From the IMG/VR virus record IMGVR_UViG_3300037153_000606: a DNA stretch of 64,000 nt. The stretch is one strand, 5' to 3'. Of this stretch, positions 1 through 64,000 are shown in pieces (position 1 is the first letter of the stretch; each line of letters opens with the position of its first letter). The position numbers and the translations under genes were made by a program. The notes beneath the pieces are model-generated. The model did not search any database and had not been told where the DNA came from. It saw nothing but the letters and a program-made list of their open reading frames with translations. Source of the stretch: a virus.

Positions 1-272
1 AGCTGGTCGAGGGCACCGTGATCAGCCGCAAGGACCAGGAGAACCCGTACAGCTACAACGGCGGCAGGATCTGGAAGATCTTGGTCGAGCAGGCCGACGG
101 TTCCCGGGTCTGGGGCACCGAGCCGGGTGCGTTCGTCACGGACAAGGGTGACAGAGTCAAGTTCATGGCCGCCGTCAAGGTCTCCGACAAGGACCCGGGG
201 TTCGGGTTCTACTCCCGGCCGACCGGCTTCGAGGTCGTCGAGCGCACCGCCGCCGAGGAGGTGGCGGTGTGA
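1..272 (+). CDS. phage hypothetical protein, C-terminal part (OB-fold-like); probably starts upstream of the window
   Basis: Frame is open from the window edge with phage-like codon use; ends KGDRVKFMAAVKVSDKDPGFGFYSRPT; GTGA overlap with the next gene. Confidence 0.7.
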   Translation, partial: LVEGTVISRKDQENPYSYNGGRIWKILVEQADGSRVWGTEPGAFVTDKGDRVKFMAAVKVSDKDPGFGFYSRPTGFEVVERTAAEEVAV

Positions 273-475
273 GCACCTGGCGGTTGACCCTGCGCGGGTA
301 CGGCTTCGAGATGCGCGGTGTCGCGAGCGGGGACGTGCTGCACGAAGTCATCAGAGATCTGGACACCTTCGGCAACGCGCACCACATCCAGCTGATCTTC
401 AGCAAGACCGGGGACGACTATCAGCCGTTCTCGGGTCCGGATCCGCAGGAGGACGTTCCGGGGTATCGGTCGTGA
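269..475 (+). CDS. hypothetical protein (68 aa)
   Basis: GAGGAGG RBS and GTGA overlaps on both sides. Confidence 0.75.
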   Translation: MSTWRLTLRGYGFEMRGVASGDVLHEVIRDLDTFGNAHHIQLIFSKTGDDYQPFSGPDPQEDVPGYRS

Positions 476-567
476 CCGCACTCATCGTGACTATCTGGGT
501 CGTCGTCGCGGTCATGGTCCTGTACGTGGTCGGTGAGCACTGGCTGGACCACAAGCGCGACGATTGA
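472..567 (+). CDS. small membrane protein (31 aa, MTALIVTIWVVVAVMVLYVVGEHWLDHKRDD)
   Basis: GTGA overlap; one hydrophobic helix with a charged tail. Confidence 0.65.
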   Translation: MTALIVTIWVVVAVMVLYVVGEHWLDHKRDD

Positions 568-650
568 CAACTCACGTTCTACAACTCATCTTGCGCCATG
601 GTGTATAATGGTGCTGTACGTTTCATCAACTACTTGAGGAGCCACACTCA
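564..650 (+). promoter_or_regulatory. AT-rich promoter/operator region: TTGACA (564), TATAAT (604), two ACAACTCA boxes (567, 581), GAGGAGCCA RBS
   Basis: Motifs read directly; the TTGACA-TATAAT spacing is non-canonical, so the exact promoter is uncertain. Confidence 0.6.
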
Positions 651-1537
651 TGGACAAGCAACTGGATCGCATCAGCAAACTGCTCCGGCAGGCCGAGAAG
701 GCCGGGACCCCGGAAGAGGCCGACGCCTTCATGGCCAAGGCGCAGCAGCTCGCCACCGCCACTGCCATCGATCTGGAGGTCGCTCGCCAGCACGTCGCCG
801 ACAAAGAGCGCCGCAAGGTGCCCACCATGCGCCAAGTCAAGATCGGCGAGCAGGGCAAGCGGCTGCTGCACACCTACGTCGAGCTGTTTTTGGCCATTGC
901 CCGCGCCAACGACATCACCTGCGACATCGCGCACAACTCCACCTACGTCTACGCCTTCGGCTTCGACACCGACATCGACGTAGCCGAGGCGCTCTACGCT
1001 TCGCTGGTGGTGCAGATGGTGGAGGCCTCCAATGCCTATCTGCACTCTGGTGAGTTCAAGGCCGAGAAGATCTGGGTGCCTGGTGGTTACCGTCGCACCG
1101 GCAAGCGTTACTACAACGAGTGGACCGATCGCTATGTCCAGGACACGGAGTACGTCGAGGGGCGGTACAAGTCCACTCCCACCATCACCGCCCGCAAGTC
1201 CTTCCAGGTGGCCTTCGCCCGCAAGGTCGGCCAGCGGCTCACTGAGGCCCGTGGGCAGGCCATCGCAGCCGCCGAGGCGGCCGAGGCCGAGCTGATCATT
1301 CCAGTGTCCGGAGTTCCGGATGCCGCCAGCACCGGGACCGCGCTGGTCCTGCGGGCCAAGGAGGTCGAGGTCCGCGACTTCTACAAGGCCACCTCGCGCG
1401 CACGCGGCTCCTACCGGGGCGGTCGTTCCTCAACCAGCTCCGGCCATGCCCGCAACGCGGGTCGCGAGGCCGGGGCCAAGGCTCGGCTCGGCGGGGAGCG
1501 GGCCATCGGCGGCGGCCGGAGGACGATCACCTCATGA
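650..1537 (+). CDS. DUF2786-domain protein (Rv0184-like)
   Basis: N-terminal LDRISKLLRQAE..TPEEADAFMAKAQQL signature; followed by an HExxH gene as in the Rv0184/Rv0185 pair. Confidence 0.85.
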   Translation: MDKQLDRISKLLRQAEKAGTPEEADAFMAKAQQLATATAIDLEVARQHVADKERRKVPTMRQVKIGEQGKRLLHTYVELFLAIARANDITCDIAHNSTYVYAFGFDTDIDVAEALYASLVVQMVEASNAYLHSGEFKAEKIWVPGGYRRTGKRYYNEWTDRYVQDTEYVEGRYKSTPTITARKSFQVAFARKVGQRLTEARGQAIAAAEAAEAELIIPVSGVPDAASTGTALVLRAKEVEVRDFYKATSRARGSYRGGRSSTSSGHARNAGREAGAKARLGGERAIGGGRRTITS

Positions 1538-2028
1538 GCGGGCGCGACTTCCAGCGATCCAAGGTCTACGCCGCCGAGATCGAGATGATCAACCTGGTCG
1601 ACACCGCGCAGAAGATGGGCATCACCACGCTGCGGATCGGCGCGTCGGACATCGCGGTGCCGATCGAGCGCAAGTTCGGCGACATGGACGGTGTGCAGCG
1701 CTACGTGGACCTGGTGCTCGGCGAGGTGGCCCGCGAGTACGGCGTCTCGGCAGACGTGCGGGTGCGTGAGCGCAAGGGCAACACCAAGGCGCATTACGAG
1801 TCCCCCGGCGGAGTGATCGCCGTGCCGCCGCACCAGGGCTCCCGGTCCTCGTGGGCGATGCGCGAGTTCGTGGTGCTGCACGAGATCGCGCACCACCTGA
1901 CCAACGGGCACCAGCACGACGGGGTGTTCGTGGCCGCCCTCGCCGACCTGTTCGGCCGCTTCGTCGGTCCCGAGGCGCAGTTCATGTTCACCGTCATCAC
2001 GCACCAGGGCAACGTGACGCACAGCTGA
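1534..2028 (+). CDS. HExxH metallohydrolase, Rv0185/TIGR04338-like
   Basis: RDFQRSKVYAAE start, VVLHEIAHHL...H.G.F; ATGA overlap. Confidence 0.85.
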   Translation: MSGRDFQRSKVYAAEIEMINLVDTAQKMGITTLRIGASDIAVPIERKFGDMDGVQRYVDLVLGEVAREYGVSADVRVRERKGNTKAHYESPGGVIAVPPHQGSRSSWAMREFVVLHEIAHHLTNGHQHDGVFVAALADLFGRFVGPEAQFMFTVITHQGNVTHS

Positions 2029-2029
2029 C

Positions 2030-2061
2030 CCTGTCCTGTCGGCCCCCTCCGGACGGAAGTA
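2030..2061 (+). promoter_or_regulatory. putative late promoter, copy 1 (CCTGTC-N20-GAAGTA)
   Basis: One of five intergenic copies with identical spacing. Confidence 0.7.
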
Positions 2062-2087
2062 GCGACACCCGTCCTGAGGAGGCCGAT

Positions 2088-2654
2088 ATGCCGTTGGCAG
2101 CGCTGGAACTGGCTCGTCTGGCGAACGAGACCGACATGATCGTGTTGCGGAACACCCGACCCGGTTACACGGTGTTCCAGGACGACAACACCAAGGTCAC
2201 GTTGGTCTTCGCCGGAGCAGGTGACCCGGCTGGTGAGGATGTGCAGCAGTGCTCGGCGGCGCTGCTGAAGAACTCCCGGCTGGTGCGGGCCGTCTCCATC
2301 GGGATCCTGCAGATCGAGGAAGCTCCCGAAGCGCTGCAGGCCGCTCTGGACGCTCAACGCAACGAGTACGAATCCCGTGAGGCGAAGATGGCCGAAGCGG
2401 CCGATCTCGCCCAGCGTGCGGCCGACCGGACCGTCGCCCGAGGCATCGCCTGCATCGCGCCGAAGGGGTCCCGAGGCGAGCTGTGCGGCTCCTACACGCT
2501 GGCTGCGCAGAACCCTCGGGAACGGCCTCCGTTGTGTGCCGAGCACCAGCACCTGGCCAGCCAGTACGCGATCATGGAGACGGACAACATCGACGACAAC
2601 GGCAAGGCTGAAGTGGTATGGCGGCGCGCGTCGCTGTCGCGGGCGCGCGGGTAA
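2088..2654 (+). CDS. hypothetical protein with C-terminal Cys/His cluster (probably virion-associated)
   Basis: GAGGAGG RBS before ATG 2088; C..C..C..H residues near the C-terminus. Confidence 0.8.
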   Translation: MPLAALELARLANETDMIVLRNTRPGYTVFQDDNTKVTLVFAGAGDPAGEDVQQCSAALLKNSRLVRAVSIGILQIEEAPEALQAALDAQRNEYESREAKMAEAADLAQRAADRTVARGIACIAPKGSRGELCGSYTLAAQNPRERPPLCAEHQHLASQYAIMETDNIDDNGKAEVVWRRASLSRARG

Positions 2655-2684
2655 GAAACCTATCCGGAGAAGGAAGAGAAGGAC

Positions 2685-3290
2685 ATGACCGATCCCAGCA
2701 CCCCCGACGTCCCCACCACCTCCGAGGCTGCCGCCGCAGGACCGCCCTCCGGTGAGACACCGGTCGCCACGGCGCAGTCCGCCGAGACGCCCGCCGATGA
2801 GGAGTCCGGCCAGGAATTCGTGCCGAACCCGCTGTTCCAGACCGGCGTGGTGGACACCTCTGGCCTGGGGGTTCCCGACATCAGCTCGGTCAGCCCGGTG
2901 CTGGACCAGGCGCGGTCCGACTCGCTGCAGGCGGCCATCGACGACCTGGAGTCCGATGCCCCGAACACCGGCAACGTGGTGCTGGGCGATCGGGACAAGG
3001 ACGAGGTGCTCGGTGAGCTAAAAGCCGCCCAGGAGGCGCACGAGGCCGCTGTGGCTGAGAAGGCCGGAGAGGGCGACGAGGCCGCCGAGGCCGCCGAGGC
3101 CGGTGAGGGCGAGGCTCCTGCCGCCGATGAGACGTCGGCGGGCACCGGGACCGCAGACAGCTCTGGCACTCAGGTGGAGGGCACCGTCGAAGGCACCGTG
3201 CACGGCACCGATGATCCGGCGTCCGAACCGGCCGCCGACAGTCAGGCCGAGGAGTCCGGGACTACCGACGAGTCCACGCCGCCAGCCTGA
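2685..3290 (+). CDS. acidic low-complexity protein
   Basis: AGAAGGA RBS; E/D/A-rich 201 aa. Confidence 0.75.
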   Translation: MTDPSTPDVPTTSEAAAAGPPSGETPVATAQSAETPADEESGQEFVPNPLFQTGVVDTSGLGVPDISSVSPVLDQARSDSLQAAIDDLESDAPNTGNVVLGDRDKDEVLGELKAAQEAHEAAVAEKAGEGDEAAEAAEAGEGEAPAADETSAGTGTADSSGTQVEGTVEGTVHGTDDPASEPAADSQAEESGTTDESTPPA

Positions 3291-3321
3291 TCCTCGGGCC
3301 CTTCTCCCGGAGATCTGTCCA

Positions 3322-3363
3322 GACCGACCGGCACGCCACTGACCCTTGGCGTGTCGGTCGGTC
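3322..3363 (+). terminator. 17-bp hairpin, probable intrinsic terminator
   Basis: GACCGACCGGCACGCCA / TGGCGTGTCGGTCGGTC inverted repeat after the stop codon. Confidence 0.65.
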
Positions 3364-3395
3364 CATGCCGGGGCCCGGCGCTCGGAGGCGAAGTA
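3364..3395 (+). promoter_or_regulatory. putative late promoter, copy 2 (CATGCC-N20-GAAGTA)
   Basis: Same spacing as the other copies; directly after the terminator hairpin. Confidence 0.65.
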
Positions 3396-3442
3396 GTGCG
3401 ATGCGCGGCGGTTCCGGCCCAGGCCAGAGAGGCAGCGGATAG

Positions 3443-4087
3443 ATGACGGCCAATACCACGCCCCGGTTGGGGCTGATGCTGCCAGTCGGTTCCGACACCT
3501 TCACTCCGGATGACTTCATCTCCACCTTCACCAAGCTCGACGGAGTACCCGGGATCACTCCGGTGTCGAGCTATGCCGCATTGCCGACCGGCCTGACCGA
3601 GAAGCAGCACGGATCGGTCTACATGCAGACCGACAACCTGGCCCAGTGGATGTGGAACAAGCCGACCTCGACCTCGACCGGCGTGTGGCAACGGATCAAC
3701 TCGGTCGGTTTCCTCGGCAGTGCCCCGGCCATGACGAAGAGCTACACCAACAGCACCACTTCGGAGACCGGTGCGCCGACCATCCAGACCGTCACCGTGA
3801 AAGCGCCAGGTGGTCGCCGTCTCGGCGTCTACGCCCGTATCTCGTCGATGAGCCACAGCGCGTCGGGCGTCACCGAGATCTTTATCGTGTATAACGGCAC
3901 GACGGTCGTCGTCAGGGGTTATGGGAGTTCCGGCAATACCACCGGCAACTCGCAGGAACTTTACTACATCACCGGGGTGGCTTCGGTGGGCCAGAGCCTC
4001 CAATTCGACTTCAGGTTCCGGCCCTACAACGCAGGTACGTCAACTGCCAACAACGGCGGCAGCGCCCTGTACGTCTGGGAGATCTAG
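3443..4087 (+). CDS. minor virion / fibre-like protein
   Basis: MTANTTPRLGL start typical of actinophage minor tail proteins; S/T/G-rich. Confidence 0.7.
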   Translation: MTANTTPRLGLMLPVGSDTFTPDDFISTFTKLDGVPGITPVSSYAALPTGLTEKQHGSVYMQTDNLAQWMWNKPTSTSTGVWQRINSVGFLGSAPAMTKSYTNSTTSETGAPTIQTVTVKAPGGRRLGVYARISSMSHSASGVTEIFIVYNGTTVVVRGYGSSGNTTGNSQELYYITGVASVGQSLQFDFRFRPYNAGTSTANNGGSALYVWEI

Positions 4088-4093
4088 TTCGCG

Positions 4094-4939
4094 ATGGCCG
4101 ACAGCGACCGGGCCTACGTCTCTCAGTACTCGCAGGAGACGCTCGGCCTGATGCTCGCAGTGGCCTCGGTACCCACCGACGCCGACGGCACCGTGCTGGT
4201 CACCGTGTCCAACCAGGACACCCAGGCCACGCTGTTCCAGCGGGTCGCCGATCACGTCGGCGTCGGGCAGTACCAGATCGATCTGACGCCGGACGACACG
4301 GCGGTGCTGGGCAACTACATCGCGCAGTGGGCCTACCAGCTCAACGGCGCGCAGAAGAGCTACAACGGCTACTACTCCATCGGCGGCGCAGAACCGGCCT
4401 ACGACCAGCTCACCCCCGCGCTGAAGCAGATCGTGGACAACGTCTGGATCCGCTTCGCCGACCTGTTCGACTCGCCGTCCGGCGGCCCGAACCTGCAGAC
4501 CTACTTCCAGACCAACTGGAACCGGGGCCGTATCGCCCAGTTGATGGGGTTCGCGGTCGGCTACCTGAACACCATGGCGCAGCCGTACTCGACCTACACG
4601 GCGGCCACCTTCCCGGTCGACCAGTGGGGTTCGCTGCTCGAACAAAGCACCTACGTGGAGTGCCTGAAGCACCTGCGGCGCAGCTACGTCGAACAGCCCG
4701 AATACCAGGGCGGCTCGATCTCCCGGCTGGACCGGCGTGACTACCTGCAACGCTGGGAGGACGTGCTCGCCGACGAACAGGCGCTGCTGAAGGGCCAGAT
4801 GGACACCTTCAAGATCAGCCAGATGATGCTCGGTCGTCCGGCCGTGCTCGTCTCCGGCGGAGTGTTCGGCAGGTGGGCCCCGTCCGCCTACCCGGGCAAC
4901 ATGGGACGCCCCCGGCTGTGGTGGTCGAATTATTTTTAG
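4094..4939 (+). CDS. probable head-to-tail adaptor / neck protein
   Basis: 281-aa ORF with good codon bias upstream of the tail genes; function inferred from position. Confidence 0.55.
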   Translation: MADSDRAYVSQYSQETLGLMLAVASVPTDADGTVLVTVSNQDTQATLFQRVADHVGVGQYQIDLTPDDTAVLGNYIAQWAYQLNGAQKSYNGYYSIGGAEPAYDQLTPALKQIVDNVWIRFADLFDSPSGGPNLQTYFQTNWNRGRIAQLMGFAVGYLNTMAQPYSTYTAATFPVDQWGSLLEQSTYVECLKHLRRSYVEQPEYQGGSISRLDRRDYLQRWEDVLADEQALLKGQMDTFKISQMMLGRPAVLVSGGVFGRWAPSAYPGNMGRPRLWWSNYF

Positions 4940-4974
4940 ACTATTCAGTAATCTGACCGTGCTACGGTCCCACT

Positions 4975-5484
4975 ATGGTCAACCCGACATGGGACACCAG
5001 CAGGGTCGAGGACGTCACCGAGCACTTCTGGAGTCGGGTCGACGGATCCGGTGGGCAGGACGCTTGTTGGCCGTGGACTGGCCCTCCGATGAAGTCGGGA
5101 TACGGGCAGCTCAACCTCAAGGCGCTCGGCGGCCACGTCTACGCCCACCGGATGGCCTTCATCCTGTTCTACGGGCCGATCCCGGATGAGGCGTCCGTCG
5201 ATCACGAGTGTCACAACCGCGATCACTCCTGTGCGGGCGGGAACAGTTGTCCGCACCGCCTGTGCTGCAACCCGAAGCACCTGAAGGCCAAGACGCGGGG
5301 CGAGAACGTCAAGGCCGCCTACGAGGGCCGCCAGCGCGGATCCAACATCACGCACTGCCCGCACAACCACGAGTACACGCCGGAGAACACCAAGACCACC
5401 GGCCACGGTCGGCAATGCCGGACCTGCCTGCGGAAGAGAGCCAACGAGTACTACGCCCGGAAACGAGCCGAGCGCAATAGTTGA
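4975..5484 (+). CDS. HNH homing endonuclease
   Basis: FWSRVD..CWPWTG..GYG..AHRMAF..G.IP..VDH.C..CCNPKHL..T..EN, plus C-terminal THCP.NHEYTPENT..RQCRTC zinc module. Confidence 0.92.
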   Translation: MVNPTWDTSRVEDVTEHFWSRVDGSGGQDACWPWTGPPMKSGYGQLNLKALGGHVYAHRMAFILFYGPIPDEASVDHECHNRDHSCAGGNSCPHRLCCNPKHLKAKTRGENVKAAYEGRQRGSNITHCPHNHEYTPENTKTTGHGRQCRTCLRKRANEYYARKRAERNS

Positions 5485-5500
5485 TCTTGGTTTGGCCTGT

Positions 5501-5532
5501 CCTGCCGTGTGTACCGATCCCGCCGCGAAGTA
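5501..5532 (+). promoter_or_regulatory. putative late promoter, copy 3 (CCTGCC-N20-GAAGTA)
   Basis: Intergenic, exact spacing. Confidence 0.7.
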
Positions 5533-5563
5533 GGGAGCGCGGACTGACGGACGGAGACCGGGC

Positions 5564-5908
5564 ATGGCCATCGCCACCGATACCGAGAAGAACTCGATCA
5601 TCACCAAGTACGGTTCCGACGTGGTGGCTTTTTCGCTGCACTCGGCCGACCCGGGAACCACCGGGGCGAACGAGTTGGGCGGCGGGTCACCCCCGTACGC
5701 CCGGAAGGCACCGGCCTGGTCCGCCCCGAACGCGGGTGTGATCACCAGCCAGACCGTCTTCGACATCCCTGCGGGGGCCACTGTGGCCTGGGTGGGGGCC
5801 TGGTCGTCGGTCTCCGGCGGCACCTTCCTGGACAAGGCCCAGGTCTCCCAGCAGCAGTTCAACAGCCAGGGCCAGTACCAGGTCAACGCCACGGCCACAG
5901 CGCAGTAG
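5564..5908 (+). CDS. small virion structural protein
   Basis: LHSADPGTTGANEL.GG..YAR..W motif common in actinophage structural genes; GGAGA RBS. Confidence 0.75.
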   Translation: MAIATDTEKNSIITKYGSDVVAFSLHSADPGTTGANELGGGSPPYARKAPAWSAPNAGVITSQTVFDIPAGATVAWVGAWSSVSGGTFLDKAQVSQQQFNSQGQYQVNATATAQ

Positions 5909-5918
5909 GGGGTGGCCC

Positions 5919-7529
5919 ATGGTCCCGCAGCAGCGGGACGTTCTGAACTATGACGCCACGTCGGTCTCCAACGCGTCTTTCAGCATCCCGCTACCTTCCA
6001 CCGTCACCGGCACCGACGGGGACGGCAACCCGATCTACACGATCACCATCCAGCCCGATGACTGGGGCATCGTGCTGGTGGTCTGGTCGGCGGTCAGTGG
6101 TTCCCCGCTCGCCGGGCTGAGCACCTCCTGGCAGGTGCTGCAACCGCCGACGGTGGCCAACCAGGTGTGTTTCGCGGTGCTGGCACGCCAATTCGTCGAT
6201 GGCGACACGGTCGTCGACATCGAGCTGACCGACAGCAGGTTCCTGCTCGCGGTCGGTATCTGGTACTCCGGCGCGGACCGGGTTGACACAGTGGGACAGC
6301 CGGGGATCAACCCGAGCGCGGTGCTGCAGACCTCGACCGCGCCGTCGATGGTCGCCTCTGGCGCGTCCGACGAGCTGGGCCTGTCGCTGTTCGTCTCGGC
6401 GATGCGGTCCGTGCCGCCGGTGGTGCAGGTCAGCCAGGGCACCGTGGTAGTCGGCAGGACCGGCAATCCGAACACGGTGCTCGGCCTGATCGCCGCCGGG
6501 CCGCTCTCAGGACCCGGGCCCACCGGGGACGTCATCGCCACCTACGACACAGGCGCACAGTCCCGCGCCGGGATCCAGCTCGGCCTGCTGACGCTCGGCG
6601 GGCAGATCGCCGGGACCGCCAGCTTCGGGACCCAGGTGACCCTCGCGGCCACCGGCGTCCCGGCACGGCCTACCGACGCCGCATTCGCTGTTGCGGTCGC
6701 ACTGGCCGTCACCGGCCTATCCGGTAGTCAGGCCGCGTTCACCCCGACGGTCGTACTCAGCGCAGTGGGGCGACCGATCGTCCCGATCAACCTCAACCCG
6801 GTCGTCAACCTGAGCACCGTCGGGCAGATACGCGGCTTCGCCACGAAGACCATGACCATCGGGCTGGCCACCATCGGCTCGCCCCACTTCACCGGCACGC
6901 CCGCGTTCAACCCGAGGGTCGTCCTCGCCGCCACCGGGGTGAAGAAGGTCAGCGGCATGATCGGCCTCGGCCCCACCGTGACACTCTCCACGCGGGGTCG
7001 GGCGCTGACCTGGGCACGTCCCGGTTTCACCGTCACCGTCCGGCTGGCGGCACTGGGCACCCCGACCATTCCCGGCACCGCCCATTTCCGGCCCGGCGTC
7101 ACGTTGTTCACCCGGCGCAACGGGGTCTTCATCCTCGGCACGGCGGGCTGGGGGCCGTTGGTCACACTGCGCGCCGCCGGTGTGTTGATGGCCACCTCCG
7201 GCAGTGCGGACTTCACCCCCGAGATCACTCTGACCGCCGACGGCACTCCGGACTTCACACCGGTCGGGGAAGTCGATTTCGGACTGCGGGTGACACTGGC
7301 CGCCGACGGGTTCTCGCTGCCGCGCGGCCCGGTGGGTGTCACCATCAAACCGGTGCTGCAGGAACCGGATCCGGACTGGCACGGGCGGCCCAAGGACGAG
7401 TACGACTGGCGGGTGGACCTGCCGGTCGGCACGGCCGGGTTCGATACTGAGGTCACCCTGATCGCCGAAGGCGGCGAGCTGCTCGGCGCGACCCAGCACG
7501 CCGCGCACACGTGGAGCGTGGACGAATGA
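5919..7529 (+). CDS. virion fibre/whisker-like protein with ~20-aa beta repeats
   Basis: About 12 copies of F.P.VTL.A.G-like units in the C-terminal half. Confidence 0.7.
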   Translation: MVPQQRDVLNYDATSVSNASFSIPLPSTVTGTDGDGNPIYTITIQPDDWGIVLVVWSAVSGSPLAGLSTSWQVLQPPTVANQVCFAVLARQFVDGDTVVDIELTDSRFLLAVGIWYSGADRVDTVGQPGINPSAVLQTSTAPSMVASGASDELGLSLFVSAMRSVPPVVQVSQGTVVVGRTGNPNTVLGLIAAGPLSGPGPTGDVIATYDTGAQSRAGIQLGLLTLGGQIAGTASFGTQVTLAATGVPARPTDAAFAVAVALAVTGLSGSQAAFTPTVVLSAVGRPIVPINLNPVVNLSTVGQIRGFATKTMTIGLATIGSPHFTGTPAFNPRVVLAATGVKKVSGMIGLGPTVTLSTRGRALTWARPGFTVTVRLAALGTPTIPGTAHFRPGVTLFTRRNGVFILGTAGWGPLVTLRAAGVLMATSGSADFTPEITLTADGTPDFTPVGEVDFGLRVTLAADGFSLPRGPVGVTIKPVLQEPDPDWHGRPKDEYDWRVDLPVGTAGFDTEVTLIAEGGELLGATQHAAHTWSVDE

Positions 7530-8233
7530 CGCAGCCGAAACCGTTCCTCCCGGTGCAGCCGAACAACCAGCCCTACTACGTGCGCGAGGTGCAGAACTGG
7601 GCGATCCAGCAGGAACGGCAGAGGCATATCGAAGCAATCCTCTGGGTCGGAGAGCCGACTCTGTTTCTGTTGCTCTGGAAAGTGGAGGACTACGAGGCCG
7701 GGTACGTGGCCCGGTGCCCGCGTTGCCGCCTGTCCGACGACTCGCTCAACGACCGCATCGAGAAGGTCTACCAGCAGCCGGTACAGGCCACCTGCCCGTA
7801 CTGCTTCGGCACCACTTTCGACGGCGGGGTGCGGGCCAAGGTGGTCCGGCCCGCGATCTTCACCGACTCCAACGAGATCGAGCGCAAGTCGGCCCGGGGC
7901 GTGATCTATCCGGAGAGCTGCGTGGTGGAGAGCACCGACGACTTCCGGGCCCGGCAGGGCGACTACGCCTGTCGTCAGGACGGATCGCGCTGGCAGTTGT
8001 CCCAGCCGAACGGGATCCAGCTGCGCACCGGGTATGCACACCCGGCCCAGGCCAACGCCGCGCTCGGCTACGCGCAGATCCCGGCCACCCGCCAGGACCC
8101 GTCCAGCGTGGCTTTCCAGATCCCGCCCAACGACGCCGAGCTGGGTGGCTGGCTCACCTCGCCGCAGTACTGGCCCACACCGGCCAACGACATGGTCGCG
8201 GGCCCGGCCATCCCGGGTGGGGAGGTGCCGTAG
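7526..8233 (+). CDS. probable head-closure/neck protein with CxxC pairs
   Basis: ATGA overlap; CPRC...CPYCFGT.F.GG. Confidence 0.65.
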   Translation: MTQPKPFLPVQPNNQPYYVREVQNWAIQQERQRHIEAILWVGEPTLFLLLWKVEDYEAGYVARCPRCRLSDDSLNDRIEKVYQQPVQATCPYCFGTTFDGGVRAKVVRPAIFTDSNEIERKSARGVIYPESCVVESTDDFRARQGDYACRQDGSRWQLSQPNGIQLRTGYAHPAQANAALGYAQIPATRQDPSSVAFQIPPNDAELGGWLTSPQYWPTPANDMVAGPAIPGGEVP

Positions 8234-8964
8234 TGCCGCTGGAGATGCTGCCCGAGTCGCGGCTGAGCTGGGACCCGGACCGGATCGTGATCCTGGTCGA
8301 CTCGACCGGCGGGTTGGACACCAACCTGCTGGCTGAGCAGGCGGTGCACGAGGCACGGGTGGTGATGCCGAAGGTCACCGGCTATCTGGTGACCACGCTG
8401 CGGGCCATCCACGGCGACAACTTCTTCGGCATCTACTTCCCGGACAAGCGGGTCCGGTACCTGGAACAGGGCACCGGGCCGTTCACCATGAACAACCTGG
8501 CCGGGAAGACCGTCCCGATGTGGATCGACGACCCGAGCGGGAAGGAGCGGGCCGCCAACCCGAAAGCGAAGACCCGGACCACCGTGGACGGCCGGACCCA
8601 GGTGCTCATCTTCCGGCGCGCGGCGCTCAAGGGGTCGCGCCGCAACGTGCGCAGAACGCTCCCAGGCGGCCGTACCCGCGTCGTCAGCGTCCCGGCCTCC
8701 TATCCGGGTGCGGCGGGCCGGATCAGCCGCCGTGAGGCCTCTCAGCCCCTCACCACGGCAGGCCGTCAGGGCGGCCGGGTGGCACGCGGCAACGTCGGGG
8801 TGCGCTGGCGGCACCCCGGCATCACCGGACGCCAGTTCCTCAACTACGCGATGTCGGTCACCGCCATCACCAACGGATTGGGTGTGGACGTGGTCTACCT
8901 CGCCGACGCGGTGACCATCTTCACGCTGCTGCGCAAGTACACCCAGGGAGGTGGCAGCGCATGA
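8233..8964 (+). CDS. probable neck / tail-completion protein (basic)
   Basis: GGAGG RBS, TAGTG overlap; YLEQGT.PF..W.HPG...RQFL motifs. Confidence 0.65.
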   Translation: MPLEMLPESRLSWDPDRIVILVDSTGGLDTNLLAEQAVHEARVVMPKVTGYLVTTLRAIHGDNFFGIYFPDKRVRYLEQGTGPFTMNNLAGKTVPMWIDDPSGKERAANPKAKTRTTVDGRTQVLIFRRAALKGSRRNVRRTLPGGRTRVVSVPASYPGAAGRISRREASQPLTTAGRQGGRVARGNVGVRWRHPGITGRQFLNYAMSVTAITNGLGVDVVYLADAVTIFTLLRKYTQGGGSA

Positions 8965-9626
8965 CCGCACCGCACACCGGCTACCTGACCCGGCTCAAGG
9001 GCTGCGTCGTGGACGCGCTGTCCACGGTGTTCAATTCGACCTTCCCCGACCCGCGTTTCCGGGGTCTGAAGGTGTCCATCGAGTACCCGTTGGACCAGCA
9101 GAGCTACCCCTCGATCTGGGTGAACTACGACGACTCGGACTCGCTGGAGATCGCTTCGATCGACCATCGCGAGTTCCTGGTCGATACCGACGGCCTGCAT
9201 CACGAGGTAACCCGGTGGAACTTCGCCGGATCAGTCACCCTCACCGTGGTCGCGCTGAGTTCGCTGGAGCGCGACGCGCTCTATGACGAGGTGGTGCGCA
9301 TCTTCGCGTTCAGTCGGATCGAGGAGGCCAATCCGGACTTCCGCACCATTCTGGAGACCAACGACTTCCTGTATCTCGCGGTCAACTGGGACCAGTTGCG
9401 CCCGCACGGGGATGCCGCCGCCCCGGGTACCCCGTGGGGCAGCGAGGACGAGGTCATCTACGAGCGGTCGCTGGGCTTCGACGTGGAAGGTGAGTTCGTC
9501 TCCGACTGGCGTACCAACACCCTGGTGCCGCTGCGGGAGATCGTGGTGGTCGGCGAGGCGGTCAACGATGCGGGTGATCCGCTCGGGCTGGAACCAATGA
9601 TCCTCGGTATCGGCCGCACCGACTGA
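8961..9626 (+). CDS. probable tail terminator protein
   Basis: Immediately precedes the sheath; YP...YPSI.V motif. Confidence 0.6.
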   Translation: MTAPHTGYLTRLKGCVVDALSTVFNSTFPDPRFRGLKVSIEYPLDQQSYPSIWVNYDDSDSLEIASIDHREFLVDTDGLHHEVTRWNFAGSVTLTVVALSSLERDALYDEVVRIFAFSRIEEANPDFRTILETNDFLYLAVNWDQLRPHGDAAAPGTPWGSEDEVIYERSLGFDVEGEFVSDWRTNTLVPLREIVVVGEAVNDAGDPLGLEPMILGIGRTD

Positions 9627-9629
9627 CCT

Positions 9630-9661
9630 CCTGCCCTGCCACCGGGCCGCGCAGCGAAGTA
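9630..9661 (+). promoter_or_regulatory. putative late promoter, copy 4 (CCTGCC-N20-GAAGTA)
   Basis: Intergenic, upstream of the sheath gene, exact spacing. Confidence 0.7.
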
Positions 9662-9695
9662 ACGAGCCTTCGCGTCCATCAGCCAGGAGGGCCTC

Positions 9696-11213
9696 GTGAC
9701 CAGTGGCGTCAACTTCTCGGCGGGCTATGTCCCGCCCGGTGTCTACGTCTCCACCAAGTCCACCGGCTCGACCGGCGTGGTCGGGGTCGGCGACACCGTC
9801 GTCTGCCTGGTGGGACGGGGAATCGGCTATCAGACCTACACCGAGTCGATCAACTTCGGCAGCGGCGACAACGTCACCCTGGACAACCTGGGCATCGACC
9901 CCACTTCGGTGGTGGTGACCAGCTCGGGCGCGGCACAGACGCCGTACACGCCGGATGAGCCGAGCCTGCCGCACGACTACTCGGTCAGCCAGAGCCAGGA
10001 ACCGGACCTGCAGGACCGCAGCACGGTCATCACTCGCACGCCGAGCGGGGAGATCCCCACCAACGTCAACCTGCTGGTGCGTTACAACTACACCAGCGAG
10101 GCCTACAACGCGCTGCACAGCTTCACCGACTACGCCACGTTCGTCTCGGTGTACGGCCCGGCTCTGGACCCGGTGACCGGCGCGATCGTCAGCCCGCTCA
10201 CCCTGGCCGCTCAGATCGCGTTCCAGAACGGCGCGAACGTGCTCTACGCGGTCGCCCTGGACACCACCAGCGGCCTGTCGCTGCCCGACCAGTTCGCGGC
10301 GGCCTATGCACTGACCATCCCGAACTACGACATCAACATCATGGTGCCGCTGTTCGAGGACGCCATGGACGCGGGGTCTGCCAAGACCGAGATCGCCGCC
10401 CTGTCCTCGTTCCTGAACAGCGCCGAATCCAACGGCTTCCCCCGCATCGCGATCGTCGGCCCGGCGGCGGGATTCGTCGGCGATCCGGGCGAGGTTGCCA
10501 CCGACACGGCCTACCGGCGTGTCGTGTGGACCTGGCCGCAGGGGTTCCTGTTCTTCAACCCGGTGCGCACGGTCAACGGCACGGTGACCGTGGACGGCTT
10601 CTATGCGGCAGCCGGGGCGGCCGGGTACCTGGCCAACAATGACCCGAACCAGGGTCTGACCCAGGCGCAGCTGCGCAGCTTCTCGGGGATGCCGGTGAGC
10701 ATCCTGTCCGCGATCGCCGACCCGACCAAGAAGAACATCTGGTCCTCCTCCGGGGTGGCCGTGTTCGAGATGAACCGGATCAACCAGATCATCTGCCGCC
10801 ACGGGGTGACCACCGACGTGTCCAACGTCGGTACCCGGGAGATCTCCATCGTGCGGTGCCAGGACGCGCTGTTCGTGGAGATCGAGCTGACCCTGGTGGA
10901 GGCCAACCTGATCGGCACCCCGATCACGGCGAACACCCCGCTGATGGTCAAGTCCCTGGTCACCGGTGCGCTGGAGTCGGCGCTGGCCAACTACACCATC
11001 GCCTCCTACGACTCGGTGGTGGTCAACCAGCAGGCACTCCCCACCGGCGACCCGACGGTGATCGAGGTCAGCTTCAACTACCAGCCCACCTACCCGCTGG
11101 ACTACATCACCGTCACCTTCACCCTGGACCTGTCCACCGGCAACATCTCCAGCCCGATCACCGACACGGCCGGTTCCGGCGGCAGCAGCAGCGCGCTGCA
11201 GGTCGCGGGCTGA
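9696..11213 (+). CDS. tail sheath protein
   Basis: YVPPGVYV N-terminus; RHGVTTD..REISIVR..D; YQPTYPLDYITVTF C-terminus. Confidence 0.92.
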   Translation: MTSGVNFSAGYVPPGVYVSTKSTGSTGVVGVGDTVVCLVGRGIGYQTYTESINFGSGDNVTLDNLGIDPTSVVVTSSGAAQTPYTPDEPSLPHDYSVSQSQEPDLQDRSTVITRTPSGEIPTNVNLLVRYNYTSEAYNALHSFTDYATFVSVYGPALDPVTGAIVSPLTLAAQIAFQNGANVLYAVALDTTSGLSLPDQFAAAYALTIPNYDINIMVPLFEDAMDAGSAKTEIAALSSFLNSAESNGFPRIAIVGPAAGFVGDPGEVATDTAYRRVVWTWPQGFLFFNPVRTVNGTVTVDGFYAAAGAAGYLANNDPNQGLTQAQLRSFSGMPVSILSAIADPTKKNIWSSSGVAVFEMNRINQIICRHGVTTDVSNVGTREISIVRCQDALFVEIELTLVEANLIGTPITANTPLMVKSLVTGALESALANYTIASYDSVVVNQQALPTGDPTVIEVSFNYQPTYPLDYITVTFTLDLSTGNISSPITDTAGSGGSSSALQVAG

Positions 11214-11229
11214 GAAGGGAGCCTGAGCG

Positions 11230-11721
11230 ATGCCCAGTCCGAAGGTGCGGGTGGTCGGCAGCGGCTACTCGACGTTCACCTATGCCGGTCAGATCATCGC
11301 CTTCTTGGAGCAGGTCGACGACTCCGGACAGCGGGCTTTCTCCGACGCGGGCGCACCGTACCAGTTCATCCAGCCGATCGGGGCGATGCACCCGACCGAG
11401 ATCGCCACCAGCCGGGTACTGCAGGGCGGCACCCTGAACCTGACCATCCGCGAGCTGTGGAACACCTACGTCTGGGAGCAGCTGGCCAACCTGACCGGCA
11501 CCCGCAACATCGTCGACATCTTCAACCGGCTCGCCGCGCAGAACACCTATGTGACCTGCCAGATGGTGATCCGGCCGCCCACCGGCTCCGGCAAGCCGCG
11601 CGGCAAAAACTACCACAACTGCACCATCGTCGACATCGGCGACAACGACACGATCACCGTCGGTGCACTCGCGGTCACCAAGGGCATCGTGGTCGCTTAC
11701 ACGCACACGAGCGCGCTATGA
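11230..11721 (+). CDS. tail tube protein
   Basis: 163 aa directly after the sheath; GGTL.L.IRELW, YHNC.I motifs. Confidence 0.8.
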   Translation: MPSPKVRVVGSGYSTFTYAGQIIAFLEQVDDSGQRAFSDAGAPYQFIQPIGAMHPTEIATSRVLQGGTLNLTIRELWNTYVWEQLANLTGTRNIVDIFNRLAAQNTYVTCQMVIRPPTGSGKPRGKNYHNCTIVDIGDNDTITVGALAVTKGIVVAYTHTSAL

Positions 11722-12251
11722 CCACCGGGCCGAACGAGGCGGACCTGTTGCCGGTGGATGCACAGGCCACGTTCGGCCCGTCGTTCGTGCTTCCCATCAC
11801 CCCGGAGACCGAACCGGAGGAAGGCCCTTTCGACGACGTCGACACCGAGCTGGACCCGAAGATCCGGGAGGATTTCATCGGGCTCACCTATCTGGGCAAG
11901 CTGGAGGAGACGTGTCGGGTTGCTGGGCACACCTTCCTGTTGCGCACCCCGTCCCAGGTGGACCGGCTGGAGATGGGGCCGCTGCACAAGCCGTATCTGA
12001 ACACGGTCACCACCGAGGCAGCGTGGCGGCAGCTCACCGTGGCCGCCTATTTGCGCCGCATCGACTCGCAGGTCGCGCCCGACCCGCTCTCCCCGTCGAT
12101 CACCGCGCTGCGCGTCCGATTGGACTGGGTGCGCGAGAACATCTATTCCGAGCAGGTCGTCGACCGGCTCTACGACGAGTGCCTGCTGCTCGACTCGCGG
12201 GTGCGCGACGTCATCGAAGCCCTGGACGGCCAGGGGGAACCCTCGGCCTGA
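11718..12251 (+). CDS. tail assembly chaperone (G-like)
   Basis: ATGA overlap with the tube gene; lies between tube and tape measure; slippery site near the 3' end. Confidence 0.75.
   Translation: MTTGPNEADLLPVDAQATFGPSFVLPITPETEPEEGPFDDVDTELDPKIREDFIGLTYLGKLEETCRVAGHTFLLRTPSQVDRLEMGPLHKPYLNTVTTEAAWRQLTVAAYLRRIDSQVAPDPLSPSITALRVRLDWVRENIYSEQVVDRLYDECLLLDSRVRDVIEALDGQGEPSA
12233..12239 (+). other. programmed -1 frameshift site GGGGGAA
   Basis: CAG GGG GAA in frame; the -1 frame is open to 12661. Confidence 0.7.
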
Positions 12252-12259
12252 CCGGAGCG

Positions 12260-12661
12260 ATGGACCCCTGGGTCACCACCCAGATCCGGCTGGCCGAACG
12301 ACAGGGTCTGCTCACCGGCTCCGTACTGAGCCCGGTGCAGCTCAAGGCCGTGCTGTTGTGCGAGACGATGGACCTGGTACGCGCCACGAACCGGTCCGAA
12401 CGGGAGCTGCGCCAGGCGATGCTGGCCACTGGCCGCTGGGAGTTCGCCGACCTGTTCCCGGAGTACGTCCCGGCGACCGATTCCGAGGAGGCGGTGCAGG
12501 CCGACCTGGAGTCCGAGGACCAGGTGGTCTACTACTTCCCCGCCCCGGGCGACCCGAACTTCGACCCGAAAGAGGCGCAGCGGCTGCTCGACGAACTGGT
12601 CAGGGGCAACTCCTCCGGCAACGTGTCGGCGGCCGAGCTGAACGGGCACGAACATGCCTAG
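12260..12661 (+). CDS. tail assembly chaperone extension (T-like; likely made as an 11718-12661 frameshift fusion)
   Basis: -1 frame relative to the upstream chaperone; also has its own GGAG-ATG. Confidence 0.7.
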   Translation: MDPWVTTQIRLAERQGLLTGSVLSPVQLKAVLLCETMDLVRATNRSERELRQAMLATGRWEFADLFPEYVPATDSEEAVQADLESEDQVVYYFPAPGDPNFDPKEAQRLLDELVRGNSSGNVSAAELNGHEHA

Positions 12662-15101
12662 GCGCAACTCGGTCGGCGCGCTGACCCAGCAGATCCGTGA
12701 GTCGTTCACCGAACTGAAGACGGCGGCGGACATGCTCAGCCAGGCCGCCTCGGCCAGCCAGAATACCGCCGCCGACATGGCCAAGGCATCCAAGGAGAAC
12801 AAGGCCTCGATCGATGACCTGGTCAATACGCTCAGTGCGATGGCGGGCATGCCGGGCCAGTATGGCCCCACCATCGGCGGTACCCGCACTCCCGGATACG
12901 CGTTCGGCCGGACTCCCGGCGTGGGTGGTTATCAGACGCCGCGTCCTTCTTCATGGCCCGGTGGGCATTACCCCGGTGGCGCGTCCTACGGGATGGGTGT
13001 TCAGGGTGGTCCCGGCCTTCCGGCCCGCCGCCCGCAGAACCTCAGCGAGGTGCGCGGTTGGGCGGCCCAGGCGATCCACCAGCGCTTCGGCACCGGCGGG
13101 CTGACCTACGAGCGCACCGGGGGCAAGACCGCCAGTGGCGAGGACGAGTACCGGGTCAGTGGGCCGGGGATACGTGAGGGCGGTTTCACCGGTTCTGCTG
13201 AGCAGGTATCCCAGCACGCGGCTGGACAGAGATCCGGTATCGGGGGAGCGGTCACACGTGGTTTCGCCTCGCGTATGGCCGGAGGGATGCTCGGTGGCGA
13301 AGGGGCGCTCGGAGGTGTGCTCGGGGCGTCACGGGCCATCCCCTTCGTCGGTGAGGCGCTCATGGCCGCTGAGGCGGTGTACAAGGGCGCGCAGTTCATC
13401 GGCAACCAGCGGCAGGCCAACGCTGCCTACCAGGGCATCTACGACCAGTCGAACATGGCCGGGATGGGCCAGCGCTTCCTGCAGGAGGGCTACAAGCTCA
13501 GTCAGATCTTCTCCGGCGGCCTCACCGGTGCGCAGGCCGACCAGGCGTTCAAGGCCGTCTCGGCGATGGGTTATCAGGGCGGGGCCCGACAGCAGCGGCT
13601 GGACTTCGTCCAGTCCAACTACAAATCGATGGGCATGTCGGTCCAGGACTCGATGCAACTCATCAGCATCGCCAGCCAGTCGCTCACCACGTCGCTGCAG
13701 GGGCTGCATTCCGAGCTGCAGGGCGTCTCGGACATCGCCAAGCAGACCGGCCAGAACGCCCAGGTGTTGCGCCAGTCGCTGACCCAGAACCTGGCGCTCG
13801 CCACCAACGCCGGGTATGGCCAGGCGGCCGGGCCGCTCGCCGAGGCGATGACCGCCTCCACCACCGGGCTGGGCCGCATGTACGCGGGCACCTCGATGGG
13901 CGGGATGGTCAACAGCCTGCAGCAGCAGACCATCACCGCGATCTACGGCGGGTACGCCGGTGCTGGGCAGCTGGCGCTCGCCACCCAGACCAACCCGCTG
14001 GCCCCGGCCATGGCCGCGCAGGCGCGGGTCAACGCCACCCTGGACTCGCTGCTGCCGAGCAACGTGACGCAGGCGGTGAAACAGCAGATCCAGGCGGCCG
14101 GAGGGCCGAAGGCGATCACCAGCAGCAGTAACGGCGACGTCATCGCCCGGCGGATCGGGCTGGACACCATCGCGGGCAGCGGCGTGGACGCGATGTCGAT
14201 CTACAACACGCTGCAGGCGCAGGGCATCACACCGCCCCAGGACACCGGGGCGCTGTACGGATACGTGGTCTCCTTGATCGCCAAGCAGATGAGTGGCGGA
14301 ATGACCACGGACACCGCCAAGCGGGTGGCGGCCGGAGACGTGCAGACCGGCGGCCAGGCCCAGAAGTCGATCTCCAAGGCCAACCAGACCGAACCGGTGG
14401 TGCCTAAGGGGCAAACCGGCGGACAGGCCAGCAATCCGAACAGCATCGGAGCCGCCACCACGCTCACCACGCTCGCGGCGGGCACCACGACGGGCGGGGA
14501 GAGCACCTTCGACCCGGTGATCCAGGCGGCCGAGAAGGACATCGGCCGGGGCGGTTTCGTGCAGGTGACCACGGGCACCGGCCAACGGGTGGTCACCCTC
14601 TCCGAGGCGGCCAAGAGCTACCGCGACCAGTTGGTCAGCGGTACCGCGATCATCGTCGGTGCGGAGAAGGGCAAGAAGACCGAGAACGCGGGCAAGACCT
14701 TCGGCGAGGCCTACGGCACGGAGAGCCTCGGGTCGAAGATGTACGGCATCTCCACCAAGTCCAAGACCGGTCCGGCGGGCGGTGCGCTGGGCAGTCAGGG
14801 CAGCGCGATCATGAAGCTCGGACTTTCCGATACCGACCTGACCAAGGTGGCGCAGAAGTACGCCCAGGGGGGCGACAAGGGGCTGCTGAAGTACGCCCAG
14901 GGGCTGCAGAAGGACGAGGCCAAGCAGAACGCCACCGACAAGAAGACCAATGCCGAGATCAAGCTGTACATGACCCCGGAGTTGTCCCGGTGGCTCGGCG
15001 TGGACACCACCGACAACGTCACCAAGGTGAACTCCTCGGCCAACTCCGGAGCGCCGTTGGATTCCACCACTAACTACGGCGCATCCACCCCGCTGGGATA
15101 G
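12654..15101 (+). CDS. tape measure protein
   Basis: 815 aa, A/G/Q-rich and helical, following the chaperones. Confidence 0.8.
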   Translation: MPRRNSVGALTQQIRESFTELKTAADMLSQAASASQNTAADMAKASKENKASIDDLVNTLSAMAGMPGQYGPTIGGTRTPGYAFGRTPGVGGYQTPRPSSWPGGHYPGGASYGMGVQGGPGLPARRPQNLSEVRGWAAQAIHQRFGTGGLTYERTGGKTASGEDEYRVSGPGIREGGFTGSAEQVSQHAAGQRSGIGGAVTRGFASRMAGGMLGGEGALGGVLGASRAIPFVGEALMAAEAVYKGAQFIGNQRQANAAYQGIYDQSNMAGMGQRFLQEGYKLSQIFSGGLTGAQADQAFKAVSAMGYQGGARQQRLDFVQSNYKSMGMSVQDSMQLISIASQSLTTSLQGLHSELQGVSDIAKQTGQNAQVLRQSLTQNLALATNAGYGQAAGPLAEAMTASTTGLGRMYAGTSMGGMVNSLQQQTITAIYGGYAGAGQLALATQTNPLAPAMAAQARVNATLDSLLPSNVTQAVKQQIQAAGGPKAITSSSNGDVIARRIGLDTIAGSGVDAMSIYNTLQAQGITPPQDTGALYGYVVSLIAKQMSGGMTTDTAKRVAAGDVQTGGQAQKSISKANQTEPVVPKGQTGGQASNPNSIGAATTLTTLAAGTTTGGESTFDPVIQAAEKDIGRGGFVQVTTGTGQRVVTLSEAAKSYRDQLVSGTAIIVGAEKGKKTENAGKTFGEAYGTESLGSKMYGISTKSKTGPAGGALGSQGSAIMKLGLSDTDLTKVAQKYAQGGDKGLLKYAQGLQKDEAKQNATDKKTNAEIKLYMTPELSRWLGVDTTDNVTKVNSSANSGAPLDSTTNYGASTPLG

Positions 15102-15104
15102 CTG

Positions 15105-15878
15105 ATGGCCGCCGCATCCTGCCAACTGGGCGACCTGCGCTGGCGGGTGAATCCGACCAACATCAGCTGGAACTACCAGCTGGACACCGCCGTGATCGAG
15201 ACGCTGGGCGGTCAGGTGGTGCAGATCCTCGGGGCGACCTTGGGTGATCTGACCATCTCCGGCGACTTCGGCCAGAAGTGGATCTCGGCCACCGGCAAGG
15301 GCAGCAGCGCGGACTCCTGGGAACTGGCCAACGCGTTCCACACCAAGATCAAGGGGATGATGGACGCCCAGTCCTCCATCCCGTTCATCAAGGGTTCCGG
15401 GGCCGGGCGCACGGTCAAGGCCGAACAGGCCTTCGTGCACAAGCCGTATGCGTTCACCTACTCCGACGACCTGCACACCTGGAACTTCAAGGTGCTGATC
15501 AAGGCCATCGCGGACGCCGACGGCGACGGCAGTTCGATCAGCTACTCCAACGGCAAGTACAACCAGCGCTACCAGCTCACCCTGTTCATCGTGCAGGCCG
15601 ACTCCGACGTGGTGAAGACGATCGCCTCGGACGCGTTCATCGCCCGCATCGCGAAGGGCATCGGATGGCGCAAGTCGGGCGGCTTCCACGGTTCGGTGAC
15701 CGCCCAGCAGGCCCAGGACATCATCCTGGCCAATGGCGGCACGATCAGCCAGATGCTGGCCCAGACCCTGGGCGGGCAGCCGATCAAGATCCCGGCCAGT
15801 ACCACTCCGCCGACGTCGAGTCGTAAGTCGGCGTCCGATTCGAGTAGAGGGGTCGGACGCGGTGTACGGGCCATCTAG
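15105..15878 (+). CDS. baseplate/tail-tube initiator-like protein
   Basis: VNP.NISW.Y....ETLGGQVVQ..G..L.ISG.FG, directly after the tape measure. Confidence 0.65.
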   Translation: MAAASCQLGDLRWRVNPTNISWNYQLDTAVIETLGGQVVQILGATLGDLTISGDFGQKWISATGKGSSADSWELANAFHTKIKGMMDAQSSIPFIKGSGAGRTVKAEQAFVHKPYAFTYSDDLHTWNFKVLIKAIADADGDGSSISYSNGKYNQRYQLTLFIVQADSDVVKTIASDAFIARIAKGIGWRKSGGFHGSVTAQQAQDIILANGGTISQMLAQTLGGQPIKIPASTTPPTSSRKSASDSSRGVGRGVRAI

Positions 15879-15887
15879 GAGGAACCG

Positions 15888-16085
15888 ATGACCAACCCGC
15901 TGGTCAACACCTGGGGGTGCGATGTGCCGGTGAGCATGCCCGAGCCGGTCGAGTTCGATCCCGACGTCGCCGCCGACATGGGTAGTCATGTGTTCACGCC
16001 GGACGGGCTGCGGATCGCGTTGAACAAGGCCACCCTGCAGGAGACGTTCGCGCCGACTTACGCACCGCCGTCGAGGGTTCGATGA
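15888..16085 (+). CDS. small hypothetical protein (65 aa)
   Basis: AGGAGG RBS; ATGA overlap. Confidence 0.7.
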   Translation: MTNPLVNTWGCDVPVSMPEPVEFDPDVAADMGSHVFTPDGLRIALNKATLQETFAPTYAPPSRVR

Positions 16086-16810
16086 GCAACGCAGTCACCG
16101 GCGTCACGGGCAACCCGTCACTCGCGATCGCGCCGATCTCACCTAAAGGGCACCGGGGCGGCAACGCCAACATGGCGCTGACCTACACCTACCAGGGCGT
16201 CTACTACAGCGCGATGGTGCGCTGCACCAAACTCGCGATCAGTTACTCGCTCAACTCCGAGGAGAGCCATTCCCGCCAGACCAAGGCGTTCTACCCGCAC
16301 CGGCGCGCGCAAGGCCAGTTCGCCATCACCCTGGCTCTGGTCGGCTGGAATGAGTACTCCCAGGCGATGGGATGGTTCACCCGGTTCGCCCGGCAGGCGC
16401 TCGCCATGTCCAGCAACGACCCGGCGCTGTGGGTGGAGGTGTCGATGCCGTCCCGCAAGTTCACCCGCTGGGGGATCCCTACCACCGGGATGAACTTCGG
16501 TGATCACACGGCCTCGATGGTCTTCTCGCCGACCATCACCTTCATCTCGGTGCGTGACCCGAACGACCCATCCACGGCGATCCTGTCTGGTCGCGCCAAC
16601 CAGATCTCCCGGCAGAGCAATGCCGGGATCGACCCGCTCGCAGTGAGCTTTTTTTATCCCTCGTCGGCGGTCAACACGCCCGGCAAGCTCGATGAGAGCC
16701 TGTACGGCCCGACCGGGGCGCTACCGGCACTGCCCACAGATCAGGCCCAGCAACAAGTCTCGCCGAGCAGCCCGTCCCAGGGCATCGGGCGGGGCGTGTA
16801 CGAGGAGTAA
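16082..16810 (+). CDS. baseplate-region protein
   Basis: Coupled ORF with good codon bias. Confidence 0.7.
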   Translation: MSNAVTGVTGNPSLAIAPISPKGHRGGNANMALTYTYQGVYYSAMVRCTKLAISYSLNSEESHSRQTKAFYPHRRAQGQFAITLALVGWNEYSQAMGWFTRFARQALAMSSNDPALWVEVSMPSRKFTRWGIPTTGMNFGDHTASMVFSPTITFISVRDPNDPSTAILSGRANQISRQSNAGIDPLAVSFFYPSSAVNTPGKLDESLYGPTGALPALPTDQAQQQVSPSSPSQGIGRGVYEE

Positions 16811-16816
16811 TCGATC

Positions 16817-19444
16817 TTGGCCACGCTCATTTACACTCCGGCAATTAGGGCGCACATCGCGCCCAGCAAGGGCGGCATCATCGACATCAGCGAGGACTTG
16901 GTGTCCTGGACGCTGATCCTGCGCGAGAACGCCCCGCACACCTTCACCTTCAAGCTGCAGAACAGCCAGCGCAAGTACGACGGGACGTTCCTGCCGATGG
17001 ACCGGATCTCCATCGGCCTGAAGCGGATCAACTGGCTGCAGTGCTTCACCGGCTATCTCAACGATTCGCCGATCTTCCAGGCGTGGCCGGGCACCCTGGA
17101 CCTGACCGCCACCTGCACCCTCAAGGTGCCGTTGTTCTACTACTGGGACCCGAACACCAAAGAAGGCATCGCGCTGATCACGAAGTCGCTGGCCAAGATG
17201 AAATCGCCGGACCAGGTGGTGGGCGACCGGGGCCTGTCCGGGCTGATCGTGGATTCGCTGACCCAGGTGGTGAAGTGGCCGCAGAAGCGCATCCACATCG
17301 GCCAGGTGCCCAACACCTGGCTCAAGATCGCCACCAAAGTGGGCCAGCAGATCGAGGAGGACACGGCGGTCTACGAGAAGCTCGGCGTCGGCTACACGAT
17401 CAACGGCACCTCCTCCGACGCGGCGGTGAACATCCCGGTGGGTGGCAATCTGAACGCCACTCAGGCCAAGCGTGCCTCGCAGATCTACAGCGCCCTGATC
17501 GGGCCGCTGAAGATCACCGACACGCCGCTGCAGGTGATGACGTTCATGTGCGCGCTGGTCGAGTCCGGACTGAAGATGTACGCCAACTCCAACAACCCGG
17601 AGTCGATGAAGATCGACCATGACGCGGTCGGCTCGGACCACGGGTCGGTCGGGCTGTACCAGCAGCAGGTCGGCGGCGCGCCGAACTCGACAGCGGACTG
17701 GGGAACCACCCAGGAGCTGATGGACCCAGTTACTTCGACGAAGAAGTTCACCGACCGGCTCAAGAGTGCGGTCAAGGGCGCGCAGTACAACCCGCAGGGA
17801 CTGTCGGACGAATCCCAATGGGGGGCCTACGTCCAAACGGTGCAGGGCTCGGCCTATCCGGACCGCTACCAGGAGCAGCTGGGGGCGGCGAAGGCGATCG
17901 TGGCCAGTGCACAGAAGGTGACGTCAACCTCCGGAACGGGTGCGGCAGCGTCCACGCCGTTCGGCACCTCCGACATCGGCACCTCCGACGTGGCCGAGTC
18001 CACCGGCAACCAGGTTGCCAAAGTGGCCTCGAACTTGATCCAGACGCACGCCGCGTCCAAGAAGTGGATCATCTATGTGCTCGGCGGTGACGATCCGGAC
18101 CACACCGACATCGGCGCGGTGACCAAACTGGACTGTTCTTCGCTGGTGGATTGGGTGTACTACCACTCCACCGGCGGTAAGCACCTATTCGCTTCCGGTG
18201 GCGGGCGTTCGAATGTGGGGTCGATCCTGAACACCTGCCAACGGCTCAACCGCACCATTCCCGTCGACTTGGCCGCGTACGTGCGCGGTGCAGTGCTCAT
18301 TCACGGGCCCAACGAACACATCGGTGTGTCGCTGGGCAACGGTGCCGACCACGTGGCCGCACATTGCCCCTACCCGGATCCGTCCAAGGACGTCGACATC
18401 TCTCCGATCGCCGGGAACGGGTTCACCATCGGCGGACTATTGCCGGACGTCGACTACTCCGGGTCGGCCACCACCCAGGCCGCCGCCAATCAGCTCAAGT
18501 CGATCATGAAGTACTCGAATGTCACGGTTGCACCGAAGGATCTCTCGCTAGTGCCCGATCCGTCCCAGACCAGTGCCGGGGTGTCTGACCCGACTTCCGG
18601 CCAGGTCGACCCGTTCCAGTCGCTGGTCAACGGCATCTACTTCAACGGGCAGAACGCCAACACCCTGGGCTCGTTGTTCGGCGGCCCGATCATGATGATG
18701 AACACCCAGCCGTTCCTGCCGTGGTTGCAGAACCTGGTGGCCAGCTCGATGCGCTCGTTCTGCTCGGCCCCGAACGGCGACTTCATCGCCTGGTTCCCGG
18801 ACTATTTCGGGCTGTGGAAGACCGCCGCGATCATGAACATTGAGCCGATCGAGCTGCAGAACTTCGCGGTCTACTGGTCCGACCAGCAGATCGTCACGCA
18901 CCAGTACGTGATCGGCAACATCGGGGAGTCCGCGTTCGACCCGGCTTCCGGGGGACTGGGCTGGATGAACGACACCGTCACCGACCTCGCCGCGCTGGCG
19001 CGGGGCAGCTCCGGGGTGGCCACCATGGACTACCCGGAGATCTTCGAGGTGATCTACAACGACAAGAGCAAGGGGGCCGACTCGGGCTTCATCCAGGCGT
19101 TCTTGCAACGCTTCGGGGCCCGCCCGCACACCGACCAGATGCCCAATATCGCCAAGGGCAAGGCAGAGTTCTTCTACGCGCTGTACCGCTTCATGCAGAG
19201 CTGGGCCGGGCAGTTCACCGCCACGATGCCGACCACCTTCATGCCCGAGGTATTCCCCGGGATGCTGGTGCGGATCCCGGACTACGGGTTCCAGGCCTAC
19301 GTGCAGGGCGTGCAGCACCAGGGCGTGTACGGGCAGGGCGGCGGCTTCACCACCCAGATCTCGATCTGCGCCCCGTCCACCATCGGCACCAAGAACAACA
19401 ACACCATGCTGGCGTGGTTGCCGAATGCGGCGGCGAGTTTGTAA
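16817..19444 (+). CDS. baseplate hub protein with inserted lysozyme-like and NlpC/P60 peptidoglycan hydrolase domains
   Basis: ALVESGL..S.GLYQQ..WGT..LMDP..VQGSAYPDRY (lysozyme-like); LDCSSLV.WVY..HIGV..H (NlpC/P60); hub-like C-terminus MPEVFPGM.VRI..YV.GVQH. Confidence 0.8.
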   Translation: MATLIYTPAIRAHIAPSKGGIIDISEDLVSWTLILRENAPHTFTFKLQNSQRKYDGTFLPMDRISIGLKRINWLQCFTGYLNDSPIFQAWPGTLDLTATCTLKVPLFYYWDPNTKEGIALITKSLAKMKSPDQVVGDRGLSGLIVDSLTQVVKWPQKRIHIGQVPNTWLKIATKVGQQIEEDTAVYEKLGVGYTINGTSSDAAVNIPVGGNLNATQAKRASQIYSALIGPLKITDTPLQVMTFMCALVESGLKMYANSNNPESMKIDHDAVGSDHGSVGLYQQQVGGAPNSTADWGTTQELMDPVTSTKKFTDRLKSAVKGAQYNPQGLSDESQWGAYVQTVQGSAYPDRYQEQLGAAKAIVASAQKVTSTSGTGAAASTPFGTSDIGTSDVAESTGNQVAKVASNLIQTHAASKKWIIYVLGGDDPDHTDIGAVTKLDCSSLVDWVYYHSTGGKHLFASGGGRSNVGSILNTCQRLNRTIPVDLAAYVRGAVLIHGPNEHIGVSLGNGADHVAAHCPYPDPSKDVDISPIAGNGFTIGGLLPDVDYSGSATTQAAANQLKSIMKYSNVTVAPKDLSLVPDPSQTSAGVSDPTSGQVDPFQSLVNGIYFNGQNANTLGSLFGGPIMMMNTQPFLPWLQNLVASSMRSFCSAPNGDFIAWFPDYFGLWKTAAIMNIEPIELQNFAVYWSDQQIVTHQYVIGNIGESAFDPASGGLGWMNDTVTDLAALARGSSGVATMDYPEIFEVIYNDKSKGADSGFIQAFLQRFGARPHTDQMPNIAKGKAEFFYALYRFMQSWAGQFTATMPTTFMPEVFPGMLVRIPDYGFQAYVQGVQHQGVYGQGGGFTTQISICAPSTIGTKNNNTMLAWLPNAAASL

Positions 19445-20145
19445 TGGCCACCAAGACGGCCGTCGTCAAGCTGCCTTCGACGACATCGACCTCTGGGTCC
19501 GGAGCGGCCATCTCCACCGGGAAGATCATCTCGGTGGTCGGCAATGTGGCCCAGGTCCGGCTGTCTATCGGAAACCAGGTCGTCCAGGTACGTACCGACC
19601 TACTGCGGGCTAAAGGGGTCGCCCCGAAGACCGGGGAGAACTGGATCCTCGACCAGCAGTTCGGGGTCGGCTGGTGCCTGGCGGCCATTGCCAGCTATCC
19701 CGGCCTGGACGCGGCGGCGTGGGCCGCCCCGGTGTTGCTCGGGAGCTGGGTCAACGCCTCCACCGCGCCGTGGACCAACAGCAACGGCACGTACGCCCCG
19801 GCAGGGTGGCTCCGGGACGATCTGGGCTGGGTGAGCCTGCGCGGCACGGTCACCGGCGGTACGGCGTCAGCATCCAATGCGGCCGGGCCGCTTCCCGCCG
19901 ACATCATGCAGCTCCCGGACGGCTACCGACCACCGCTGGACGGGCAGCTCCGCTTCCCGGTGGGTGCCGGGGCCAGTTCGACCGGTGTGGTGATGGTGCG
20001 CCCGGACGGCTTCGTGCGGGCCATGGCCGGAGCGACGCCGATCTCATTGGACGGGATCCGGTTCCGCTACGTCCAGCAGGCCGTCTACAACGTGAGCTTC
20101 ACTCCGACAGTTACCCTCAGCGCGTCGGGGCAGCGCAAGGTCTGA
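19444..20145 (+). CDS. baseplate spike-like / minor tail protein
   Basis: OB-like N-terminus GKIISV..P.TGENW; C-terminal GWVSLRG..LPDGYRP..ISLDGIRF domain. Confidence 0.6.
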   Translation: MATKTAVVKLPSTTSTSGSGAAISTGKIISVVGNVAQVRLSIGNQVVQVRTDLLRAKGVAPKTGENWILDQQFGVGWCLAAIASYPGLDAAAWAAPVLLGSWVNASTAPWTNSNGTYAPAGWLRDDLGWVSLRGTVTGGTASASNAAGPLPADIMQLPDGYRPPLDGQLRFPVGAGASSTGVVMVRPDGFVRAMAGATPISLDGIRFRYVQQAVYNVSFTPTVTLSASGQRKV

Positions 20146-20147
20146 GT

Positions 20148-20179
20148 CCTGGCGTCTCTCCGGATCGGCCCGCGAAGTA
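20148..20179 (+). promoter_or_regulatory. putative late promoter, copy 5 (CCTGGC-N20-GAAGTA)
   Basis: Intergenic, upstream of the wedge genes, exact spacing. Confidence 0.7.
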
Positions 20180-20209
20180 TGGAAGGGCTCGGGACAGGAG
20201 GCGCGTGCC

Positions 20210-20638
20210 GTGCAGACGCTGGCGGTCGTCGATGGCGATTTGGTGCTCAACGCCGGAAGCATCCTGACCATCTCCGGGCCTAACAAGATCAAGCAGGACC
20301 TGTACTTCGCACTGCACGAGGCCTACGGTGCCGATCCGTACCACCCGACCTGGGGGACCGTATTGGACCAGTTCATCGGGCTGCCGCAGACGCCTGCGGT
20401 GCGTCAGAGCGCCATCAACGAGGTGAGCCGGGTCCTCGACAACTACGTGGCGGTGCAGTCGGACCAGATCAACTCCTACACCGCCACTGACAACCGGTCC
20501 GGCTTCTACGCCTCCGACGTGGTCCGTTCCGTCGACTCGATCGACGTCCAGGGGATGGGGCCCAATATCATGATCACGGCGAACCTCACCACGATGGCGG
20601 GCCAGCAGCTCAGTGCGCAGCGTGAGGTGGGCAGCTGA
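20210..20638 (+). CDS. baseplate wedge protein (gp25/W-like)
   Basis: DGDLVL..G..KIKQDL..G.DPYHP.WG..L..FIG. Confidence 0.85.
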   Translation: MQTLAVVDGDLVLNAGSILTISGPNKIKQDLYFALHEAYGADPYHPTWGTVLDQFIGLPQTPAVRQSAINEVSRVLDNYVAVQSDQINSYTATDNRSGFYASDVVRSVDSIDVQGMGPNIMITANLTTMAGQQLSAQREVGS

Positions 20639-22530
20639 TGCCGACCACTGCCGAGATCGCCTCGAACATCGTCGCCTCGCTGGCGTTGACCGAACCCACT
20701 CTGGACACCTCGGTCGGCTCGGTCACCCGCAAGATCATCGATGCGGTGTCCGGAGTGCTCTCCGAGCAGTCCTCGGACAACCACCTGATCACTTACACCT
20801 ACGACATCGACTCCAAGACCGGTGCGGACCTGGACGACTTCTGCGCACTGTTCGGGATCAAGCGGTTCACCGGTAACCGGGCCACCGGGATCTGCACGTT
20901 CTCACGCCCGGCCGACACCGCCTCCACCACCGTCGCCTCGGTGCCGATGGGCACCCAGGTTTCCTCCGCAACGGCAACGCCGGTCAGTTTCCAGACCGTC
21001 ATGTCGGCCACCCTCGGGCTCGGCCAGCTGGCCGTCGACATCCCGGTGCAGGCGTTCTCCTCCGGCCCCAGTGGCAACGTCGCAGCAGGCACCCTGGTGA
21101 ACCTCGCATCGTCCTTGGACGGCATCGGCACCGTGAACAATGCCCAGCCGTGCGTCGGCGGCACCAACGACGAGACCGATGACCAGCTGCGCACCCGGTT
21201 CAAGGCGACCGTGTTCCAGAGCCTGGCCGGAACCCAGCAGATGTACCGGGGCATGGCCCTCAAGACCCAGGCCGACCCGACCGATCCGACCTCGCTGGCC
21301 GTCACCGCCGCCAACGTCATCGGCCCCCGGATGACCTACAACGAGCAGGTGGCCATCCAAGCCGACGGGACGGCCATGTCCTCGATCCCGGACGCCGCGT
21401 TCATCTACTCGGCCTCGGTGTACCTGGGTGCGGACATCGCCGGAGGCTTGGTCGAACCGCAAGGGGCCAACCAGTCCTACACGGTGACCATCAACAACGC
21501 CGTCTTCCCGGCCACACTGAAGGTCACCGCCGTCTCCGGCGGGCCGCTGGTTGTCGGCACGGTCTGGGATCTGCAGTTCGACTACGTCTCGAAGTTCTCC
21601 CGCAACGACCCGTTCGGCACCCGGTGGGCGGGCGGGTCCTACATCTCCACCCGGGTCGACCTGTGGGTCAACGGGCTGATCACCAGGCAGTTCACCCAGT
21701 CCTGCGTGTACTCCACCGACGCGTCACTGACCTTCGTCACCGACACCCCGCACCAGGGCCCGATGGACCCCACCCGGTTCTCGCTGCTCAACGGCAGCCA
21801 ACCGGTCGCCGGAGATTTCTTCACCCCGCTGCTGGCCGGGCCGATCCTGTGGGTACCCACCACGCTGCAGGATGCCGCCGCGAAGACCTACACGCTGGGC
21901 ACGCACTACGACATCGTGCATCAGTCCGACGCGTTCGGGTATTCACCGACCTCGAAGTTCGGTCTGGTCTGGCACCATGCCGCCTCGGCACTACCGGCCA
22001 ACGGCACCAAGTTCACCCTGACCTACAACTACAACCGGGTACCCACCCAGATCCAGAACGACATCGAGTCGCAGTGGCGGCTGCTGGGCACCGACATGCA
22101 GGTGCACGGCGGCATCGCCAAGTACTACCGGTACCATCTGGCGGTCGTGTACAACCCGGGCACGTCCACCCCCACGGTGAACCTGGACATCAACACCGCG
22201 CTGTTCAACCTGGTCAACTCGCTCGGGTTCCGGTCTGCCCTGCAGGTCTCGGACATCTTGCAGGCAGTGCACAACGTGGCCGGAGTGGACAACGTGCGGT
22301 TCCTGACCAGCACCGACGACCCGACGAACTACGGCATCCAGCAGCTGTACCGCGATCCGCTCTATCCGAGCACCGGGCACACCACCCCGGCCATCACCGG
22401 CCCGATCAGCGCGGTCGGCGGGCGCGCCGCCGACGTCTACTTCGACGACGCCAGCTACCCGCAGTTCGATCCGACACTGAGCCCGGTCCGGATCGTGGTT
22501 AAGGCGAGAAACACGTTTGGTGTCAGCTGA
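20638..22530 (+). CDS. baseplate J-like wedge protein
   Basis: GSVTR.IID..G.DLD..FGI.R..RATG..GN..AGT..GG..ETDDQLR.R. Confidence 0.92.
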   Translation: MPTTAEIASNIVASLALTEPTLDTSVGSVTRKIIDAVSGVLSEQSSDNHLITYTYDIDSKTGADLDDFCALFGIKRFTGNRATGICTFSRPADTASTTVASVPMGTQVSSATATPVSFQTVMSATLGLGQLAVDIPVQAFSSGPSGNVAAGTLVNLASSLDGIGTVNNAQPCVGGTNDETDDQLRTRFKATVFQSLAGTQQMYRGMALKTQADPTDPTSLAVTAANVIGPRMTYNEQVAIQADGTAMSSIPDAAFIYSASVYLGADIAGGLVEPQGANQSYTVTINNAVFPATLKVTAVSGGPLVVGTVWDLQFDYVSKFSRNDPFGTRWAGGSYISTRVDLWVNGLITRQFTQSCVYSTDASLTFVTDTPHQGPMDPTRFSLLNGSQPVAGDFFTPLLAGPILWVPTTLQDAAAKTYTLGTHYDIVHQSDAFGYSPTSKFGLVWHHAASALPANGTKFTLTYNYNRVPTQIQNDIESQWRLLGTDMQVHGGIAKYYRYHLAVVYNPGTSTPTVNLDINTALFNLVNSLGFRSALQVSDILQAVHNVAGVDNVRFLTSTDDPTNYGIQQLYRDPLYPSTGHTTPAITGPISAVGGRAADVYFDDASYPQFDPTLSPVRIVVKARNTFGVS

Positions 22531-23807
22531 TGGCCGTCATCCAGAACGTCAACGAGGCACCGTCGTTCTTCGCCACCCAGTCCCAGAGCGACGTTTCCGA
22601 CGATCTGATCACCTCGCAGGTCGACCCGACCCAGCCGCAGGTCAACGGGCTGTCCAGCTACACCGACCCGCTGGTGGTCGACCACACGGTCAAGTCCCGG
22701 TTGCCGAACTTCGACCCCACCCTGTACAACCTCGATCCATCCAGTCACCTGATGCACTTCCTCGGTGCACTGCTCGGAGTGGCCGGGGTCGGCGGGCTGC
22801 GCCGCCAGCAGACCATCAACCGGATGTCGGGCACCATGGCGGGGGCGCACTTCCTGGACCTCGACGGGTTCTGGGGCGCGTTGTTCGGGGCGTACCGGAT
22901 GTCCGACGAGCAGATCCCCGAAGTGGACGGGGCGATCCTCGACCCGGCCGTCTCGGTCGCCGACCCGGAGACCTGGGACGCTGCTCGCAGCCGGGACGGC
23001 AAGATGCGCTCCCGGATCGTCCAACTGGCCGCCGGGTTCGCCCAGGGAGCCACTTACTCGGGAGTCCGGATGGCCGCCGAGGCGGTGCTGGGCAGCGAGG
23101 TGGACGTCTCGGAATCGTGGATGATCGTGGACACGCTGCCACCGGGGCATGCATCCACCGTGCAGCCCAACACCTATTTCGCGGTGCAGTCGCAGTACCA
23201 CACCTACGACGAGATGAAGGGCAACCGGTGGTCCGCCCTGCAGGGCGGGTACGTCGTGCCGGGCAACACCCCGCTGGGCAACCGGGGCGAGGTGGTGATC
23301 ACCCCGAAGCGGGCGATCAGCGACGAGGAACGCATCCAGGTCGCGCACGTGCTGCAGGATCTCGCCCCGGCCGGGGTAGTGATCACCGTGCTGGCCACTC
23401 CGGCGGTGGCGCACCGCGAGGTGCTGCCCCGTTTCGTCTACGCCGACTCCTCGGACTGGTCGGTCACCTCCGTCATCGCCTCCTACCAGAACGTCGAAGA
23501 CTTCGGCGATGTCATCTACCCGAGTGTGGACGGTGCGAACGCGGCCAGCCGCCCGGCGTTGAGCCAGTACAGCGGCGAGCGCTGGAACTACAACTCGCGG
23601 GTGGCTGCGGTCACCGCCTACCAGATGGTCAACAACGCGCAGTCCAGCACGGCGGTGGATGCCCAGACCATCCTCTACGCCGACGGCACGGCCCATGAGT
23701 ACGCCCCGACGCTGGCCATGTTGGACCCGAAGCAGGGGGCGTTGATCCGCACCGGGACCGAGGGTGTGCTCACCAGCTACCCGTACGCGGCCGGGCGGTT
23801 CGGATGA
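22530..23807 (+). CDS. baseplate wedge protein (I/gp7-like)
   Basis: Follows J; D...RSRI....GATY.G.R..AEA.LG..V.E.W; LAPAG. Confidence 0.7.
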   Translation: MAVIQNVNEAPSFFATQSQSDVSDDLITSQVDPTQPQVNGLSSYTDPLVVDHTVKSRLPNFDPTLYNLDPSSHLMHFLGALLGVAGVGGLRRQQTINRMSGTMAGAHFLDLDGFWGALFGAYRMSDEQIPEVDGAILDPAVSVADPETWDAARSRDGKMRSRIVQLAAGFAQGATYSGVRMAAEAVLGSEVDVSESWMIVDTLPPGHASTVQPNTYFAVQSQYHTYDEMKGNRWSALQGGYVVPGNTPLGNRGEVVITPKRAISDEERIQVAHVLQDLAPAGVVITVLATPAVAHREVLPRFVYADSSDWSVTSVIASYQNVEDFGDVIYPSVDGANAASRPALSQYSGERWNYNSRVAAVTAYQMVNNAQSSTAVDAQTILYADGTAHEYAPTLAMLDPKQGALIRTGTEGVLTSYPYAAGRFG

Positions 23808-26800
23808 CGTCGCCTCCGGCGGTCAACCCGGTCGGCACCGTCACGGCCCTCGCGCCGCTGTTCGTCGACCACTCCGATCTGGGCATCTTCAGCCAAGCGG
23901 TCAACGCCACGATGCAGACCAGCCCCGGCGCGCGACAGCTGGCCGGACAGATGTTCTGGTCCACCGACGCACGCCCGGCCGACTCGCCGGTTCAGGAGAC
24001 GCTGGAGATCTCGCTGTCCTCCACCCGGTTGGTGAACTGGATCAAGTTCGACATCTCGATCTTCCCGACCCTGATGGCGATCCAGTACTACGACGCGGCC
24101 AGCAACAACTGGCTGCCGCTACTGGACCAGTTCGGCCAGCCCTATCAGCAAATGATCATGCGGTCGATCCCGGTGCAGCTGCCCAACCCGGTCAACGTGC
24201 CCGGTCACCTGCACCCCCAGCACTCCTTCGTGGGGCACTGGCGGTCGGTGTCGCAGCGGCTCAAGCCGACCTATCTGCAGCGGCTGCGATTCGTGCTGCA
24301 GCGACTCAACAATGGTCTGGGACCGGTGAGCCCCCTGGGTGACCAGGTGCCCTACTCGCTGGCGCTGCGCAGCATCACCTTCGGTTACGAGGTCGCCACT
24401 CGCGCCGATGTGCCGCGCACCCTGCCGGTCGACGACACCTACAACCAGTCCTTCGCCTCCACCGATGACCTGCTCGGTTCTGCGATCGCGTTCTCGCTGC
24501 GTGATCCGGTGGTCAACCGGATCGTCGACAACACCGACACTGACGCGGATGCGATCTGGGTATGTGAACCGCAGCCCTATCCCGGAGCGGTGGTGTGCTT
24601 CTACGCCGACCTGCGCGACGCCACCGGGAATCCGCAACTGATCGACCAGATCTACATCAACCCGGTTTCCTCCGGGGCACACGTCACCGTCTACGTGTCC
24701 AACGACCTCACGGTCGGCGGTTTCGATTCGCCCACCACCCCGTTGGACATCACCCAGGTGCAGACCGTCGGCACCACCCCGGTGACGATCCAGTACGGTC
24801 GCCTGCTCCATTTCGGTCAGTACGGCGAGCAGGCCGCGCTGGCCATCACCAATGTGCCGTTGGATGTGAACGACCCGGCCATGCGGCACAAGGCGGTGCT
24901 CGGTTACGACCCCACATTGCCGTGGTGGTTCGGGGTGACCGTGAGCCCCGGTTTCGACCAGGGGGTGGACACCGCCGAGCACCCGATCTTCGACTGTGGG
25001 GTATGGCGGCTCTCGCTCACCGCCGACGGGGTGACGCTGATTTTCGCCGACGGGGATGCGCACATCTGCCCGATTACCTACCAGGGGTTGCAGGACACCT
25101 CGGTCGTGGTGAGTTACGACGGCGAGGGCACCTTCCACATGCACGCCCGCAACTCTTCCGACGACCAGACCGATGACTTCTGGGTGGTGCCGCTGCAGCC
25201 CACCCCGTCGCCGGTAGTGACTCTCGGGACCGATGTCGGGATGGAGTACTTCCTGAACTCCGACCTGACCTACATGGTGCTCAAGGAGGAGCTGGCCGAC
25301 GGCAGCGACGGGTACTTGGACAACCCCGGCAGTTACTGCACGGTCGCCCAGTTCTCCGGCAACGACACGCCGCAGTCGCACAACGCACTGCTGCGCCTGG
25401 ACCTGTCCGCGACCACCTTGATCGACGCCACCCACCCGTGGGGACTGTTCGGTGGCCCGAGCGCGCAGTACGAGAACCTGGTCTGGTCCCCGGTGCCGCG
25501 CGACTTCGTGATGACACGCGGGTGGATGTACCTGCCGCCGACCGAGGCGCGCTTCGTCAAGCTGGAGATCACCAACCTGCAGGCGGTGCCTTATGACGTG
25601 GCGGTGGTGGGACCGCAGCAGGTGAAGACCTTCCCGCCCCAGGTGCTCGACGCCTACCGGGACCAGTTGATCAACACCGCGTCGGTGGTGCCGCCACTAG
25701 GGGCGGCCACCCAGATCTCGCTGTCTGGGACGGTGCCGTACGAGCTGCCGGTCTTCGTCTCCACCGGCGGCAACGGGGACCGGGGCTACACGAACACCGA
25801 GGTCTACATCTCCGACGACTACAGCGCCCAGGAGCGGCTGCGTGCGCTCAACGCGTCGGTGTGGAACTACCAGACTTGGCACGTGGGGATCCGGGCTCCC
25901 CGCTTCACGAGCGCCCAGGTGCATCGCTACACCCAGGAGACGATCACCCGCACCGGGAAGGTCGCCTACCAGTGCGGCCTGCGCCAGATCTCGTTCGCCT
26001 ACTCCTCGTTCACCTCCCAGCAGGACACCGGGATGTACGAGGAGACGTTCTACTCCGATCGCAACATCAACAACGACCCCAACCAGACCAACATCGTCTA
26101 TGACCCTGATCTGGACGCGCTGTACTCCGGCGATACCACGACCAAGGCGAGCGCCACGTCGCTGGTCTACACGTCGTTGCGGGACGTGCGCGCGGTGCAG
26201 TTCGCGGTGCAACAGTCGCAGCCGGTGCAGCTGCTGCCCGACGACGAGTTCGAGGACCCGAGCTACTCGAACTGGACGCTGCTCGGCGATGTCGCACCGC
26301 CGCAGGAAGGGATCGTCACCTCGCCGGTGTTCGGTTCGCTGCTGCCGATCGACCGCCAGCTGGTGGGAGGGTTCTGGGCCGATATCGAGCCGGTGTACCA
26401 CACCTGGGGCGGCATCACCGACCAGGGCAAGCTCTACAGCGATCTGGGGTCCAACGTCCCGAAGTCGGACGAGACCTACGGCGGGGTGGCCTCGGCCCCT
26501 GTCACCCAACCGGCCGGTGGGCGGCTGTACGCGGCGGCACGGGTGGTCTCCGACCAGGACTTGTCCAGTCCGCTGTCGCTGCAAATCATGGACTCGGTCA
26601 CCGGCCAGCCGTTGGCCGAAAAGTCGATCAACGTGAAGGCCAACCAGGTGACCGAGTGGTACGTCGGGTACACCGTCGGCGAGGGCGGTGAGACCACCGC
26701 CAATACGTGGGGCGATTTGACTGGTGCCTACCTGAACAACTTCCCGTCGTTCTCGGACAGCTTCCAGCGCGCCGACTCCACATCGCTGGGGCTGATGGAC

Positions 26801-28588
26801 TCCGGCCAGCAGTGGCAGTCCCCGGCCTCCTCGGCGGGCTCGCTGGCCATCGTCAACAAGATCGCGGTGTGCAATGTCGCCGGGCAGGTCAGCTGGGTGG
26901 ACACCCAGACACCGTGGGGCACGCTGTCTGTGGTGCTGGGGAACTCGTTCACCACCGGCACCGCGTCGGCCTCGGTGCCGTTGCTCTACCTGGGCCATTA
27001 CCGGCTGATGAACGACGGCCGGGTGGTGGACAGCAACACCGGCCGGGTGGTCGCCACCACCGCCGGGATCGCCACCGGAGATTCGCTGCAGGCCACATTC
27101 CTGCCCACCGCGCTGCTCTCCTCACCGCCGGGCGGCGTTGACCCGACCGTGCAGTCCTGGTCGTTCACGCTCTCCCGCAACGGCACCCAGGTCGCCACTC
27201 TGTCCAGTGCGCACGGCATCGGCACGATGCGCGGGCTGGCCGGTGCGGTCGGCCAGCAGTTCACCTCGTTCAGCTGGGTGCCCCGTGCGGCGGCCGTCCC
27301 GGCCGGGACGGTCATCCCGGCCCAGCCGATGCCCACCGACGGCGCGGAGGACCCGTCCGGGCTGCAGTGGGTGCAGGCCAACGGCCAGGTATGGAGCACT
27401 CCGCAGTCCCCCATGCAAAGTCCGCCGGTGCCACCCACGTGGGGAAGTCTCCCGGCGTGGCAGGGCGGCGCGAACACCATCACCGCCCCGGCCTTCCCGA
27501 GCGGTGATACCCCGGCCATCGTGATGGTCTCGACCGACACCGGAAACCAGTACGGCACGTTCATCTTCCGGATCACCCAGCTCGCCGCCACGATCGCGGC
27601 CAACACCTATTCGATCGCGGTGCTCGACCAGCCCAACGCGAACACCCAGCTGCAGCTGCAGGCCAACGGCGACCTGGTCCAGGTGGTGTCCGGGACGGTG
27701 ACCACCGTCAAGGCGGGGGTGATCCCGGCGGCGTCGATGACGACCGGCGACATCGCGATCAAGTACGCCAAGACCTCGCAGCTGTCCACGGCGTTCAAGA
27801 CCGCTCAGGGCATCTCGAACAGCAGCGCCCAGAGCATGATCTTCATGGTCGACGACACGGTGGTCGGCACCTACTCCGGCAACAACATCTTCAGCCAGTC
27901 GATCCGGGGGTTGTTCGGTTACAACGACAACGCGGGGCACTACACCATCACCACCGGGTTCGGCTGGTTCACCGACGCCAACGGGGTGACCACCTCCTCG
28001 GGCGACGAGACCTGGGACGACGTGAGCGCGCACGAGTCGCGTACCTGGGGCGACCTGTCGATGAACATCAGCGAGGACAACCCCAACCCGGTCTTCGTCC
28101 AGGTGATCCAGGAGAACGCCTCGGTCGACTCGTGGTACATGGATACCTTGTCGCTGTTCTCCGACCCGATCGTGTGGGAGTTCTCCAACAACGGCGGGAA
28201 GAGCTGGGTACCCGGTTACGACGTGGCCAACAACCCGGAGGGGGCGGTCGCGTTCAACCCCAAGAACCCGAACGACCTGGCCGCCGTGTCCAACCAGCTC
28301 TGCTACCGGGTGACCATCTGGGCACCGGGGAAGTGGGTCAGCCACTTGGCGATCCGGCCCTGGTACCAGGGCTTCATGCGGTGCATGCCGTTCCGGCCGC
28401 AAGGCGTCCCGCAGGGCCCGAACATCAACCCGTGGGACCATTACCCGCCGATCGAGCTGGACCCGCGCTGGCAGGTGTGGCACCTGCCGATCCCGCGTGA
28501 ATGGTGGTTCGCGTTCCGGGTGCCGGACACCAGGCCGCGCTACATCACTCCGTACGTCACCGACAACGTCGTGGTCAGTGGGGTCTGA
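23804..28588 (+). CDS. large baseplate / minor tail protein (1594 aa)
   Basis: ATGA overlap; beta-rich with recurring TWxDL motifs. Confidence 0.75.
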   Translation: MTSPPAVNPVGTVTALAPLFVDHSDLGIFSQAVNATMQTSPGARQLAGQMFWSTDARPADSPVQETLEISLSSTRLVNWIKFDISIFPTLMAIQYYDAASNNWLPLLDQFGQPYQQMIMRSIPVQLPNPVNVPGHLHPQHSFVGHWRSVSQRLKPTYLQRLRFVLQRLNNGLGPVSPLGDQVPYSLALRSITFGYEVATRADVPRTLPVDDTYNQSFASTDDLLGSAIAFSLRDPVVNRIVDNTDTDADAIWVCEPQPYPGAVVCFYADLRDATGNPQLIDQIYINPVSSGAHVTVYVSNDLTVGGFDSPTTPLDITQVQTVGTTPVTIQYGRLLHFGQYGEQAALAITNVPLDVNDPAMRHKAVLGYDPTLPWWFGVTVSPGFDQGVDTAEHPIFDCGVWRLSLTADGVTLIFADGDAHICPITYQGLQDTSVVVSYDGEGTFHMHARNSSDDQTDDFWVVPLQPTPSPVVTLGTDVGMEYFLNSDLTYMVLKEELADGSDGYLDNPGSYCTVAQFSGNDTPQSHNALLRLDLSATTLIDATHPWGLFGGPSAQYENLVWSPVPRDFVMTRGWMYLPPTEARFVKLEITNLQAVPYDVAVVGPQQVKTFPPQVLDAYRDQLINTASVVPPLGAATQISLSGTVPYELPVFVSTGGNGDRGYTNTEVYISDDYSAQERLRALNASVWNYQTWHVGIRAPRFTSAQVHRYTQETITRTGKVAYQCGLRQISFAYSSFTSQQDTGMYEETFYSDRNINNDPNQTNIVYDPDLDALYSGDTTTKASATSLVYTSLRDVRAVQFAVQQSQPVQLLPDDEFEDPSYSNWTLLGDVAPPQEGIVTSPVFGSLLPIDRQLVGGFWADIEPVYHTWGGITDQGKLYSDLGSNVPKSDETYGGVASAPVTQPAGGRLYAAARVVSDQDLSSPLSLQIMDSVTGQPLAEKSINVKANQVTEWYVGYTVGEGGETTANTWGDLTGAYLNNFPSFSDSFQRADSTSLGLMDSGQQWQSPASSAGSLAIVNKIAVCNVAGQVSWVDTQTPWGTLSVVLGNSFTTGTASASVPLLYLGHYRLMNDGRVVDSNTGRVVATTAGIATGDSLQATFLPTALLSSPPGGVDPTVQSWSFTLSRNGTQVATLSSAHGIGTMRGLAGAVGQQFTSFSWVPRAAAVPAGTVIPAQPMPTDGAEDPSGLQWVQANGQVWSTPQSPMQSPPVPPTWGSLPAWQGGANTITAPAFPSGDTPAIVMVSTDTGNQYGTFIFRITQLAATIAANTYSIAVLDQPNANTQLQLQANGDLVQVVSGTVTTVKAGVIPAASMTTGDIAIKYAKTSQLSTAFKTAQGISNSSAQSMIFMVDDTVVGTYSGNNIFSQSIRGLFGYNDNAGHYTITTGFGWFTDANGVTTSSGDETWDDVSAHESRTWGDLSMNISEDNPNPVFVQVIQENASVDSWYMDTLSLFSDPIVWEFSNNGGKSWVPGYDVANNPEGAVAFNPKNPNDLAAVSNQLCYRVTIWAPGKWVSHLAIRPWYQGFMRCMPFRPQGVPQGPNINPWDHYPPIELDPRWQVWHLPIPREWWFAFRVPDTRPRYITPYVTDNVVVSGV

Positions 28589-28589
28589 C

Positions 28590-30365
28590 ATGCCTGTCGC
28601 GCACCTCTACCGGGTGGTGCAGGACGCCGCCGGGAACGCCATCGCCGGGGTGCAGGTCACCCTGTGCGACCCGGGCACCGACAACCCGATCGTCGACGGC
28701 ATCTACGCCGACGTGAACCTGACGTCCCCGATGTCCAACCCGTTCACCTGCATGACCGGGGTCATCGACGTCTACCTCTCCCGGGCCCGCACGGTCCGGG
28801 TGAACGCCAGCTACGGGTCCCAGACCCAGATGGCGGATTACATCGACATCCTGCCCAGCGCCGAGATGATTCTGGCCGCCACCAGCCCGATCGAGGTGGA
28901 CAACGACGCGTTCCCAGGCGCGATCCTGCAGATGATCGACAACGACACTGCCGAGTGGGTCGCCACGCCTGCCGCCGCCGGTGCCGTGGTGGAGATCGTC
29001 CCGGGCAACGACGTCACCGTGGACAACACCGACCCGTCCCGTCCGGTGGTCGGGGTGACCTCCGGCGCGGCCGGTGGCGGCAACGTCACGTTCAAGGGCG
29101 CTTGGCAGTCGATCGCCTATTACCTCAACGATGTGGTCACCTATCTCAACCGGCTCTACATCTGCGTGCTGGACGTCTCGGCCACGTTCATCTCCCCGGA
29201 TTCGGACCAGGCGCACTGGGCCGAGATCGCGGCGATCCACGACGGCAACGGCCGGTTGCAGGCGACCGATCCTGCCGCGACCGGCGATCTGGTCACACTC
29301 AACTACTTCAACACGAACGCGGTCCGTAACCCGCCCCCGTCGGATCTGATCACCGATCTCGGTTCTGGGTCGAACCGGTGGCGGCGCGTCTACACCGGCG
29401 CGGTCGTCACGCCGCCGACCCAGTCCACCCCGAACGGTGCCTCGGTCACCGTCGATGCAACCAAGGGTGATGCGCTGATCCCGCTCGGGTCGACCCCGAT
29501 CACCTTCTCGCAGATCATCAACCCCGCCGTCGGGCAACTACTGCGGATCACCTGGGTACAGGGCAACTCACCGGTCACCTTCGTCTGGCCGTCGAACTGC
29601 CTGTTCGCCGACGGGACCGGCCCGCAGGTGCTGCAACCCAACTACCAGCTCACCGTCGAGTTCCGCTGGAACGGGAGCTTCTGGATCGAGATCTCGCGGT
29701 CCTCGGTGGCGCACGGCATCCCGATCGGCGGAGCTGCGGGTCAGATGCTGGGCAAGGTGTCCGGCACCGACTACGACGCGGCATGGGTGCCGCCGCCGAT
29801 CGCGGTGCCGACCGGTGGAATCGTTCTGTTCGGTGCGGTCAACGCTCCGTCGGGATGGCTGTTGTGCAACGGGCAGGCGGTGTCGCGGACCAGTTATTCC
29901 GCGCTGTTCGCGGTGATCGGCACGACCTACGGCGCGGGAGACGGCTCGACCACGTTCAACGTGCCCAACCTGTCCAGCCGGTTCCCGTACGGCACCACCC
30001 CGGGCTCGACCGGCGGGGCCGCCTCGCACACGCACTCGTTCAGCGACGGCGGGCACACCCACTCGTCCGCCACGCACTACCACGGACTGTCCGGGAACGG
30101 TCAGGCCCGTATCCACTTCGGCACCAGCCATATCTGGATGGACTCGTCCTCGGCGGGCGCGTCATGGACCAGTGACACCAACTCCGGATGGGGTGGCGGC
30201 AACGATCTCCCGAACGTCGGCGGGAACTCGAACGGTGCGGCGCTGGGCGGCACCACGGATAACGCGACACCGGGCGCGACCGGTTCCGGCACCGCAAATG
30301 GAACCACCGGATCGGCGTCGAGCCTGCCGCCCTATCTGGGCGTGCAGTACATCATCAAGATCTGA
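28590..30365 (+). CDS. tail fibre 1 with CBM5/12-like module and tail-collar domain
   Basis: PTGGIVLFG..APSGWLLCNGQAVSRT.YSALFAVIGTTYGAGDGSTTFNVPNL; ends LPPYLGVQYIIKI. Confidence 0.9.
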   Translation: MPVAHLYRVVQDAAGNAIAGVQVTLCDPGTDNPIVDGIYADVNLTSPMSNPFTCMTGVIDVYLSRARTVRVNASYGSQTQMADYIDILPSAEMILAATSPIEVDNDAFPGAILQMIDNDTAEWVATPAAAGAVVEIVPGNDVTVDNTDPSRPVVGVTSGAAGGGNVTFKGAWQSIAYYLNDVVTYLNRLYICVLDVSATFISPDSDQAHWAEIAAIHDGNGRLQATDPAATGDLVTLNYFNTNAVRNPPPSDLITDLGSGSNRWRRVYTGAVVTPPTQSTPNGASVTVDATKGDALIPLGSTPITFSQIINPAVGQLLRITWVQGNSPVTFVWPSNCLFADGTGPQVLQPNYQLTVEFRWNGSFWIEISRSSVAHGIPIGGAAGQMLGKVSGTDYDAAWVPPPIAVPTGGIVLFGAVNAPSGWLLCNGQAVSRTSYSALFAVIGTTYGAGDGSTTFNVPNLSSRFPYGTTPGSTGGAASHTHSFSDGGHTHSSATHYHGLSGNGQARIHFGTSHIWMDSSSAGASWTSDTNSGWGGGNDLPNVGGNSNGAALGGTTDNATPGATGSGTANGTTGSASSLPPYLGVQYIIKI

Positions 30366-30380
30366 CCGGGGATTCGGAAT

Positions 30381-33300
30381 ATGAGCGCGCTTCGCGACAC
30401 CATGCCGTACGACTTCACCAGCGGGCCGTATGACGAGGACACCACCAAGACCTACACATTGCCTTTCGACGTCACCATCGGCGGGATCACCACCGACCAG
30501 GTGACGGCGTGCTGCTGCGGGTGGATCGCGTTTGGCACCTTGAACTGGTCGGAGGACACCGATCAGGGTGGTACGACCGGGCGGTTCCCGACCGGGGATC
30601 CTGCCGCAAGCGGGCTCACTTCCGGTGGGTTGGTCTGTGCTTTCTTCGCACCGATCCCGACCGGCCAGGAAGGATCGCCCGCCTCGGTCAGCACCACCAC
30701 CATCGGCGGGGTACAGGCCTGGACCATTACCTGGCCGTTCCAGTATCTCGGTGGCGACTACATCACCAATGCGTTCCAGGTGGTGGTCTACAACAGCCCC
30801 GGCGGGTACCAGATCGAGATCAACATCGGCTCGATCCTGGTGGATCAGTGGCCGACCGACACCGCACCGGCGGGGATGCCGATGTTCGGTATCTACGTCC
30901 CGACTGCATCGGGTGAGACGACGATCCTGAGTGAGCCGGTGGCCGGTGCGTGGCTGGACTCCGACTCCGTGCACGGCCTGGCGAACAACACGGCCGGTAC
31001 TGACACGACCCCGGGCCGCTACACCTACGTCTCGGCAGCCCCTCCTCCGCCGGTCACCCTGCATGCCGTCGCGCACCTCTACCGGGTGGTGCAGGACGCC
31101 GCCGGAAACATCCTGCCGGGTGCCCAGGTGTCGCTGTGCGATCCGGGTTCGACCAGCATCATCCCGAACAAGCTCTACTCCGACGTCAACCTCACCGTGC
31201 CGATCTCCAACCCGTTCACCGTCCCGAACGGGATCATCGACGTCTACCTGGAACGACCCCGCAGTGTCACCGTGATCACCGTGTACGGCGGCAGCACGAT
31301 CACCGCCGACTACCTGGAGCTGATGCCGCTGGCCGAGAACATCCTCGCGGCCACCGGCCCGGTCGTGATCGACAACGACGCGTTCGCCGGTGGCGTGCTG
31401 CAGATGGTCAACTCGGCGACCGCCGAGTGGGTGGAACCGTCGTTCCTGTCCGGCGGGGTGGCCGAGATCCAGGCCGGTGAGAACGTCACTGTCGATGCGA
31501 CCGATCCCGCCTCGCCGGTGGTCTCGGCCAACCCCGGTGTCACCACGATTCAGCCTGGTACCAACATCACCGTCGATGCCACCGACCCGGCCCAGCCGAT
31601 CGTCGCTGCCGCAGGTGCCGCCGACGGCGATGTGGCGGCGCTGATCGCGAGCCCGACCAGCAACACCCACCAGCAGCTGAACACGCTCTACGGCGGCGCG
31701 CCGTCGAAGTGGTTCGTGCAGAACACCCCGTACGCCACGCACACCGCCGTCCCGACCCCGTACGAGGGGGACGAGTTCCTCTACACCACGACCGGTGCCG
31801 CGCCGCGTGTCGCCGGGGACGTGTGGACATACCACGCGAACGCCTGGGCCAAGACCGGCAACATCCTCGGCCCGCAGGGCCCGACTGGTGCTACCGGTGC
31901 GACTGGTCCGCAGGGGACGACAGGCGCGACAGGCCCACAAGGAACCACCGGTGCAACTGGCCCGCAGGGTTCGAAGGGTGATATCGGGGCGACCGGTGTT
32001 ACCGGTCCGCAAGGACCTGCCGGTCCTACCGGCCCCACCGGTACGACCGGATCACAAGGCCCGAAGGGCGACAAGGGCGATACAGGCGCGACAGGCCCGG
32101 CCGGGCCGACAGGTCCCACCGGGTTGCAGGGGAATGCCGGTCCCATCGGCGCAACAGGCCCGCAGGGCGACACCGGCCCACAGGGACCGATCGGGCCGGA
32201 AGGGCCGGTAGGGCCGCAGGGTGCGGCCGTCTCGGTGAAGGGCACCGTGGCGACCTCGGCCGACCTGCCCGCGACCGGCAACACCGCCGGGGACGGGTTC
32301 GTCGTCGATGACACCGGGCACCTGTGGTCCTGGACGGGTTCGGAATGGGTGGACTGTGGGGCGTTGCAGGGACCGCCCGGTGATCAAGGACCCTCCGGGG
32401 AGGGCGTGCCGACCGGAGGCACCGCCGGTCAGGTACTGTCCAAGATCGACGGGACTGATTTCAACACGCAATGGGTCGACCAGACTGGTTCCACCGAGGT
32501 CATCGACACCCGTGCCGCCGGAACCTCAGCCGATGATCTGACCACTCCCGGCCTCTACCTCATCACCGCGAGCCATCTGGGCATCGTCAACGCCCCAGTG
32601 GTGGACTCCGACTGCGTTGGCATCCTGACCGTCGACAGGTTCGATGATGCGTCGGAAGGCACTAACTACATCACCCAGGTTTGGCGAGCCACTGATGTCG
32701 ACAGGGGAGGTGATTACTGGTTCCGGTCCACCAATTACCTACCTGACTGGTTTGACTGGACACCCATCAAGATGGCGCTGTACCAGACCGTCAACGACTT
32801 CAACCTAGTGATGTTACCTGGTGTGTACCAGACATTTGGCAACTACCCAAACGGTCCTGGTTACGGCAGTAACGGGTTGCTTGTGGTGCAAACTCTTGGC
32901 AATGGAGCGGTCAACCCGGATGCGATGACCCCACCGACGCAAGTCCAGTATTGGACCGCTACTCTCAGTAATTATTCCTATCGACGCATCTACACCAACC
33001 TGGATGGTTGGAGCGCATGGAGTTTCGTCGGTTCTCTCCCGGCAGGCGGGAGTACCGGGCAGGTTCTCGCCAAGATCGACAACAATGATTACCGCGTCCA
33101 GTGGGTTGACCAGGCGGCAGGCGGTGGCGGTACCCCGTCGAGCACCGTCACCACCCAGGCAATCGGAGACACCGGGATAGTCGGCACCAGTACCAACTTC
33201 GCCCGCGAGGACCACGAGCACGGGATGCCCAACTTCGGCGGCGTCACGGCGCAGACCACTCCCGGAGCAGCATCATCGAACGGGTCGGCAACGTCGGTTT

Positions 33301-35165
33301 CCCGCAGCGATCACACGCACGGCACGCCGCTCAATTCGTTACCGACCGGAGGATCCGCAGGACAGGTTCTTTCCAAGATCGATTCAGCTAGTTACAACGT
33401 GCAGTGGGTGACAGTCGGCGTCTGGCGCGGTGAATGGGTGAGTGGCACAAGCTATGCCGCCAATGATGTCGTTACGAGTACCAGCATCTCCGGGGCCAAT
33501 ATCACGGCGACCTACGTGTGCACATCAGCGAACACCGGCACATCCGCACCGTCGCTGGACACCGCACACTGGGCCGAACTGGGTGCTCGGCACAACATCA
33601 ACGGCAACCTCACCCAGACGGAATCGGGAAACCCGCCGACCAACGCAAGGGAGTTGACACCGAAAAGCTACGTCGATTCACACGACATGCAGGCTGGCGG
33701 TACCGCTGGACAAGTGCTGACCAAACAGTCCGGCACCGACTACGACACTGCGTGGGCAGCACCTGCCGGTGTCATCACACCGGTGCAAACCATCAATCCA
33801 GCCAATGGCGCGATCACCATCGATGTCAGCAAGGGTGATGCCTATCTGCAGGTTTCTTCGCCGGGGATCACGAGCATTGCGCTCACGAATCCGGTCGACA
33901 ATCAGATCTTCAGGTTGACGATCAACCAAGGCATTTCAGGCAGTTTCCCGTACGACGTGATATGGCCGACGAACATTCAATGGGCCGGTCAGCCAGGAAC
34001 AACTGGGCCCAACCCGAATATGGCGGCCAATATGACGATCACCCTTCGGTACCGGGCATCGGGTTCGGCGTGGATCGAACTTGAGCGCAGCCAGATGCCC
34101 ATGGTCTACAAGGGTTCCTGGTCTGCGGCCAGCAACGCTCGTTTTCGGCGCGGTGACGTCGTGCTCTACAACGGCATGCCCTACGTCGCCACAGCGGACA
34201 AGGCGACGGCCGGGACCTGGGTGCCCGCCGAATGGCAAGCGCTCAGTGACCTGCCTACCGGCGGCACGGCTAATCAGGTGCTCACCAAGGTCGACGCAAC
34301 GAACTACAACACCGCTTGGCAGTCAGCAGCCCGGTGCAAGGTCGACACCTATGCGATAGCCGGTAGCTACACCTGGAACAAGCCCGCCGGGGCGATCATG
34401 GTCCAGGTCATAGGTATCGGCGGTGGTGCAGGTGGCGGATCTGGCAATACCACCGCATCGGCCGTTCTCGGCGTCGGAGGAGCGGGCGGTGCAGGCGGCG
34501 GATTGTTCAACCGCACCATCAACGCTGTGGACATTCCGGCGACTGTCTCGGTCATAGTCGGCGCAGGTGGGGCGGGGGGTGCCAGTGTCTCGGCCAACTC
34601 CACTGCAGGGAGCAACGGTGGCGGCGGGACGGGCTCGTCTTTCGGAGGTGCGACCTTCTATTGCAGCACCGCTACATCGGTTGCTGGATCCGGATCATCT
34701 ACCTCGATTCCCTCAGGTATCTACGGCGGGGGTAACGGTGCCGGGGGCGGGAGTGGTGTGGCGGGAGGAAGCGCTATCCCCGCTGTCTCTACAGTCGCTC
34801 CTCTGGGGCTGTTTGCCGGTGCGGGCGGTGGCGGTGGAGGTGGAGGGATTTCCGCTGCCAATGCCGCCGCCGCCGGTGGTTCCGGTGGGGCGACTTCGGC
34901 CGGTTCGGGGACTTTTTCGTCCGGTGGTGCCATCGCGACCAACGGCAGTGCAGGCAACCTCAATGCGTCGACCCCCAACTCGGTGTATGCCGGAAGTGGC
35001 GGCGGTGGTGGAGGTTCGGGGTTGACCGCAGCTGGTGGGTCTGGCGGTGCTGGGGGTTGGCCAGGGGGAGGCGGTGGCGGCGGAGGTGCCGCCCGCAACG
35101 GGTACACCTCGGGGGCCGGAGGCAATGGTGCGGACGGCTTCGTGCAGGTCATCACCTGGTTCTAG
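30381..35165 (+). CDS. tail fibre 2: mosaic of collagen-like repeat, knob-like domains, CBM-like modules and Gly-rich C-terminus
   Basis: (Gly-X-Y)n; [15 protein letters not shown] knob-like units; [21 protein letters not shown] end. Confidence 0.88.
31869..32222 (+). repeat. collagen-like Gly-X-Y coding repeat
   Basis: [19 protein letters not shown]... about 39 triplets. Confidence 0.9.
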
Positions 35166-35299
35166 AAGGTCTGCTGAGGATGGATTTCGGTTATGTGGGT
35201 TACGAAAGACATCATCTAAGAGATACTGGGGGTTGACAAAGCCCGGTATTTGTTGCCTAACCCAGGACTCCCCGGCACACTCTTGCACATAGAGGAGGA

Positions 35300-35626
35300 G
35301 TGATGTCGACGCTTGACTATGCCGCCGCGCGTGCCGTGGCGCGGGCGCGACTCCTCGAACGCGCGGTGCACGACTCGGGCCCCTGGCAGATCGAGATCGC
35401 CGGGATCCGCGAGGACGCGGTCAAGGTCCGTACCCCGCACCGGGTGCTGTTCCTGGCCAATTTCTACTCCGTTCCCGACCCGGACGCCACGGTGGCGTGG
35501 CTGCTCTGCGATGGGCAGTTCCTGTCCTCCAAGGACATCCGGCTCGGCGACTCCGGGCCGTTCTCCATCGAGTGGTCCATCATCGGCCCGGATTCGCTGG
35601 AGCCCTCGTCACCGGCAGTCGCATGA
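35300..35626 (+). CDS. hypothetical protein
   Basis: [12 protein letters not shown]; ATGA overlap with the helicase; TTGACA at 35233 in the AT-rich upstream gap. Confidence 0.75.
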   Translation: MMSTLDYAAARAVARARLLERAVHDSGPWQIEIAGIREDAVKVRTPHRVLFLANFYSVPDPDATVAWLLCDGQFLSSKDIRLGDSGPFSIEWSIIGPDSLEPSSPAVA

Positions 35627-37197
35627 CCGCATCACCGGCCGCCGCCGCCCGGCCGGTGATGGACAACGGGCGGCTCTTCCACTCCCCACTCGGCCTATTC
35701 GGCTTCCAGGCCGAGTGCGTGGCACGCGCCTACTACCAGGACGGGCTGCTCGCGGTCTGCGATACCGGGCTCGGCAAGACGATCATCTCGATGGCGCTGG
35801 CCGCGCAGCTGTTCCAGGACGACCAGGTCGACCTCGTCATCCACGTGGCGCAGAAGAACAAGATCGACAAGAGCGAGTTCCCGGCCGACTGGGCCCGGTT
35901 CAGCTCGCTGCGCACGCACGTCTACCACGGCACCAACCGGGGCAGGCGACTGGCCAAGGCGGGCACCCCGGACGTGCTGATCAGCACCTACGAGACGCTG
36001 CGCGAGGACCTGGTCATCTTCTCCGGCCGGTCCGGGCGGGCCCGCACCGACGGCATGCTGGTCGAGGTGCTCAAGCTGCGCACCGCACGGGTGCTGTGGA
36101 TCTTCGACGAGATCAGCAAGCTGGGCAACCGGTCCTCCAAGCTGTACCGCGCCTTCGAGTACGTGCTCACCCAGCAGCGCAACCACGGCCTGCCGCCCCG
36201 GGTGCTGGGTCTCTCGGCTACCCCGATGTCCACCGACTACGAGCAGCCGTTCAACATCGGCCGGATCGTCTGGCCCGCCCGGATGCCGAGCGTCACCTAC
36301 TTCGAGGACACCTACACCTACGGCCGCGACGACCACGGGCGGCTGCTGTACAAGCGCGGTGCCCGGGAGTGGTTCGCCGCCCAGTTCGAGCCGCTGATCT
36401 ACCGCAAGCGGCGCACCGACCCGGACGTGGTCGACCAGATGCCCCGGCTGATGGAGAAGGTGCTCCCGGTCGACCTGCACCCGGAGCACCGTGCGCTCTA
36501 CGAGGCCGTGGGACGCCTGTACGGCCCCGATCCCACCCCGAGGCAGCAGGACCTGCTGCTGATGGCCCAGCGGCTCACTGCGGGCCATCCCCGGGCACTG
36601 CTGCGCAGCGGCTCGGAACTGGCCAAGGCGGTGGTGGAGACGCTCGGCGCAGACCGGCTGCGAGCCGTCCCGTCGGCCAAGACGCTACGGCTGATCGAGC
36701 TGCTGTCCACACTGAAGGCGCAGGGCGACCCGGCGTTGGTGTTCTGCGCCTTCGCCGAGACCGTGCTGCCCGAGGTGGCCGCCGATCTGGTGTCCGCCGA
36801 CCTGCGGGTGGGTATCTACACCGGAGGGCAGTCGTCCAGCTCGAACGAGGCCGCCAAGGCCGCGTTCAAGGCCGGAGAGCTGGACGTACTGCTGTCCTCG
36901 GACGCTGCGGCTACTGGGCTGAACTTGCCTCAGGCGGCCTACGTGATCGAATACGATGCCGCGTCCACGTTCGCCCTGCGAACACAGCGGTTCGGACGCG
37001 GGTTGCGTATCGACTCGGCCAAGTCCCATGTCTATGGCTTGACTATTGTGGCCCGCCGGACCGTCGAGGTCGGCCTGCTGCAGAGCATGCTCAAACGCAA
37101 CGACCTACAAGACGAGTTGCACGGCGATCGTGGTGCAGAAGGACATCTCGACGCCAAAGTGCGCCGAGATGTCTCCTTCGAGGCGTTGCGGAATTAG
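35623..37197 (+). CDS. SNF2-like superfamily 2 helicase
   Basis: DTGLGKT, ISTYETLR, IFDEIS, LSATP, TGLNLPQA..VI.YD, QR.GR..RI. Confidence 0.9.
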   Translation: MTASPAAAARPVMDNGRLFHSPLGLFGFQAECVARAYYQDGLLAVCDTGLGKTIISMALAAQLFQDDQVDLVIHVAQKNKIDKSEFPADWARFSSLRTHVYHGTNRGRRLAKAGTPDVLISTYETLREDLVIFSGRSGRARTDGMLVEVLKLRTARVLWIFDEISKLGNRSSKLYRAFEYVLTQQRNHGLPPRVLGLSATPMSTDYEQPFNIGRIVWPARMPSVTYFEDTYTYGRDDHGRLLYKRGAREWFAAQFEPLIYRKRRTDPDVVDQMPRLMEKVLPVDLHPEHRALYEAVGRLYGPDPTPRQQDLLLMAQRLTAGHPRALLRSGSELAKAVVETLGADRLRAVPSAKTLRLIELLSTLKAQGDPALVFCAFAETVLPEVAADLVSADLRVGIYTGGQSSSSNEAAKAAFKAGELDVLLSSDAAATGLNLPQAAYVIEYDAASTFALRTQRFGRGLRIDSAKSHVYGLTIVARRTVEVGLLQSMLKRNDLQDELHGDRGAEGHLDAKVRRDVSFEALRN

Positions 37198-37256
37198 CCT
37201 CGCCCTGCCAAGCCATGCCCCGCTGAGCCGCGCCGGGCCTAGCCATGCCGTGCAGG
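37197..37256. repeat. pentamer-periodic tract (GCCNN)x12
   Basis: gcctc gccct gccaa gccat gcccc gctga gccgc gccgg gccta gccat gccgt gcagg. Confidence 0.85.
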
Positions 37257-37278
37257 AGCGAGTCTAGGCTCCGGACCC

Positions 37279-37602
37279 ATGGCGCACACCCACCTGCTGA
37301 CGCAGGTCGAGTTCTGGATCCCGCCGTTGCTGGAGGAGCTGGCACCGGGTGAGAAGGTGACCTGGCAGGCGAGCTTCCTGACGCTGCCCGACCCGTCCGT
37401 GGAGGGCGGCGGCTGGGTGCCGGTGGTCTGCCTGTACCTGGAGGTGCCGGTGACGGCGGAGAACTCGTTCTACGGCACCACCATGCTGCCGCCGTTCGCG
37501 CTCACCCTGCCGCAGGTGCGCCAGGCGGTGGTGGAGACGCTGGAGCAGCTGGTCAAGCGCCGGGACGAATACCACGCCGCTAGCGGGGCCGACAAGACCT
37601 AG
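37279..37602 (+). CDS. hypothetical protein (107 aa)
   Basis: Strong third-position GC bias. Confidence 0.75.
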   Translation: MAHTHLLTQVEFWIPPLLEELAPGEKVTWQASFLTLPDPSVEGGGWVPVVCLYLEVPVTAENSFYGTTMLPPFALTLPQVRQAVVETLEQLVKRRDEYHAASGADKT

Positions 37603-37603
37603 A

Positions 37604-38323
37604 TTCCGGGGCCGCGAGGGGGTTAGGTTCCCGGAACAGACAGAAGCCCCGAGTCGTAGCCTCGAAGCTGCGTGCCGTCGTCGCTACGGGCCCAGGGCCT
37701 CTATCTGCCTTTACCAGCGATGGGAGCGTAGCTGATGTTGTGCACAGCGCACCAGTGATCGCCGAATAACGGCATTACGTCGTTATTGGCGAGCCCGACG
37801 CTAACCAGCCGCCCGCATGGTCCGGGCTGGCATGACCGAAAACTGTCGGGGCCGGGATGAACTCCGGTTCGAACCCAGGTCGCACTGGACGGTTGCGTGC
37901 GCCCGGAAATGGGTGTCCGGGAGTTCTTGCACACCGAAGACCGACGATCCGACCCGGGCAAGCGTGCCGTCCGGGGCGAGTCGGGGTGAGACCCGGAGCG
38001 TGGCGGGACAGGGGAAGCCCGAACCCGGCCCGAGACGTCGGATGTGCAGGGACACCGCGACCAGGTAGCCGTGACGGCTGGAACACCCGGAGTCCGGTGC
38101 TGCCGAGACCGCACGGCCCCAGTTAGCGGCTGGGGCTGCCTGAACAAGGCCGAAGGCATCTGTCGTTAGCTGCCGCCGTAACCCCCTGCTGGAGGGGGTG
38201 GTGGTGTCTCGGCATCCTGATGCCACCGGTACGGGGTGTGGGATGCGTCGACAGCCTGATCCTGGGTGCGGGAGCAGGCAGCGGATGCCCTAGGGTCGGG
38301 AGGCAACGGTTGGACATCCAGCC
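37604..38323 (+). ncRNA. candidate large structured non-coding RNA (class unknown; strand inferred from G-U wobble pattern)
   Basis: ~720 nt with no credible CDS; more than 15 nested helices, long-range pairings and T-loop-like loops found by eye. Confidence 0.7.
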
Positions 38324-38360
38324 ACATGTCACCACCTACCGGGACGGGAACGGACCTTAC

Positions 38361-38618
38361 GTGCCACTTGCCACCAACTTCCCGCGCCGCCAGGCACCCA
38401 CCGGATCCTTGCGTTGCCTGGCCTGCCTGTCCCGGCACCGGCTCACCCGGATCTGTCTCGGGCAGGGTGTCACCTGGATGTGTCCGACCTGCCTGCGGCT
38501 GGTGGACCACCTGGCCAGTGTCGAGGGGGTGGACCGGGACCGCGCGGTACGCCGCACGGTGCGGACCATGCGGGCGGCCTCGGCAGCGGAGACGATGCAC
38601 CGCGCGGGCCGCCGTTGA
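38361..38618 (+). CDS. small zinc-ribbon protein (start uncertain)
   Basis: CLAC...CPTC followed by a basic helix. Confidence 0.6.
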   Translation: MPLATNFPRRQAPTGSLRCLACLSRHRLTRICLGQGVTWMCPTCLRLVDHLASVEGVDRDRAVRRTVRTMRAASAAETMHRAGRR

Positions 38619-38657
38619 TAGGTGCGGCACCGGGGAGGGTAGGCCGTGCCGGTAGTG

Positions 38658-38716
38658 GAAAGCCGCCGGTCCAGACGACTCAGGGGAGGGTCGTTGGGGG
38701 TGGACCGGCGGCTTTC
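38658..38716. terminator. 16-bp perfect inverted repeat with an internal hairpin
   Basis: GAAAGCCGCCGGTCCA / TGGACCGGCGGCTTTC. Confidence 0.6.
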
Positions 38717-38775
38717 TGCCTGCCCATCATGACGGACCGCCCGTAAGACGGGGGTAGTGCGTCATCTAGATGACA

Positions 38776-38811
38776 ACGAAGGCCCCGCCGGAAAAGTGAC
38801 GGGGCCTTCGT
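38776..38811. terminator. probable bidirectional terminator between convergent genes
   Basis: ACGAAGGCCCCG / CGGGGCCTTCGT 12-bp stem. Confidence 0.7.
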
Positions 38812-38828
38812 CGATCAGGTGGTGAATG

Positions 38829-39878
38829 TCAGCGCCGTCCGGTGGACGTGTAACAGGACGCGGTAGCTCGCGCTATCGCACCAGCCCCACCTGTGCTCGC
38901 GGCATTGAGCACCAAGGGTCCGCCGTCCAGCGAGACGGTAACAGTACCCACCGTCCCCGCCGGGGTCGAGGCATATACCGGATCACGTGAGGTCTGCACG
39001 AACTGCACATTGATCCCGATGTCTCGTTGTTGCCCGAAGTCATCGGTCGCGAACTGCATCGTCAATGACCGACAGCTGCCTGGATTGTCGTGGTCAAAGA
39101 TCACGTTGTCGGTATATTTCGGCGCGGTCGAGGTATCCACGATATCTGTTGTGTTGAACAGCGAGTTGCCGACTTGGGTCGTCTGGGGATAACTGCCACG
39201 TTCCGAGAACATCGGTGTGAAGTTGATGGTGGCGTAGCTGTACACCGGCGTGCCCTTACCGACGGCGAGTGCCGAGGACCCCCGGTAGGCCACTAGCCGG
39301 TAGTACATCCTGCCCATCGGGATCTTGGGAGCGGTGACCGTGCCGGACGAGTGATAAAGCCGCATCACCGAGTGGTAGGTCGAGCCGTAGGTGCGTTGCA
39401 GGGTCAGCGACCAGCCGGAGGGCAGGTTGTGCGCCGCGTAGCTGAAGGTGGCCCCGGTGGAGTTCGCGGTGACGTGGGTGTGTATCCCCTTGAGGCTGAC
39501 GCTGACCGCCGGGAGCACCCCGACGTAGGACGACCTGGTGCCGGTCACCCAGCGGTGGTGGTAGACCGCGAGCCGGTACCGGTAGGTGCCGGTGTAGTTC
39601 AGCTTCGGCGCGGTCACCGTTCCGGAGCGGCGGGTGCCCAGCGCGACCACGGTGACCCACTTCTTGCCGGAGAGCCGTTGCAGGTAGCCGTGCGACCCGG
39701 CCGGGACGTGGTGTTCGGCGAAGCTGAAGACCTCCGAGTGCCTGACGTTGATGTAGCGCTGGCTGGCGTGCAGGCTGGCGTGGGCGGCGGCGGCTTGGGC
39801 CGCCGGTGCGACTGCCAGACCCCCGGCCAGCAGCCCCGCGCCGGTGAGCGCGGCGACCAGTTTCCGATTGACGTGCAT
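38829..39878 (-). CDS. secreted protein with two tandem basic beta-sandwich-like repeats
   Basis: Signal peptide MHVNRKLVAALTGAGLLAGGLAVAPAAQA; duplicated unit F..HxxP.G...LQR..SGTVTAPK..YRL.Y. Confidence 0.8.
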   Translation of the reverse strand: MHVNRKLVAALTGAGLLAGGLAVAPAAQAAAAHASLHASQRYINVRHSEVFSFAEHHVPAGSHGYLQRLSGKKWVTVVALGTRRSGTVTAPKLNYTGTYRYRLAVYHHRWVTGTRSSYVGVLPAVSVSLKGIHTHVTANSTGATFSYAAHNLPSGWSLTLQRTYGSTYHSVMRLYHSSGTVTAPKIPMGRMYYRLVAYRGSSALAVGKGTPVYSYATINFTPMFSERGSYPQTTQVGNSLFNTTDIVDTSTAPKYTDNVIFDHDNPGSCRSLTMQFATDDFGQQRDIGINVQFVQTSRDPVYASTPAGTVGTVTVSLDGGPLVLNAASTGGAGAIARATASCYTSTGRR

Positions 39879-39959
39879 GCGGTGTATCCCCCCGAAGACG
39901 TAAGAAGAAGCCCGGCTGATCCGGGCTTCCGTCTCGGGCAACATAGCTGGCGGTGAGGA

Positions 39960-40301
39960 TCATCGCCACTTCAACGGTTGCCCGCCCGCCTGGCGAACCC
40001 CGCCCGCCTTCTGGAACCGTTCGTGCACGGCGGACCGGGACATGCCCATCGCGTCGGCGATCTCCGCCCAGGAGTAGGCCCACCGGTCGGTACGCAGCTC
40101 GGTGATCGCGGCCAACAGCTCGTCGTCGAGCTGGGCACGCAGTTCGGCCAGACCCTGCAGCGCGACCAGGTCGCCCTCCTCGGCAGTGCGCCTGCGCAGG
40201 CCCCTGACGACGCGCTGGACGAACCCGATGTACTCGGTGTTCTCCCGGCGGCGTTTCGTCGATCTGGTGTCCGGAGATCCGGACGTCATCGTGGCAGTCA
40301 T
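39960..40301 (-). CDS. HTH DNA-binding protein
   Basis: YSWAEIADAMGMSRSAVHERF; GGAG RBS. Confidence 0.85.
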   Translation of the reverse strand: MTATMTSGSPDTRSTKRRRENTEYIGFVQRVVRGLRRRTAEEGDLVALQGLAELRAQLDDELLAAITELRTDRWAYSWAEIADAMGMSRSAVHERFQKAGGVRQAGGQPLKWR

Positions 40302-40519
40302 CTGGTAACGCTCCAAACGTAAGAGATGCCGGATGAGATAACCGGCGTTAGGACTACGGTACAACAACTCACGAATTGCCAGCAACCGTTACAACCGACT
40401 AATCTCCACCGGTTGCGGTCTCTCGATCGGTGTGCGTACGATCACACTTCATCCTGACCTGGTCAGTTGATTTTCCTGCCCTGGGTCGGAAACTACGTGA
40501 GATTACGGGGACGTGACGT

Positions 40520-41371
40520 ATGACTAGAACATGGCAGGACAACGCGCACGAGTTCGGCGCGTTGACCAAGCAGGGCAAGGACTTCCGGCTCGCGTTGCTG
40601 GTCGCCTGCTCGGTCGAACGAGGACGGCCTGGACCGAAGGCGATAGACCCAAACGGGTCTATCTCCACCAAGGTCGACGCCAAGTCGTTCGCAGAGGTGG
40701 CGCTGGGCATCCGCAAGTCCGACCGTGTACTGCGTCACTTGGATGCCTGGAACAAGATGGCCGAGGCGTTGCCCGATCAGGTGCCTGTCGCCGACACCCT
40801 CACTCCCGTCGACGCCGAGACCTTCGGCGAAGTCAGTGAGGAGGTCCAAGACAAGTTCGCCGAAGTCTTCACGTCGATCACCGACGAGAAGCCGACTGGC
40901 GGACGCCCACGCGACTCCAAGCCCGAGGATGCGGCGGCGATCATCGGCAAGCGCGGTGCCAAGGCCGTCCTGGACGAGATGTCCACCGACGAGTTCAACA
41001 AGCTGGCCGAGGCGGTTAGCAAGAAGCGTGCTGAGAACTTTGAGTCCGATTTCGCCAAGCAGCGCAAGCGCAAGCCCAAGCCGAAGGACAACGGCAACGA
41101 CGGTGGTGCGGACAAAGACGAACTGGCCAAGCAGGCCACCCGACTCGCCTTGTTCGCCCAGACCGAACCCGGTCCGGGTTCGTTGTTGGAGATCAACTCA
41201 ATTCTCGTCGGCCCTAAGCGGACCCATCTGGATGCCGAGATCTTCCAGTATTTAGGGGAATGGATCGACCGGATGCGGATGGGTCTCGACATGGTCGAAC
41301 GCGCTCTCAAAAGCGCCACGACCGGCGAGGATCTGGCGGGCCAGATCGAAGACTTCCTCAGCGAGCAGTAG
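40520..41371 (+). CDS. actinophage hypothetical protein, possibly DNA-binding
   Basis: 283-aa ORF; KVDAKSFAE...RVLRHLDAW HTH-like segment. Confidence 0.7.
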   Translation: MTRTWQDNAHEFGALTKQGKDFRLALLVACSVERGRPGPKAIDPNGSISTKVDAKSFAEVALGIRKSDRVLRHLDAWNKMAEALPDQVPVADTLTPVDAETFGEVSEEVQDKFAEVFTSITDEKPTGGRPRDSKPEDAAAIIGKRGAKAVLDEMSTDEFNKLAEAVSKKRAENFESDFAKQRKRKPKPKDNGNDGGADKDELAKQATRLALFAQTEPGPGSLLEINSILVGPKRTHLDAEIFQYLGEWIDRMRMGLDMVERALKSATTGEDLAGQIEDFLSEQ

Positions 41372-41416
41372 AGGGCGAGCTGGGGCAGAAATCTACCAAG
41401 AGGGAGGTGAACACAT

Positions 41417-41881
41417 ATGGGACGACGATTACAAGCAGCGTCAACCGTGGCCTTCCTCAAGCAACGCGGGGGAGCTAACTGGATAGATCTTGCCGCCGAG
41501 TTCGGTGTCACCCGGGCAGGGGTGAAGAACCGGATCAAGGCGGCCCGGATCTACCTGGTAGAACAAGGTGCGCGAGAGACGATCGCGAGACCGACCCGGG
41601 AGAACGATTTCCTGTACATGGTGACCGGGCAGTTGTACGGCACCAGTTGGACAGAGCCCGGCATTACCCCGGGAGCCAGGGATGATCTCCAGGCGATTCG
41701 CGGGATCTTGATCAGGATGCGCGATCAGATCGAGATCGGGTTGGACAACGAGGTCAACCGCAAGAGCGGCCAGTACCGCGAAGGCCAGAAGGTTGCCGCG
41801 TCGCTGACCTTGGTCATCGACGAGACTGACAAGAAGGAGAAGGTCATCAGGAAGTATCTCGCCCGCAGTATGGGCACCTGA
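41417..41881 (+). CDS. HTH-domain protein
   Basis: GGAGGTG RBS; WIDLAAEFGVTRAGVKNRI. Confidence 0.75.
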   Translation: MGRRLQAASTVAFLKQRGGANWIDLAAEFGVTRAGVKNRIKAARIYLVEQGARETIARPTRENDFLYMVTGQLYGTSWTEPGITPGARDDLQAIRGILIRMRDQIEIGLDNEVNRKSGQYREGQKVAASLTLVIDETDKKEKVIRKYLARSMGT

Positions 41882-41939
41882 CCGAAGGCCGGGCAGGCGG
41901 CGTCCCGTCGCAAGTTCTGCCGCCTGCCTGGTCCTCGGT
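41881..41939 (+). terminator. long imperfect hairpin after the stop codon
   Basis: ACCGAAGGCCGGGCAGGCGG / CCGCCTGCCTGGTCCTCGGT. Confidence 0.55.
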
Positions 41940-41985
41940 CAGGACCTAAAGAGTATCAGGTTGAGATGACTCAGGATATGATTAG

Positions 41986-42015
41986 TCCTGTAATTGACAA
42001 CCGCTTATTACAGGA
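41986..42015. promoter_or_regulatory. 9-bp inverted repeat overlapping TTGACA (operator/origin-like)
   Basis: TCCTGTAAT-N12-ATTACAGGA in an AT-rich gap. Confidence 0.6.
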
Positions 42016-42026
42016 TCTTACGTAGC

Positions 42027-43118
42027 ATGGAACACTTCACAGAACTGGCACGGATGCCGCGCAGCAAGGTCGATTGGCTCTGGCGACCTTACATCCCAGC
42101 TCGGCGATTGACGATCATCGAAGGTCATCCGGGCGAGATGAAATCGACACTGACTCTTGATCTTGCGGCTCGGGTCACCCGAGGGATACGGATGCCCGAC
42201 GACACGTCGGGACCCGAGGCGACCAATGTTGTGGTCATCTCGGCCGAGGACGATCCGGGCGACACCATCCGGCCTCGATTCGAGGCTGCCGGTGGTGACG
42301 TTGCCCGGGTGTCGGTGCTCGACCCGAATGCCGAACAACTGTTGTCCTTCCCCGAGGACTCGGCCGTGTTGGAACAGTTCGTGGTGGACCACGAGGTCGG
42401 GCTGGTGATCCTGGACCCTCTCAATGCCTTTCTCGGGGATGGAGTCGGCACCAACTCCGACCACTCAGTGCGTCGCGCCCTACTGCCGCTCGCCCGGATG
42501 GCGACCCGTACCGGCGTGACGATCGTCGTGATCAGACATTTGACCAAGGCAAAAACGGAAGATCCACGCCTTCGTGGCCAGGGATCGATCGCGTTCACCG
42601 GCGCGGTGCGTTCGGGCTTGCTGGTGGCGACAAGGCCGGAAGAACCGGAGGTGCACTATCTGGCGGCGGTCAAGCACTCACTGACCGCACGGCCACCGAC
42701 ATTGATGTTCCGGGCCGCCGAGGTGCCGAAGCTGGATACCGTCAAGATCACCTGGGTGGGCCCGGCGATCGACGTCACCGCCGCCGACCTGTTGACTCCG
42801 GCAGGCAAAGGATCTGACTCGCCCACCATGCAGTGCGCAGTGGCGTTGCGTGGCTACCTGACGCAACGGCACGGACACGCACCTGCCAAGGAAGTGGGCG
42901 ACGAAATGGCCCGCCTCGGGTTCAGTGCCGGAGTGGTGCGGCGTGCCAAGGAAGGGCTGGGGATCGAGTCCAAGCGGCAGCGGTGGGGCCAAGGCGGGAC
43001 CTGGGAGTGGCACTTGAACACGGAGCGGACGCTAGCCGTGGTCGCCCCCATAGATGCCATAGATGTACCACCGACACCTATGGCACCTATGAACGGCGAG
43101 GACGGAGAGCCCAAGTAG
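42027..43118 (+). CDS. AAA_25 / RepA-like ATPase-helicase
   Basis: VDWLWRPYIP..LTIIEGHPGEMKSTL..SAEDD..IRPR..LVILDP..IRHLTK..GSIAF; start could be 41994. Confidence 0.88.
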   Translation: MEHFTELARMPRSKVDWLWRPYIPARRLTIIEGHPGEMKSTLTLDLAARVTRGIRMPDDTSGPEATNVVVISAEDDPGDTIRPRFEAAGGDVARVSVLDPNAEQLLSFPEDSAVLEQFVVDHEVGLVILDPLNAFLGDGVGTNSDHSVRRALLPLARMATRTGVTIVVIRHLTKAKTEDPRLRGQGSIAFTGAVRSGLLVATRPEEPEVHYLAAVKHSLTARPPTLMFRAAEVPKLDTVKITWVGPAIDVTAADLLTPAGKGSDSPTMQCAVALRGYLTQRHGHAPAKEVGDEMARLGFSAGVVRRAKEGLGIESKRQRWGQGGTWEWHLNTERTLAVVAPIDAIDVPPTPMAPMNGEDGEPK

Positions 43119-43144
43119 ACAACTCACAAAATGGCACGTACACT
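43116..43144 (+). promoter_or_regulatory. SigA-like promoter TAGACA-N17-TACACT with an ACAACTCAC box over the -35
   Basis: Canonical 17-bp spacing in an AT-rich gap. Confidence 0.65.
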
Positions 43145-43194
43145 TAGACCTACACACTCAACTACGTACCACGTACTACGAAGGAGCCATCACC

Positions 43195-43359
43195 ATGTAC
43201 GCATCTTCCGCCCAGCGCCCGGCCAACGGTCACGGCTGGGGCCAGTCCTCGCCGTATTCGCCACCCCCGGCGAACGGCAACGGGTGGCACAGTAACTCCC
43301 GTCCCACCACGATGCCTCCGGCCGACGGTCGCGGATGGGGCCGCCCGAACGGCCGCTGA
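43195..43359 (+). CDS. 54-aa peptide with three PA(N/D)GxGW repeats (absent from the ORF track)
   Basis: AAGGAGCCA RBS, upstream promoter, synonymous variation between repeats. Confidence 0.75.
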   Translation: MYASSAQRPANGHGWGQSSPYSPPPANGNGWHSNSRPTTMPPADGRGWGRPNGR

Positions 43360-43397
43360 ACCACACGACTGACCACGAACCGAGGAGCCACCGCACC

Positions 43398-45419
43398 ATG
43401 ACCTGGATCGATGCCGAAGAAGCGTTCGCCGCGCACTTCGACCGTTACGAACCGCGTGTGCCGCAACGCCAGTTGGCGCAGCGCATCGAGGCCGCGTTGG
43501 CCGAGGGCGTCAACCTGATGGCCGAAGCGCCGACCGGTACCGGTAAGTCGTACGCCGGGCTGGTGCCTGCGATCGATTTCGCTGTCGCGGCCCGCCGTCC
43601 GATCTGCGCCGCCACCGGTACGAAGGCGCTGCAGGATCAGTACATCCTCGATCTCGAAGCACTCAAGGCGATGTACTACCCGGACCTCAAGTTCGTGATC
43701 ATCAAGGGGCGCGGCAACTATCTGTGCCGGGCAAAGTTGGCCGAGATCGAGAAGGGCAAGTCCCCCGCCCCTCTGGGGATCGAGATGGACACCCTGCTGT
43801 CCGCCGCAGAGGTTGACGGCGTCAACGGCGACCTGGACCGGATGGGCCTGACCCTGCAGCCCCGCGAGCGCATGGCGCTGACCGCGACGGCTGACGAGTG
43901 CCCCGGCAAGAACTCCTGCCCGTTCGGCAACGTCTGCTTCGCCGAGCGGGTCAAGGCCAAGGCCGCCGAGGCCAATGTAGTGGTCGCCAACCACGCGCTG
44001 GTCGCGGTCGACGCTGTCTTGAAGGCGCAAGGCATCGAGATGCTGCCGCCGTTCTCGGCGATGATCATCGACGAGGCGCACGAGTTCGAGGGGTACGTGT
44101 CCAACGCGCTCGGCACCTCGATCACCGAGCGGGCGCTGACCGACCTGGCCGCCCGGGTCGTCGACTTCACCGGGGACCGCGAGTCGCTCGGCAAGGCCAA
44201 CGTCAGCGCCAAGCTGCTCTTCGACAAGCTGCGCTTCATCTTGCGCCAGTCCGAGCGGCCCAACGAGACCACCGTGGCGATCACCCCGGCGCTGCTACTG
44301 CAGCTGGAGTCCGAGTTGGGTTCGGTGCTGCGCATGCTGGCGCACTTCGAGGGCAAGCTGGCCATGACCGAGGCGTTCACCGACGAGGACGTGATCAAGC
44401 GCCGCCGCCTGCGCAAGCGGGTCACCTCGATGACCGACAAGGTCAAGGCGATCGTGCTGGCCGACTTCGCCGACATGGTCCGCTGGATCGAGGTCGAGTC
44501 CAAGGAGCGTTACGACGGCTCTACCGTCGAGCGGCTCTCCCTGGAGCAGGCCCCGCTGGACGTCGCGCCGTTCCTGGCCCAGGCGCTCTGGCCGTGGCAG
44601 CCCAACGTGCTGATGTCCGCGACGCTGTCCATCGGCGGCGACTTCTCCTACCTCGCCGGGCGGCTCGGGCTGACCGGGCTCAACCCGGACCTGCCGACAC
44701 TGCAGACCTTCCGCTGCCCGACCCCGTTCGACTACCAGAAGCAGTCGGTGACATACGTGCCGCACGACATGCCGCACCCGGTCAAGGAGCAGGCCGCGTT
44801 CCGCTCAGCGGTCAACCTGCACATGGCCGAGCTGGTGCGCGCCTCCGACGGGCGGGCGCTGCTGCTGTTCACCTCCAAGGCCGGTCTGGAGTCGGCCCAC
44901 CGCGCCCTCAAGCCGGTCATCGAGCAGATGGGGCACCGGGTGCTCAAGCAGTACGACGCGCCGACCCGGATGCTGGCCGAGCAGTTCAAGGCCGACGAGC
45001 ACAGCGTGCTGTTCGCGACCAAGTCGTTCTTCACCGGGATGGACATTCAGGGTGACGCGCTGCGGCTGCTGGTGGTCGACAAGCTGCCCTTCCCGGTGCC
45101 TTCGGTGCTGTTCAAAGCACAGTGCGACGCCATCGACGCCAGGGCGGGCGGCAGCTTCAACCAGGGCTCGTTTATGACCCGGCAGGTGCCGGAGATGCAG
45201 ATCACCCTGACCCAGGCGATCGGCCGCCTGATCCGGTCCACTTCCGACCGGGGCTTGGCCGTGGTGCTGGATCCGCGCCTGCACATCATGCCGTCCTACG
45301 GAAAGCGCACTCTCAAGGCGTTGCAGACCACGTTTCCGTCGCCGTTGGTCACCGAGCTGGGCGAGGCGATCGCCTACCTGCGCTCGCTGGAGCCGCAGAT
45401 CGAGGAGGTGCCGGTATGA
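43398..45419 (+). CDS. dinG: DinG/YoaA-family Fe-S DNA helicase
   Basis: Q motif PR.PQ, EAPTGTGKS, KGRGNYLC..C..C..C, DEAH, MSATL, LFTS, KLPFP, QAIGRLIR. Confidence 0.95.
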   Translation: MTWIDAEEAFAAHFDRYEPRVPQRQLAQRIEAALAEGVNLMAEAPTGTGKSYAGLVPAIDFAVAARRPICAATGTKALQDQYILDLEALKAMYYPDLKFVIIKGRGNYLCRAKLAEIEKGKSPAPLGIEMDTLLSAAEVDGVNGDLDRMGLTLQPRERMALTATADECPGKNSCPFGNVCFAERVKAKAAEANVVVANHALVAVDAVLKAQGIEMLPPFSAMIIDEAHEFEGYVSNALGTSITERALTDLAARVVDFTGDRESLGKANVSAKLLFDKLRFILRQSERPNETTVAITPALLLQLESELGSVLRMLAHFEGKLAMTEAFTDEDVIKRRRLRKRVTSMTDKVKAIVLADFADMVRWIEVESKERYDGSTVERLSLEQAPLDVAPFLAQALWPWQPNVLMSATLSIGGDFSYLAGRLGLTGLNPDLPTLQTFRCPTPFDYQKQSVTYVPHDMPHPVKEQAAFRSAVNLHMAELVRASDGRALLLFTSKAGLESAHRALKPVIEQMGHRVLKQYDAPTRMLAEQFKADEHSVLFATKSFFTGMDIQGDALRLLVVDKLPFPVPSVLFKAQCDAIDARAGGSFNQGSFMTRQVPEMQITLTQAIGRLIRSTSDRGLAVVLDPRLHIMPSYGKRTLKALQTTFPSPLVTELGEAIAYLRSLEPQIEEVPV

Positions 45420-45715
45420 CCGATGATCCGGTGGCGACGCTGACCGCGCTCGCGGCGAAACTACGAGCCGAGGCGATCGTCTACATTCGTGGCGAGCAGC
45501 GCGTCCTGCGTGAAACTCTCGCCGAGCACATCGACGGCGTGATCGAACGATGGACCTATTGGCATGATGGTGGCTTCCACCAGTCTCAAGTAATAGTGCT
45601 TGCTGAGGCTGACGTGCGTGAGTTGCTAGCCATCGCCGAAGCGCTCAAAGCCGCGCCGGATCGCCCGGAAAACGACGCCCGAATCATCAATGAGATGGAC
45701 GCGGACCATGTCTGA
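45416..45715 (+). CDS. hypothetical protein, tandem paralogue A
   Basis: DPVATLTALA..LAEHIDGVI..LLA.AEALK shared with the next gene. Confidence 0.75.
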   Translation: MTDDPVATLTALAAKLRAEAIVYIRGEQRVLRETLAEHIDGVIERWTYWHDGGFHQSQVIVLAEADVRELLAIAEALKAAPDRPENDARIINEMDADHV

Positions 45716-45974
45716 CCCGGTGGCGACGCTGACCGCGCTCGCGGAGCGCTACCGCAAGCTCGCTGCGATGCACAATGCACCGCGCAATTCGGCAAGAGAA
45801 TGGATCGCCCTGGCCGAGCACATCGACGGCGTGATCGGGTGGTGCCAGGACCGCGACGATCTGGACCGGAGCGCGCAGTTCGTGGTTGACGACATGATCC
45901 AGGGACTGCTGGCCGTTGCGGAAGCACTGAAACTCTCTAACGAACCACACTCACTGAATCAGGGGGAACCGTAA
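45708..45974 (+). CDS. hypothetical protein, tandem paralogue B
   Basis: Same three blocks as paralogue A. Confidence 0.75.
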   Translation: MSDPVATLTALAERYRKLAAMHNAPRNSAREWIALAEHIDGVIGWCQDRDDLDRSAQFVVDDMIQGLLAVAEALKLSNEPHSLNQGEP

Positions 45975-46462
45975 TGCTCGCCAAACCCGACACGCCGTTG
46001 GTCAGGATGTTCCAGGGACTGTCTTGTCTAGTGGACAAGTGCAAGTACCCGCCCACCGCGTTGATCACCACCATGTGCCAGGAGGGACATCTGCGCCATG
46101 GCCCGATCTGTAACAAGCACCGTTGCGAAGAAAGGCTGAACTGCGCTGCCTGCCAGAAGAAGGATAAGAAGTCCACGCTGTTCGGCGAGCCACTGCCGCC
46201 CAAGCCGGACTTCGTGATCACCGGTCCTCCGATGGGCAAGCGCAGGCCGAACATGGCTCGGCCCACCACGCTGCACAAGTTGCACTGCAGCGAGGAACCG
46301 CGTGCCGGAGCACTCACGGAATGGAGTCGCTGGAAGGTGCCCGAGACAGAAATTGAGTTCACCGACAACAAGGCAATCTGGGACAAGACATTCACATTGC
46401 GGTTGTGCCGCAAGTGCAACCCGCGTCCGATGCACGGCCCACTGCTGGCTTACGCATCGTGA
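45974..46462 (+). CDS. Cys-rich putative zinc-binding protein
   Basis: TAATG overlap; multiple C/H pairs (CQEGH, CNKH, CAAC, CRKC). Confidence 0.7.
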   Translation: MLAKPDTPLVRMFQGLSCLVDKCKYPPTALITTMCQEGHLRHGPICNKHRCEERLNCAACQKKDKKSTLFGEPLPPKPDFVITGPPMGKRRPNMARPTTLHKLHCSEEPRAGALTEWSRWKVPETEIEFTDNKAIWDKTFTLRLCRKCNPRPMHGPLLAYAS

Positions 46463-46469
46463 CAAGACC

Positions 46470-46569
46470 TGCCGGACGGTCGAGGTAGGGTGGCTCCCCT
46501 CCTGTTCGGCACTGCGACAGGCCCCGGTGGTTCGAGGTAGGTGGCTCCTCCCTCACCACCGGGGCCTGT
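46470..46569 (+). ncRNA. twin-hairpin element with a conserved TCGAGGTAGG(G)TGGCTCC apex; candidate sRNA or cis-regulator
   Basis: Two hairpins with unrelated outer stems and the same apical module. Confidence 0.6.
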
Positions 46570-46611
46570 ACGCTGCTGCGCGCCGGAACGTCAGAGACGA
46601 AGGGGGCCGGG

Positions 46612-46914
46612 ATGTCCCGAGCCGCGATCGTGCTGTGGATCCGCGACGCCGACGAGGAGGAGGACGACCAGAACCGGTTCGCCGAGATCATCGCCGCGAT
46701 CAAGGAGAGGTTCCCCGAGGTGCACCGGGGATACATCACCCTCCGCCCCGAGACACTGGGAGTCCTGGACCGGATGTACGACGGGGAGATCGAACCGGAG
46801 GTCCCGTACTGCGGCTACCCCCGTTTCGATATGGCCCAGTGCGGGCTGCTGCCCGGCCATTCCGGTGGGCACGGGCGGTGGCAGGTCCCGCCGACGCCGA
46901 ACCATTCATCCTGA
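46612..46914 (+). CDS. hypothetical protein (100 aa)
   Basis: AAGGGGG RBS; codon bias. Confidence 0.7.
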   Translation: MSRAAIVLWIRDADEEEDDQNRFAEIIAAIKERFPEVHRGYITLRPETLGVLDRMYDGEIEPEVPYCGYPRFDMAQCGLLPGHSGGHGRWQVPPTPNHSS

Positions 46915-46974
46915 CTTTGTCGGTGCCCTCCGCTACCATCGGCGCAACGTCCCGACTTACGAAGGAGCACTCAC

Positions 46975-47676
46975 ATGACCCTGATCCCGCAGCCCTCGCT
47001 GGAGGATCTCGCCGCCACCGGCAAGATCACTCTCGGCGAGCTGATGGACGCCCTGGCCGCCCAGAACGCCGAGGGCAAGCCGACCGACACACTTCCGCCG
47101 CCGACCCCGGCGCGGATCTCCATCTCCGACGACCAGCGGATCCTGATGCGCCGTCTGGCCGTGCAGTTGGCTGAGCTGGCATTGCCGGACTCGCCGCGCG
47201 AGCTGACCGAGACCGAGCGGCAGGAGTTCATCCCGATCTGGGCCGACGTCAAGTCGGCCAAGGATGCAGTGGTCAACGCCGAGACCGCGCTGCGCGAGTC
47301 GTTCGCGAACCACATGGACGCCGAGGCCCGGCGCACCGCGCCCGAGGATGCGGCGCTCCCCATCGACGGGCACGGCCACGTGTTGCGCGAGGGCGAGGTG
47401 ACCGCCGACGGCGTCTCCCAGCGAGTCACCCGCGAACTGCGCGGCGGCAAGGCCAACCCGCTGTCGCTCCTGGACCTGCAACACCTGGAATCCAATGGCG
47501 AGATCGACCACCGCACCTTTCTGGCGATGACCGAGGCGGTGCCCGCCACCCGCCGGGTGGACGAGGCCAAGATCATGGACCTGTTGGCCAAGCGGCCCGA
47601 GCTGGTGCAGACCCTGGCCAGCGTGGCGACCCTGAGCGACAAGAGCGCCTCCTACTACCTCCGCAAGGTCAAGTAG
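46975..47676 (+). CDS. hypothetical protein
   Basis: AAGGAG RBS; strong codon bias. Confidence 0.8.
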   Translation: MTLIPQPSLEDLAATGKITLGELMDALAAQNAEGKPTDTLPPPTPARISISDDQRILMRRLAVQLAELALPDSPRELTETERQEFIPIWADVKSAKDAVVNAETALRESFANHMDAEARRTAPEDAALPIDGHGHVLREGEVTADGVSQRVTRELRGGKANPLSLLDLQHLESNGEIDHRTFLAMTEAVPATRRVDEAKIMDLLAKRPELVQTLASVATLSDKSASYYLRKVK

Positions 47677-47680
47677 GCCG

Positions 47681-48412
47681 ATGCGGCAGACGGCGCAGGT
47701 CGACGTCAGTGTCGTCGGCCTGCGCCACGAGGGTGCGCTCACCGACGAGTCGTGCTACGACGAGCGCACCGGGATGCCGTCCTACACCACCCGCGAGGTC
47801 AGCGAGTTCTTCTTCGGCCACGCCCGGACTTGGCTCTACGACCACCTGCGGCGCGGGCACATCGAGCTGGACGCGGAGCTGGTGGTGATCCCGTTCCGGC
47901 CCTCCGGCAAGGAGTACCGGTGGCGGCTGTGCGACGTGGAGCGCACCGCGATCGGGCTGGCTCAGGGCGGCTACATCGACGCGGTGATGCTCTACCGGGC
48001 ATTGTCGATCGTGCGCCTGGTGGCGGAGAGCTTCGGCTACCTGTCCACCGAGGTGGAACTGGTGGTCGGCGAGCACGACCCGTACCGGACGGAGGTGGCG
48101 GCGGTGCAGACCCAGGAGGTCGTCACCGACGACCTGGACGGCTCCCAGGGAGCCGTGGAGCGGCGTTTCGCGCTCGGCGACATCGAGTACCGCATCGACC
48201 TGACCGAGGCCAACTGGAAGGCGCTGTGCGAGCTGGTGCGCCCGTTCACCGACGCGGCCCGCTCCACTTATCGCAAGGCCACCCACCCGCGTCAGTACGG
48301 GCTCAAGGCGGTGCGTGAGTGGGCCCAGGCGCAGGGTCTCGATGTGGGCCGCACCGGCCCGGTGCCGCACGCGATCACCGACGCCTACCTGCGCGAACAT
48401 GGGCAACGATGA
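47681..48412 (+). CDS. N-terminal HTH fused to a C-terminal Lsr2-like protein
   Basis: YTTREVSEFFFG..WLY (HTH); DDLDG..F.L..Y.IDL..N..L and VREWA..G..V...VP..I.DAY (Lsr2 domains). Confidence 0.85.
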   Translation: MRQTAQVDVSVVGLRHEGALTDESCYDERTGMPSYTTREVSEFFFGHARTWLYDHLRRGHIELDAELVVIPFRPSGKEYRWRLCDVERTAIGLAQGGYIDAVMLYRALSIVRLVAESFGYLSTEVELVVGEHDPYRTEVAAVQTQEVVTDDLDGSQGAVERRFALGDIEYRIDLTEANWKALCELVRPFTDAARSTYRKATHPRQYGLKAVREWAQAQGLDVGRTGPVPHAITDAYLREHGQR

Positions 48413-48603
48413 TGACCCGCCGCCTCCAGTTCTGGTTCGGTGAGCGCATGCAGTGGCAGCTCACCTGGGAAGCCGACTGCGTCGAATTGGTGACCGGCAA
48501 TCTCACTTCGCAGATCTCTCGCCATGTAGCCGGTAATCTCTTGCGCGCTGCCTATCGGATCGACCGGCCCGATGCGTATTTCCGAGAGTCGGTGACGTCG
48601 TGA
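48409..48603 (+). CDS. small hypothetical protein
   Basis: ATGA/GTGA overlaps on both sides. Confidence 0.65.
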   Translation: MMTRRLQFWFGERMQWQLTWEADCVELVTGNLTSQISRHVAGNLLRAAYRIDRPDAYFRESVTS

Positions 48604-49472
48604 CCGACGGCCCGATCGTGTTGCTGGATGCCACCAACCTCGCGATGCGGTCGTTCCACGCCGCCAGCAACACCGGGATGGCTGTCGGCGGCGAGGCCAC
48701 CGGCCCGTTGGTGATCTTCGTCAACTCGCTGTCCAAGCTTCTCGCTGACGAGAAGCCCGGCCGGTTCGTGGCCTGCTGGGACTCCGGTGGATCCCAGTAC
48801 CGGGAGACGGTCTATCCGAGCTACAAGCTGGCCCGGCGGCAGGCCGCCGCAACTGGGTTTCAGCCGCATCTGGAGAGCTTCCGGCTGATCAAGGAGTTCC
48901 TGTCCCTGTCCTGGATCCCGCAGTGGCGCAAGGAGGGTGTGGAGGCCGACGACCTAATCGCCGCCGCGCACCGGCGCAGCGACGGGCGCAAGCTGATCCT
49001 GTCCTCGGACAAGGACCTCTTCCAGCTGCTCGACGAGGACACTGAGCAGATCCGGTTCACCGGCGCAGTCAAGTCCGACCGGTGGGATCCGGCCCGGGTC
49101 CGGCACGAGTACGGCTGCACCCCGGACCAGCTGGCCATGGTGATGGCGTTGTCCGGCGACGTCTCCGACGGTGTCCCGGGCCTGCCCGGGATCGGGCCGA
49201 AGCGGGCGGTGAAGATGTTGCAGGCCGCCGAATGGAACTGGAACACGATGTTGAACACGCTCTCGGCCAAGCAGGAGAACATCGCCGAGATGTGCCGCCA
49301 GCTGGTGGACCTGACCTGGTTCGACGTGCCGGTGCCGGTGGTGCCGGTGTGGAATCCGCTGCCCCGCTTCACCGGGCAACTGGCCGCCTCGGGGAAGCTG
49401 CTGGAGTTCTGTGACACCTACCGGCTGAACAACATCAGGCACCGGTTGGAGAGCAGGACACTGTGGTGGTGA
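48600..49472 (+). CDS. 5'-3' exonuclease / flap endonuclease (PolA N-terminal-like)
   Basis: LLDATNL..R.FH, YR...YPSYK..R, EADDLI, SSDKDL.QL, L.GD.SD.VPG.PGIGPK.A. Confidence 0.95.
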   Translation: MTDGPIVLLDATNLAMRSFHAASNTGMAVGGEATGPLVIFVNSLSKLLADEKPGRFVACWDSGGSQYRETVYPSYKLARRQAAATGFQPHLESFRLIKEFLSLSWIPQWRKEGVEADDLIAAAHRRSDGRKLILSSDKDLFQLLDEDTEQIRFTGAVKSDRWDPARVRHEYGCTPDQLAMVMALSGDVSDGVPGLPGIGPKRAVKMLQAAEWNWNTMLNTLSAKQENIAEMCRQLVDLTWFDVPVPVVPVWNPLPRFTGQLAASGKLLEFCDTYRLNNIRHRLESRTLWW

Positions 49473-49547
49473 CCCCGGAGTTGTCCGGACGGTGTCCCAA
49501 CGGTTACCGTCAGGGCGCAGCGCGTGCGCCTGCGCTGAGTCTTCCGG

Positions 49548-49592
49548 CCCTCGTTGCCCGCTTCTGGCCTGCGGGCGGCGGGGGCATTCTTT
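49548..49592 (+). terminator. GC-rich hairpin followed by a T-rich tract
   Basis: CCCTCGTTGCCCGC / GCGGGCGGCGGGGG then CATTCTTT. Confidence 0.5.
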
Positions 49593-49677
49593 GCGGAAAG
49601 GGATGATCGGGATGTCCGTACCCGCCACCGAGCGCCGCACGCGCACTCCGTCCCGTGACCCCCGACAAGAGGACTCC

Positions 49678-50019
49678 ATGTCGGACAAGCAGATCGCGGC
49701 CAGCGTGCGGTTCGGCCGCAAGGTCACCTTCTGGCCGCTCGACCTGGACCCGATCACCGGTTACGTCGCGGGAATGGACCGCTACACCTATTTCGTGCTG
49801 GTGCCCAACCCGGACCATGAGCCCCACTCGAACGTCCAGGTGCTGCGGAAATACCTGGTGCACAAGAGCGGCACGTTGATCGAGTTGCACGACGAATCGA
49901 GCATCGACTTGGAGGACGAACCGTTCAGGGAGGAGCTTCGCAAGATCGTCGTGCCGTTCCGCACCAAGGTGATGGACGACTTCTTCCCCGATGTGCCGCG
50001 ACACGGATCTCGGGGGTAA
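49678..50019 (+). CDS. hypothetical protein (start could be 49603)
   Basis: AGAGGA RBS before ATG 49678. Confidence 0.7.
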   Translation: MSDKQIAASVRFGRKVTFWPLDLDPITGYVAGMDRYTYFVLVPNPDHEPHSNVQVLRKYLVHKSGTLIELHDESSIDLEDEPFREELRKIVVPFRTKVMDDFFPDVPRHGSRG

Positions 50020-50079
50020 CGGACGGTCCGAAGCGGCGGTACGCTACCCCGCGCACCCCTTTACCAGCAGGGAGCTTCG

Positions 50080-50508
50080 ATGACCGATCTCGTGTTTGTC
50101 GTGCCGTTCGAGCCGTCCGAGGCCACCACTGAAGCGGTGGTCCGGGTCGAGGACAGAGTGCCTCTGGTTGGCGAGACGGTCACCGTGCATCAACTCACCC
50201 CGCCCCCGGTCACGCACGTGATGACCGAACAATCCCGATGGTCGTGGCAGGAGCTGCGTGACTACGTGGTCGGCCGGATCATCGCGACCCACGGGCCCTA
50301 TCCGCGCAACGACAAGAAGGAGATGGGGATCTTCAAGTCGTTCGCCGACCGGTGGGGACCCGACGCGCCGGACATCGCCAAGTTCGCCTTCGAGCAGATG
50401 GGCGGCTACTGGAAGAACGCGCCGATCTCGGTGAACCGGTTCTGTAAGGCCTCCGACCCGTACTTCGCCACTCCGATCATCGACCACCTGAACCGCAACG
50501 TGCGCTGA
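50080..50508 (+). CDS. hypothetical replication-module protein
   Basis: GGGAG RBS; precedes the DnaC-like gene. Confidence 0.75.
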   Translation: MTDLVFVVPFEPSEATTEAVVRVEDRVPLVGETVTVHQLTPPPVTHVMTEQSRWSWQELRDYVVGRIIATHGPYPRNDKKEMGIFKSFADRWGPDAPDIAKFAFEQMGGYWKNAPISVNRFCKASDPYFATPIIDHLNRNVR

Positions 50509-50553
50509 CCCGAGTCCATCCCGATTACGTACCGCTCCACTACGGAGATCGCG

Positions 50554-51411
50554 ATGACGAGCCTGCTGTCGCTGCCGCCCACGCTGCGCGCGCTCACCGA
50601 TGACGAGATCGAGCGGGTCAACCGCGATCATCCCCGACCGGAGGGGAAGACCATCGACGACTGGTGCCCCACCTGCTGGGGATCGAAGAAGTTCGACTAC
50701 TACGCCGCCGCCGACCTGGACAAGCCGCATCGCGAGCGGGCGATCGAGAGCTACGAGTGCTCCTGCCCCGGCCAGTTCAAACTGTGGCGGCTGTTCCACT
50801 ACACCGGCCTCGGCGAGCACTACGGCCGGTTGGGCTGGGCCGATGTGCTGGGCGTGGATCCGGCGCTGTTCAGGTTCGTCCACGACTACCTGACCAACGC
50901 CGAGATGCACCTGCGCCAAGGCACCGGGCTGTACCTGCATGGTCCGAACGGCAACGGCAAGACGTTGCTCGCCTCGCTGGTGTTCCGCCGGTTCCTGGCG
51001 CTGGGCAACTCCGGCTGCTGGACCACCTACAACGAGATGCTGGAGCTGTACACCGCGACCTGGCGTAACCCGACCGAACGGGAGTGGTTCGACGCCACGG
51101 TCAAGCGGGCCCAGGTGCTGGTGATCGACGACCTGGGCAAGGAATCGGCCAACTTCAATTTCCAGAACGTGTCGATGTCCGCGCTCGACCTGGTGTTCCG
51201 GTCCCGGGTGCAGTCCGGCCAGGTCACCATCATCACCACCAACCTGGAGGACGCCGACATGGTCAAGCGCTACTCGCGCTCGATGGCCTCGCTGGTGTCC
51301 GAGGCGTGCCTGGCCCGTCAGGTGATCGGCCCGGACTGGCGGCCCGAGTTGGCTGCGATCAAGGAGTACGAGGTGGGTAAGCGCCTCGTCCGGCCCTTCA
51401 CGCTGCGGTGA
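50554..51411 (+). CDS. DnaC/IstB-like helicase loader
   Basis: CPTC..CSC; GLYLHGPNGNGKTLL; LVIDDLGKE; TIITTNL; GPDWR. Confidence 0.92.
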   Translation: MTSLLSLPPTLRALTDDEIERVNRDHPRPEGKTIDDWCPTCWGSKKFDYYAAADLDKPHRERAIESYECSCPGQFKLWRLFHYTGLGEHYGRLGWADVLGVDPALFRFVHDYLTNAEMHLRQGTGLYLHGPNGNGKTLLASLVFRRFLALGNSGCWTTYNEMLELYTATWRNPTEREWFDATVKRAQVLVIDDLGKESANFNFQNVSMSALDLVFRSRVQSGQVTIITTNLEDADMVKRYSRSMASLVSEACLARQVIGPDWRPELAAIKEYEVGKRLVRPFTLR

Positions 51412-51418
51412 GCCGATC

Positions 51419-52720
51419 GTGAAACATGCCGAGCAGACGCTACTGCAGCACCTGTCCAACGCCGACTCGCTGGACTACTTGGCCCGCGAGGGGATGCTCA
51501 CTGCCGCCGGGCGCGAGGTCATCCCGACCGAGTTCGTGGAGCGGCTGACCGGCTGGGCGCTGGAAGCCTTTTTCGCCTCGGGTCGCACCGTGGCACCGTC
51601 CGTCGATGCGATCCGGGCCACCTGGGCCGACCTGCTGGAACAGCACGAGGCTTCCATCGACGACACGACTGAGCCGGACTCGGTGCAGTGGGCGGTGGCC
51701 GACCTGCGGTCCAACTACGCCCGGGTCCAGGGCGAGCAGTTCGTCAGCGAGTTCGCCCAGGCGATCGTCGCCGCCGACGGCCCGGACCGCGTCGAGGTGT
51801 GGGGCAAGTTCACCGACCGGATGTTCACGATCCACCAGTCGCTGGTCAGCCGCCGCAACGAGATGACCGGCGCGGACGGGGTGGCCGACGCGATCCACCG
51901 GCTGGGTGAGCGGATCGCCACCGGCCATATCACCCGGGGCATCACGATCGGCATCCCGGAAGTGGACGCGCACTCCTTCGGCACCCATCCGGGCGAGATC
52001 ACCACCATCGGCGGTGCACCCGGCGCGGGCAAGTCCTGGCTGGCCGGGTTCATCGCGCTGGCCAACTGGCAGGCGGGTAGGCGGGTGCTGCTGGTCACCC
52101 TGGAGAACGACGTGCCGATGAGCTACGACCGGCTCTGCTGCATGGCGCGCGGGATCGACTACAACCGTTGGCAGCGCGGTGAAGTGACCAGTGAGCAGAA
52201 GGAGTCGGTGCTGCACCTGTACGAGCAGATGGCCGACTCGGAGGTGCAGCCGGTCTTCGCCCAGCTCGACCTGTCCCAGCGCACCTCGTCCGGGATCATC
52301 CGCAAGGCGCAGCTGGACGGTGCCGACGGGGTGATCATCGACCAGCTCAACTTCCTGCACGCCGAGGACACCCGGCGGCAAGCGAAGCGTTACGAGCAGG
52401 TCGGCGAGATCATGCACCGGCTCAAGCAGCTGGCCAACGAGGGCGCGGTGCGGCTACCAGTGGTGCTACTCAGCCAGTTCAACCGGGACGGCGTCAAGGC
52501 GGCCCGCAAGAACGGCAAGTACCACATGGACGACTTCGCCGACGCCTCCTCGGTGGAGCAGACCTCCGACACCGCCTGGGCGATCTACCAGACCGCCGAC
52601 GACGTGTTCAACCACGAAGCCAAGCTGCAGCAGCTGAAATCGCGGCGCACCGTGCTGCGCGACTTCGACCTGCTGTGGCGGCCGGAGATCGGCCTGATCC
52701 GGGTCCGGACCCAAGCATGA
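51419..52720 (+). CDS. dnaB: DnaB-like replicative helicase
   Basis: GGAPGAGKS, TLE, VIIDQL, LK.LA, LSQFNR, EQTSD, KSR. Confidence 0.92.
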   Translation: MKHAEQTLLQHLSNADSLDYLAREGMLTAAGREVIPTEFVERLTGWALEAFFASGRTVAPSVDAIRATWADLLEQHEASIDDTTEPDSVQWAVADLRSNYARVQGEQFVSEFAQAIVAADGPDRVEVWGKFTDRMFTIHQSLVSRRNEMTGADGVADAIHRLGERIATGHITRGITIGIPEVDAHSFGTHPGEITTIGGAPGAGKSWLAGFIALANWQAGRRVLLVTLENDVPMSYDRLCCMARGIDYNRWQRGEVTSEQKESVLHLYEQMADSEVQPVFAQLDLSQRTSSGIIRKAQLDGADGVIIDQLNFLHAEDTRRQAKRYEQVGEIMHRLKQLANEGAVRLPVVLLSQFNRDGVKAARKNGKYHMDDFADASSVEQTSDTAWAIYQTADDVFNHEAKLQQLKSRRTVLRDFDLLWRPEIGLIRVRTQA

Positions 52721-53019
52721 GCCAGGTCCTACTGATCATTCTGGTGCTCTGGCGCGCGCACTTGTTCCGGCACCCGCCGCCGTTCCGGCCGTCGGCCTTC
52801 GTACGGGTTCGAGATATCCACCAGACTGTGCACTTCGCGTTCAACACCGACCTCGCTGGGTCGGTGCTGTGCGGCTATCACGAGCGGCACCCGTTCGAGA
52901 AGATCAGCTCGCTGGCCTATCCAGGGGAGCAGCTGACTGGGGAGTTCTGCCTCCAGTGCCTGGAGGTGCTTCGGTCCGCCGTGGTGCCCAGTAGGGGTAA
53001 GGCCCGGCGAATCGGATGA
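52717..53019 (+). CDS. small hypothetical protein (H..LCG..CxxC)
   Basis: ATGA overlaps on both sides. Confidence 0.65.
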   Translation: MSQVLLIILVLWRAHLFRHPPPFRPSAFVRVRDIHQTVHFAFNTDLAGSVLCGYHERHPFEKISSLAYPGEQLTGEFCLQCLEVLRSAVVPSRGKARRIG

Positions 53020-54140
53020 GCGACCTCGATCTCGCGACGTACCAGGCGCTGCCGGATGCTCGCAAGCGCCAGCTGTGCATCGAGCTGCTGGCCGAGTTCG
53101 GCGTGGACGAGTTCGTCGAGACCACCAAGGGGGAGCTGCGGCACAAGTGCACGCTGCCGCTCGGCGGGCACACCGACCGAGACTCGGTCACCGCCTCGAT
53201 CAACTACAAGAAGCTGCAGTTCAACTGCTTCGTCTGCCACAACTCCGGCTCGGTGCTGTGGTGGGCGGCGATCAACCGGCACGACTCGGTCACCAGTACC
53301 CGCGACTGGATCAAGGACAAGTCCGGGTTGGCCTCCGGCATCCCGCTGGCCGAGCTGCTGGACATCGTCGACTCGCTGTTCCATCCCAAGACCGAGGAAC
53401 GGATCTGGCCGGTGTACGACCCTCGGGTGCTGACCCCGTGGACCTCCTGGTCGAAGTTCCATCCCTATCTCACACTGCCCTGGGTCGAGCACGGCCGGGA
53501 GATCCCCGAACCGACGCTGGCCAAGTTCCACGTGGGATACGCCGACCACGACGACGACTGGCACTACTACCAGCGGATCATTCTCCCGGTGTTCTGGGAC
53601 AGTCAGCTGGTCGCCTGGCAGGCCCGGCGGCTGTGGCCCGACGATCCGGACAAGGCCAAGTACAAGTTCTCTCCCGACCCGCCCCGGGACCGGATCCTGT
53701 ACTGCGACCCGCAGGCGCTCAACAGCGATCACATCGTGCTGGTCGAGTCGATCATGTCGGTGCTGCGGCACGACCATCACCTGCCGATGGCGGCGTTCAT
53801 GGGTGCCGATGTCACTGATATGCAGCTGAAACTGCTGCACCGCTTCGAGCGCGTCTATCTGGCCCTGGACAACGACAAAGCAGCCTGGCAGGCGCTCGCC
53901 GGGCGGCGTAACAAGCGGGGCCGGAACACCTCCGTAGGCATCATCGAACGGTTGCGGCCCTACACCGAAGTGTTCGTCGTACGGCACTGTTACGGTGCGA
54001 TCGAGGGCCGCGAAGGGGCACCGGATCCGTCGGACTTCACCGAACACGAGTTCGCCGTGCAGATCGACAATGCCGTCCCGGCCGCGTTGTGGAAACCGCC
54101 GGACCCGGCGGACCTGCAGACCTACCGGAGGGAGCAGTGA
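53016..54140 (+). CDS. DNA primase (CHC2 zinc finger + TOPRIM)
   Basis: C...H.D...S...FNCFVC..SG; RIILPV; KY; LVES.MS; LALDND; DP.D. Confidence 0.9.
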   Translation: MSDLDLATYQALPDARKRQLCIELLAEFGVDEFVETTKGELRHKCTLPLGGHTDRDSVTASINYKKLQFNCFVCHNSGSVLWWAAINRHDSVTSTRDWIKDKSGLASGIPLAELLDIVDSLFHPKTEERIWPVYDPRVLTPWTSWSKFHPYLTLPWVEHGREIPEPTLAKFHVGYADHDDDWHYYQRIILPVFWDSQLVAWQARRLWPDDPDKAKYKFSPDPPRDRILYCDPQALNSDHIVLVESIMSVLRHDHHLPMAAFMGADVTDMQLKLLHRFERVYLALDNDKAAWQALAGRRNKRGRNTSVGIIERLRPYTEVFVVRHCYGAIEGREGAPDPSDFTEHEFAVQIDNAVPAALWKPPDPADLQTYRREQ

Positions 54141-54265
54141 TGGCGATCAGGAAGTACGGCACCGGCGAGATCATCTCCACCGGCCAGCTCGATGATGACG
54201 ATGACAGCGGAGTCGAGCACGACACGGCCGAGGACGACGAAGAGGAGAAGACCGAGCAGGAGTGA
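54140..54265 (+). CDS. 41-aa very acidic peptide (absent from the ORF track)
   Basis: GGAGGGAG RBS, TGATG overlap; MAIRKYGTGEIISTGQLDDDDDSGVEHDTAEDDEEEKTEQE. Confidence 0.7.
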   Translation: MAIRKYGTGEIISTGQLDDDDDSGVEHDTAEDDEEEKTEQE

Positions 54266-54372
54266 AGATCTACCTCGATCTTCGTGACGTCTGGGTCGGG
54301 TATTACCGAGGCGACGAGCACCATTACGTCTGCCCGCTGCCCTGCGTGGTGATCCGCTGGAAGCGCCGATGA
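54262..54372 (+). CDS. 36-aa peptide MKIYLDLRDVWVGYYRGDEHHYVCPLPCVVIRWKRR
   Basis: GTGA and ATGA overlaps fill the gap exactly. Confidence 0.65.
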   Translation: MKIYLDLRDVWVGYYRGDEHHYVCPLPCVVIRWKRR

Positions 54373-56450
54373 CCGGCAGCTACCGCAAGATCCCCATCGA
54401 TGACTTCCTGATCGACAACCCGGAAGCCGCCGCCGTGCTGCGGCCAGGAGTGGTGCAGCCGCCACCCTCCTGGGCCGAGGACGAGGAGCCGGAACCGGAG
54501 CCGCGTACCAGCATCTACCGGAGCTGGAACTTCCGGCCCACCGAGGTGTCCACCAGCCGCGAGCTGATGCCAATGGCCGGGCCGGTCTACATCTGGGACG
54601 TCAACGGCTACTACCGGGCGATCGGGGTACCGTGGCCGTTCCGGGCCAGCAAGGCGCGGCTGCGCGAGGCCTACCGGGATTCCGGTGGACCGGACGACGA
54701 GTTCGCCACCTACGCGTTCAAGCGCCTGCTGGACCCGGGCTTCCGCAAGCGTTACGACGCGCGCCCGTTCGGCCAGCCGATGGACGACAAGTACCGGTGG
54801 GCGGCACTCAAGCGCCAGGCGGCACAGTGGGCCGCCGCCGAGACGGTTAAGCAGCACCGACCGGTGTCCTCCGGCGAGTTCGTGCCGCCCGACATCAGGG
54901 CCAAGATGGATGCCGACCTGCGCCGGGAGCGGGAGGGCGACGTCGCGCCGCCCGCCGAGTCGGTGGAGACCGGCTGGGGGTTCGGCTACTTCATCTGGGA
55001 CGCGTTCCACCGCGACGAGGCGGTTCTGTCGCAGTGGCAGCGCATGCTGTTGGAGGCGTGCTGGGAACGCGGCGTACGCGGCCGGTTCGCGGTCGGCGTG
55101 ATGGGCGGCCAGCCGTGCCGGGCGGCCCGGACCCGGTATGACGGGCAGGATGTCGCCTTCCTGGATGAAGATCAGGAACCTACGGCAGAGCTAGCAGGGA
55201 TGGTGGTCGAGAGCTACTTGACAGCCCCGCTCAACTCGCGGTTTGATGTGCCCCTCACATTCGATCTGGATAACTCAGATCTATCAACTCGGGATGTTGC
55301 ACACGTCCTTATCGACCCGAGCGCCGAAGAGCGCTCCCCGACTCCAGAGGAGTTGTCCATGTCCGACGACGAAGAGATGCTCGACTTCGCCTCCGGTGGG
55401 TTACAGGCCGCCGAGTTCGCGAAGGCCGCCGCCGCCGCCCGCAAGGCGATGTTCGGCAGCGCGCCCTATGTCACCCAGTTCCTGCAGGACGACGGCGATC
55501 AGGTGATCCTGCGGTTCCTCACCGATGAGCCGCTGTGGATCGAGACGCTGCAGCACGGCATGGTCAAGACCAAGCCCGCGCCCAAGGACAAGCCCGCCGA
55601 CAAGGGCTGGCCGGAGACGCTCTCGGCGGTGTGCCGCTACACCCCGGTCGGCGCGGATCGGCACCGAGCGTTCAACGACTGCTACATCTGCGACTACGTC
55701 AAGGACGACAAGGGCAAGCGGGCCTTCGCGGGCACCCGGCTCTGGGCGCTCGCCGCGCTGCGCGAGCCGGTGATCGGCACCCAAGAGATGGTCGAGGCCA
55801 AGCAGATCCAGCCGCACATGGTCGGCCAGCAGGTCTCCTACCGGGACAAGACCGAAGAGGTCGACGAGCTGGACGACGACAACAAGCCGACCGGCAAGAA
55901 GGTCCAGCGCAAGCAGATCGTGATCGTCAACATGGCGCAGTCGAACTTCTTCTCGCCGCTGCTGACCAACCGGGTCTTCTTCGGCACCGTGGTGGACCGC
56001 GACTACCTGGTGGTGCGCAAGGGCGCGAAGAAGACCCAGAAGGTGCAGTACGAATTCGTCGCGCTCAACCCGGTGCACGTCAAGCACCCGGAGTCCGGCG
56101 AGACGGTGGTCTTCGACCTGCGCGACCCGAAGCTCGCCGCCGCCTACGAGGGGCACGGCATGGATCTGGCCAAGCTGCGCAAGCACGTCAACCGGCTGTG
56201 CAGCAAGAAGTTCTACGACCGGTTCTTCGACCCGCGCGTCGAAGTGCCCTACATCGAGGACGACGACTCGGCCGCCACGCCTGCGGCGTCCGCAGAGGCC
56301 CAGTCCGCGCAGCAGTCCGGGCAGTCGTTGACCTCTGAACCGACCAGCGGCGTCACCGCCGAGCAGTTGGCTGCGATGCGGGCCAACCTGCTCGCCGACA
56401 ATCCGCCGCCCGCCAGTCAGGATGCGCCGACCGTCGTCTCGCCGCTGTAG
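54369..56450 (+). CDS. degenerate J-domain protein in frame with a downstream SSB-like protein
   Basis: YYRAIGV..ASKARLREAYR..GPD..AF..L.DP..RKRYD; no stop before the second domain. Confidence 0.7.
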   Translation: MTGSYRKIPIDDFLIDNPEAAAVLRPGVVQPPPSWAEDEEPEPEPRTSIYRSWNFRPTEVSTSRELMPMAGPVYIWDVNGYYRAIGVPWPFRASKARLREAYRDSGGPDDEFATYAFKRLLDPGFRKRYDARPFGQPMDDKYRWAALKRQAAQWAAAETVKQHRPVSSGEFVPPDIRAKMDADLRREREGDVAPPAESVETGWGFGYFIWDAFHRDEAVLSQWQRMLLEACWERGVRGRFAVGVMGGQPCRAARTRYDGQDVAFLDEDQEPTAELAGMVVESYLTAPLNSRFDVPLTFDLDNSDLSTRDVAHVLIDPSAEERSPTPEELSMSDDEEMLDFASGGLQAAEFAKAAAAARKAMFGSAPYVTQFLQDDGDQVILRFLTDEPLWIETLQHGMVKTKPAPKDKPADKGWPETLSAVCRYTPVGADRHRAFNDCYICDYVKDDKGKRAFAGTRLWALAALREPVIGTQEMVEAKQIQPHMVGQQVSYRDKTEEVDELDDDNKPTGKKVQRKQIVIVNMAQSNFFSPLLTNRVFFGTVVDRDYLVVRKGAKKTQKVQYEFVALNPVHVKHPESGETVVFDLRDPKLAAAYEGHGMDLAKLRKHVNRLCSKKFYDRFFDPRVEVPYIEDDDSAATPAASAEAQSAQQSGQSLTSEPTSGVTAEQLAAMRANLLADNPPPASQDAPTVVSPL
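55359..56450 (+). CDS. gp32-like single-stranded DNA-binding protein (internal start)
   Basis: GAGGAG RBS + ATG; L.DDGD.V.LRFL, C..C.IC, VDRDY.V.R.G..Y, acidic low-complexity tail. Confidence 0.65.
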   Translation: MSDDEEMLDFASGGLQAAEFAKAAAAARKAMFGSAPYVTQFLQDDGDQVILRFLTDEPLWIETLQHGMVKTKPAPKDKPADKGWPETLSAVCRYTPVGADRHRAFNDCYICDYVKDDKGKRAFAGTRLWALAALREPVIGTQEMVEAKQIQPHMVGQQVSYRDKTEEVDELDDDNKPTGKKVQRKQIVIVNMAQSNFFSPLLTNRVFFGTVVDRDYLVVRKGAKKTQKVQYEFVALNPVHVKHPESGETVVFDLRDPKLAAAYEGHGMDLAKLRKHVNRLCSKKFYDRFFDPRVEVPYIEDDDSAATPAASAEAQSAQQSGQSLTSEPTSGVTAEQLAAMRANLLADNPPPASQDAPTVVSPL

Positions 56451-56463
56451 CACACTGCCAGTA

Positions 56464-56510
56464 GTCGGGGCTCGTTCGACACTTCCCCCCGGGTGACGGC
56501 GGGCCCCGAC
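56464..56510 (+). terminator. hairpin between the SSB-like gene and dnaE
   Basis: GTCGGGGCTCG / CGGGCCCCGAC. Confidence 0.5.
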
Positions 56511-56552
56511 CTCACGTCCTTTCCTACCGCACCCATCCGCAGAGGCGGCACG

Positions 56553-59500
56553 GTGGCCTACCGACTGATCCAGCACTTCGGCCTCGCCCGGTCGGTGCAC
56601 GGGGACGCCCCGTGCCCGGCCGTATTCGAGGACGAGGAGGGGGCGCGGGTCCTGCTGGTGGAGGATCTGGTGCCGGTGACGGTGTGGTCCGAGGCTGTCA
56701 AGCTGGGGGCCCGGGGACTGTTCCGGATCACCGACGCAGGGGCGGTGTTCGCCCCGGCGGACCGGTTCGCCGAGTACCGCACCGTCGCCCAGTACGGGGC
56801 CAACTACACCCTCGCCGACCGGCATTGGGGATCGCCCGGCCCGGTGGGTGAGCCGGTGCGGGTGATGGCCGAGCGGTGGGCGAACCGCTCCGTCGGTTCC
56901 AACCCGTTCGTGCATCTGCACACCCACTCCGAGTTCAGCCCGCTTGACGGTTTGTCCACGATGGCCGAGATTGGGGCGGCGGTGGTCGCCGACGGCCAGA
57001 GTGCCGTCGCGATCACCGACCACGGCACCTGCGCGGGGCACCCGGCGCTGCAGGAGATGTCCACCGAGTTCGGCATCAAGCCGATCTTCGGGATCGAGGC
57101 CTACTTCACCGACGACCGGCACGCCCGCGAGGACCCGCACGACTACCGGCACCTGGTGCTCTACGCCAAGGACGAGCAGGGCCTGAAGAACTTGTGGGGG
57201 CTGTCCACGGAGAGCTACCGGGACGGCTTCTACGGCAAGCCCCGCATCGACTGGGACTCGCTCACCCGCTGGCGCGAGGGGCTGATCTGCTCCACAGCGT
57301 GCCTGCGCGGCCCGCTGGGGCATCCGTTCGGGAATGGCGACGAAACCCGCGCTGTGGCCAATCTGGGCCGCCTGGGGGACATCTTCGGCGAGGACCTCTA
57401 CATCGAGCTGCACACCAACCACCTGCCTGCCCAGGTGGCGGCCAACAACTGGCTGGTCGAGGTGGCCCGCAAGTACTCGGTCCCGGTAATCGCCGCCGTC
57501 GACTCGCACTACCCACTGGCCGAACAGCGGGTCGACCACAAGGTCTGGCTGGGCGTCACCACCTCCTCCGACGTGGTCACCGACGATTCCGACCTGTTCG
57601 CCGGGGAGCAGGACTACCACCTGATGAGCGCCGATGAGGTGCGCACCGCGCTCGGCTATCTGGGAGAGGTTGCCGAGCGGGCCGTCCTGGGCACCGGCGA
57701 GCTGGCCGCCCGGTGCACCGCCGAGATCACCCCGCAGGTGGCCAAGCCGGTGTTCTCCAAGCACACCCCCGACCATCCCGATCCGGTGCAGCATGACGCG
57801 GAACGTTTCGTCGATGCCGCGCTGCACAACTTCGACAACCGCATCACCGCGCGCGGACTGGATCCGCACCCCTACCTGGACCGGATCCGCTACGAAGGGC
57901 CGCTGCTGATCGACAAGGGGTACTGCGGCTACTACCTGATCACCGCCGACTTCGTGAACTGGGCCAAGGACCACGGCATCCTGGTCGGCCCGGGACGCGG
58001 GTCCGGCGCGGCGTCCTTGTTCGCCTACCTCATGAAGATCACCGAGATCGACCCGATCGAGGGCGACCTCAACCTGGACCGGTTCATGACCAAGGGCCGC
58101 AAGTCGCTGCCCGACTTCGACATCGACTTCCCGTCCAGCCGTGCCGACGAGGTGATCGAGTACGTGCAGCAGCGCTGGGGCCGAGAGCATGTGGCCCGGG
58201 TCGGCTCGCACATCCGGCTGCAGAACAAGGGCGCGTTCAAGGGGGTGCAGATCGCGCTGGCCTCCCGGCTGCCGTCCGAGTCCTACGGCTGGGTGGAGAC
58301 GATCAACAAACTGGTCGACGCCGCCGAGGCCTCCACTGCCGGGCTGGGGCTGAACTGGGACGAGCTGATGGACCAGATCGGGGAAGCGCTGATCCCGTTC
58401 CGGGACCGGATGCCGGAGCTGTTCCGCTACGCCGAGATGTTCCACGGACGGCTGCGCACCTACGGCAAGCACGCCGCCGGGTTCATCATCGACCCGGACG
58501 CCGACCTGGAGGCCGAGCTGCCGATGCGCAACTCCGGTGACGGCGGCCCGATGGTGACCCAGTTCGACATGGACGCGCTGGAGTATCTCGGCAAGGTCAA
58601 GTTCGACTTCCTGCAGCTGCGCACCCTGGACACGGTGCAGGGCACCATCGACCTGATCCGGGCCGAGACCGGCCGGTCCGTCAACCCCTACGACTGGCAC
58701 GAGGAGTTCGACGACCCGCAGGTCTACGAGGAGCTGGGCGAGGGCTGGACCATGGGGGTGTTCCAGATCGAGACCGCACTGGGCACCCGCACCACCAAGG
58801 CGATCAAGCCGCAGACCCGCTCACAGCTCGCCGACGTGATCACCATCGGCCGACCGGGACCGTTGCGCTCCGGGCTGGACCGGGTCTACCTGCGCCGCCG
58901 CAACGGCGAGGAGCCGGTGGAGCTGCCCGACCCCCGGCTCAAGCCGATCCTGGCCAAGACGCAGGGCTGCATGCTCTACCAGGAAGACATCATGGCCATC
59001 TGCACCGCACTGGCCGGGTACGACGCGGACGAGGCAGACCACGTCCGCAAGATCCTCGGCAAGAAGAAGGTCGAGCTGGTTGACGCCGAAGGGCGGAAGT
59101 TCGTCGAGCGATCTGTCAAGAACGGCACCGACGAGAACGTGGCCGTCACCATCTGGGCCCAGATGGCCGAGTTCGCGCGCTACTCGTTCAACCGCGCGCA
59201 CGCCTACTCCTACGCCACCATCTCGCTGTGGGAGGCGTGGTTGAAGACGCACTACGTGCGCCAGTTCCTGTCCGTGGCGATGACCACGGTCAAGAAGGAG
59301 CGGATCCCGCAGTTCGTCACCGAGGTACGCCGTCTCGGGTATTCGGTGCTGCCGCCGGACATCAACGACTCCAAGGCCTACTTCGCCGCCACCGAGCTGG
59401 TGATCCGCTACGGGTTCGCCTCGGTCAACGGGATCGGTGAGGCGGCCACCACCGCCATCCTGGCCGGGCAGCCGTACACCTCCTACGAAGACTTCCTGGC

Positions 59501-60251
59501 CCGCAAGGGCAGCGCGAACATGGGGGTGGTGAAGAAGTTGGTCGCGATCGGCGCGTTCGACTCGCTGCACCCGAACCGCCGCGCCCTGGAAGCCCGCCTC
59601 ATCGACGACACCACCGGGGTCACCGAACGGTGCGTCAACCTCTCCGACGGCACCCTCAACGAGCACAATCTGCCGTGCGTCTTCGACTGGTCCAGCGAGC
59701 CGCTCAAGATCGGACGCACCGGCAAGGTGCTGAAGAACCAGCTCAAGCCGCCGAAGAAGTGCACCAAGGCGTGCCGCCACTACACCCCGCGCGGGCCGGT
59801 GGACTACGCGCACCTGCCCAACTACACCCCCGAGCAGATCCGCGACCGGGAGATCGAGATGCTCGGGGTGTACCTGTCCTCGTCCCCGTTCGACGCGGTG
59901 CCGCAGCACGTGATGGCCGAGATGTACACCGGCGAGGACCTCACCCTCGCAGCCAACGGGGTCTACCCGGCGGTGGCGATGATCACCGGGTTCCGGCCGG
60001 ATCCGAAGGGGCGCGACTTCGGCTTCGCCAGTTTCACCACCCCGGCCGGTGACCTGTCCACAATCGTCTTCGCTCGGCAGTGGGCCGACATCCGGTCCAA
60101 GCTGCGCAAGGGCGCGATGTGCTTCATCGTCGTCGTCAAGACCGGCGACGACCGGTACCGGCTGGAGTCCCTGGACCTGGTCCGGCGGTTCACCGAGGAG
60201 GAGCTACATGACCGGCAAGCCGAGAAAGTCCTCGACGGCGGCGCTGGATAG
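56553..60251 (+). CDS. dnaE: DNA polymerase III alpha subunit
   Basis: FVHLHTHSEFS.LDG, AITDHG, GPGRGS, PDFDIDF, HAAG, KFDFL, VFQ, YQE, YSFNRAHA; start 56553 or 56493. Confidence 0.97.
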   Translation: MAYRLIQHFGLARSVHGDAPCPAVFEDEEGARVLLVEDLVPVTVWSEAVKLGARGLFRITDAGAVFAPADRFAEYRTVAQYGANYTLADRHWGSPGPVGEPVRVMAERWANRSVGSNPFVHLHTHSEFSPLDGLSTMAEIGAAVVADGQSAVAITDHGTCAGHPALQEMSTEFGIKPIFGIEAYFTDDRHAREDPHDYRHLVLYAKDEQGLKNLWGLSTESYRDGFYGKPRIDWDSLTRWREGLICSTACLRGPLGHPFGNGDETRAVANLGRLGDIFGEDLYIELHTNHLPAQVAANNWLVEVARKYSVPVIAAVDSHYPLAEQRVDHKVWLGVTTSSDVVTDDSDLFAGEQDYHLMSADEVRTALGYLGEVAERAVLGTGELAARCTAEITPQVAKPVFSKHTPDHPDPVQHDAERFVDAALHNFDNRITARGLDPHPYLDRIRYEGPLLIDKGYCGYYLITADFVNWAKDHGILVGPGRGSGAASLFAYLMKITEIDPIEGDLNLDRFMTKGRKSLPDFDIDFPSSRADEVIEYVQQRWGREHVARVGSHIRLQNKGAFKGVQIALASRLPSESYGWVETINKLVDAAEASTAGLGLNWDELMDQIGEALIPFRDRMPELFRYAEMFHGRLRTYGKHAAGFIIDPDADLEAELPMRNSGDGGPMVTQFDMDALEYLGKVKFDFLQLRTLDTVQGTIDLIRAETGRSVNPYDWHEEFDDPQVYEELGEGWTMGVFQIETALGTRTTKAIKPQTRSQLADVITIGRPGPLRSGLDRVYLRRRNGEEPVELPDPRLKPILAKTQGCMLYQEDIMAICTALAGYDADEADHVRKILGKKKVELVDAEGRKFVERSVKNGTDENVAVTIWAQMAEFARYSFNRAHAYSYATISLWEAWLKTHYVRQFLSVAMTTVKKERIPQFVTEVRRLGYSVLPPDINDSKAYFAATELVIRYGFASVNGIGEAATTAILAGQPYTSYEDFLARKGSANMGVVKKLVAIGAFDSLHPNRRALEARLIDDTTGVTERCVNLSDGTLNEHNLPCVFDWSSEPLKIGRTGKVLKNQLKPPKKCTKACRHYTPRGPVDYAHLPNYTPEQIRDREIEMLGVYLSSSPFDAVPQHVMAEMYTGEDLTLAANGVYPAVAMITGFRPDPKGRDFGFASFTTPAGDLSTIVFARQWADIRSKLRKGAMCFIVVVKTGDDRYRLESLDLVRRFTEEELHDRQAEKVLDGGAG

Positions 60252-61368
60252 GTTCGTCGACGATTTCACGAAACGTTTCGGGGAGAACACGGTGCGCCGC
60301 CGCCGCGCCTACAAAGTGGTCTCCACCGGTTCGTTCACCCTGGACTATGCGATGGGCTGCGGCGGGTACGTGGTCGGCCGGATCACCGAGATCTGGGGCA
60401 CCGAGTCAGTCGCCAAGACCACTCTGGCGATGATCGCCGCCGCCAACTTCCAGGCCCAGTTCCCGACCAAAGCGGTGGCCTGGATCGACATGGAACGCAC
60501 CTTCGACTTCGACTGGTCCAAGACCCAGGGGGTGAAACTGGCCCAGATCACCGTGCTGCGCCCGGAGAACAGCGAAGACGTCGCCGACATGGCCAAGATG
60601 GCCATCCAGTCCGGGCTGTTCTCGCTGGTGATACTCGACTCGGTAGGTGGCATGGTCACCGAGGAGGAATTCGAGAAGGCCGCCGACAAGGCCACCGTCG
60701 GCACTGCCGCGAAGATCATCACCCGGATGGTCAAGATCGCCGCCGTACTGTGCGACGACACCGATACCACGATGATCATCGTCAACCAGACCCGGGCCAA
60801 CATCTCGATCACCGGAGGCACCACCACTGGCGGCGGGTTCGCGCTCAAGCACGTGTCCACGCACAAGATCAAGCTGCGGCGCACCGGCACCGCGCCGTAC
60901 ACGGTCGGCAGCAAGGAGAACCAGGAGACGGTCGGCTTCGAGCTGGCCGCGCTGGTGGAGAAGAACAAGGTTGCGCCGCCCCGGCGCACCGCCACCTTCG
61001 GGCTGTTCGTCGCACCCAGTGAGAAGTACGGGCCGGTCGGCATCGACCGGGTCAGCGAGGCGGTGTCGCTCGGGTTGCGGCTGGGTGTCATCGAGAACAC
61101 CGGCGGTTACTACCGGCTGCCCGGCAGCGAGTCCAAGCTGCACGGCCGGGAGGCGCTCATCGACGCGCTGCGGGCCGACCCGGCCGCACTGGCCGAGGTG
61201 CGCCGACAGGCACTCGAACACGTCGCCGACCAGGTTGCCGCCGAGGTGCCCGAGACCGACCCGCATACCGGTGACGAGGGTGAAGTGCTCGACTTCGCCA
61301 CCGGCGGGTTGGCCGAGGGGTTCGAGCCCGACCCGGAGATCCTGGCCAAGTTGCAGGAGCAGGCCTGA
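60208..61368 (+). CDS. recA: RecA-like recombinase
   Basis: STGS..LD.A.G.GG...GRITEIWG.ES.AKTT, IDME, LDSV, NQ.R, GG.ALK, KNKVAPP. Confidence 0.95.
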   Translation: MTGKPRKSSTAALDRFVDDFTKRFGENTVRRRRAYKVVSTGSFTLDYAMGCGGYVVGRITEIWGTESVAKTTLAMIAAANFQAQFPTKAVAWIDMERTFDFDWSKTQGVKLAQITVLRPENSEDVADMAKMAIQSGLFSLVILDSVGGMVTEEEFEKAADKATVGTAAKIITRMVKIAAVLCDDTDTTMIIVNQTRANISITGGTTTGGGFALKHVSTHKIKLRRTGTAPYTVGSKENQETVGFELAALVEKNKVAPPRRTATFGLFVAPSEKYGPVGIDRVSEAVSLGLRLGVIENTGGYYRLPGSESKLHGREALIDALRADPAALAEVRRQALEHVADQVAAEVPETDPHTGDEGEVLDFATGGLAEGFEPDPEILAKLQEQA

Positions 61369-61655
61369 TGCCAGGTTGGGCCGTCACCCTGGTCGTCGAG
61401 ATGACGGTGGCGATCGGGCTGCTCGCGTTCGGGCTGTACTGGTTGGTCCGGCAGTTGCGCAGACAACCTAAGCGGGACACCCCGTCACTACGGCAGCGGT
61501 GTGCCGCCTGTGGCGAGGAGGTGGACGGGCCGACCCCGGTACAGGTGGACGACGTGGTGGAGCTGGTCGGGCATCCGCCGGTCAAGGTGCGCTTCTACAT
61601 CTGCGCCAAGTGTGTCGGCTACCACCAGACCCAGCAGGCGGCGAGTCCGGCGTGA
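61368..61655 (+). CDS. membrane-anchored zinc-finger protein
   Basis: N-terminal TM helix; CAAC...CAKC. Confidence 0.7.
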   Translation: MPGWAVTLVVEMTVAIGLLAFGLYWLVRQLRRQPKRDTPSLRQRCAACGEEVDGPTPVQVDDVVELVGHPPVKVRFYICAKCVGYHQTQQAASPA

Positions 61656-62011
61656 GTGGCGAGGCGGCCGACCGGCATGAGCGGTTCCTGGCCGAGCTGA
61701 TCGACGGCCGGACCATGCCGGGGTCCGGCAACCAGTTCGCCGGTCAGCTCGATGCGCGCGGTGATGCCCGCCGCCAGCCGTTCGCCTTTGCCCTGGACGG
61801 CAAGTGCACGCTCGGGGCCAGCATCACCCTCAAGCTCGCCGACTGGGAGAAGGTCATCGAGCAGGCCCACGACGAACGTCCCGGGTTCGGGCTGCGCTTC
61901 TATCTAGACGGCACGTTGCGGCACACCGTGGACCTGATCGCCATCCCGGCCGCCGATTTCGACGAGCTGCGTACGGCGGCCACCCGTTGGGCCGAGGGGC
62001 AGATGTCATGA
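61652..62011 (+). CDS. PD-(D/E)xK nuclease, Holliday-junction-resolvase-like
   Basis: HE..LA..G...PGSG...D...DGK.T..SI.L..W.K. Confidence 0.75.
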   Translation: MSGEAADRHERFLAELIDGRTMPGSGNQFAGQLDARGDARRQPFAFALDGKCTLGASITLKLADWEKVIEQAHDERPGFGLRFYLDGTLRHTVDLIAIPAADFDELRTAATRWAEGQMS

Positions 62012-62790
62012 CGAGCCTGGACTTCCGCAACCTGCTGACCACGGCGATCCAGGGGCAGGTGCTCATCCCGGCCGTGCACGTGGCGCTCAACAGCCCGGAC
62101 TTCACCGGGTTCGACGTGGATGTCGAGCCGTTCGAGCAGCACCCCTACGACGGCTGGTTCCATCCGTCCGCGCACAGCACCTGGACGCTGCGCCAGCTCT
62201 ACCTGTACCTGACCGCACCGAACCTGCTGACCCCGGAACGGATGCCGGTGACCGGGGTGCTGGCGGTGACCGCCGGGAAGTTCTGGCACCGGTTCTTCCA
62301 GCTGCTCTGGCTGCGGACCGGGCACCTGACCCAGGACGAGGTGCCGATCGAGGACGCCGAGACCAACCGGCGCGGACACGCCGACGGCATCCTCACCTCC
62401 GGCGAGGGGCTGGAGATCAAGACGATCAACGAGTACCAGATCCACAAGATCACCGAAGAGGCGGTGCTCAAGGACAAGAAGTTCGATTACTGGTCGCAGA
62501 CCCAGGACTATCTCGACTGCACCGGCTGGGAGGCGATGCGCTACTTCATCATCTATCCCGGTTACCCGTTCCCGATGTCCGAGTTCGTGGTCAAGGCCGA
62601 CCGCAAGCACCAGGCGCTGCGGCGCGGGATCTACCTGCGTGCGGTCGAGGAGGCCAGCAGACACCCGGACCCGGCCTTCCTGGTCGATCGCAATCAGGCT
62701 GAGATCGAAGGTTGCTGTTCGCCCGGCTCGGCCATGGCCAACCGGTGTGAGGCGCGCCTCGCCTGTCCGATCGGGAGGCACGGACTGTGA
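62008..62790 (+). CDS. Cas4/RecB-like PD-(D/E)xK exonuclease
   Basis: FHPS, G..WH..Q, GHADG, LEIKT, Q.Q.Y, C-terminal CC..C..C. Confidence 0.85.
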   Translation: MTSLDFRNLLTTAIQGQVLIPAVHVALNSPDFTGFDVDVEPFEQHPYDGWFHPSAHSTWTLRQLYLYLTAPNLLTPERMPVTGVLAVTAGKFWHRFFQLLWLRTGHLTQDEVPIEDAETNRRGHADGILTSGEGLEIKTINEYQIHKITEEAVLKDKKFDYWSQTQDYLDCTGWEAMRYFIIYPGYPFPMSEFVVKADRKHQALRRGIYLRAVEEASRHPDPAFLVDRNQAEIEGCCSPGSAMANRCEARLACPIGRHGL

Positions 62791-63053
62791 TCCGGGAAGT
62801 GACCATGTACCGCGTCGAGTGCGATAAATGCGGCGACGGCGATGACGGCGAGTACTACGCCTGGATCGACCATCAGCAAGCCTTGGAACATTGGGCCGAC
62901 GGCGATGACCTCGTCTTCGGTGAGCGGGCCTATCACGTCGGGTGTCTGCCGCCCGAACTGTGCCGGTACGGAGACGAGCCATACTTCCACCACACGCCCG
63001 GCGAAGACGATCCCGGCACGTGTGCCGAGTGCGATCAAGAGATCCCGCAGTGA
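62787..63053 (+). CDS. small Cys-rich protein
   Basis: MIREVTMYRVECDKCG; CAEC. Confidence 0.7.
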   Translation: MIREVTMYRVECDKCGDGDDGEYYAWIDHQQALEHWADGDDLVFGERAYHVGCLPPELCRYGDEPYFHHTPGEDDPGTCAECDQEIPQ

Positions 63054-63283
63054 GCCTCGATCCGCTCACCGAGTTCTGGATGCAGATCATCGGCGATTCC
63101 CGGCGCACCGTGATCTGTAATCCGGACGCCGAATCCCGGATCAAGTCCTGGATCGAGGCGCGCGGACTGGCCGGGATCATCACGGTGCAGCCGACACATT
63201 CCTGCCCGCCGGACAAGATCTACATCGTTGATGACCCTGCGATGGATGCGGCGTTGCGCGGGATGCCATGGCGGTTGCCATGA
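63050..63283 (+). CDS. small hypothetical protein
   Basis: GTGA/ATGA overlaps. Confidence 0.7.
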   Translation: MSLDPLTEFWMQIIGDSRRTVICNPDAESRIKSWIEARGLAGIITVQPTHSCPPDKIYIVDDPAMDAALRGMPWRLP

Positions 63284-63693
63284 CCTGGTCACAACCTTTG
63301 TGCGACGCGTGCTGGCGTAATCGGGAGCATGATCGGCTGCCGGTCAGGTTGATCGAGGTCGAGGTGAGTCCGGAAATCTGCTGTGCCTGCGGGCGATTGA
63401 TCACGTCCGGGATCTATGCCCGCATCGACTCGGCCACGGTGCCCCTTCCCGAGACGCGAAGAAGCGTGAGGTATGAAGAGCTGCAGCCGCCACCGCCGCG
63501 CAACGTGGTGCTGGTGCTGCTCGACGGGACCCGGGTGCCGGTGGACTGCCACTACGTTGGCGAGCAGGAAGGGATGCGGATCTGGGAAGTGGTCACCCAG
63601 GTGGACGCCGACAGGGTGGCCCAGGTGACTATCGATGAGATGCCGCCGCGCACGTCGGTGCGGATGACACTTCCTGGAGGATCCGATGAGTGA
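63280..63693 (+). CDS. zinc-finger-containing hypothetical protein
   Basis: CDACW...CCACG..T.GIY. Confidence 0.7.
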   Translation: MTWSQPLCDACWRNREHDRLPVRLIEVEVSPEICCACGRLITSGIYARIDSATVPLPETRRSVRYEELQPPPPRNVVLVLLDGTRVPVDCHYVGEQEGMRIWEVVTQVDADRVAQVTIDEMPPRTSVRMTLPGGSDE

Positions 63694-64000
63694 GCTGGAC
63701 CGGTCGGCACTGGTCAACCTGGCCACACACCGGGCCAAGAAGGACAAGCCGAATTGGCGGCCGGTGGATCTCGCCACCTTGCACGACGGTACCTACTTGG
63801 CCGCCGATCCGTCGTTGTCCGGATTCGGGCTGGTGTTTTTCGAGGTGGCCCAACCGCACCGTGCAGTGCACTTCTCCAAGACCTTCGCGGTCGGCCCGCA
63901 ATCGGCGGTCAAGGGCTGGGAGGACGTCCTGACCCGGGCCCGGATGCTGCAGGACCGGATTGCCGCCTACCTGGCCCAGTGGGTGTTCTCCACCGACTGG
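63686..64000 (+). CDS. RuvC-like resolvase, 3'-truncated by the window end
   Basis: GGAGG RBS; translates MSELDRSAL...YLAADPSLSGFGLV (RuvC motif I); open to the window end. Confidence 0.75.
   Translation, partial: MSELDRSALVNLATHRAKKDKPNWRPVDLATLHDGTYLAADPSLSGFGLVFFEVAQPHRAVHFSKTFAVGPQSAVKGWEDVLTRARMLQDRIAAYLAQWVFSTDW

What the first reader, a model, noticed from the sequence alone, without database searches (positions are those of the whole stretch)
37604..38323. Candidate large ornate non-coding RNA (~600-720 nt) of unrecognised class
Seen: the largest gap without a credible gene in a tightly packed genome, and almost all of it can pair. Local helices: TTCCGGG/CCCGGAA (37604/37630); CGTAGC/GCTACG; a tRNA D-arm-like TA-GCTG..CAGC (37729-37748); TCGCC-AATAACGGC/GTCGTTATT-GGCGA (37759-37792); GCCCCAG/CTGGGGC; ACCCCCT/AGGGGGT; AGCCG/CGGCT; GGTTGG/CCAGCC. 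Nested long-range helices: GCACC/GGTGC (37749/38096), CCGGG/CCCGG (37852/38086), GAACTC-CGG/CCGGGAGTTC (37859/37917), TGCACA/TGTGCA (37928/38043), CCGACG/CGTCGG (37941/38036), TGCCGAGAC/GTCTCGGCA (38101/38206). A possible pseudoknot AGCGATGGG/TCTGTCGTT (37716/38159). T-loop-like sequences GGTTCGAACCC (37866), GTGAGAC and CTGAACAAG. Known: phages carry large ornate RNAs such as GOLLD and ROOL. I see no hallmark of tmRNA, RNase P or group I/II introns. Inference: a new multi-junction phage RNA with tRNA-like parts, possibly working with the flanking SNF2 helicase, 107-aa protein and zinc-ribbon protein.
Basis: partly seen in the sequence, partly recalled or inferred. Interest (0 to 1): 0.88.

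Follow-up and report, generated by a model that had tools for sequence, protein, structure and literature searches.

The report
Conserved structured non-coding RNA candidate, phage
A 700-base gene-free stretch in an uncultivated high-GC phage of about 150 kb holds a roughly 460-base element that is conserved and keeps its base-pairing in related phages, matches no known RNA family, and so is a credible but unproven new structured phage RNA.

Summary
The gap is real. Window 37603-38309 lies between a 107-aa gene and a zinc-ribbon ORF that probably starts at TTG 38310. It has no codon-position GC signal, no conserved ORF and no protein-family hit.

It is not one 720-nt RNA:
- 37604-37708: two strong terminator-like hairpins behind the upstream gene.
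- 37713-37756: an unconserved, lower-GC spacer.
- About 37757-38218: a conserved core.

The core is 75% identical to a related metagenomic phage (L003). Perfectly identical blocks of up to 37 nt are separated by indels that are not multiples of three, while the rest of the gap cannot be aligned.

Eleven related phages carry an element at the same place, after the SNF2 helicase and a small gene (one is cut off by its contig end). The ten complete ones fall into three sequence types. Most share a 5' module: a hairpin with a GUCGUU loop, then CCCGACGCUAACCAGCC.

Consensus folds beat column shuffles on the + strand (z -3.3, -3.25, -6.0) and are weaker on the - strand. Compensatory pairs exceed the controls in all three types.

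Rfam 15 and ARAGORN give nothing.

Expression and function are untested. My best reading is a stand-alone structured ncRNA of a new, modular family. The scan noted this same stretch once before, on the same genome.

The parts
35623..37197 (+). SNF2-family helicase gene, the conserved upstream anchor of the locus
   Evidence: Pfam SNF2-rel_dom and Helicase_C, PHROG DNA helicase. The 524-aa form is the one on record for this phage.
37279..37602 (+). 107-aa gene of unknown function. A homologue lies between the helicase and the element in the nine relatives aligned.
   Evidence: Third-position GC 0.95-1.0. Homologues aligned from 9 loci. AlphaFold pLDDT 91.8, helix, three strands, helix. No significant fold match.
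37604..37636 (+). Hairpin 1, directly after the stop codon (terminator-like)
Evidence: RNAfold -15.4 kcal/mol. The sequence is not conserved in L003.
37637..37708 (+). Hairpin 2, a long imperfect stem followed by CUAUCUGCCUUU (terminator-like). Relatives carry their own long GC-rich hairpin at this position.
   Evidence: RNAfold -31.6 kcal/mol. Analogous hairpins seen in the L003, L007, L011 and L018 sequences. The simple terminator scan found no + strand site, so the terminator role is inferred.
37713..37756 (+). Unconserved spacer with the lowest GC of the gap. A possible promoter region (inferred only).
   Evidence: GC 0.55 at 37700-37799. Cannot be aligned with L003. No sigma-70-like match.
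37759..37792 (+). P1 hairpin: arms UCGCC/GGCGA plus an inner stem, with GUCGUU in the loop region
   Evidence: Predicted in the MFE of window, L003, L011, L015 and L018. The arm sequences covary between types: CUCGCC/GGCGAG, CUCCC/GGGAG, CUCAC/GUGAG.
37794..37815 (+). M1 motif CCCGACGCUAACCAGCCGCCCG, near-invariant in types A and C and in two type B members
   Evidence: Exact or near-exact in L003, L011, L020, L015, L018, L007 and L050; more diverged (3 of 16 bases) in the truncated L012. No complementary target elsewhere in the window.
37816..38198 (+). Type A body, a multi-helix region. The best supported hairpins are 37849-37870, 37953-37975 (loop AAGCGUGCC), 37976-38001, 38115-38137 and 38182-38198.
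   Evidence: Consensus fold of window and L003: 134 pairs, 12 with compensatory double changes against 0-1 in slid controls. Coordinates. Identical blocks of 37, 27, 24, 24 and 21 nt.
38199..38218 (+). Conserved 3' segment UGGUGGUGUCUCGGCAUCC. It can pair either with 37788-37807 (closing the whole domain) or with 38101-38120.
Evidence: Both are invariant in L003, so the choice is open.
38219..38309 (+). Unconserved spacer with a GGGAGG ribosome-binding site at 38298-38303
   Evidence: 14% identity to L003 after alignment. Sequence read.
38310..38618 (+). 102-aa zinc-ribbon-like ORF (two CxxC pairs), probable start TTG 38310. It does not keep this position in relatives.
   Evidence: Third-position GC rises only after about 38320 in this frame. 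Gene call on sister contigs. No Pfam hit and no BLASTP similarity to the downstream genes of relatives.

Best explanation
Window 37757-38218, + strand, most likely encodes a structured non-coding RNA of about 460 nt. It belongs to a modular RNA family found in a clade of uncultivated high-GC phages of about 150 kb.

Proposed layout:
- It sits between the terminator hairpins of the tail-fibre/SNF2-helicase operon and the replication genes.
- A 5' hairpin (P1, GUCGUU loop) is followed by an exposed, near-invariant motif (CCCGACGCUAACCAGCC).
- Then comes a many-helix body that exists in at least three exchangeable versions. The window carries type A.
- A G-rich 3' segment can pair back to the 5' module and close the domain.

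Proposed mode of action (inferred): the RNA is made from its own promoter and acts in trans. The invariant single-stranded motif and the conserved loops would be contact sites for a protein, another RNA or the RNA itself.

Shown: conservation, lack of coding potential, strand-biased conserved pairing, and absence from known families.
Inferred: transcription, the RNA ends, action in trans, and any function.
For: - Not coding: flat codon-position GC. Indels against L003 of 1, 2, 3, 13 and 31 nt. No family hit for the internal ORFs.
- Selection on the core only: core 75% identical over 418 aligned nt, with identical runs up to 37 nt. The two ends of the same gap are at 33% and 14%. Helicase third codon positions are at 67%.
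- Same locus in relatives: L003, L007, L011, L001, L015, L018, L020, L043, L050, and L012 (truncated).
- Consensus fold against column shuffles: + strand z -3.3, -3.25 and -6.0; - strand z -1.6, -0.7 and -3.8.
- Pairs with a change on both sides, against shuffles: type C 15 vs 6.1+-1.9, type B 20 vs 8.6+-2.1, type A 12 vs 6.0+-1.8. No shuffle out of 500 reached the observed value in any type. Slid controls gave 0-7.
- Two stacked helices in type C carry 6 and 4 covarying pairs.
- G-U pairs in the conserved long helices fit the + strand.
- No Rfam 15 hit in the window or in four relatives.
Against: - There is no expression evidence.
- Only 2 sequences of type A and 4 each of types B and C. The tested structures were predicted from the same alignments, which inflates the counts.
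- The minus strand also folds better than shuffles in the window alone (z -3.1) and in type C (z -3.8).
- The three types share only the 5' module. A covariance model of the type C centre finds no type A or B member. Two type B members lack the 5' module. So 'one family' is uncertain.
- No promoter or terminator was recognised for the RNA itself.
- Type B travels with an HNH-like gene in a mosaic block, so part of the conservation could reflect recent exchange.
Confidence: 0.5

Rival explanations
1. The element is a cis-acting structured leader (5' UTR) of the rightward genes that follow. It would control their transcription read-through, translation or stability, and would not be a free RNA.
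For: - It always lies upstream of + strand genes and 90-270 nt from the next start.
- In type B the last hairpin lies next to or over an AUG that gene callers used as the start of the downstream gene in L011.
- It follows terminator-like hairpins, so a new transcription unit probably starts here.
Against: - The downstream genes are unrelated between relatives: a zinc-ribbon ORF, a 135-aa ORF, an HNH-like gene, an 88-aa ORF, a DinG-like helicase.
- 200-460 nt of ornate structure is large for a leader.
- The 90-270 nt between the conserved core and the next gene are unconserved.
- No riboswitch or leader family of Rfam matches.
Confidence: 0.2
2. The conserved core works as DNA: an origin of replication, or a recombination or packaging site at the head of the replication module. 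The hairpins would then be DNA structures or protein-binding sites.
For: - It sits between the SNF2 helicase and a replication cluster: AAA_25 ATPase, DinG-like helicase, FEN, DnaB, primase-like protein, Pol III alpha.
- The type changes independently of the helicase tree, as specificity determinants of origins often do.
Against: - No iterons or direct repeats of note, and no AT-rich unwinding region. The minimum GC is 0.55 and it lies outside the conserved core.
- Compensatory changes spread over many helices, G-U pairs, and a consistent + over - asymmetry all point to RNA.
Confidence: 0.12
3. The stretch has no function of its own. It would be a mosaic junction holding remnants of exchanged modules or decayed genes, with similarity between phages due to recent horizontal exchange (for example with homing-endonuclease genes) and not to selection.
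For: - L011 and L043 share 75% identity over 549 nt (element plus HNH-like gene), although their helicases are only about 47% identical to the window's at protein level.
- The element types are not congruent with helicase similarity.
Against: - Within one gap the core is conserved while both ends are randomised.
- Perfect blocks alternate with variable helices that keep pairing.
- Covariation is above controls in three independent types.
- The M1 motif is near-invariant across phages whose helicases are 53-75% identical.
Confidence: 0.1
4. The gap hides one or more small protein-coding genes with atypical codon usage.
For: ORFs of 83-152 codons exist on both strands. A gene caller called a 77-aa ORF over the type C element of L050.
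Against: - No codon-position GC signal.
- Frame-breaking indels against L003.
- No Pfam or PHROG hit.
- Callers left the gap empty in six assemblies.
Confidence: 0.03

Closest known systems
GOLLD RNA (Rfam RF01998)
   Same: A large, many-helix non-coding RNA encoded by phages and prophages, with unknown function. It also has one conserved end and one variable part (PMC12286853; there the 3' region is the conserved one).
   Different: No match to the Rfam model even at E<=10. No tRNA genes nearby, whereas GOLLD is often near tRNA islands. Here the 5' end is the conserved one. About 460 nt against more than 800 nt for many GOLLD members.
ROOL RNA (Rfam RF03087)
   Same: A phage- or prophage-borne ornate RNA of about 500-600 nt with no known protein partner and no known function (PMC12286853).
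   Different: No match to the Rfam model. Different genomic context: the replication module after an SNF2 helicase, and not tRNA islands. High-GC host range inferred from composition and an Lsr2-like gene.
tmRNA and tRNA-like RNAs of large actinophages
   Same: Structured RNAs carried by large phages of high-GC hosts (my own knowledge).
   Different: ARAGORN finds no tRNA or tmRNA and no tmRNA family of Rfam matches. I read no conserved tag reading frame: the frame after the M1 motif ends in TGA in the window but stays open in L003 (read by eye). There is no 3' CCA-bearing acceptor arm. The T-loop-like U is C in L003.
Bacterial RNase P RNA
   Same: Similar size, GC-rich, with short strings reminiscent of the conserved regions (GGAAA..GUCCGGG, GAACCCGG).
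   Different: No Rfam hit. The P4-like pairing I tried by hand is not kept in a common register between the window and L003 (sequence). So the resemblance is superficial.

Membership tests
GOLLD (RF01998) | Match to the family covariance model | tested here: not met
   cmscan at gathering score on the whole window, and at E<=10 on 37400-38500: no GOLLD hit. None in L001, L003, L007 or L011.
GOLLD / ROOL | Frequent position next to tRNA islands in phages or prophages (PMC12286853) | tested here: not met
   ARAGORN finds no tRNA in the 64-kb window. The neighbours are a helicase and replication genes. This is a tendency of these families, not a strict criterion.
ROOL (RF03087) | Match to the family covariance model | tested here: not met
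   No hit.
tRNA / tRNA-like element | Cloverleaf with T-arm and D-arm detectable by a tRNA finder; conserved T-loop | tested here: not met
   ARAGORN: 0 genes. GGTTCGAACCC reads GGCTCGAACCC in L003 and lies in a predicted stem. The 'D-arm' lies in unconserved spacer.
tmRNA | tRNA-like domain formed by the 5' and 3' ends, with CCA, plus a tag reading frame ending in a stop | tested here: not met
   ARAGORN and the Rfam tmRNA families give no hit. Read by eye, the candidate frame after the M1 motif stops in the window but not in L003 (sequences).
RNase P RNA | Match to the RNase P covariance models; conserved P4 helix | tested here: not met
   No Rfam hit. The P4-like pairing is not kept in register between the window and L003 (manual reading).
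HEARO / omega RNA of IscB-TnpB | Match to the model, and an adjacent IscB or TnpB nuclease gene | tested here: not met
   No Rfam hit. The neighbours are an SNF2 helicase, a 107-aa protein and a zinc-ribbon ORF. Only a small, sub-threshold HNH-like gene follows type B elements.
Riboswitch / cis-regulatory leader | Constant association with one downstream gene family; match to a known aptamer model | tested here: not met
   The downstream genes differ between relatives. No riboswitch model matches. A new kind of leader is not excluded.
Phage origin of replication (DNA element) | Iterons or direct repeats and an AT-rich unwinding element | tested here: not met
   Only three weak two-copy repeats. 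GC 0.55-0.75 across the gap.
Intrinsic terminator (for hairpins 37604-37708 only) | GC-rich stem-loop followed by a U-run | tested here: inconclusive
   Strong stems of -15.4 and -31.6 kcal/mol, but the tail is only U-containing (CUAUCUGCCUUU). The consensus scan reports no + strand site. Relatives have analogous hairpins.
New structured RNA family (working definition) | Conserved non-coding sequence with covariation-supported helices at a syntenic locus | tested here: met
   Caveat: few sequences, and the structures were derived from the same alignments.
New structured RNA family (working definition) | A discrete transcript | not testable with these tools
No cultured relative: the helicase is at most 28% identical to any deposited phage.

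The most novel reading that the evidence does not exclude
A previously undescribed class of large modular phage RNAs. It would have a conserved 5' hairpin-plus-motif module and a G-rich 3' segment that clamp a swappable ornate body of 200-450 nt, in at least three versions exchanged between phages. It would act as an RNA machine or RNA-only assembly during infection: a ribozyme, a scaffold or a decoy against host defence.
Probability: 0.3. Interest if true: 0.85.

Novelty: new variant of a known kind. Interest (0 to 1): 0.62.

Why it matters
Few large structured RNAs are known from phages (GOLLD, ROOL), and none has an established function. A further family would widen that set. This one comes from a different host range (high-GC, probably actinobacterial) and a different genomic setting (the replication module, not tRNA islands).

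Its apparent modularity, a shared 5' module with exchangeable bodies, offers a natural experiment on which parts carry function. It would also give concrete targets for structure work and for covariance-model mining of metagenomes.

On the practical side, it shows that gene callers place spurious ORFs on the element (L050).

Tried and rejected
- **Rfam 15.** Gathering scores on the whole window and E<=10 on the gap gave only chance-level hits: mir-5985 at 21 bits against a threshold of 100, and asR3 at 16 against 46. Nothing in four relatives.
- **ARAGORN.** No genes.
- **blastn of the gap against 50,697 phage records.** No match.
- **Exact-pattern scans.**
  - Viral contigs returned nothing new.
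  - A 21-mer scan of genome-contig hit a Bradyrhizobium MAG and a Streptomyces genome. Only the 21 nt matched, so these are chance hits.
  - The M1 pattern in 401 Actinomycetota genomes gave only 2-mismatch hits, about as many as the reversed control: 17 against 15 by my count of the columns.
- **Locus and run searches.**
  - The search for related loci with the 107-aa protein found nothing. The helicase found nothing in genome contigs.
  - No whole genome is held for the window.
- **Joining the three types.**
  - A joint alignment of types A and C gave no convincing common structure.
  - nhmmer profiles of each type find only their own type.
  - The covariance model R1 of the type C centre finds only type C.
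- **Search for a closing helix.**
  - A duplex search with the 24 nt around M1 gave no common 3' partner.
  - With the segment just after M1, a 3' GGGUG(G) motif ranks among the top four partners in four of the eight sequences. This is suggestive only.
- **Complement of M1.** No target elsewhere in the window.
- **Hand comparisons.** RNase P P4, a tmRNA tag frame, the ydaO 3' motif and a bipartite promoter (the spacing between the boxes varies from 11 to 17 nt) were all rejected.
- **Fold of the 107-aa protein.** Foldseek against the PDB gave E>=0.04. VIA-align gave best Z 6.4 (ribosome hibernation factors, secretion chaperones), within the chance range stated by the tool. There is no basis to call it RNA-binding.
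- **Promoter scan.** No sigma-70-like site.

Full report
**What the window is.** The window has about 66% GC throughout. It carries phage genes in one main direction: tail-collar/fibre proteins and an SNF2-family helicase upstream of the gap. Downstream lies a replication module: an AAA_25 ATPase, a DinG-like helicase, an Lsr2-like protein, a 5'-3' exonuclease, a DnaB-like helicase, a weak Toprim match and DNA polymerase III alpha. The helicase protein on record occurs on contigs of up to 149,996 bases. It is at most 28% identical to any deposited phage. So this is an uncultivated phage of about 150 kb, probably of an actinobacterial host. The host is inferred from GC content and the Lsr2-like gene. 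No whole genome is held for the window.

- Codon-position GC shows clean coding signals up to the TAG at 37600-37602 and again from about 38320. Between them all three positions lie at 0.5-0.8.
- The downstream ORF with the coding signal is the 38220 frame. Gene calls on sister assemblies start it at the equivalent of TTG 38310, behind a GGGAGG at 38298. The gap is therefore 37603-38309.
- The ORFs inside it (83-152 codons, both strands) hit nothing in Pfam or PHROGs.
- The stretch folds better than dinucleotide shuffles on both strands: z -3.48 and -3.10, from 20 shuffles each.
- Rfam 15 gives no hit at gathering score and only two chance-level hits at E<=10. ARAGORN finds no tRNA or tmRNA in the whole window.

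**Relatives.** blastn against deposited phages found nothing, so I went through the helicase. Its homologues of 47-75% identity led to contigs whose DNA I could fetch. Nine of the fetched relatives show the same order: helicase, a small gene homologous to the 107-aa gene (alignment), then a stretch without a credible gene. L019 seems to lack a large gap.

L003 has a helicase gene 76% identical in nucleotides. It aligns with window 37778-38162 at 75% and with 38194-38224 at 94%. The alignment shows fully identical blocks separated by variable segments, with indels of 1, 2, 3, 13 and 31 nt.

| Region compared with L003 | Identity | Longest identical runs |
|---|---|---|
| Core of the gap | 67% with gaps counted | 37, 27, 24, 24, 21 nt |
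| 5' part of the gap | 33% | 4 nt |
| 3' part of the gap | 14% | 5 nt |
| Helicase, third codon positions | 67% | not measured |

Neutral sequence between these two phages is therefore saturated, and the core is held by selection acting on every base, not on codons.

**Three types.** The elements fall into three sequence types:
- Type A: window and L003.
- Type B: L007, L011, L043, L001.
- Type C: L015, L018, L020, L050.
- L012 shows the start of a further variant before its contig ends.

Types A and C, and two type B members, share a 5' module. It is a hairpin with GUCGUU in or near the loop, whose arms change in a compensatory way between types (CUCGCC/GGCGAG, CUCCC/GGGAG, CUCAC/GUGAG). It is followed by the near-invariant CCCGACGCUAACCAGCC.

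Beyond that module the types cannot be aligned. Profile HMMs and a covariance model of the type C centre find only their own type. L043 and L001 lack the 5' module.

The type does not follow helicase similarity. Type B occurs with helicases 75% and 47% identical to the window's. L011 and L043 share a 549-nt block at 75% that includes a small HNH-like gene. The locus is therefore mosaic.

**RNA or DNA, and which strand?**

| Type | z, + strand | z, - strand | Pairs changed on both sides | Shuffle mean +- sd | Slid controls |
|---|---|---|---|---|---|
| A | -3.3 | -1.6 | 12 | 6.0 +- 1.8 | 0-1 |
| B | -3.25 | -0.7 | 20 | 8.6 +- 2.1 | 2-7 |
| C | -6.0 | -3.8 | 15 | 6.1 +- 1.9 | 2-6 |

- The z values compare consensus folding energies with column-shuffled alignments. 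No shuffle out of 500 reached the observed count in any type.
- In type C two stacked helices carry 6 and 4 covarying pairs around a conserved loop ACACGGGC.
- The long conserved helices of type A contain G-U pairs, which would be A-C mismatches on the other strand.
- Caveats: there are only 2-4 sequences per type, the structures were predicted from the same alignments, and relatedness alone inflates shuffle tests.
- The gap has no iterons and no AT-rich segment. The lowest GC (0.55) lies in the unconserved spacer. This speaks against a classical origin.

**Anatomy in the window.**
- 37604-37636 and 37637-37708: two strong hairpins (-15.4 and -31.6 kcal/mol) directly after the stop codon. Relatives carry their own long GC-rich hairpin there. 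I read them as the terminator of the upstream operon. This is inferred; the consensus scan does not call them.
- 37713-37756: unconserved spacer, a possible promoter region (inferred).
- 37759-37792: hairpin P1.
- 37794-37815: motif M1.
- 37816-38198: the type A body. The hairpins best supported by compensatory or wobble changes are 37849-37870, 37953-37975 (conserved loop AAGCGUGCC) and 37976-38001. Two invariant hairpins lie at 38115-38137 and 38182-38198.
- 38199-38218: a conserved segment that can pair with 37788-37807 and close the domain, or with 38101-38120. Both partners are invariant in L003, so I cannot decide. A G-rich GGGUG(G) string near the 3' end of all three types ranks among the top four duplex partners of the segment after M1 in four of the eight sequences. 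This is suggestive only.
- 38219-38309: unconserved spacer, then the ribosome-binding site.

- Kept in L003, but mostly invariant: CCGGG/CCCGG, GAACTC-CGG/CCGGGAGTTC, TGCCGAGAC/GTCTCGGCA, GCCCCAG/CTGGGGC, ACCCCC/GGGGG.
- Broken in L003: TGCACA/TGTGCA, CCGACG/CGTCGG, GCACC/GGTGC.
- The D-arm-like piece and one arm of the pseudoknot lie in unconserved sequence.
- The T-loop-like string changes its first U in L003 and lies in a stem.

**What it does.** Nothing here shows function. I commit to a stand-alone structured RNA acting in trans (0.5). My reasons are that the conserved core is separated from the next gene by unconserved sequence, the downstream genes are unrelated between relatives, the body is large and ornate with conserved loops, and an invariant 16-22 nt motif looks like a recognition site.

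The rivals are:
- a cis-acting leader (0.2);
- a DNA element of the replication module (0.12);
- a functionless mosaic junction (0.1);
- hidden small genes (0.03).

The 107-aa neighbour folds confidently (pLDDT 92; helix, three strands, helix) but has no significant structural relative. I make no claim that it binds the RNA.

**Comparison with known RNAs.** The nearest known things are GOLLD and ROOL: large phage-borne RNAs of unknown function, often near tRNA islands, GOLLD with one conserved and one variable half (PMC12286853). The present element matches neither model. It has no tRNA neighbours, is conserved at the 5' end and not the 3' end, and sits in a replication module. tmRNA, RNase P, HEARO and riboswitch readings each fail a defining feature (see the membership table). 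Two literature searches found no description of such an element. The scan's own notes hold only another first-stage reading of this same stretch.

**Verdict.** This is a real, conserved, probably RNA-level element without a known family.

Noticed in passing
L050:5648-5881: A gene caller placed a 77-aa ORF on top of the type C element. The profile of type C matches L050 5545-5966 at E 1e-43, so the ORF call is probably spurious.
   Followed up: partly
L007:7644-8012, L011:2606-3055, L043 about 5880-6300: A small HNH-like gene (Pfam HNH E 0.0015, below threshold; 39% identity between L007 and L011) follows type B elements. L011 and L043 share element plus gene at 75% over 549 nt, although their helicases are distant. 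This looks like a mobile or mosaic block.
   Followed up: partly
window 23804-28588 and 30381-35165: Two + strand ORFs of exactly 1594 codons each flank the 622-aa tail-collar-domain gene. They may be duplicated fibre-like genes. I did not compare them.
   Followed up: no
window 37279-37602: The 107-aa protein gives a very confident model (pLDDT 92; helix, three strands, helix) with no Pfam or PHROG family and no significant PDB fold match. In the nine relatives I aligned, its homologue lies directly after the SNF2 helicase.
   Followed up: yes
window 47681-48412: A 243-aa protein with Lsr2 dimerisation and DNA-binding domains (Pfam E 1e-11 and 1e-7). This supports an actinobacterial host.
   Followed up: partly
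window 35313-37226: A 637-codon ORF overlaps the helicase gene in another frame. Its translation is Arg/Pro/Ala-rich, the usual long spurious frame of high-GC DNA. The true helicase is the 35497/35623-37197 frame.
   Followed up: yes
window 38103-38122; L008:5865-5885; L009:6769-6789: A 21-nt string of the element occurs exactly in a Bradyrhizobium MAG and a Streptomyces genome. Nothing around it matches, so it is a chance match in GC-rich DNA.
   Followed up: yes
L019:5536-6582: This relative (helicase 56% identical) shows only a 144-nt gap after the small gene, followed by a called 300-aa gene. No element of types A-C was detected, so the element may be absent or replaced there.
   Followed up: partly

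Follow-up and report, generated by a model that had tools for sequence, protein, structure and literature searches.

A candidate lineage-restricted small gene ahead of a DinG helicase gene in an actinophage-like virus encodes a predicted disordered peptide with three tryptophan repeats

What occupies the 279 nt that separate a gene for an AAA_25 ATPase from a gene for a DinG-family helicase in the DNA of an uncultured, actinophage-like virus from soil? The stretch analyzed here (the window, 64,000 nt, 65% GC) belongs to a metagenome contig of about 150 kb from a high-GC, actinophage-like virus, and an empty gap of this length would be unusual there, given how densely the genes are packed, with ATGA overlaps immediately 3′ of DinG. 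Within the gap lies a small open reading frame (sORF) that runs from ATG 43195 to the TGA at 43357-43359, and whose 54-residue product (P0001) agrees letter for letter with the peptide proposed in an earlier sequence-only reading: three copies of PA(N/D)GxGW, in the forms RPANGHGW, PPANGNGW and PPADGRGW, with tryptophans at residues 15, 31 and 48. That reading also called the peptide unannotated, but gene callers have not missed it: the JGI/IMG and Logan gene-call collections already contain the exact peptide, without a name, on four near-identical contigs, the longest of 149,996 bp. We regard the sORF as a credible orphan small gene, a candidate addition to the many small phage proteins that are specific to one lineage. 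The explanation that we prefer, to which we give somewhat less than an even chance, is that it encodes a genuine lineage-restricted small protein that would act as a multivalent ligand through short linear tryptophan motifs. In favor of this explanation are the translation signals, the coding signal, the constraint on the repeat cores, the predicted disorder and the composition of the peptide, the unstructured RNA and the packing of the genome; it is weakened by the lack of a homolog in our searches, by the commonness of open runs of 54 codons, by codon scores in the low tail of those of real genes and by a substitution test on three copies. The coordinates of the features are given in Table 1.

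Table 1. Features of the sORF-DinG region, with positions in the 64,000-nt window.
Feature	Position	Strand	Details
AAA_25 ATPase gene, primase/helicase-like	41994-43118		374 aa; upstream neighbor of the sORF
Very stable hairpin	43042-43099	+	within the final AAA_25 ATPase codons; -27.6 kcal/mol, z = -7.1, 0/200 shuffles as stable
Sigma-70-like promoter candidate	43116-43144	+	TAGACA-17-TACACT; 9/12 matches
Ribosome-binding site of the sORF, AAGGAGCCA	43181-43189	+	AAGGAG at 43181-43186, 8 nt 5′ of the ATG
sORF (P0001)	43195-43359	+	54 aa
Repeat core 1 (PANGHGWG)	43219-43243	+	direct-repeat search and degenerate-core search
Repeat core 2 (PANGNGWH)	43267-43291	+	direct-repeat search and degenerate-core search
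Repeat core 3 (PADGRGWG)	43318-43342	+	direct-repeat search and degenerate-core search
Ribosome-binding site of DinG, GAGGAGCCA	43383-43391	+	24 nt past the sORF stop codon
DinG/XPD-family helicase gene (P0002), second cistron	43398-45419	+	673 aa; Helicase_C_2 1.8e-31, DEAD
Lsr2-like gene	47681-48412		

The sequence-only reading had described the sORF as the first cistron behind its own promoter and a strong AAGGAG ribosome-binding site, and the signals that we found bear this out. The promoter candidate is promoter-like in its elements and spacing and is the sole + strand match near the sORF within a scan of 36-56 kb, and its -35 element overlaps the TAG stop codon of the AAA_25 gene. The leader that follows, 76 nt at 47% GC, gives way to an ORF at 72% GC. 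The ribosome-binding site is confirmed as a strong one: Shine-Dalgarno (SD) matches of at least 6 nt at a distance of 4-12 nt precede just 1.5% of all + strand ATG/GTG codons, that of the sORF among them. On the basis of this site, the codon choice described below and the step in GC, we infer that there is a good probability that the sORF is translated in vivo. The sequence GGAGCCA, in the extended form RAGGAGCCAY, is common to the sORF, DinG and the gene at 650-1537 (43183-43194, 43384-43397 and 638-649, respectively), the last two being genes beyond doubt.

Two further observations concern short sequences of the leaders. The complement of RAGGAGCCAY is present on the + strand at 46489-46497 and at 46540-46548, within twin hairpins, and the sORF and DinG would be candidate targets of this hairpin element because both carry RAGGAGCCAY. 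Separately, the two promoter-proximal genes each have TCAACTAC in their leader (626-633, for the gene at 650-1537, and 43158-43165, for the sORF); it occurs six times in the window, always on the + strand, against 0.47 copies expected, and the other four copies lie inside long + strand ORFs. We set it aside as a leader motif on account of those four copies, and its excess may reflect codon usage.

Upstream of the promoter, the hairpin at the end of the AAA_25 gene is built from the tandem 9-mers CATAGATGC and CATAGATGT together with their inverted partners, which span 43049-43091, and it ends 17 nt 5′ of the -35 element. It likely marks the 5′ boundary of the sORF-DinG transcription unit, as a tail-less terminator or an operator; it could be a tail-less terminator, an operator with four half-sites or an element of an origin. 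Our observations suggest a transcription unit of 3.4 kb in which transcription from the promoter candidate would yield the sORF as first cistron, then DinG, then two small paralogous genes, the whole being bounded by the strong hairpin on the 5′ side and, putatively, by the twin hairpins on the 3′ side. The two paralogous genes stand in tandem on the + strand (45416-45715, 99 aa, and 45708-45974, 88 aa; 45% identical, E = 7e-12), the first overlapping the end of DinG by ATGA and the second overlapping the first by ATGTCTGA; Pfam and PHROG searches with a longer reading of the second (45690-45971) returned nothing.

Is the sORF, then, a coding sequence, or simply a run of codons that happens to be open? 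The skeptical answer is that it is a chance ORF, in which repeats made by slippage in a 5′ untranslated region have no selected function at any level. Such lengths free of stop codons are common in GC-rich DNA (by our estimate, an open run of 54 codons at 65% GC has a chance of about 25%, so it is not rare), and the lack of a homolog in our searches is what would be expected of one. However, an SD sequence, an ATG, an open frame, a codon bias and repeat cores that were kept while the spacers decayed all occur together here, and the rough joint chance of the first three within a 279-nt gap is about 0.01. Of the six frames, that of the sORF has the best codon score, albeit its full score (-0.03) falls short of 0.215, the 5th percentile among windows of true genes, because its amino-acid composition is odd. 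The score for synonymous choice, which is 0.135, corresponds to the 7th percentile of real-gene windows; it exceeds the value expected of the shuffled ORF (-0.31 ± 0.15, p = 0.0014) and that of the same peptide with codons drawn according to base composition (-0.215 ± 0.15, p = 0.007), while the same peptide with the phage's own codon usage would give 0.295 ± 0.11 (lower-tail p = 0.08). The synonymous choice of the sORF is compatible with the phage's own usage, and its GC at third codon positions is 0.81. We consider a chance ORF quite improbable.

Could the region act as RNA? Its predicted fold is no more stable than expected (z = -0.11) and it has no match in Rfam, and on these grounds a structured RNA or a riboswitch was rejected. 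The search for terminator-like sites returned none in the interval 41.8-46.2 kb, which includes the stretch between the sORF and DinG. A leader of the tryptophan-attenuator type was also rejected: there is neither an alternative RNA structure nor a terminator before DinG, and the tryptophan codons are dispersed and not consecutive.

The relationship of the sORF to the DinG frame could also be read differently. DinG begins 38 nt past the sORF, with no overlap, and we take its start to be 43398, not the ATG at 43335 within the sORF, because the alignments with its homologs begin at residue 1 (MTW...). We rejected the idea that DinG is extended at its N-terminus from ATG 43335, as the homologs begin with MTW and gene callers choose 43398. 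The DinG form of 694 aa that appears in ORF lists stems from the DinG frame being open from 43296 with an in-frame ATG at 43335; it is the 673-aa form that is supported. A fusion of the sORF and DinG by frameshifting was also discarded: the DinG frame does not open until 43296, the relatives of DinG are equally long, and inspection by eye revealed no canonical slippery site in 43296-43357.

The sORF is internally repetitive. The DNA contains a direct repeat of 3 x 25 nt, with spacings of 48 and 51 nt that are both divisible by 3, and the repeat units of the peptide measure 16-17 codons. When the core is expressed as a degenerate 21-nt pattern, only these three sites are found in the 64 kb, against 0.24 expected by chance, and none of 100 shuffles had three or more; at the peptide level, PA(N/D)GxGW has one additional six-frame match, in a looser form and within an unrelated frame. 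In DNA, identity among the three 8-codon cores is 71-79% and that among the spacers 28-33%, which is the random level, and because of this difference the repeats appear to be an old in-frame triplication that has decayed except in its core.

How were the cores retained? The sequence-only reading had pointed to different synonymous codons at the conserved alanine and glycine positions as a sign of selection on the peptide. These differences are real (alanine GCC/GCG/GCC; glycine GGT/GGC/GGT and GGC/GGG/GGA) and accord with an excess of synonymous over non-synonymous change between the cores (pS 0.33-0.67, pN 0.11-0.17). Variation is found at 4/5 fourfold sites and at 2/15 non-degenerate sites (Fisher p = 0.014), in a test that has three copies and a core defined post hoc; of all eight positions that vary across the 24 nt of the core, only four are third positions. 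We consider this pattern of substitution suggestive of constraint at the level of the peptide.

These data also bear on the possibility that the sORF is non-coding, with the repeats of 21-25 bp serving as binding sites in DNA or RNA (iterons or operators) that would form, with the 9-mers and the AT-rich stretch, an origin or a regulatory region in which the open frame is incidental. Direct repeats spaced by 48 and 51 bp, inverted tandem 9-mers beside a segment of 47% GC, and a position between the genes for a primase/helicase-like ATPase and DinG are all what such a region might be expected to have. Nevertheless, a strong SD sequence and an ATG stand right at the head of the frame, synonymous choice is gene-like (p = 0.001-0.007 against the non-coding nulls), the spacings are divisible by 3 with variation concentrated at fourfold sites, the motif is absent elsewhere in the 64 kb, and the AT-rich stretch is already accounted for by the promoter and leader. 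We therefore think a non-coding role improbable. Iterons and origin repeats vary without regard to codon phase and usually have further copies or an AT-rich unwinding element close by; the sORF has three copies, with none elsewhere in the window, and its variation favors fourfold sites, but an AT-rich stretch and the inverted 9-mers are found immediately 5′ of it.

In Nonomuraea montanisoli (NZ_JABWGN010000008.1; L161:105-173), a perfect in-frame (EPADGEGW)x3 lies inside an ORF like that of AMP-binding proteins/acyl-CoA synthetases; it is unrelated to P0001 and illustrates that PADGxGW repeats can arise from slippage in high-GC DNA.

If the peptide is under constraint, does it have relatives? 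The sequence-only reading had proposed a tBLASTn search for homologs and for variation in repeat number, and this drew a blank: tblastn and blastn yielded no match among 50,697 GenBank phages. A word-indexed search of 5.8 billion clusters returned the peptide itself alone, Pfam and PHROGs gave nothing, the ESM Atlas gave no usable match, and phmmer against the six-frame ORFs of the window and of 162 fetched loci found nothing. A full phmmer search of 1.84 billion representatives produced two non-self matches, neither of them homologous: P0124 is a translation of a eukaryote-like tandem repeat whose likeness is compositional only, and P0125 (E = 2.6e-4) has only a 9-residue strand motif in common with the peptide. 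A DNA pattern of two cores had no match in IMG/VR and three in GTDB genomes, all of them unrelated simple tandem repeats. By our estimate, a homolog that retained all three cores would reach about 60 bits and ought not to have escaped these searches had a gene caller called it.

The neighboring genes offered another route to relatives of the locus. The one other copy of DinG seen (P0004) differs at 1/673 residues (99.9% identical) and is uninformative on the sORF; the nearest relatives at the protein level are P0005 (65%) and P0006-P0008 (54-56%). DinG as a single query in IMG/VR returned nothing, an alignment query in IMG/VR returned 78 loci of at most 47% identity whose upstream genes are non-syntenic and include no such peptide, and relatives among the matches listed for a metagenome alignment query were at most 36% identical. 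A query with AAA_25 led to a single locus, which is distant and not syntenic. Within these collections, and in the DNA of DinG relatives of at most 47% identity, P0001 is a lineage-restricted orphan. Upstream of one DinG relative (IMG/VR UViG_3300049259_000172, L120:3187-3991) are 800 nt with several open frames and repeats rich in G, R and W, which resemble a tandem-repeat array of DNA.

The status of an orphan raises an alternative that we take seriously, though on balance we think it unlikely: that the sORF is translated but that its peptide has no function itself. It might be a young proto-gene that arose when a tandem duplication occurred in frame within the leader of DinG; otherwise, its translation might matter only in cis, by keeping the leader unfolded, by loading ribosomes before DinG, or through an EF-P-dependent pause that tunes DinG. 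Its presence on four near-identical contigs only, its place as first cistron 38 nt 5′ of DinG and its codon scores at the low end of the range for real genes are what this alternative would lead one to expect. Additionally, the peptide contains PPP (residues 23-25) and PPA (41-43), and such motifs slow ribosomes without EF-P. Yet the cores were kept through the decay of the spacers, and synonymous change outweighs non-synonymous change, both of which point to peptide constraint; DinG has its own strong SD sequence and does not overlap the sORF; and neither a terminator nor an alternative RNA structure lies between the two.

What sort of protein would the sORF encode? P0001 is small and basic (5.7 kDa, pI 11.4, GRAVY -1.38) and has no leucine, isoleucine, valine, phenylalanine, cysteine, lysine or glutamate, an absence found in only 8/60,932 stop-free windows of 54 aa from the six frames. 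Its aromatic residues (Y2, W15, Y21, W31 and W48) and arginines are evenly spread among glycine, serine, asparagine and proline, and its C-terminal tail is rich in RG. AlphaFold2, applied to the sequence alone since no alignment could be assembled, gave a pLDDT of 58, a pTM of 0.14 and no secondary structure, and the peptide is thus predicted to be intrinsically disordered, as the sequence-only reading had expected.

That reading had also put forward a modified-peptide precursor. In this form the explanation is that P0001 is the precursor of a ribosomally made modified peptide (RiPP) with three tryptophan cores, and the small size and the short repeated cores that end in tryptophan do recall one; in plants, the precursors of lyciumins carry repeats of a QP(Y/W)GxGxW core. 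But among the neighbors tested (the AAA_25 ATPase, an HTH protein, DinG and small proteins without an assigned family) there is no gene with a radical-SAM, YcaO, P450, prenyltransferase, BURP or protease domain, the peptide has no cysteine and no Ser-rich or leader-like segment, and the sORF is located in a replication module. The sORF has neither the features of a RiPP precursor nor those of a leader-peptide attenuator, and a RiPP precursor is, in our opinion, extremely improbable.

Returning to a genuine small protein as the preferred explanation, we can outline how it may have arisen and how it might work. A unit of 16-17 codons would have been triplicated in frame to give P0001, after which PA(N/D)GxGW would have been retained while the spacers drifted. 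Each core would present one tryptophan on a flexible stretch rich in proline and glycine, with cores about 50 Å apart when the chain is extended, and the three cores may engage repeated pockets of an oligomeric partner; alternatively, the target may be a nucleic acid, bound by stacking of the tryptophans and by the Arg/Gly-rich tail. The mode of binding is here read from composition alone. The partner might be a host protein or one that is handled by the adjacent replication and repair proteins.

A more specific proposal, and in our view a long shot, is that P0001 is a phage "tryptophan hook" whose motifs would plug the pockets of an oligomeric host protein so as to switch it off or redirect it early in infection. 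A defense complex, a ring helicase, a clamp or a protease adaptor would be conceivable targets. Were this to be true, the peptide would be the counterpart in a bacterial virus of the viral GW mimics that act against Argonaute in plants, and would found a new class of disordered anti-host peptides.

Why should such a small ORF matter? Phage genomes are rich in tiny orphan genes, and a few of these are now known as powerful inhibitors of the host's machinery or defenses. P0001 is unusually legible for an orphan, as it consists entirely of one tryptophan-centered motif in triplicate, carried on a disordered and basic scaffold and encoded ahead of a repair helicase. If it binds a defined partner, it would be a compact and easily synthesized probe or inhibitor, and also a clean case of gene birth in which in-frame repeat expansion was followed by selection on a short motif; if it binds none, it would be one more lineage-specific small ORF.

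How does P0001 compare with known systems? The sequence-only reading had likened it to GW hooks, and with the GW/WG Argonaute hooks of GW182/TNRC6 it has in common several Gly-Trp pairs (three in P0001, at spacings of 16-17 residues) that lie more than 10 residues apart in a disordered region where G, S, N and P abound, the arrangement of multiple GW pairs in disorder that characterizes such hooks. Human AGO2 has three evenly spaced pockets, which would match the three tryptophans. There is precedent for viral use of such motifs, as a suppressor from a plant potyvirus is described as a viral GW mimic (PMC12477606). The likeness has its limits, however: the tryptophan pockets vary greatly among prokaryotic Argonautes, full conservation being confined to the AGO proteins of mammals (PMC12477606), P0001 has no sequence relationship to GW hooks, its unit PA(N/D)GxGW is longer, and the protein has just 54 aa. 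The analogy holds in form, for the three GW pairs in predicted disorder, but a bacterial receptor for it is not known, and as a whole P0001 falls short of the GW-hook family.

The prion octarepeat, PHGGGWGQ, to which the peptide had likewise been compared, is another disordered tandem repeat rich in Gly, Trp, Gln and His, and repeat 1 of P0001 includes GHGWGQ. This analogy fails, since the period of P0001 is 16-17 and not 8, and its histidine precedes Gly-Trp in repeat 1 only, follows the tryptophan in repeat 2 and is missing from repeat 3; there is also no homology. A match in letters is offered by P0125, a DUF7743/DUF7034-like protein in which beta-sandwich repeats start with PPANANGWH, near-identical to repeat 2 of P0001. 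In P0125, though, the motif opens a folded domain of 80 residues in a secreted multi-domain protein, and the rest of that domain is absent from P0001.

In composition only, P0001 also resembles the RGG/aromatic low-complexity regions, of the sticker-and-spacer type, in RNA-binding proteins, with its spread of aromatic residues and arginines, its RG-rich C-terminus and its high pI. It differs from them in being far shorter than regions that phase-separate, in having no RNA-binding domain and in being a protein of a bacterial virus.

Finally, there is the likeness to the amino-acid tandem repeats (aaTRs) of Borgs. The DNA units of Borg aaTRs are reportedly multiples of 3, as are those of P0001, and both are disorder-promoting, lineage-specific and encoded in a large viral or extrachromosomal genome. 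Borg aaTRs are described as recently formed and as creating disordered regions (PMC9879509). In P0001, by contrast, the spacers have only about 30% identity while a core of 7-8 residues was kept, and the repeat makes up the whole protein. Because the spacers decayed while the core was kept, the repeat of P0001 is, as judged from these identities, probably older than those of the Borg type and selectively maintained.

Follow-up and report, generated by a model that had tools for sequence, protein, structure and literature searches.

Paralogous hairpins with a shared tip in the gap behind the DinG gene block of a soil actinophage

The first gap behind the DinG helicase gene block of an uncultured soil actinophage holds two adjacent hairpins, H1 and H2, which on the evidence of their alignment are paralogous copies of a single duplicated hairpin. 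At a probability of roughly 0.4, we read the pair as a cis-acting transcript-boundary element, acting as an attenuator or as a stabiliser of the 3' end, a function that we infer from the two structures, their duplication, the compensatory changes between them and their plus-strand polarity. An antisense action of the hairpin tips on a class of ribosome-binding sites (RBSs) is also possible, and the antisense link to these sites makes a reasonable, testable hypothesis; the two readings are not mutually exclusive.

The hairpin pair and its setting

The window analyzed here, a stretch of 64,000 nt from IMG/VR record IMGVR_UViG_3300037153_000606, is a phage genome segment of 66% GC in which almost all genes run rightward. 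A soil-metagenome contig of about 150 kb represents the same phage, with 3 of 12,633 overlapping positions differing, and a DNA search of INPHARED returned no relative. The replication module encodes a DinG-type helicase, an Lsr2-like protein, a 5'-3' exonuclease, DnaB, the PolIII alpha subunit and RecA. Behind a promoter candidate and a 54-aa gene, the genes between 43398 and 46462 abut or overlap, so that the 149-nt gap occupied by H1 and H2, between two orphan genes, is the first to follow the compact DinG block (Table 1). Neither flanking protein has a relative in INPHARED or IMG/VR, and DNA and protein searches with the flanking genes against INPHARED, IMG/VR, a set of 5.8 billion proteins and metagenome contigs yielded just identical copies or helicases at about 30% identity. 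The upstream orphan contains ten cysteines, including two CxxC pairs, and has a GC3 of 0.79 against about 0.9 in its neighbours; it may be a recently acquired zinc-binding protein, and an Atlas look-up of it gave no lead. Elsewhere in the window, the ORF at 5919-7529 had no phage match. An 18-nt imperfect inverted repeat (43049-43091), a doubled CATAGATG-like unit, lies within the 3'-terminal part of the AAA_25 gene, just 5' of the promoter candidate, and looks like an operator.

Table 1. Positions in the window of the hairpins, the complementary ribosome-binding sites, the neighbouring genes and the promoter candidate
Feature	Coordinates	Strand	Description
Hairpin H1	46470-46511	+	10-bp outer stem with two G.U pairs, 5' UC bulge, apical module, UGGCU loop; thermodynamically weak
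Hairpin H2	46517-46569	+	Perfect 15-bp outer stem, UC bulge and apical module as in H1, UGGCU loop; no U-tract 3'
Apical module of H1	46480-46501	+	Reverse complement includes the exact 10-mer GGGAGCCACC
Apical module of H2	46532-46554	+	21/23 identical to the H1 module; 46540-46550 is the reverse complement of the DinG RBS
DinG-like helicase RBS, extended	43382-43392	+	Gene start at 43398; complements the H2 tip exactly over 11 nt; the extended duplex runs as far as the AUG
54-aa gene RBS	43182-43189	+	AGGAGCCA; gene 43195-43359, the first after the promoter-like site
DUF2786 gene RBS	636-645	+	Gene 650-1537; 10-nt complement of the H2 tip
Upstream gene	45974-46462	+	162-aa Cys-rich orphan; final gene of the overlapping DinG block; GC3 0.79
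Downstream gene	46612-46914	+	100-aa orphan; starts 42 nt past H2; no evident promoter of its own
Promoter candidate, sigma-70-like	43116-43144	+	Heads the 54-aa gene-DinG block; -35 region plus 5 nt repeated at 564-574, 5' of the DUF2786 gene

Both hairpins are present where the preliminary description had placed them, and the perfect outer stem that it gave for H2 is confirmed. H2 folds at -48.7 kcal/mol, with a pair probability of 1.00 in all three sequence contexts. For H1 the folding energy is -21.7 kcal/mol on the plus strand and -18.2 kcal/mol on the minus strand, the pair probability of its outer stem ranges from 0.01 to 0.50 with context, and in longer contexts it is often displaced by other pairings, including one between its C-rich side and the RBS of the next gene. 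The entire gap folds better than shuffled sequence on both strands (z of -3.3 and -4.5). A search of Rfam at permissive and gathering thresholds assigned the element to no family, the best models being microRNAs at 17-20 bits against thresholds of 77-87, and a tRNA/tmRNA search returned nothing. A 17-nt pattern of the tip had 7 matches in IMG/VR and at least 120 in species genomes, which we attribute to chance since all those listed lie in a coding context and none of them in a hairpin. No close variants of the twin hairpin were found, and the 7.6 kb past the window held no additional copies of the motif or the hairpin.

The two hairpins align locally with a score of 33, which none of 5000 shuffles reached, and the 22-23 nt of the apical module are identical at 21 of 23 positions, with indels alone and zero substitutions between the copies; the shared tip on which the preliminary description had built is thus real. 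This module is made up of a UC bulge, a GAGG/CCUC helix, a small internal bulge, a 3-bp helix and the UGGCU loop, and the apical difference previously written as GGG/CCC versus AGG/CCT is equally readable as indels. The outer stems had been called unrelated, but this does not hold for their inner 8 bp, which align between H1 and H2, so that the stems are better described as "not wholly unrelated". Five of these eight pairs differ, three by double compensatory changes and two by G.U versus G.C. The G.U pairs exist on the plus strand exclusively, and the two in H1 become A.C mismatches on the minus strand, which disfavours the earlier suggestion of a minus-strand decoy for a translational regulator. 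In the tip there are 0 substitutions in 21 aligned positions, whereas about half of the homologous stem positions have changed. As read from these two copies, the pattern points to a selected RNA structure, with the helix maintained at the level of the plus-strand RNA and the sequence of the tip additionally constrained; given this constraint, some partner probably reads the tip.

According to the reading that we prefer, H1 and H2 would fold on the rightward (sense) transcript once the promoter at 43116, the 54-aa gene, the DinG helicase gene and three small genes have been passed. H2, being very stable and without a U-tail, would cause RNA polymerase to pause or partially stop, and/or would block 3' exonucleases or direct processing, and in this way would set both the share of message that continues into the 100-aa gene and the lifetime of the upstream message; H1 would be the weaker paralogue produced by tandem duplication. 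A boundary of this kind is supported by the position of the gap directly behind abutting and overlapping genes, by the folding of H2 in every context tested, and by the G.U pairs confined to the plus strand together with the double compensatory changes. It is also consistent with a scan that found no promoter-like site in the gap or its surroundings on either strand. Similar long GC-rich hairpins without a U-tail occur in other gaps of this phage (3322-3363, 11726-11780, 38658-38716 and 41877-41943); their stems measure 15-25 bp and often enclose a structured inner loop, and their architecture is like that of H2.

Several features count against a boundary function. H2 provides the GC-rich hairpin of a canonical intrinsic terminator, but the U-tract of 7-9 nt that should follow the stem directly is missing, with no T-run 3' of either hairpin, and a terminator scan detected no terminator-like site at H1 or H2. 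Intrinsic termination by mycobacterial RNA polymerase depends on a U-tract (PMC3993855), so that efficient termination is doubtful in a host resembling mycobacteria, and full termination would silence the downstream 100-aa gene, which has no visible promoter. The displacement of H1 by other pairings also speaks against it. A boundary function explains neither why a 22-nt tip is free of substitutions on a stem that is about half diverged nor why the complement of the tip is identical to the RBS motif of this phage group.

The gap also contains a 16-codon ORF that runs exactly from tip to tip, from a GUG in the H1 loop (46490) to a UAG in the H2 tip (46538-46540), and an SD-like GAGG lies 4 nt 5' of its start. 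Were it a leader peptide, its translation would melt the 5' arm of H2 and permit read-through, making the pair an attenuator of a different kind. We give this idea hardly any credence, given that the SD spacing is short, that the GC3 of the ORF is about 0.69 (hand count) against about 0.9 in real genes of the phage, and that such ORFs are frequent by chance in GC-rich DNA.

The tip and the GGAGCCA ribosome-binding sites

The preliminary description had linked the tips to a GGAGCCA motif at several RBSs. Such a GGAGCCA(C) class is real, and its conservation extends to relatives: of 48 GGAG-type RBSs counted in this phage and three relatives, 9 carry GGAGCCA, more than any other extension and against a background of 1.4% (binomial p about 2e-8, some of the sites being orthologous). 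All nine genes start with ATG, 6-10 nt from the GGAG, and are non-structural, and in the window as a whole GGAGCCA is not enriched (8 observed versus 12.9 expected). An 11-nt -35-like cassette, TWGACAACTCA, occurs before two genes of the class, at 564-574 and 43116-43126, preceding them by 86 and 79 nt, respectively, and a perfect TATAAT stands at 604-609. By analogy with the combination of ESAS and start-associated sequences (SAS), it looks like a repeated promoter-leader cassette. The leader of a 233-aa gene downstream of the gap (46954-46977) is similar to that of the 54-aa gene, its RBS, GGAGCAC, being the class motif minus one C, and a weak promoter candidate with a -10 of TACCAT lies near it at 46911-46939.

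The exact 11-nt complementarity of 46540-46550 to the DinG RBS at 43382 was borne out, as was exact complementarity to the RBS of the 54-aa gene at 43182; the 10-nt match to the DUF2786 RBS is likewise exact but begins at 636, not at 637 as first written. In length alone these matches are unremarkable, since an antisense match of at least 11 nt turns up for 49% of 25-nt segments drawn at random. The 100-nt element has six antisense matches of at least 11 nt elsewhere in the window, two of them of 13 nt, and as the tip carries an anti-SD-like CUCC, it is bound to pair to some extent with GGAG-type sites. The 64-kb window has three exact copies of RGGAGCCACC, one at the DinG RBS and one, in inverted orientation, at each tip. 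For the context of the complementarity we arrive at a rough estimate of p about 0.01-0.04, before allowing for post hoc selection. On these counts from the sequence, the complementarity appears to be no greater than chance by length and borderline by context.

The chance-level match lengths, and the restriction of the element to one lineage, would suit a structural hairpin that was recently duplicated in tandem and has no tip-specific function, its complementarity reflecting SD/anti-SD-like arms plus chance. We regard this as very unlikely, as 0 of 21 tip substitutions beside a stem changed at about half of its positions is hard to obtain neutrally.

If the tips do act on the class, they would pair in the sense RNA with GGAGCCACC-class RBSs and either block initiation or trigger cleavage. 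Within one DinG-block message the 3' end could pair in cis with the two RBSs at the 5' end, or a processed RNA could act in trans on targets that include the DUF2786 gene. We consider such an action unlikely, although it is a serious contender. The duplex predicted between H2 and the DinG site comprises 17 bp at -30.6 kcal/mol and spans the RBS and the start codon, so that the complementarity falls on the translation-initiation region of the target, as is expected of an antisense RNA. It lies 3.8 sd below the mean and ranks 6th among 10,615 windows, and the opening costs for this pairing are modest, at about 6 and 5 kcal/mol. The confinement of RGGAGCCACC to the DinG RBS and the two tips, the genuine and conserved RBS class, the duplicated and sequence-constrained tip of a hairpin selected on the plus strand, and the presence of two tips and two class RBSs in one putative operon all argue in the same direction. 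These points uphold part of the trans-acting antisense RNA put forward in the preliminary description. The remainder of the evidence runs the other way: no promoter of the element itself was found, the match is no longer than chance would give, H2 pairs at five coding sites as well as or better than at the DinG site, and the best duplex partners of H1 are not RBSs. Furthermore, the loop is just 5 nt long and most of the seed lies in the stem. Of the 11 matching nucleotides of the H2 tip, 5 are in the loop, and opening the remainder costs 5.9 kcal/mol.

A protein could also be the partner that reads the tip. The identical tips would then form a tandem pair of sites at which an RNA-binding protein of the phage or the host, possibly dimeric, serves nut- or put-like antitermination or represses translation of the next gene, and the likeness to the RBSs would be a coincidence. 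An identical loop, closing pairs and UC bulge on divergent outer stems form the pattern of sequence-specific tip recognition, and the downstream gene, lacking its own promoter, makes the element one that must be read through. We nevertheless judge this quite improbable: no candidate protein was found, the flanking genes being orphans without domains, there are two copies only and these at one site, the pair is not known to have a boxA-like companion, and the RBS match would be left unexplained.

A role at the level of DNA would treat the GGAGCCACC box as a double-strand regulator site that works in either orientation, or the hairpins as structures extruded in ssDNA that signal priming or an origin. 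The 10-mer at the DinG leader, its two inverted copies at the hairpins, 51 bp apart, and the location of the element within the replication gene module are compatible with this. The G.U pairs and compensatory changes, however, indicate selection on plus-strand RNA, there are two copies only and no AT-rich region, the GC-skew turns elsewhere, near 33 kb, and the motif stands at RBS distance from the ATG in nine genes, all of which makes a DNA-level element extremely unlikely.

Related phages and the Cluster K start-associated sequences

Homologues of the 233-aa gene, at 42-54% identity, led to three syntenic phage loci, and a profile-guided search for loci with this family in IMG/VR and species genomes gave none. 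The relatives put the same RBS cassette before DinG, the operon-head gene, a 145-163-aa gene and a 231-aa gene, and carry 2-3 GGAGCCA-class copies per 10-30 kb, against 3 in 71.6 kb of the window phage. No hairpin complementary to the RBS cassette of its own phage was present in about 50 kb from these three relatives (loci L016 and L019 and 30 kb of the L150/L151 phage, the genomes being partly sampled). The co-variation of loop and RBS across related phages, by which the antisense proposal was to be judged, thus leans against it, the RBS motif being kept where the hairpin is absent.

Long hairpins as such do occur in the relatives, in gaps of the same module, one with a proper U-tail and one with a C-rich anti-SD-like loop, and the syntenic gap of L019 contains a hairpin, then a good promoter, then a GGAGCCA-class RBS; these agree with a boundary function. 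The hairpin with the C-rich loop (L150 16314-16384) has a 15-bp stem, lies before the PolIII alpha gene of its phage, and is complementary to the class RBS no further than the SD core. Genes for an Acb2/Tad1-like protein (PF24729) and for a protein with an RF-1 domain also lie in the replication module of the related phage (L020 8075-8422; L150 12146-12490). Each phage has different small genes in the slot that separates DinG from the 233-aa gene, from which it follows that the twin hairpin belongs to a lineage-specific accessory insertion. A hypervariable slot of this sort, with flanking orphans of atypical composition, favours the boundary reading by comparison with moron-type insertions that bring their own terminator. 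Parts of the region are also represented in contigs of four soil DNA runs, and the single contig that spans the hairpins is identical to the window, so that there is no natural variation for a covariation test.

The GGAGCCA class resembles the SAS of Cluster K mycobacteriophages (PMC3203893), in that an AGGAGCC core, a preference for ATG starts, non-structural genes, an association with promoters and an unknown function are common to both. Each is an extended RBS motif conserved beyond the pairing with 16S rRNA, located a few nucleotides 5' of the start, as seen here for the nine class genes, and often behind promoter cassettes. In Cluster K there are even copies with CCA at their end. The window motif, RGGAGCCAC(C), differs from the 13-bp Cluster K consensus by more than the 2 deviations allowed there, sharing the AGGAGCC core only, the phage lineage is unrelated, and the window phage has 3 copies in 71.6 kb versus 11-19 per Cluster K genome.

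Cluster K1 phages have one reverse SAS copy away from gene starts (PMC3203893), and for TM4 and Pixie Pope et al. reported no reverse site. In Anaya, 15 of 16 SAS matches are forward, and the sole reverse one (L021 29871-29883) is found in an 11-nt hairpin loop within a strongly structured gap of 385 nt (z of -7.3). Two adjacent hairpins are present there (L021 29800-29915; record 59799-59914), with the reverse SAS in the loop of the second. Conservation of the region extends across 133 Cluster K genomes, with six compensatory pairs among eight phages, and non-triplet indels argue against its being coding; none of the Cluster K papers surveyed describes an RNA there. By analogy, Cluster K1 may follow the logic of the proposed antisense action, displaying the reverse SAS in the loop of a conserved, covarying hairpin, and Anaya's lone reverse copy speaks for that proposal. 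Subcluster K6 (Hammy) speaks against it: its SAS consensus is the usual one but its loop is not, so that loop and SAS pair only via a bulge. The Cluster K parallel is therefore suggestive, with loop and motif not strictly co-varying.

Extended to the window phage, the parallel would make the twin hairpin a phage-encoded anti-RBS RNA module for SAS-like RGGAGCCACC sites that head early operons, a proposal we hold to be doubtful; the module would act first on the pair of class sites carried by the DinG message to which it belongs. If the tips do pair with GGAGCCACC sites, SAS-type motifs, which have lacked a known function since 2011, would gain their first proposed RNA partner, and the pairing would be a phage case of operon-internal 3'-to-5' translational feedback. 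Cluster K phages are cultured and can be engineered, so that the idea is testable in them, though the window phage cannot be grown. If the tips mark a boundary only, an unusual actinophage, itself uncultured, simply carries a pair of ordinary intercistronic hairpins.

Comparison with known systems

Small hairpins also act in the nascent transcripts of other phages, as in the boxB of lambda nut and the adjacent pair of HK022 put, where sequence-specific tips act in cis on elongation. The hairpins described here have no sequence or family relation to these and no known binding protein, and they stand at the end of an operon and not at its start. The c4 antisense RNA of phages P1 and P7 is excised from the same operon transcript as its target, as would be the case for H1 and H2 on the DinG message. 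Two hairpins with loops that pair, with no chaperone, with the purine-rich RBS regions of several targets are known from the 6C sRNA of high-GC Gram-positives (PMC6486639), which is a precedent for an action of the tips on RBSs. Unlike 6C and c4, the element matches no Rfam family, has no promoter of its own, shows a UGGCU loop in place of a C-run, and has its targets upstream, not downstream.

A second precedent is the icaR mRNA of Staphylococcus aureus (PMC3868564), in which a C-rich anti-SD stretch at the 3' end is complementary to the 5' RBS of the same message. For icaR this pairing was shown experimentally, whereas here there is complementarity alone, over a polycistronic message of about 3.3 kb, and the anti-RBS stretch sits at the tips of hairpins. 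As a transcript boundary, H1 and H2 are most simply compared with the tail-less, GC-rich "I-shaped" terminator candidates of actinobacteria and their phages, for which it is disputed whether they terminate at all (PMC3993855). A long GC-rich stem-loop placed right after a gene block without a U-tract is common to both, and the phage element differs from these candidates in consisting of two tandem paralogous hairpins with a sequence-conserved tip.
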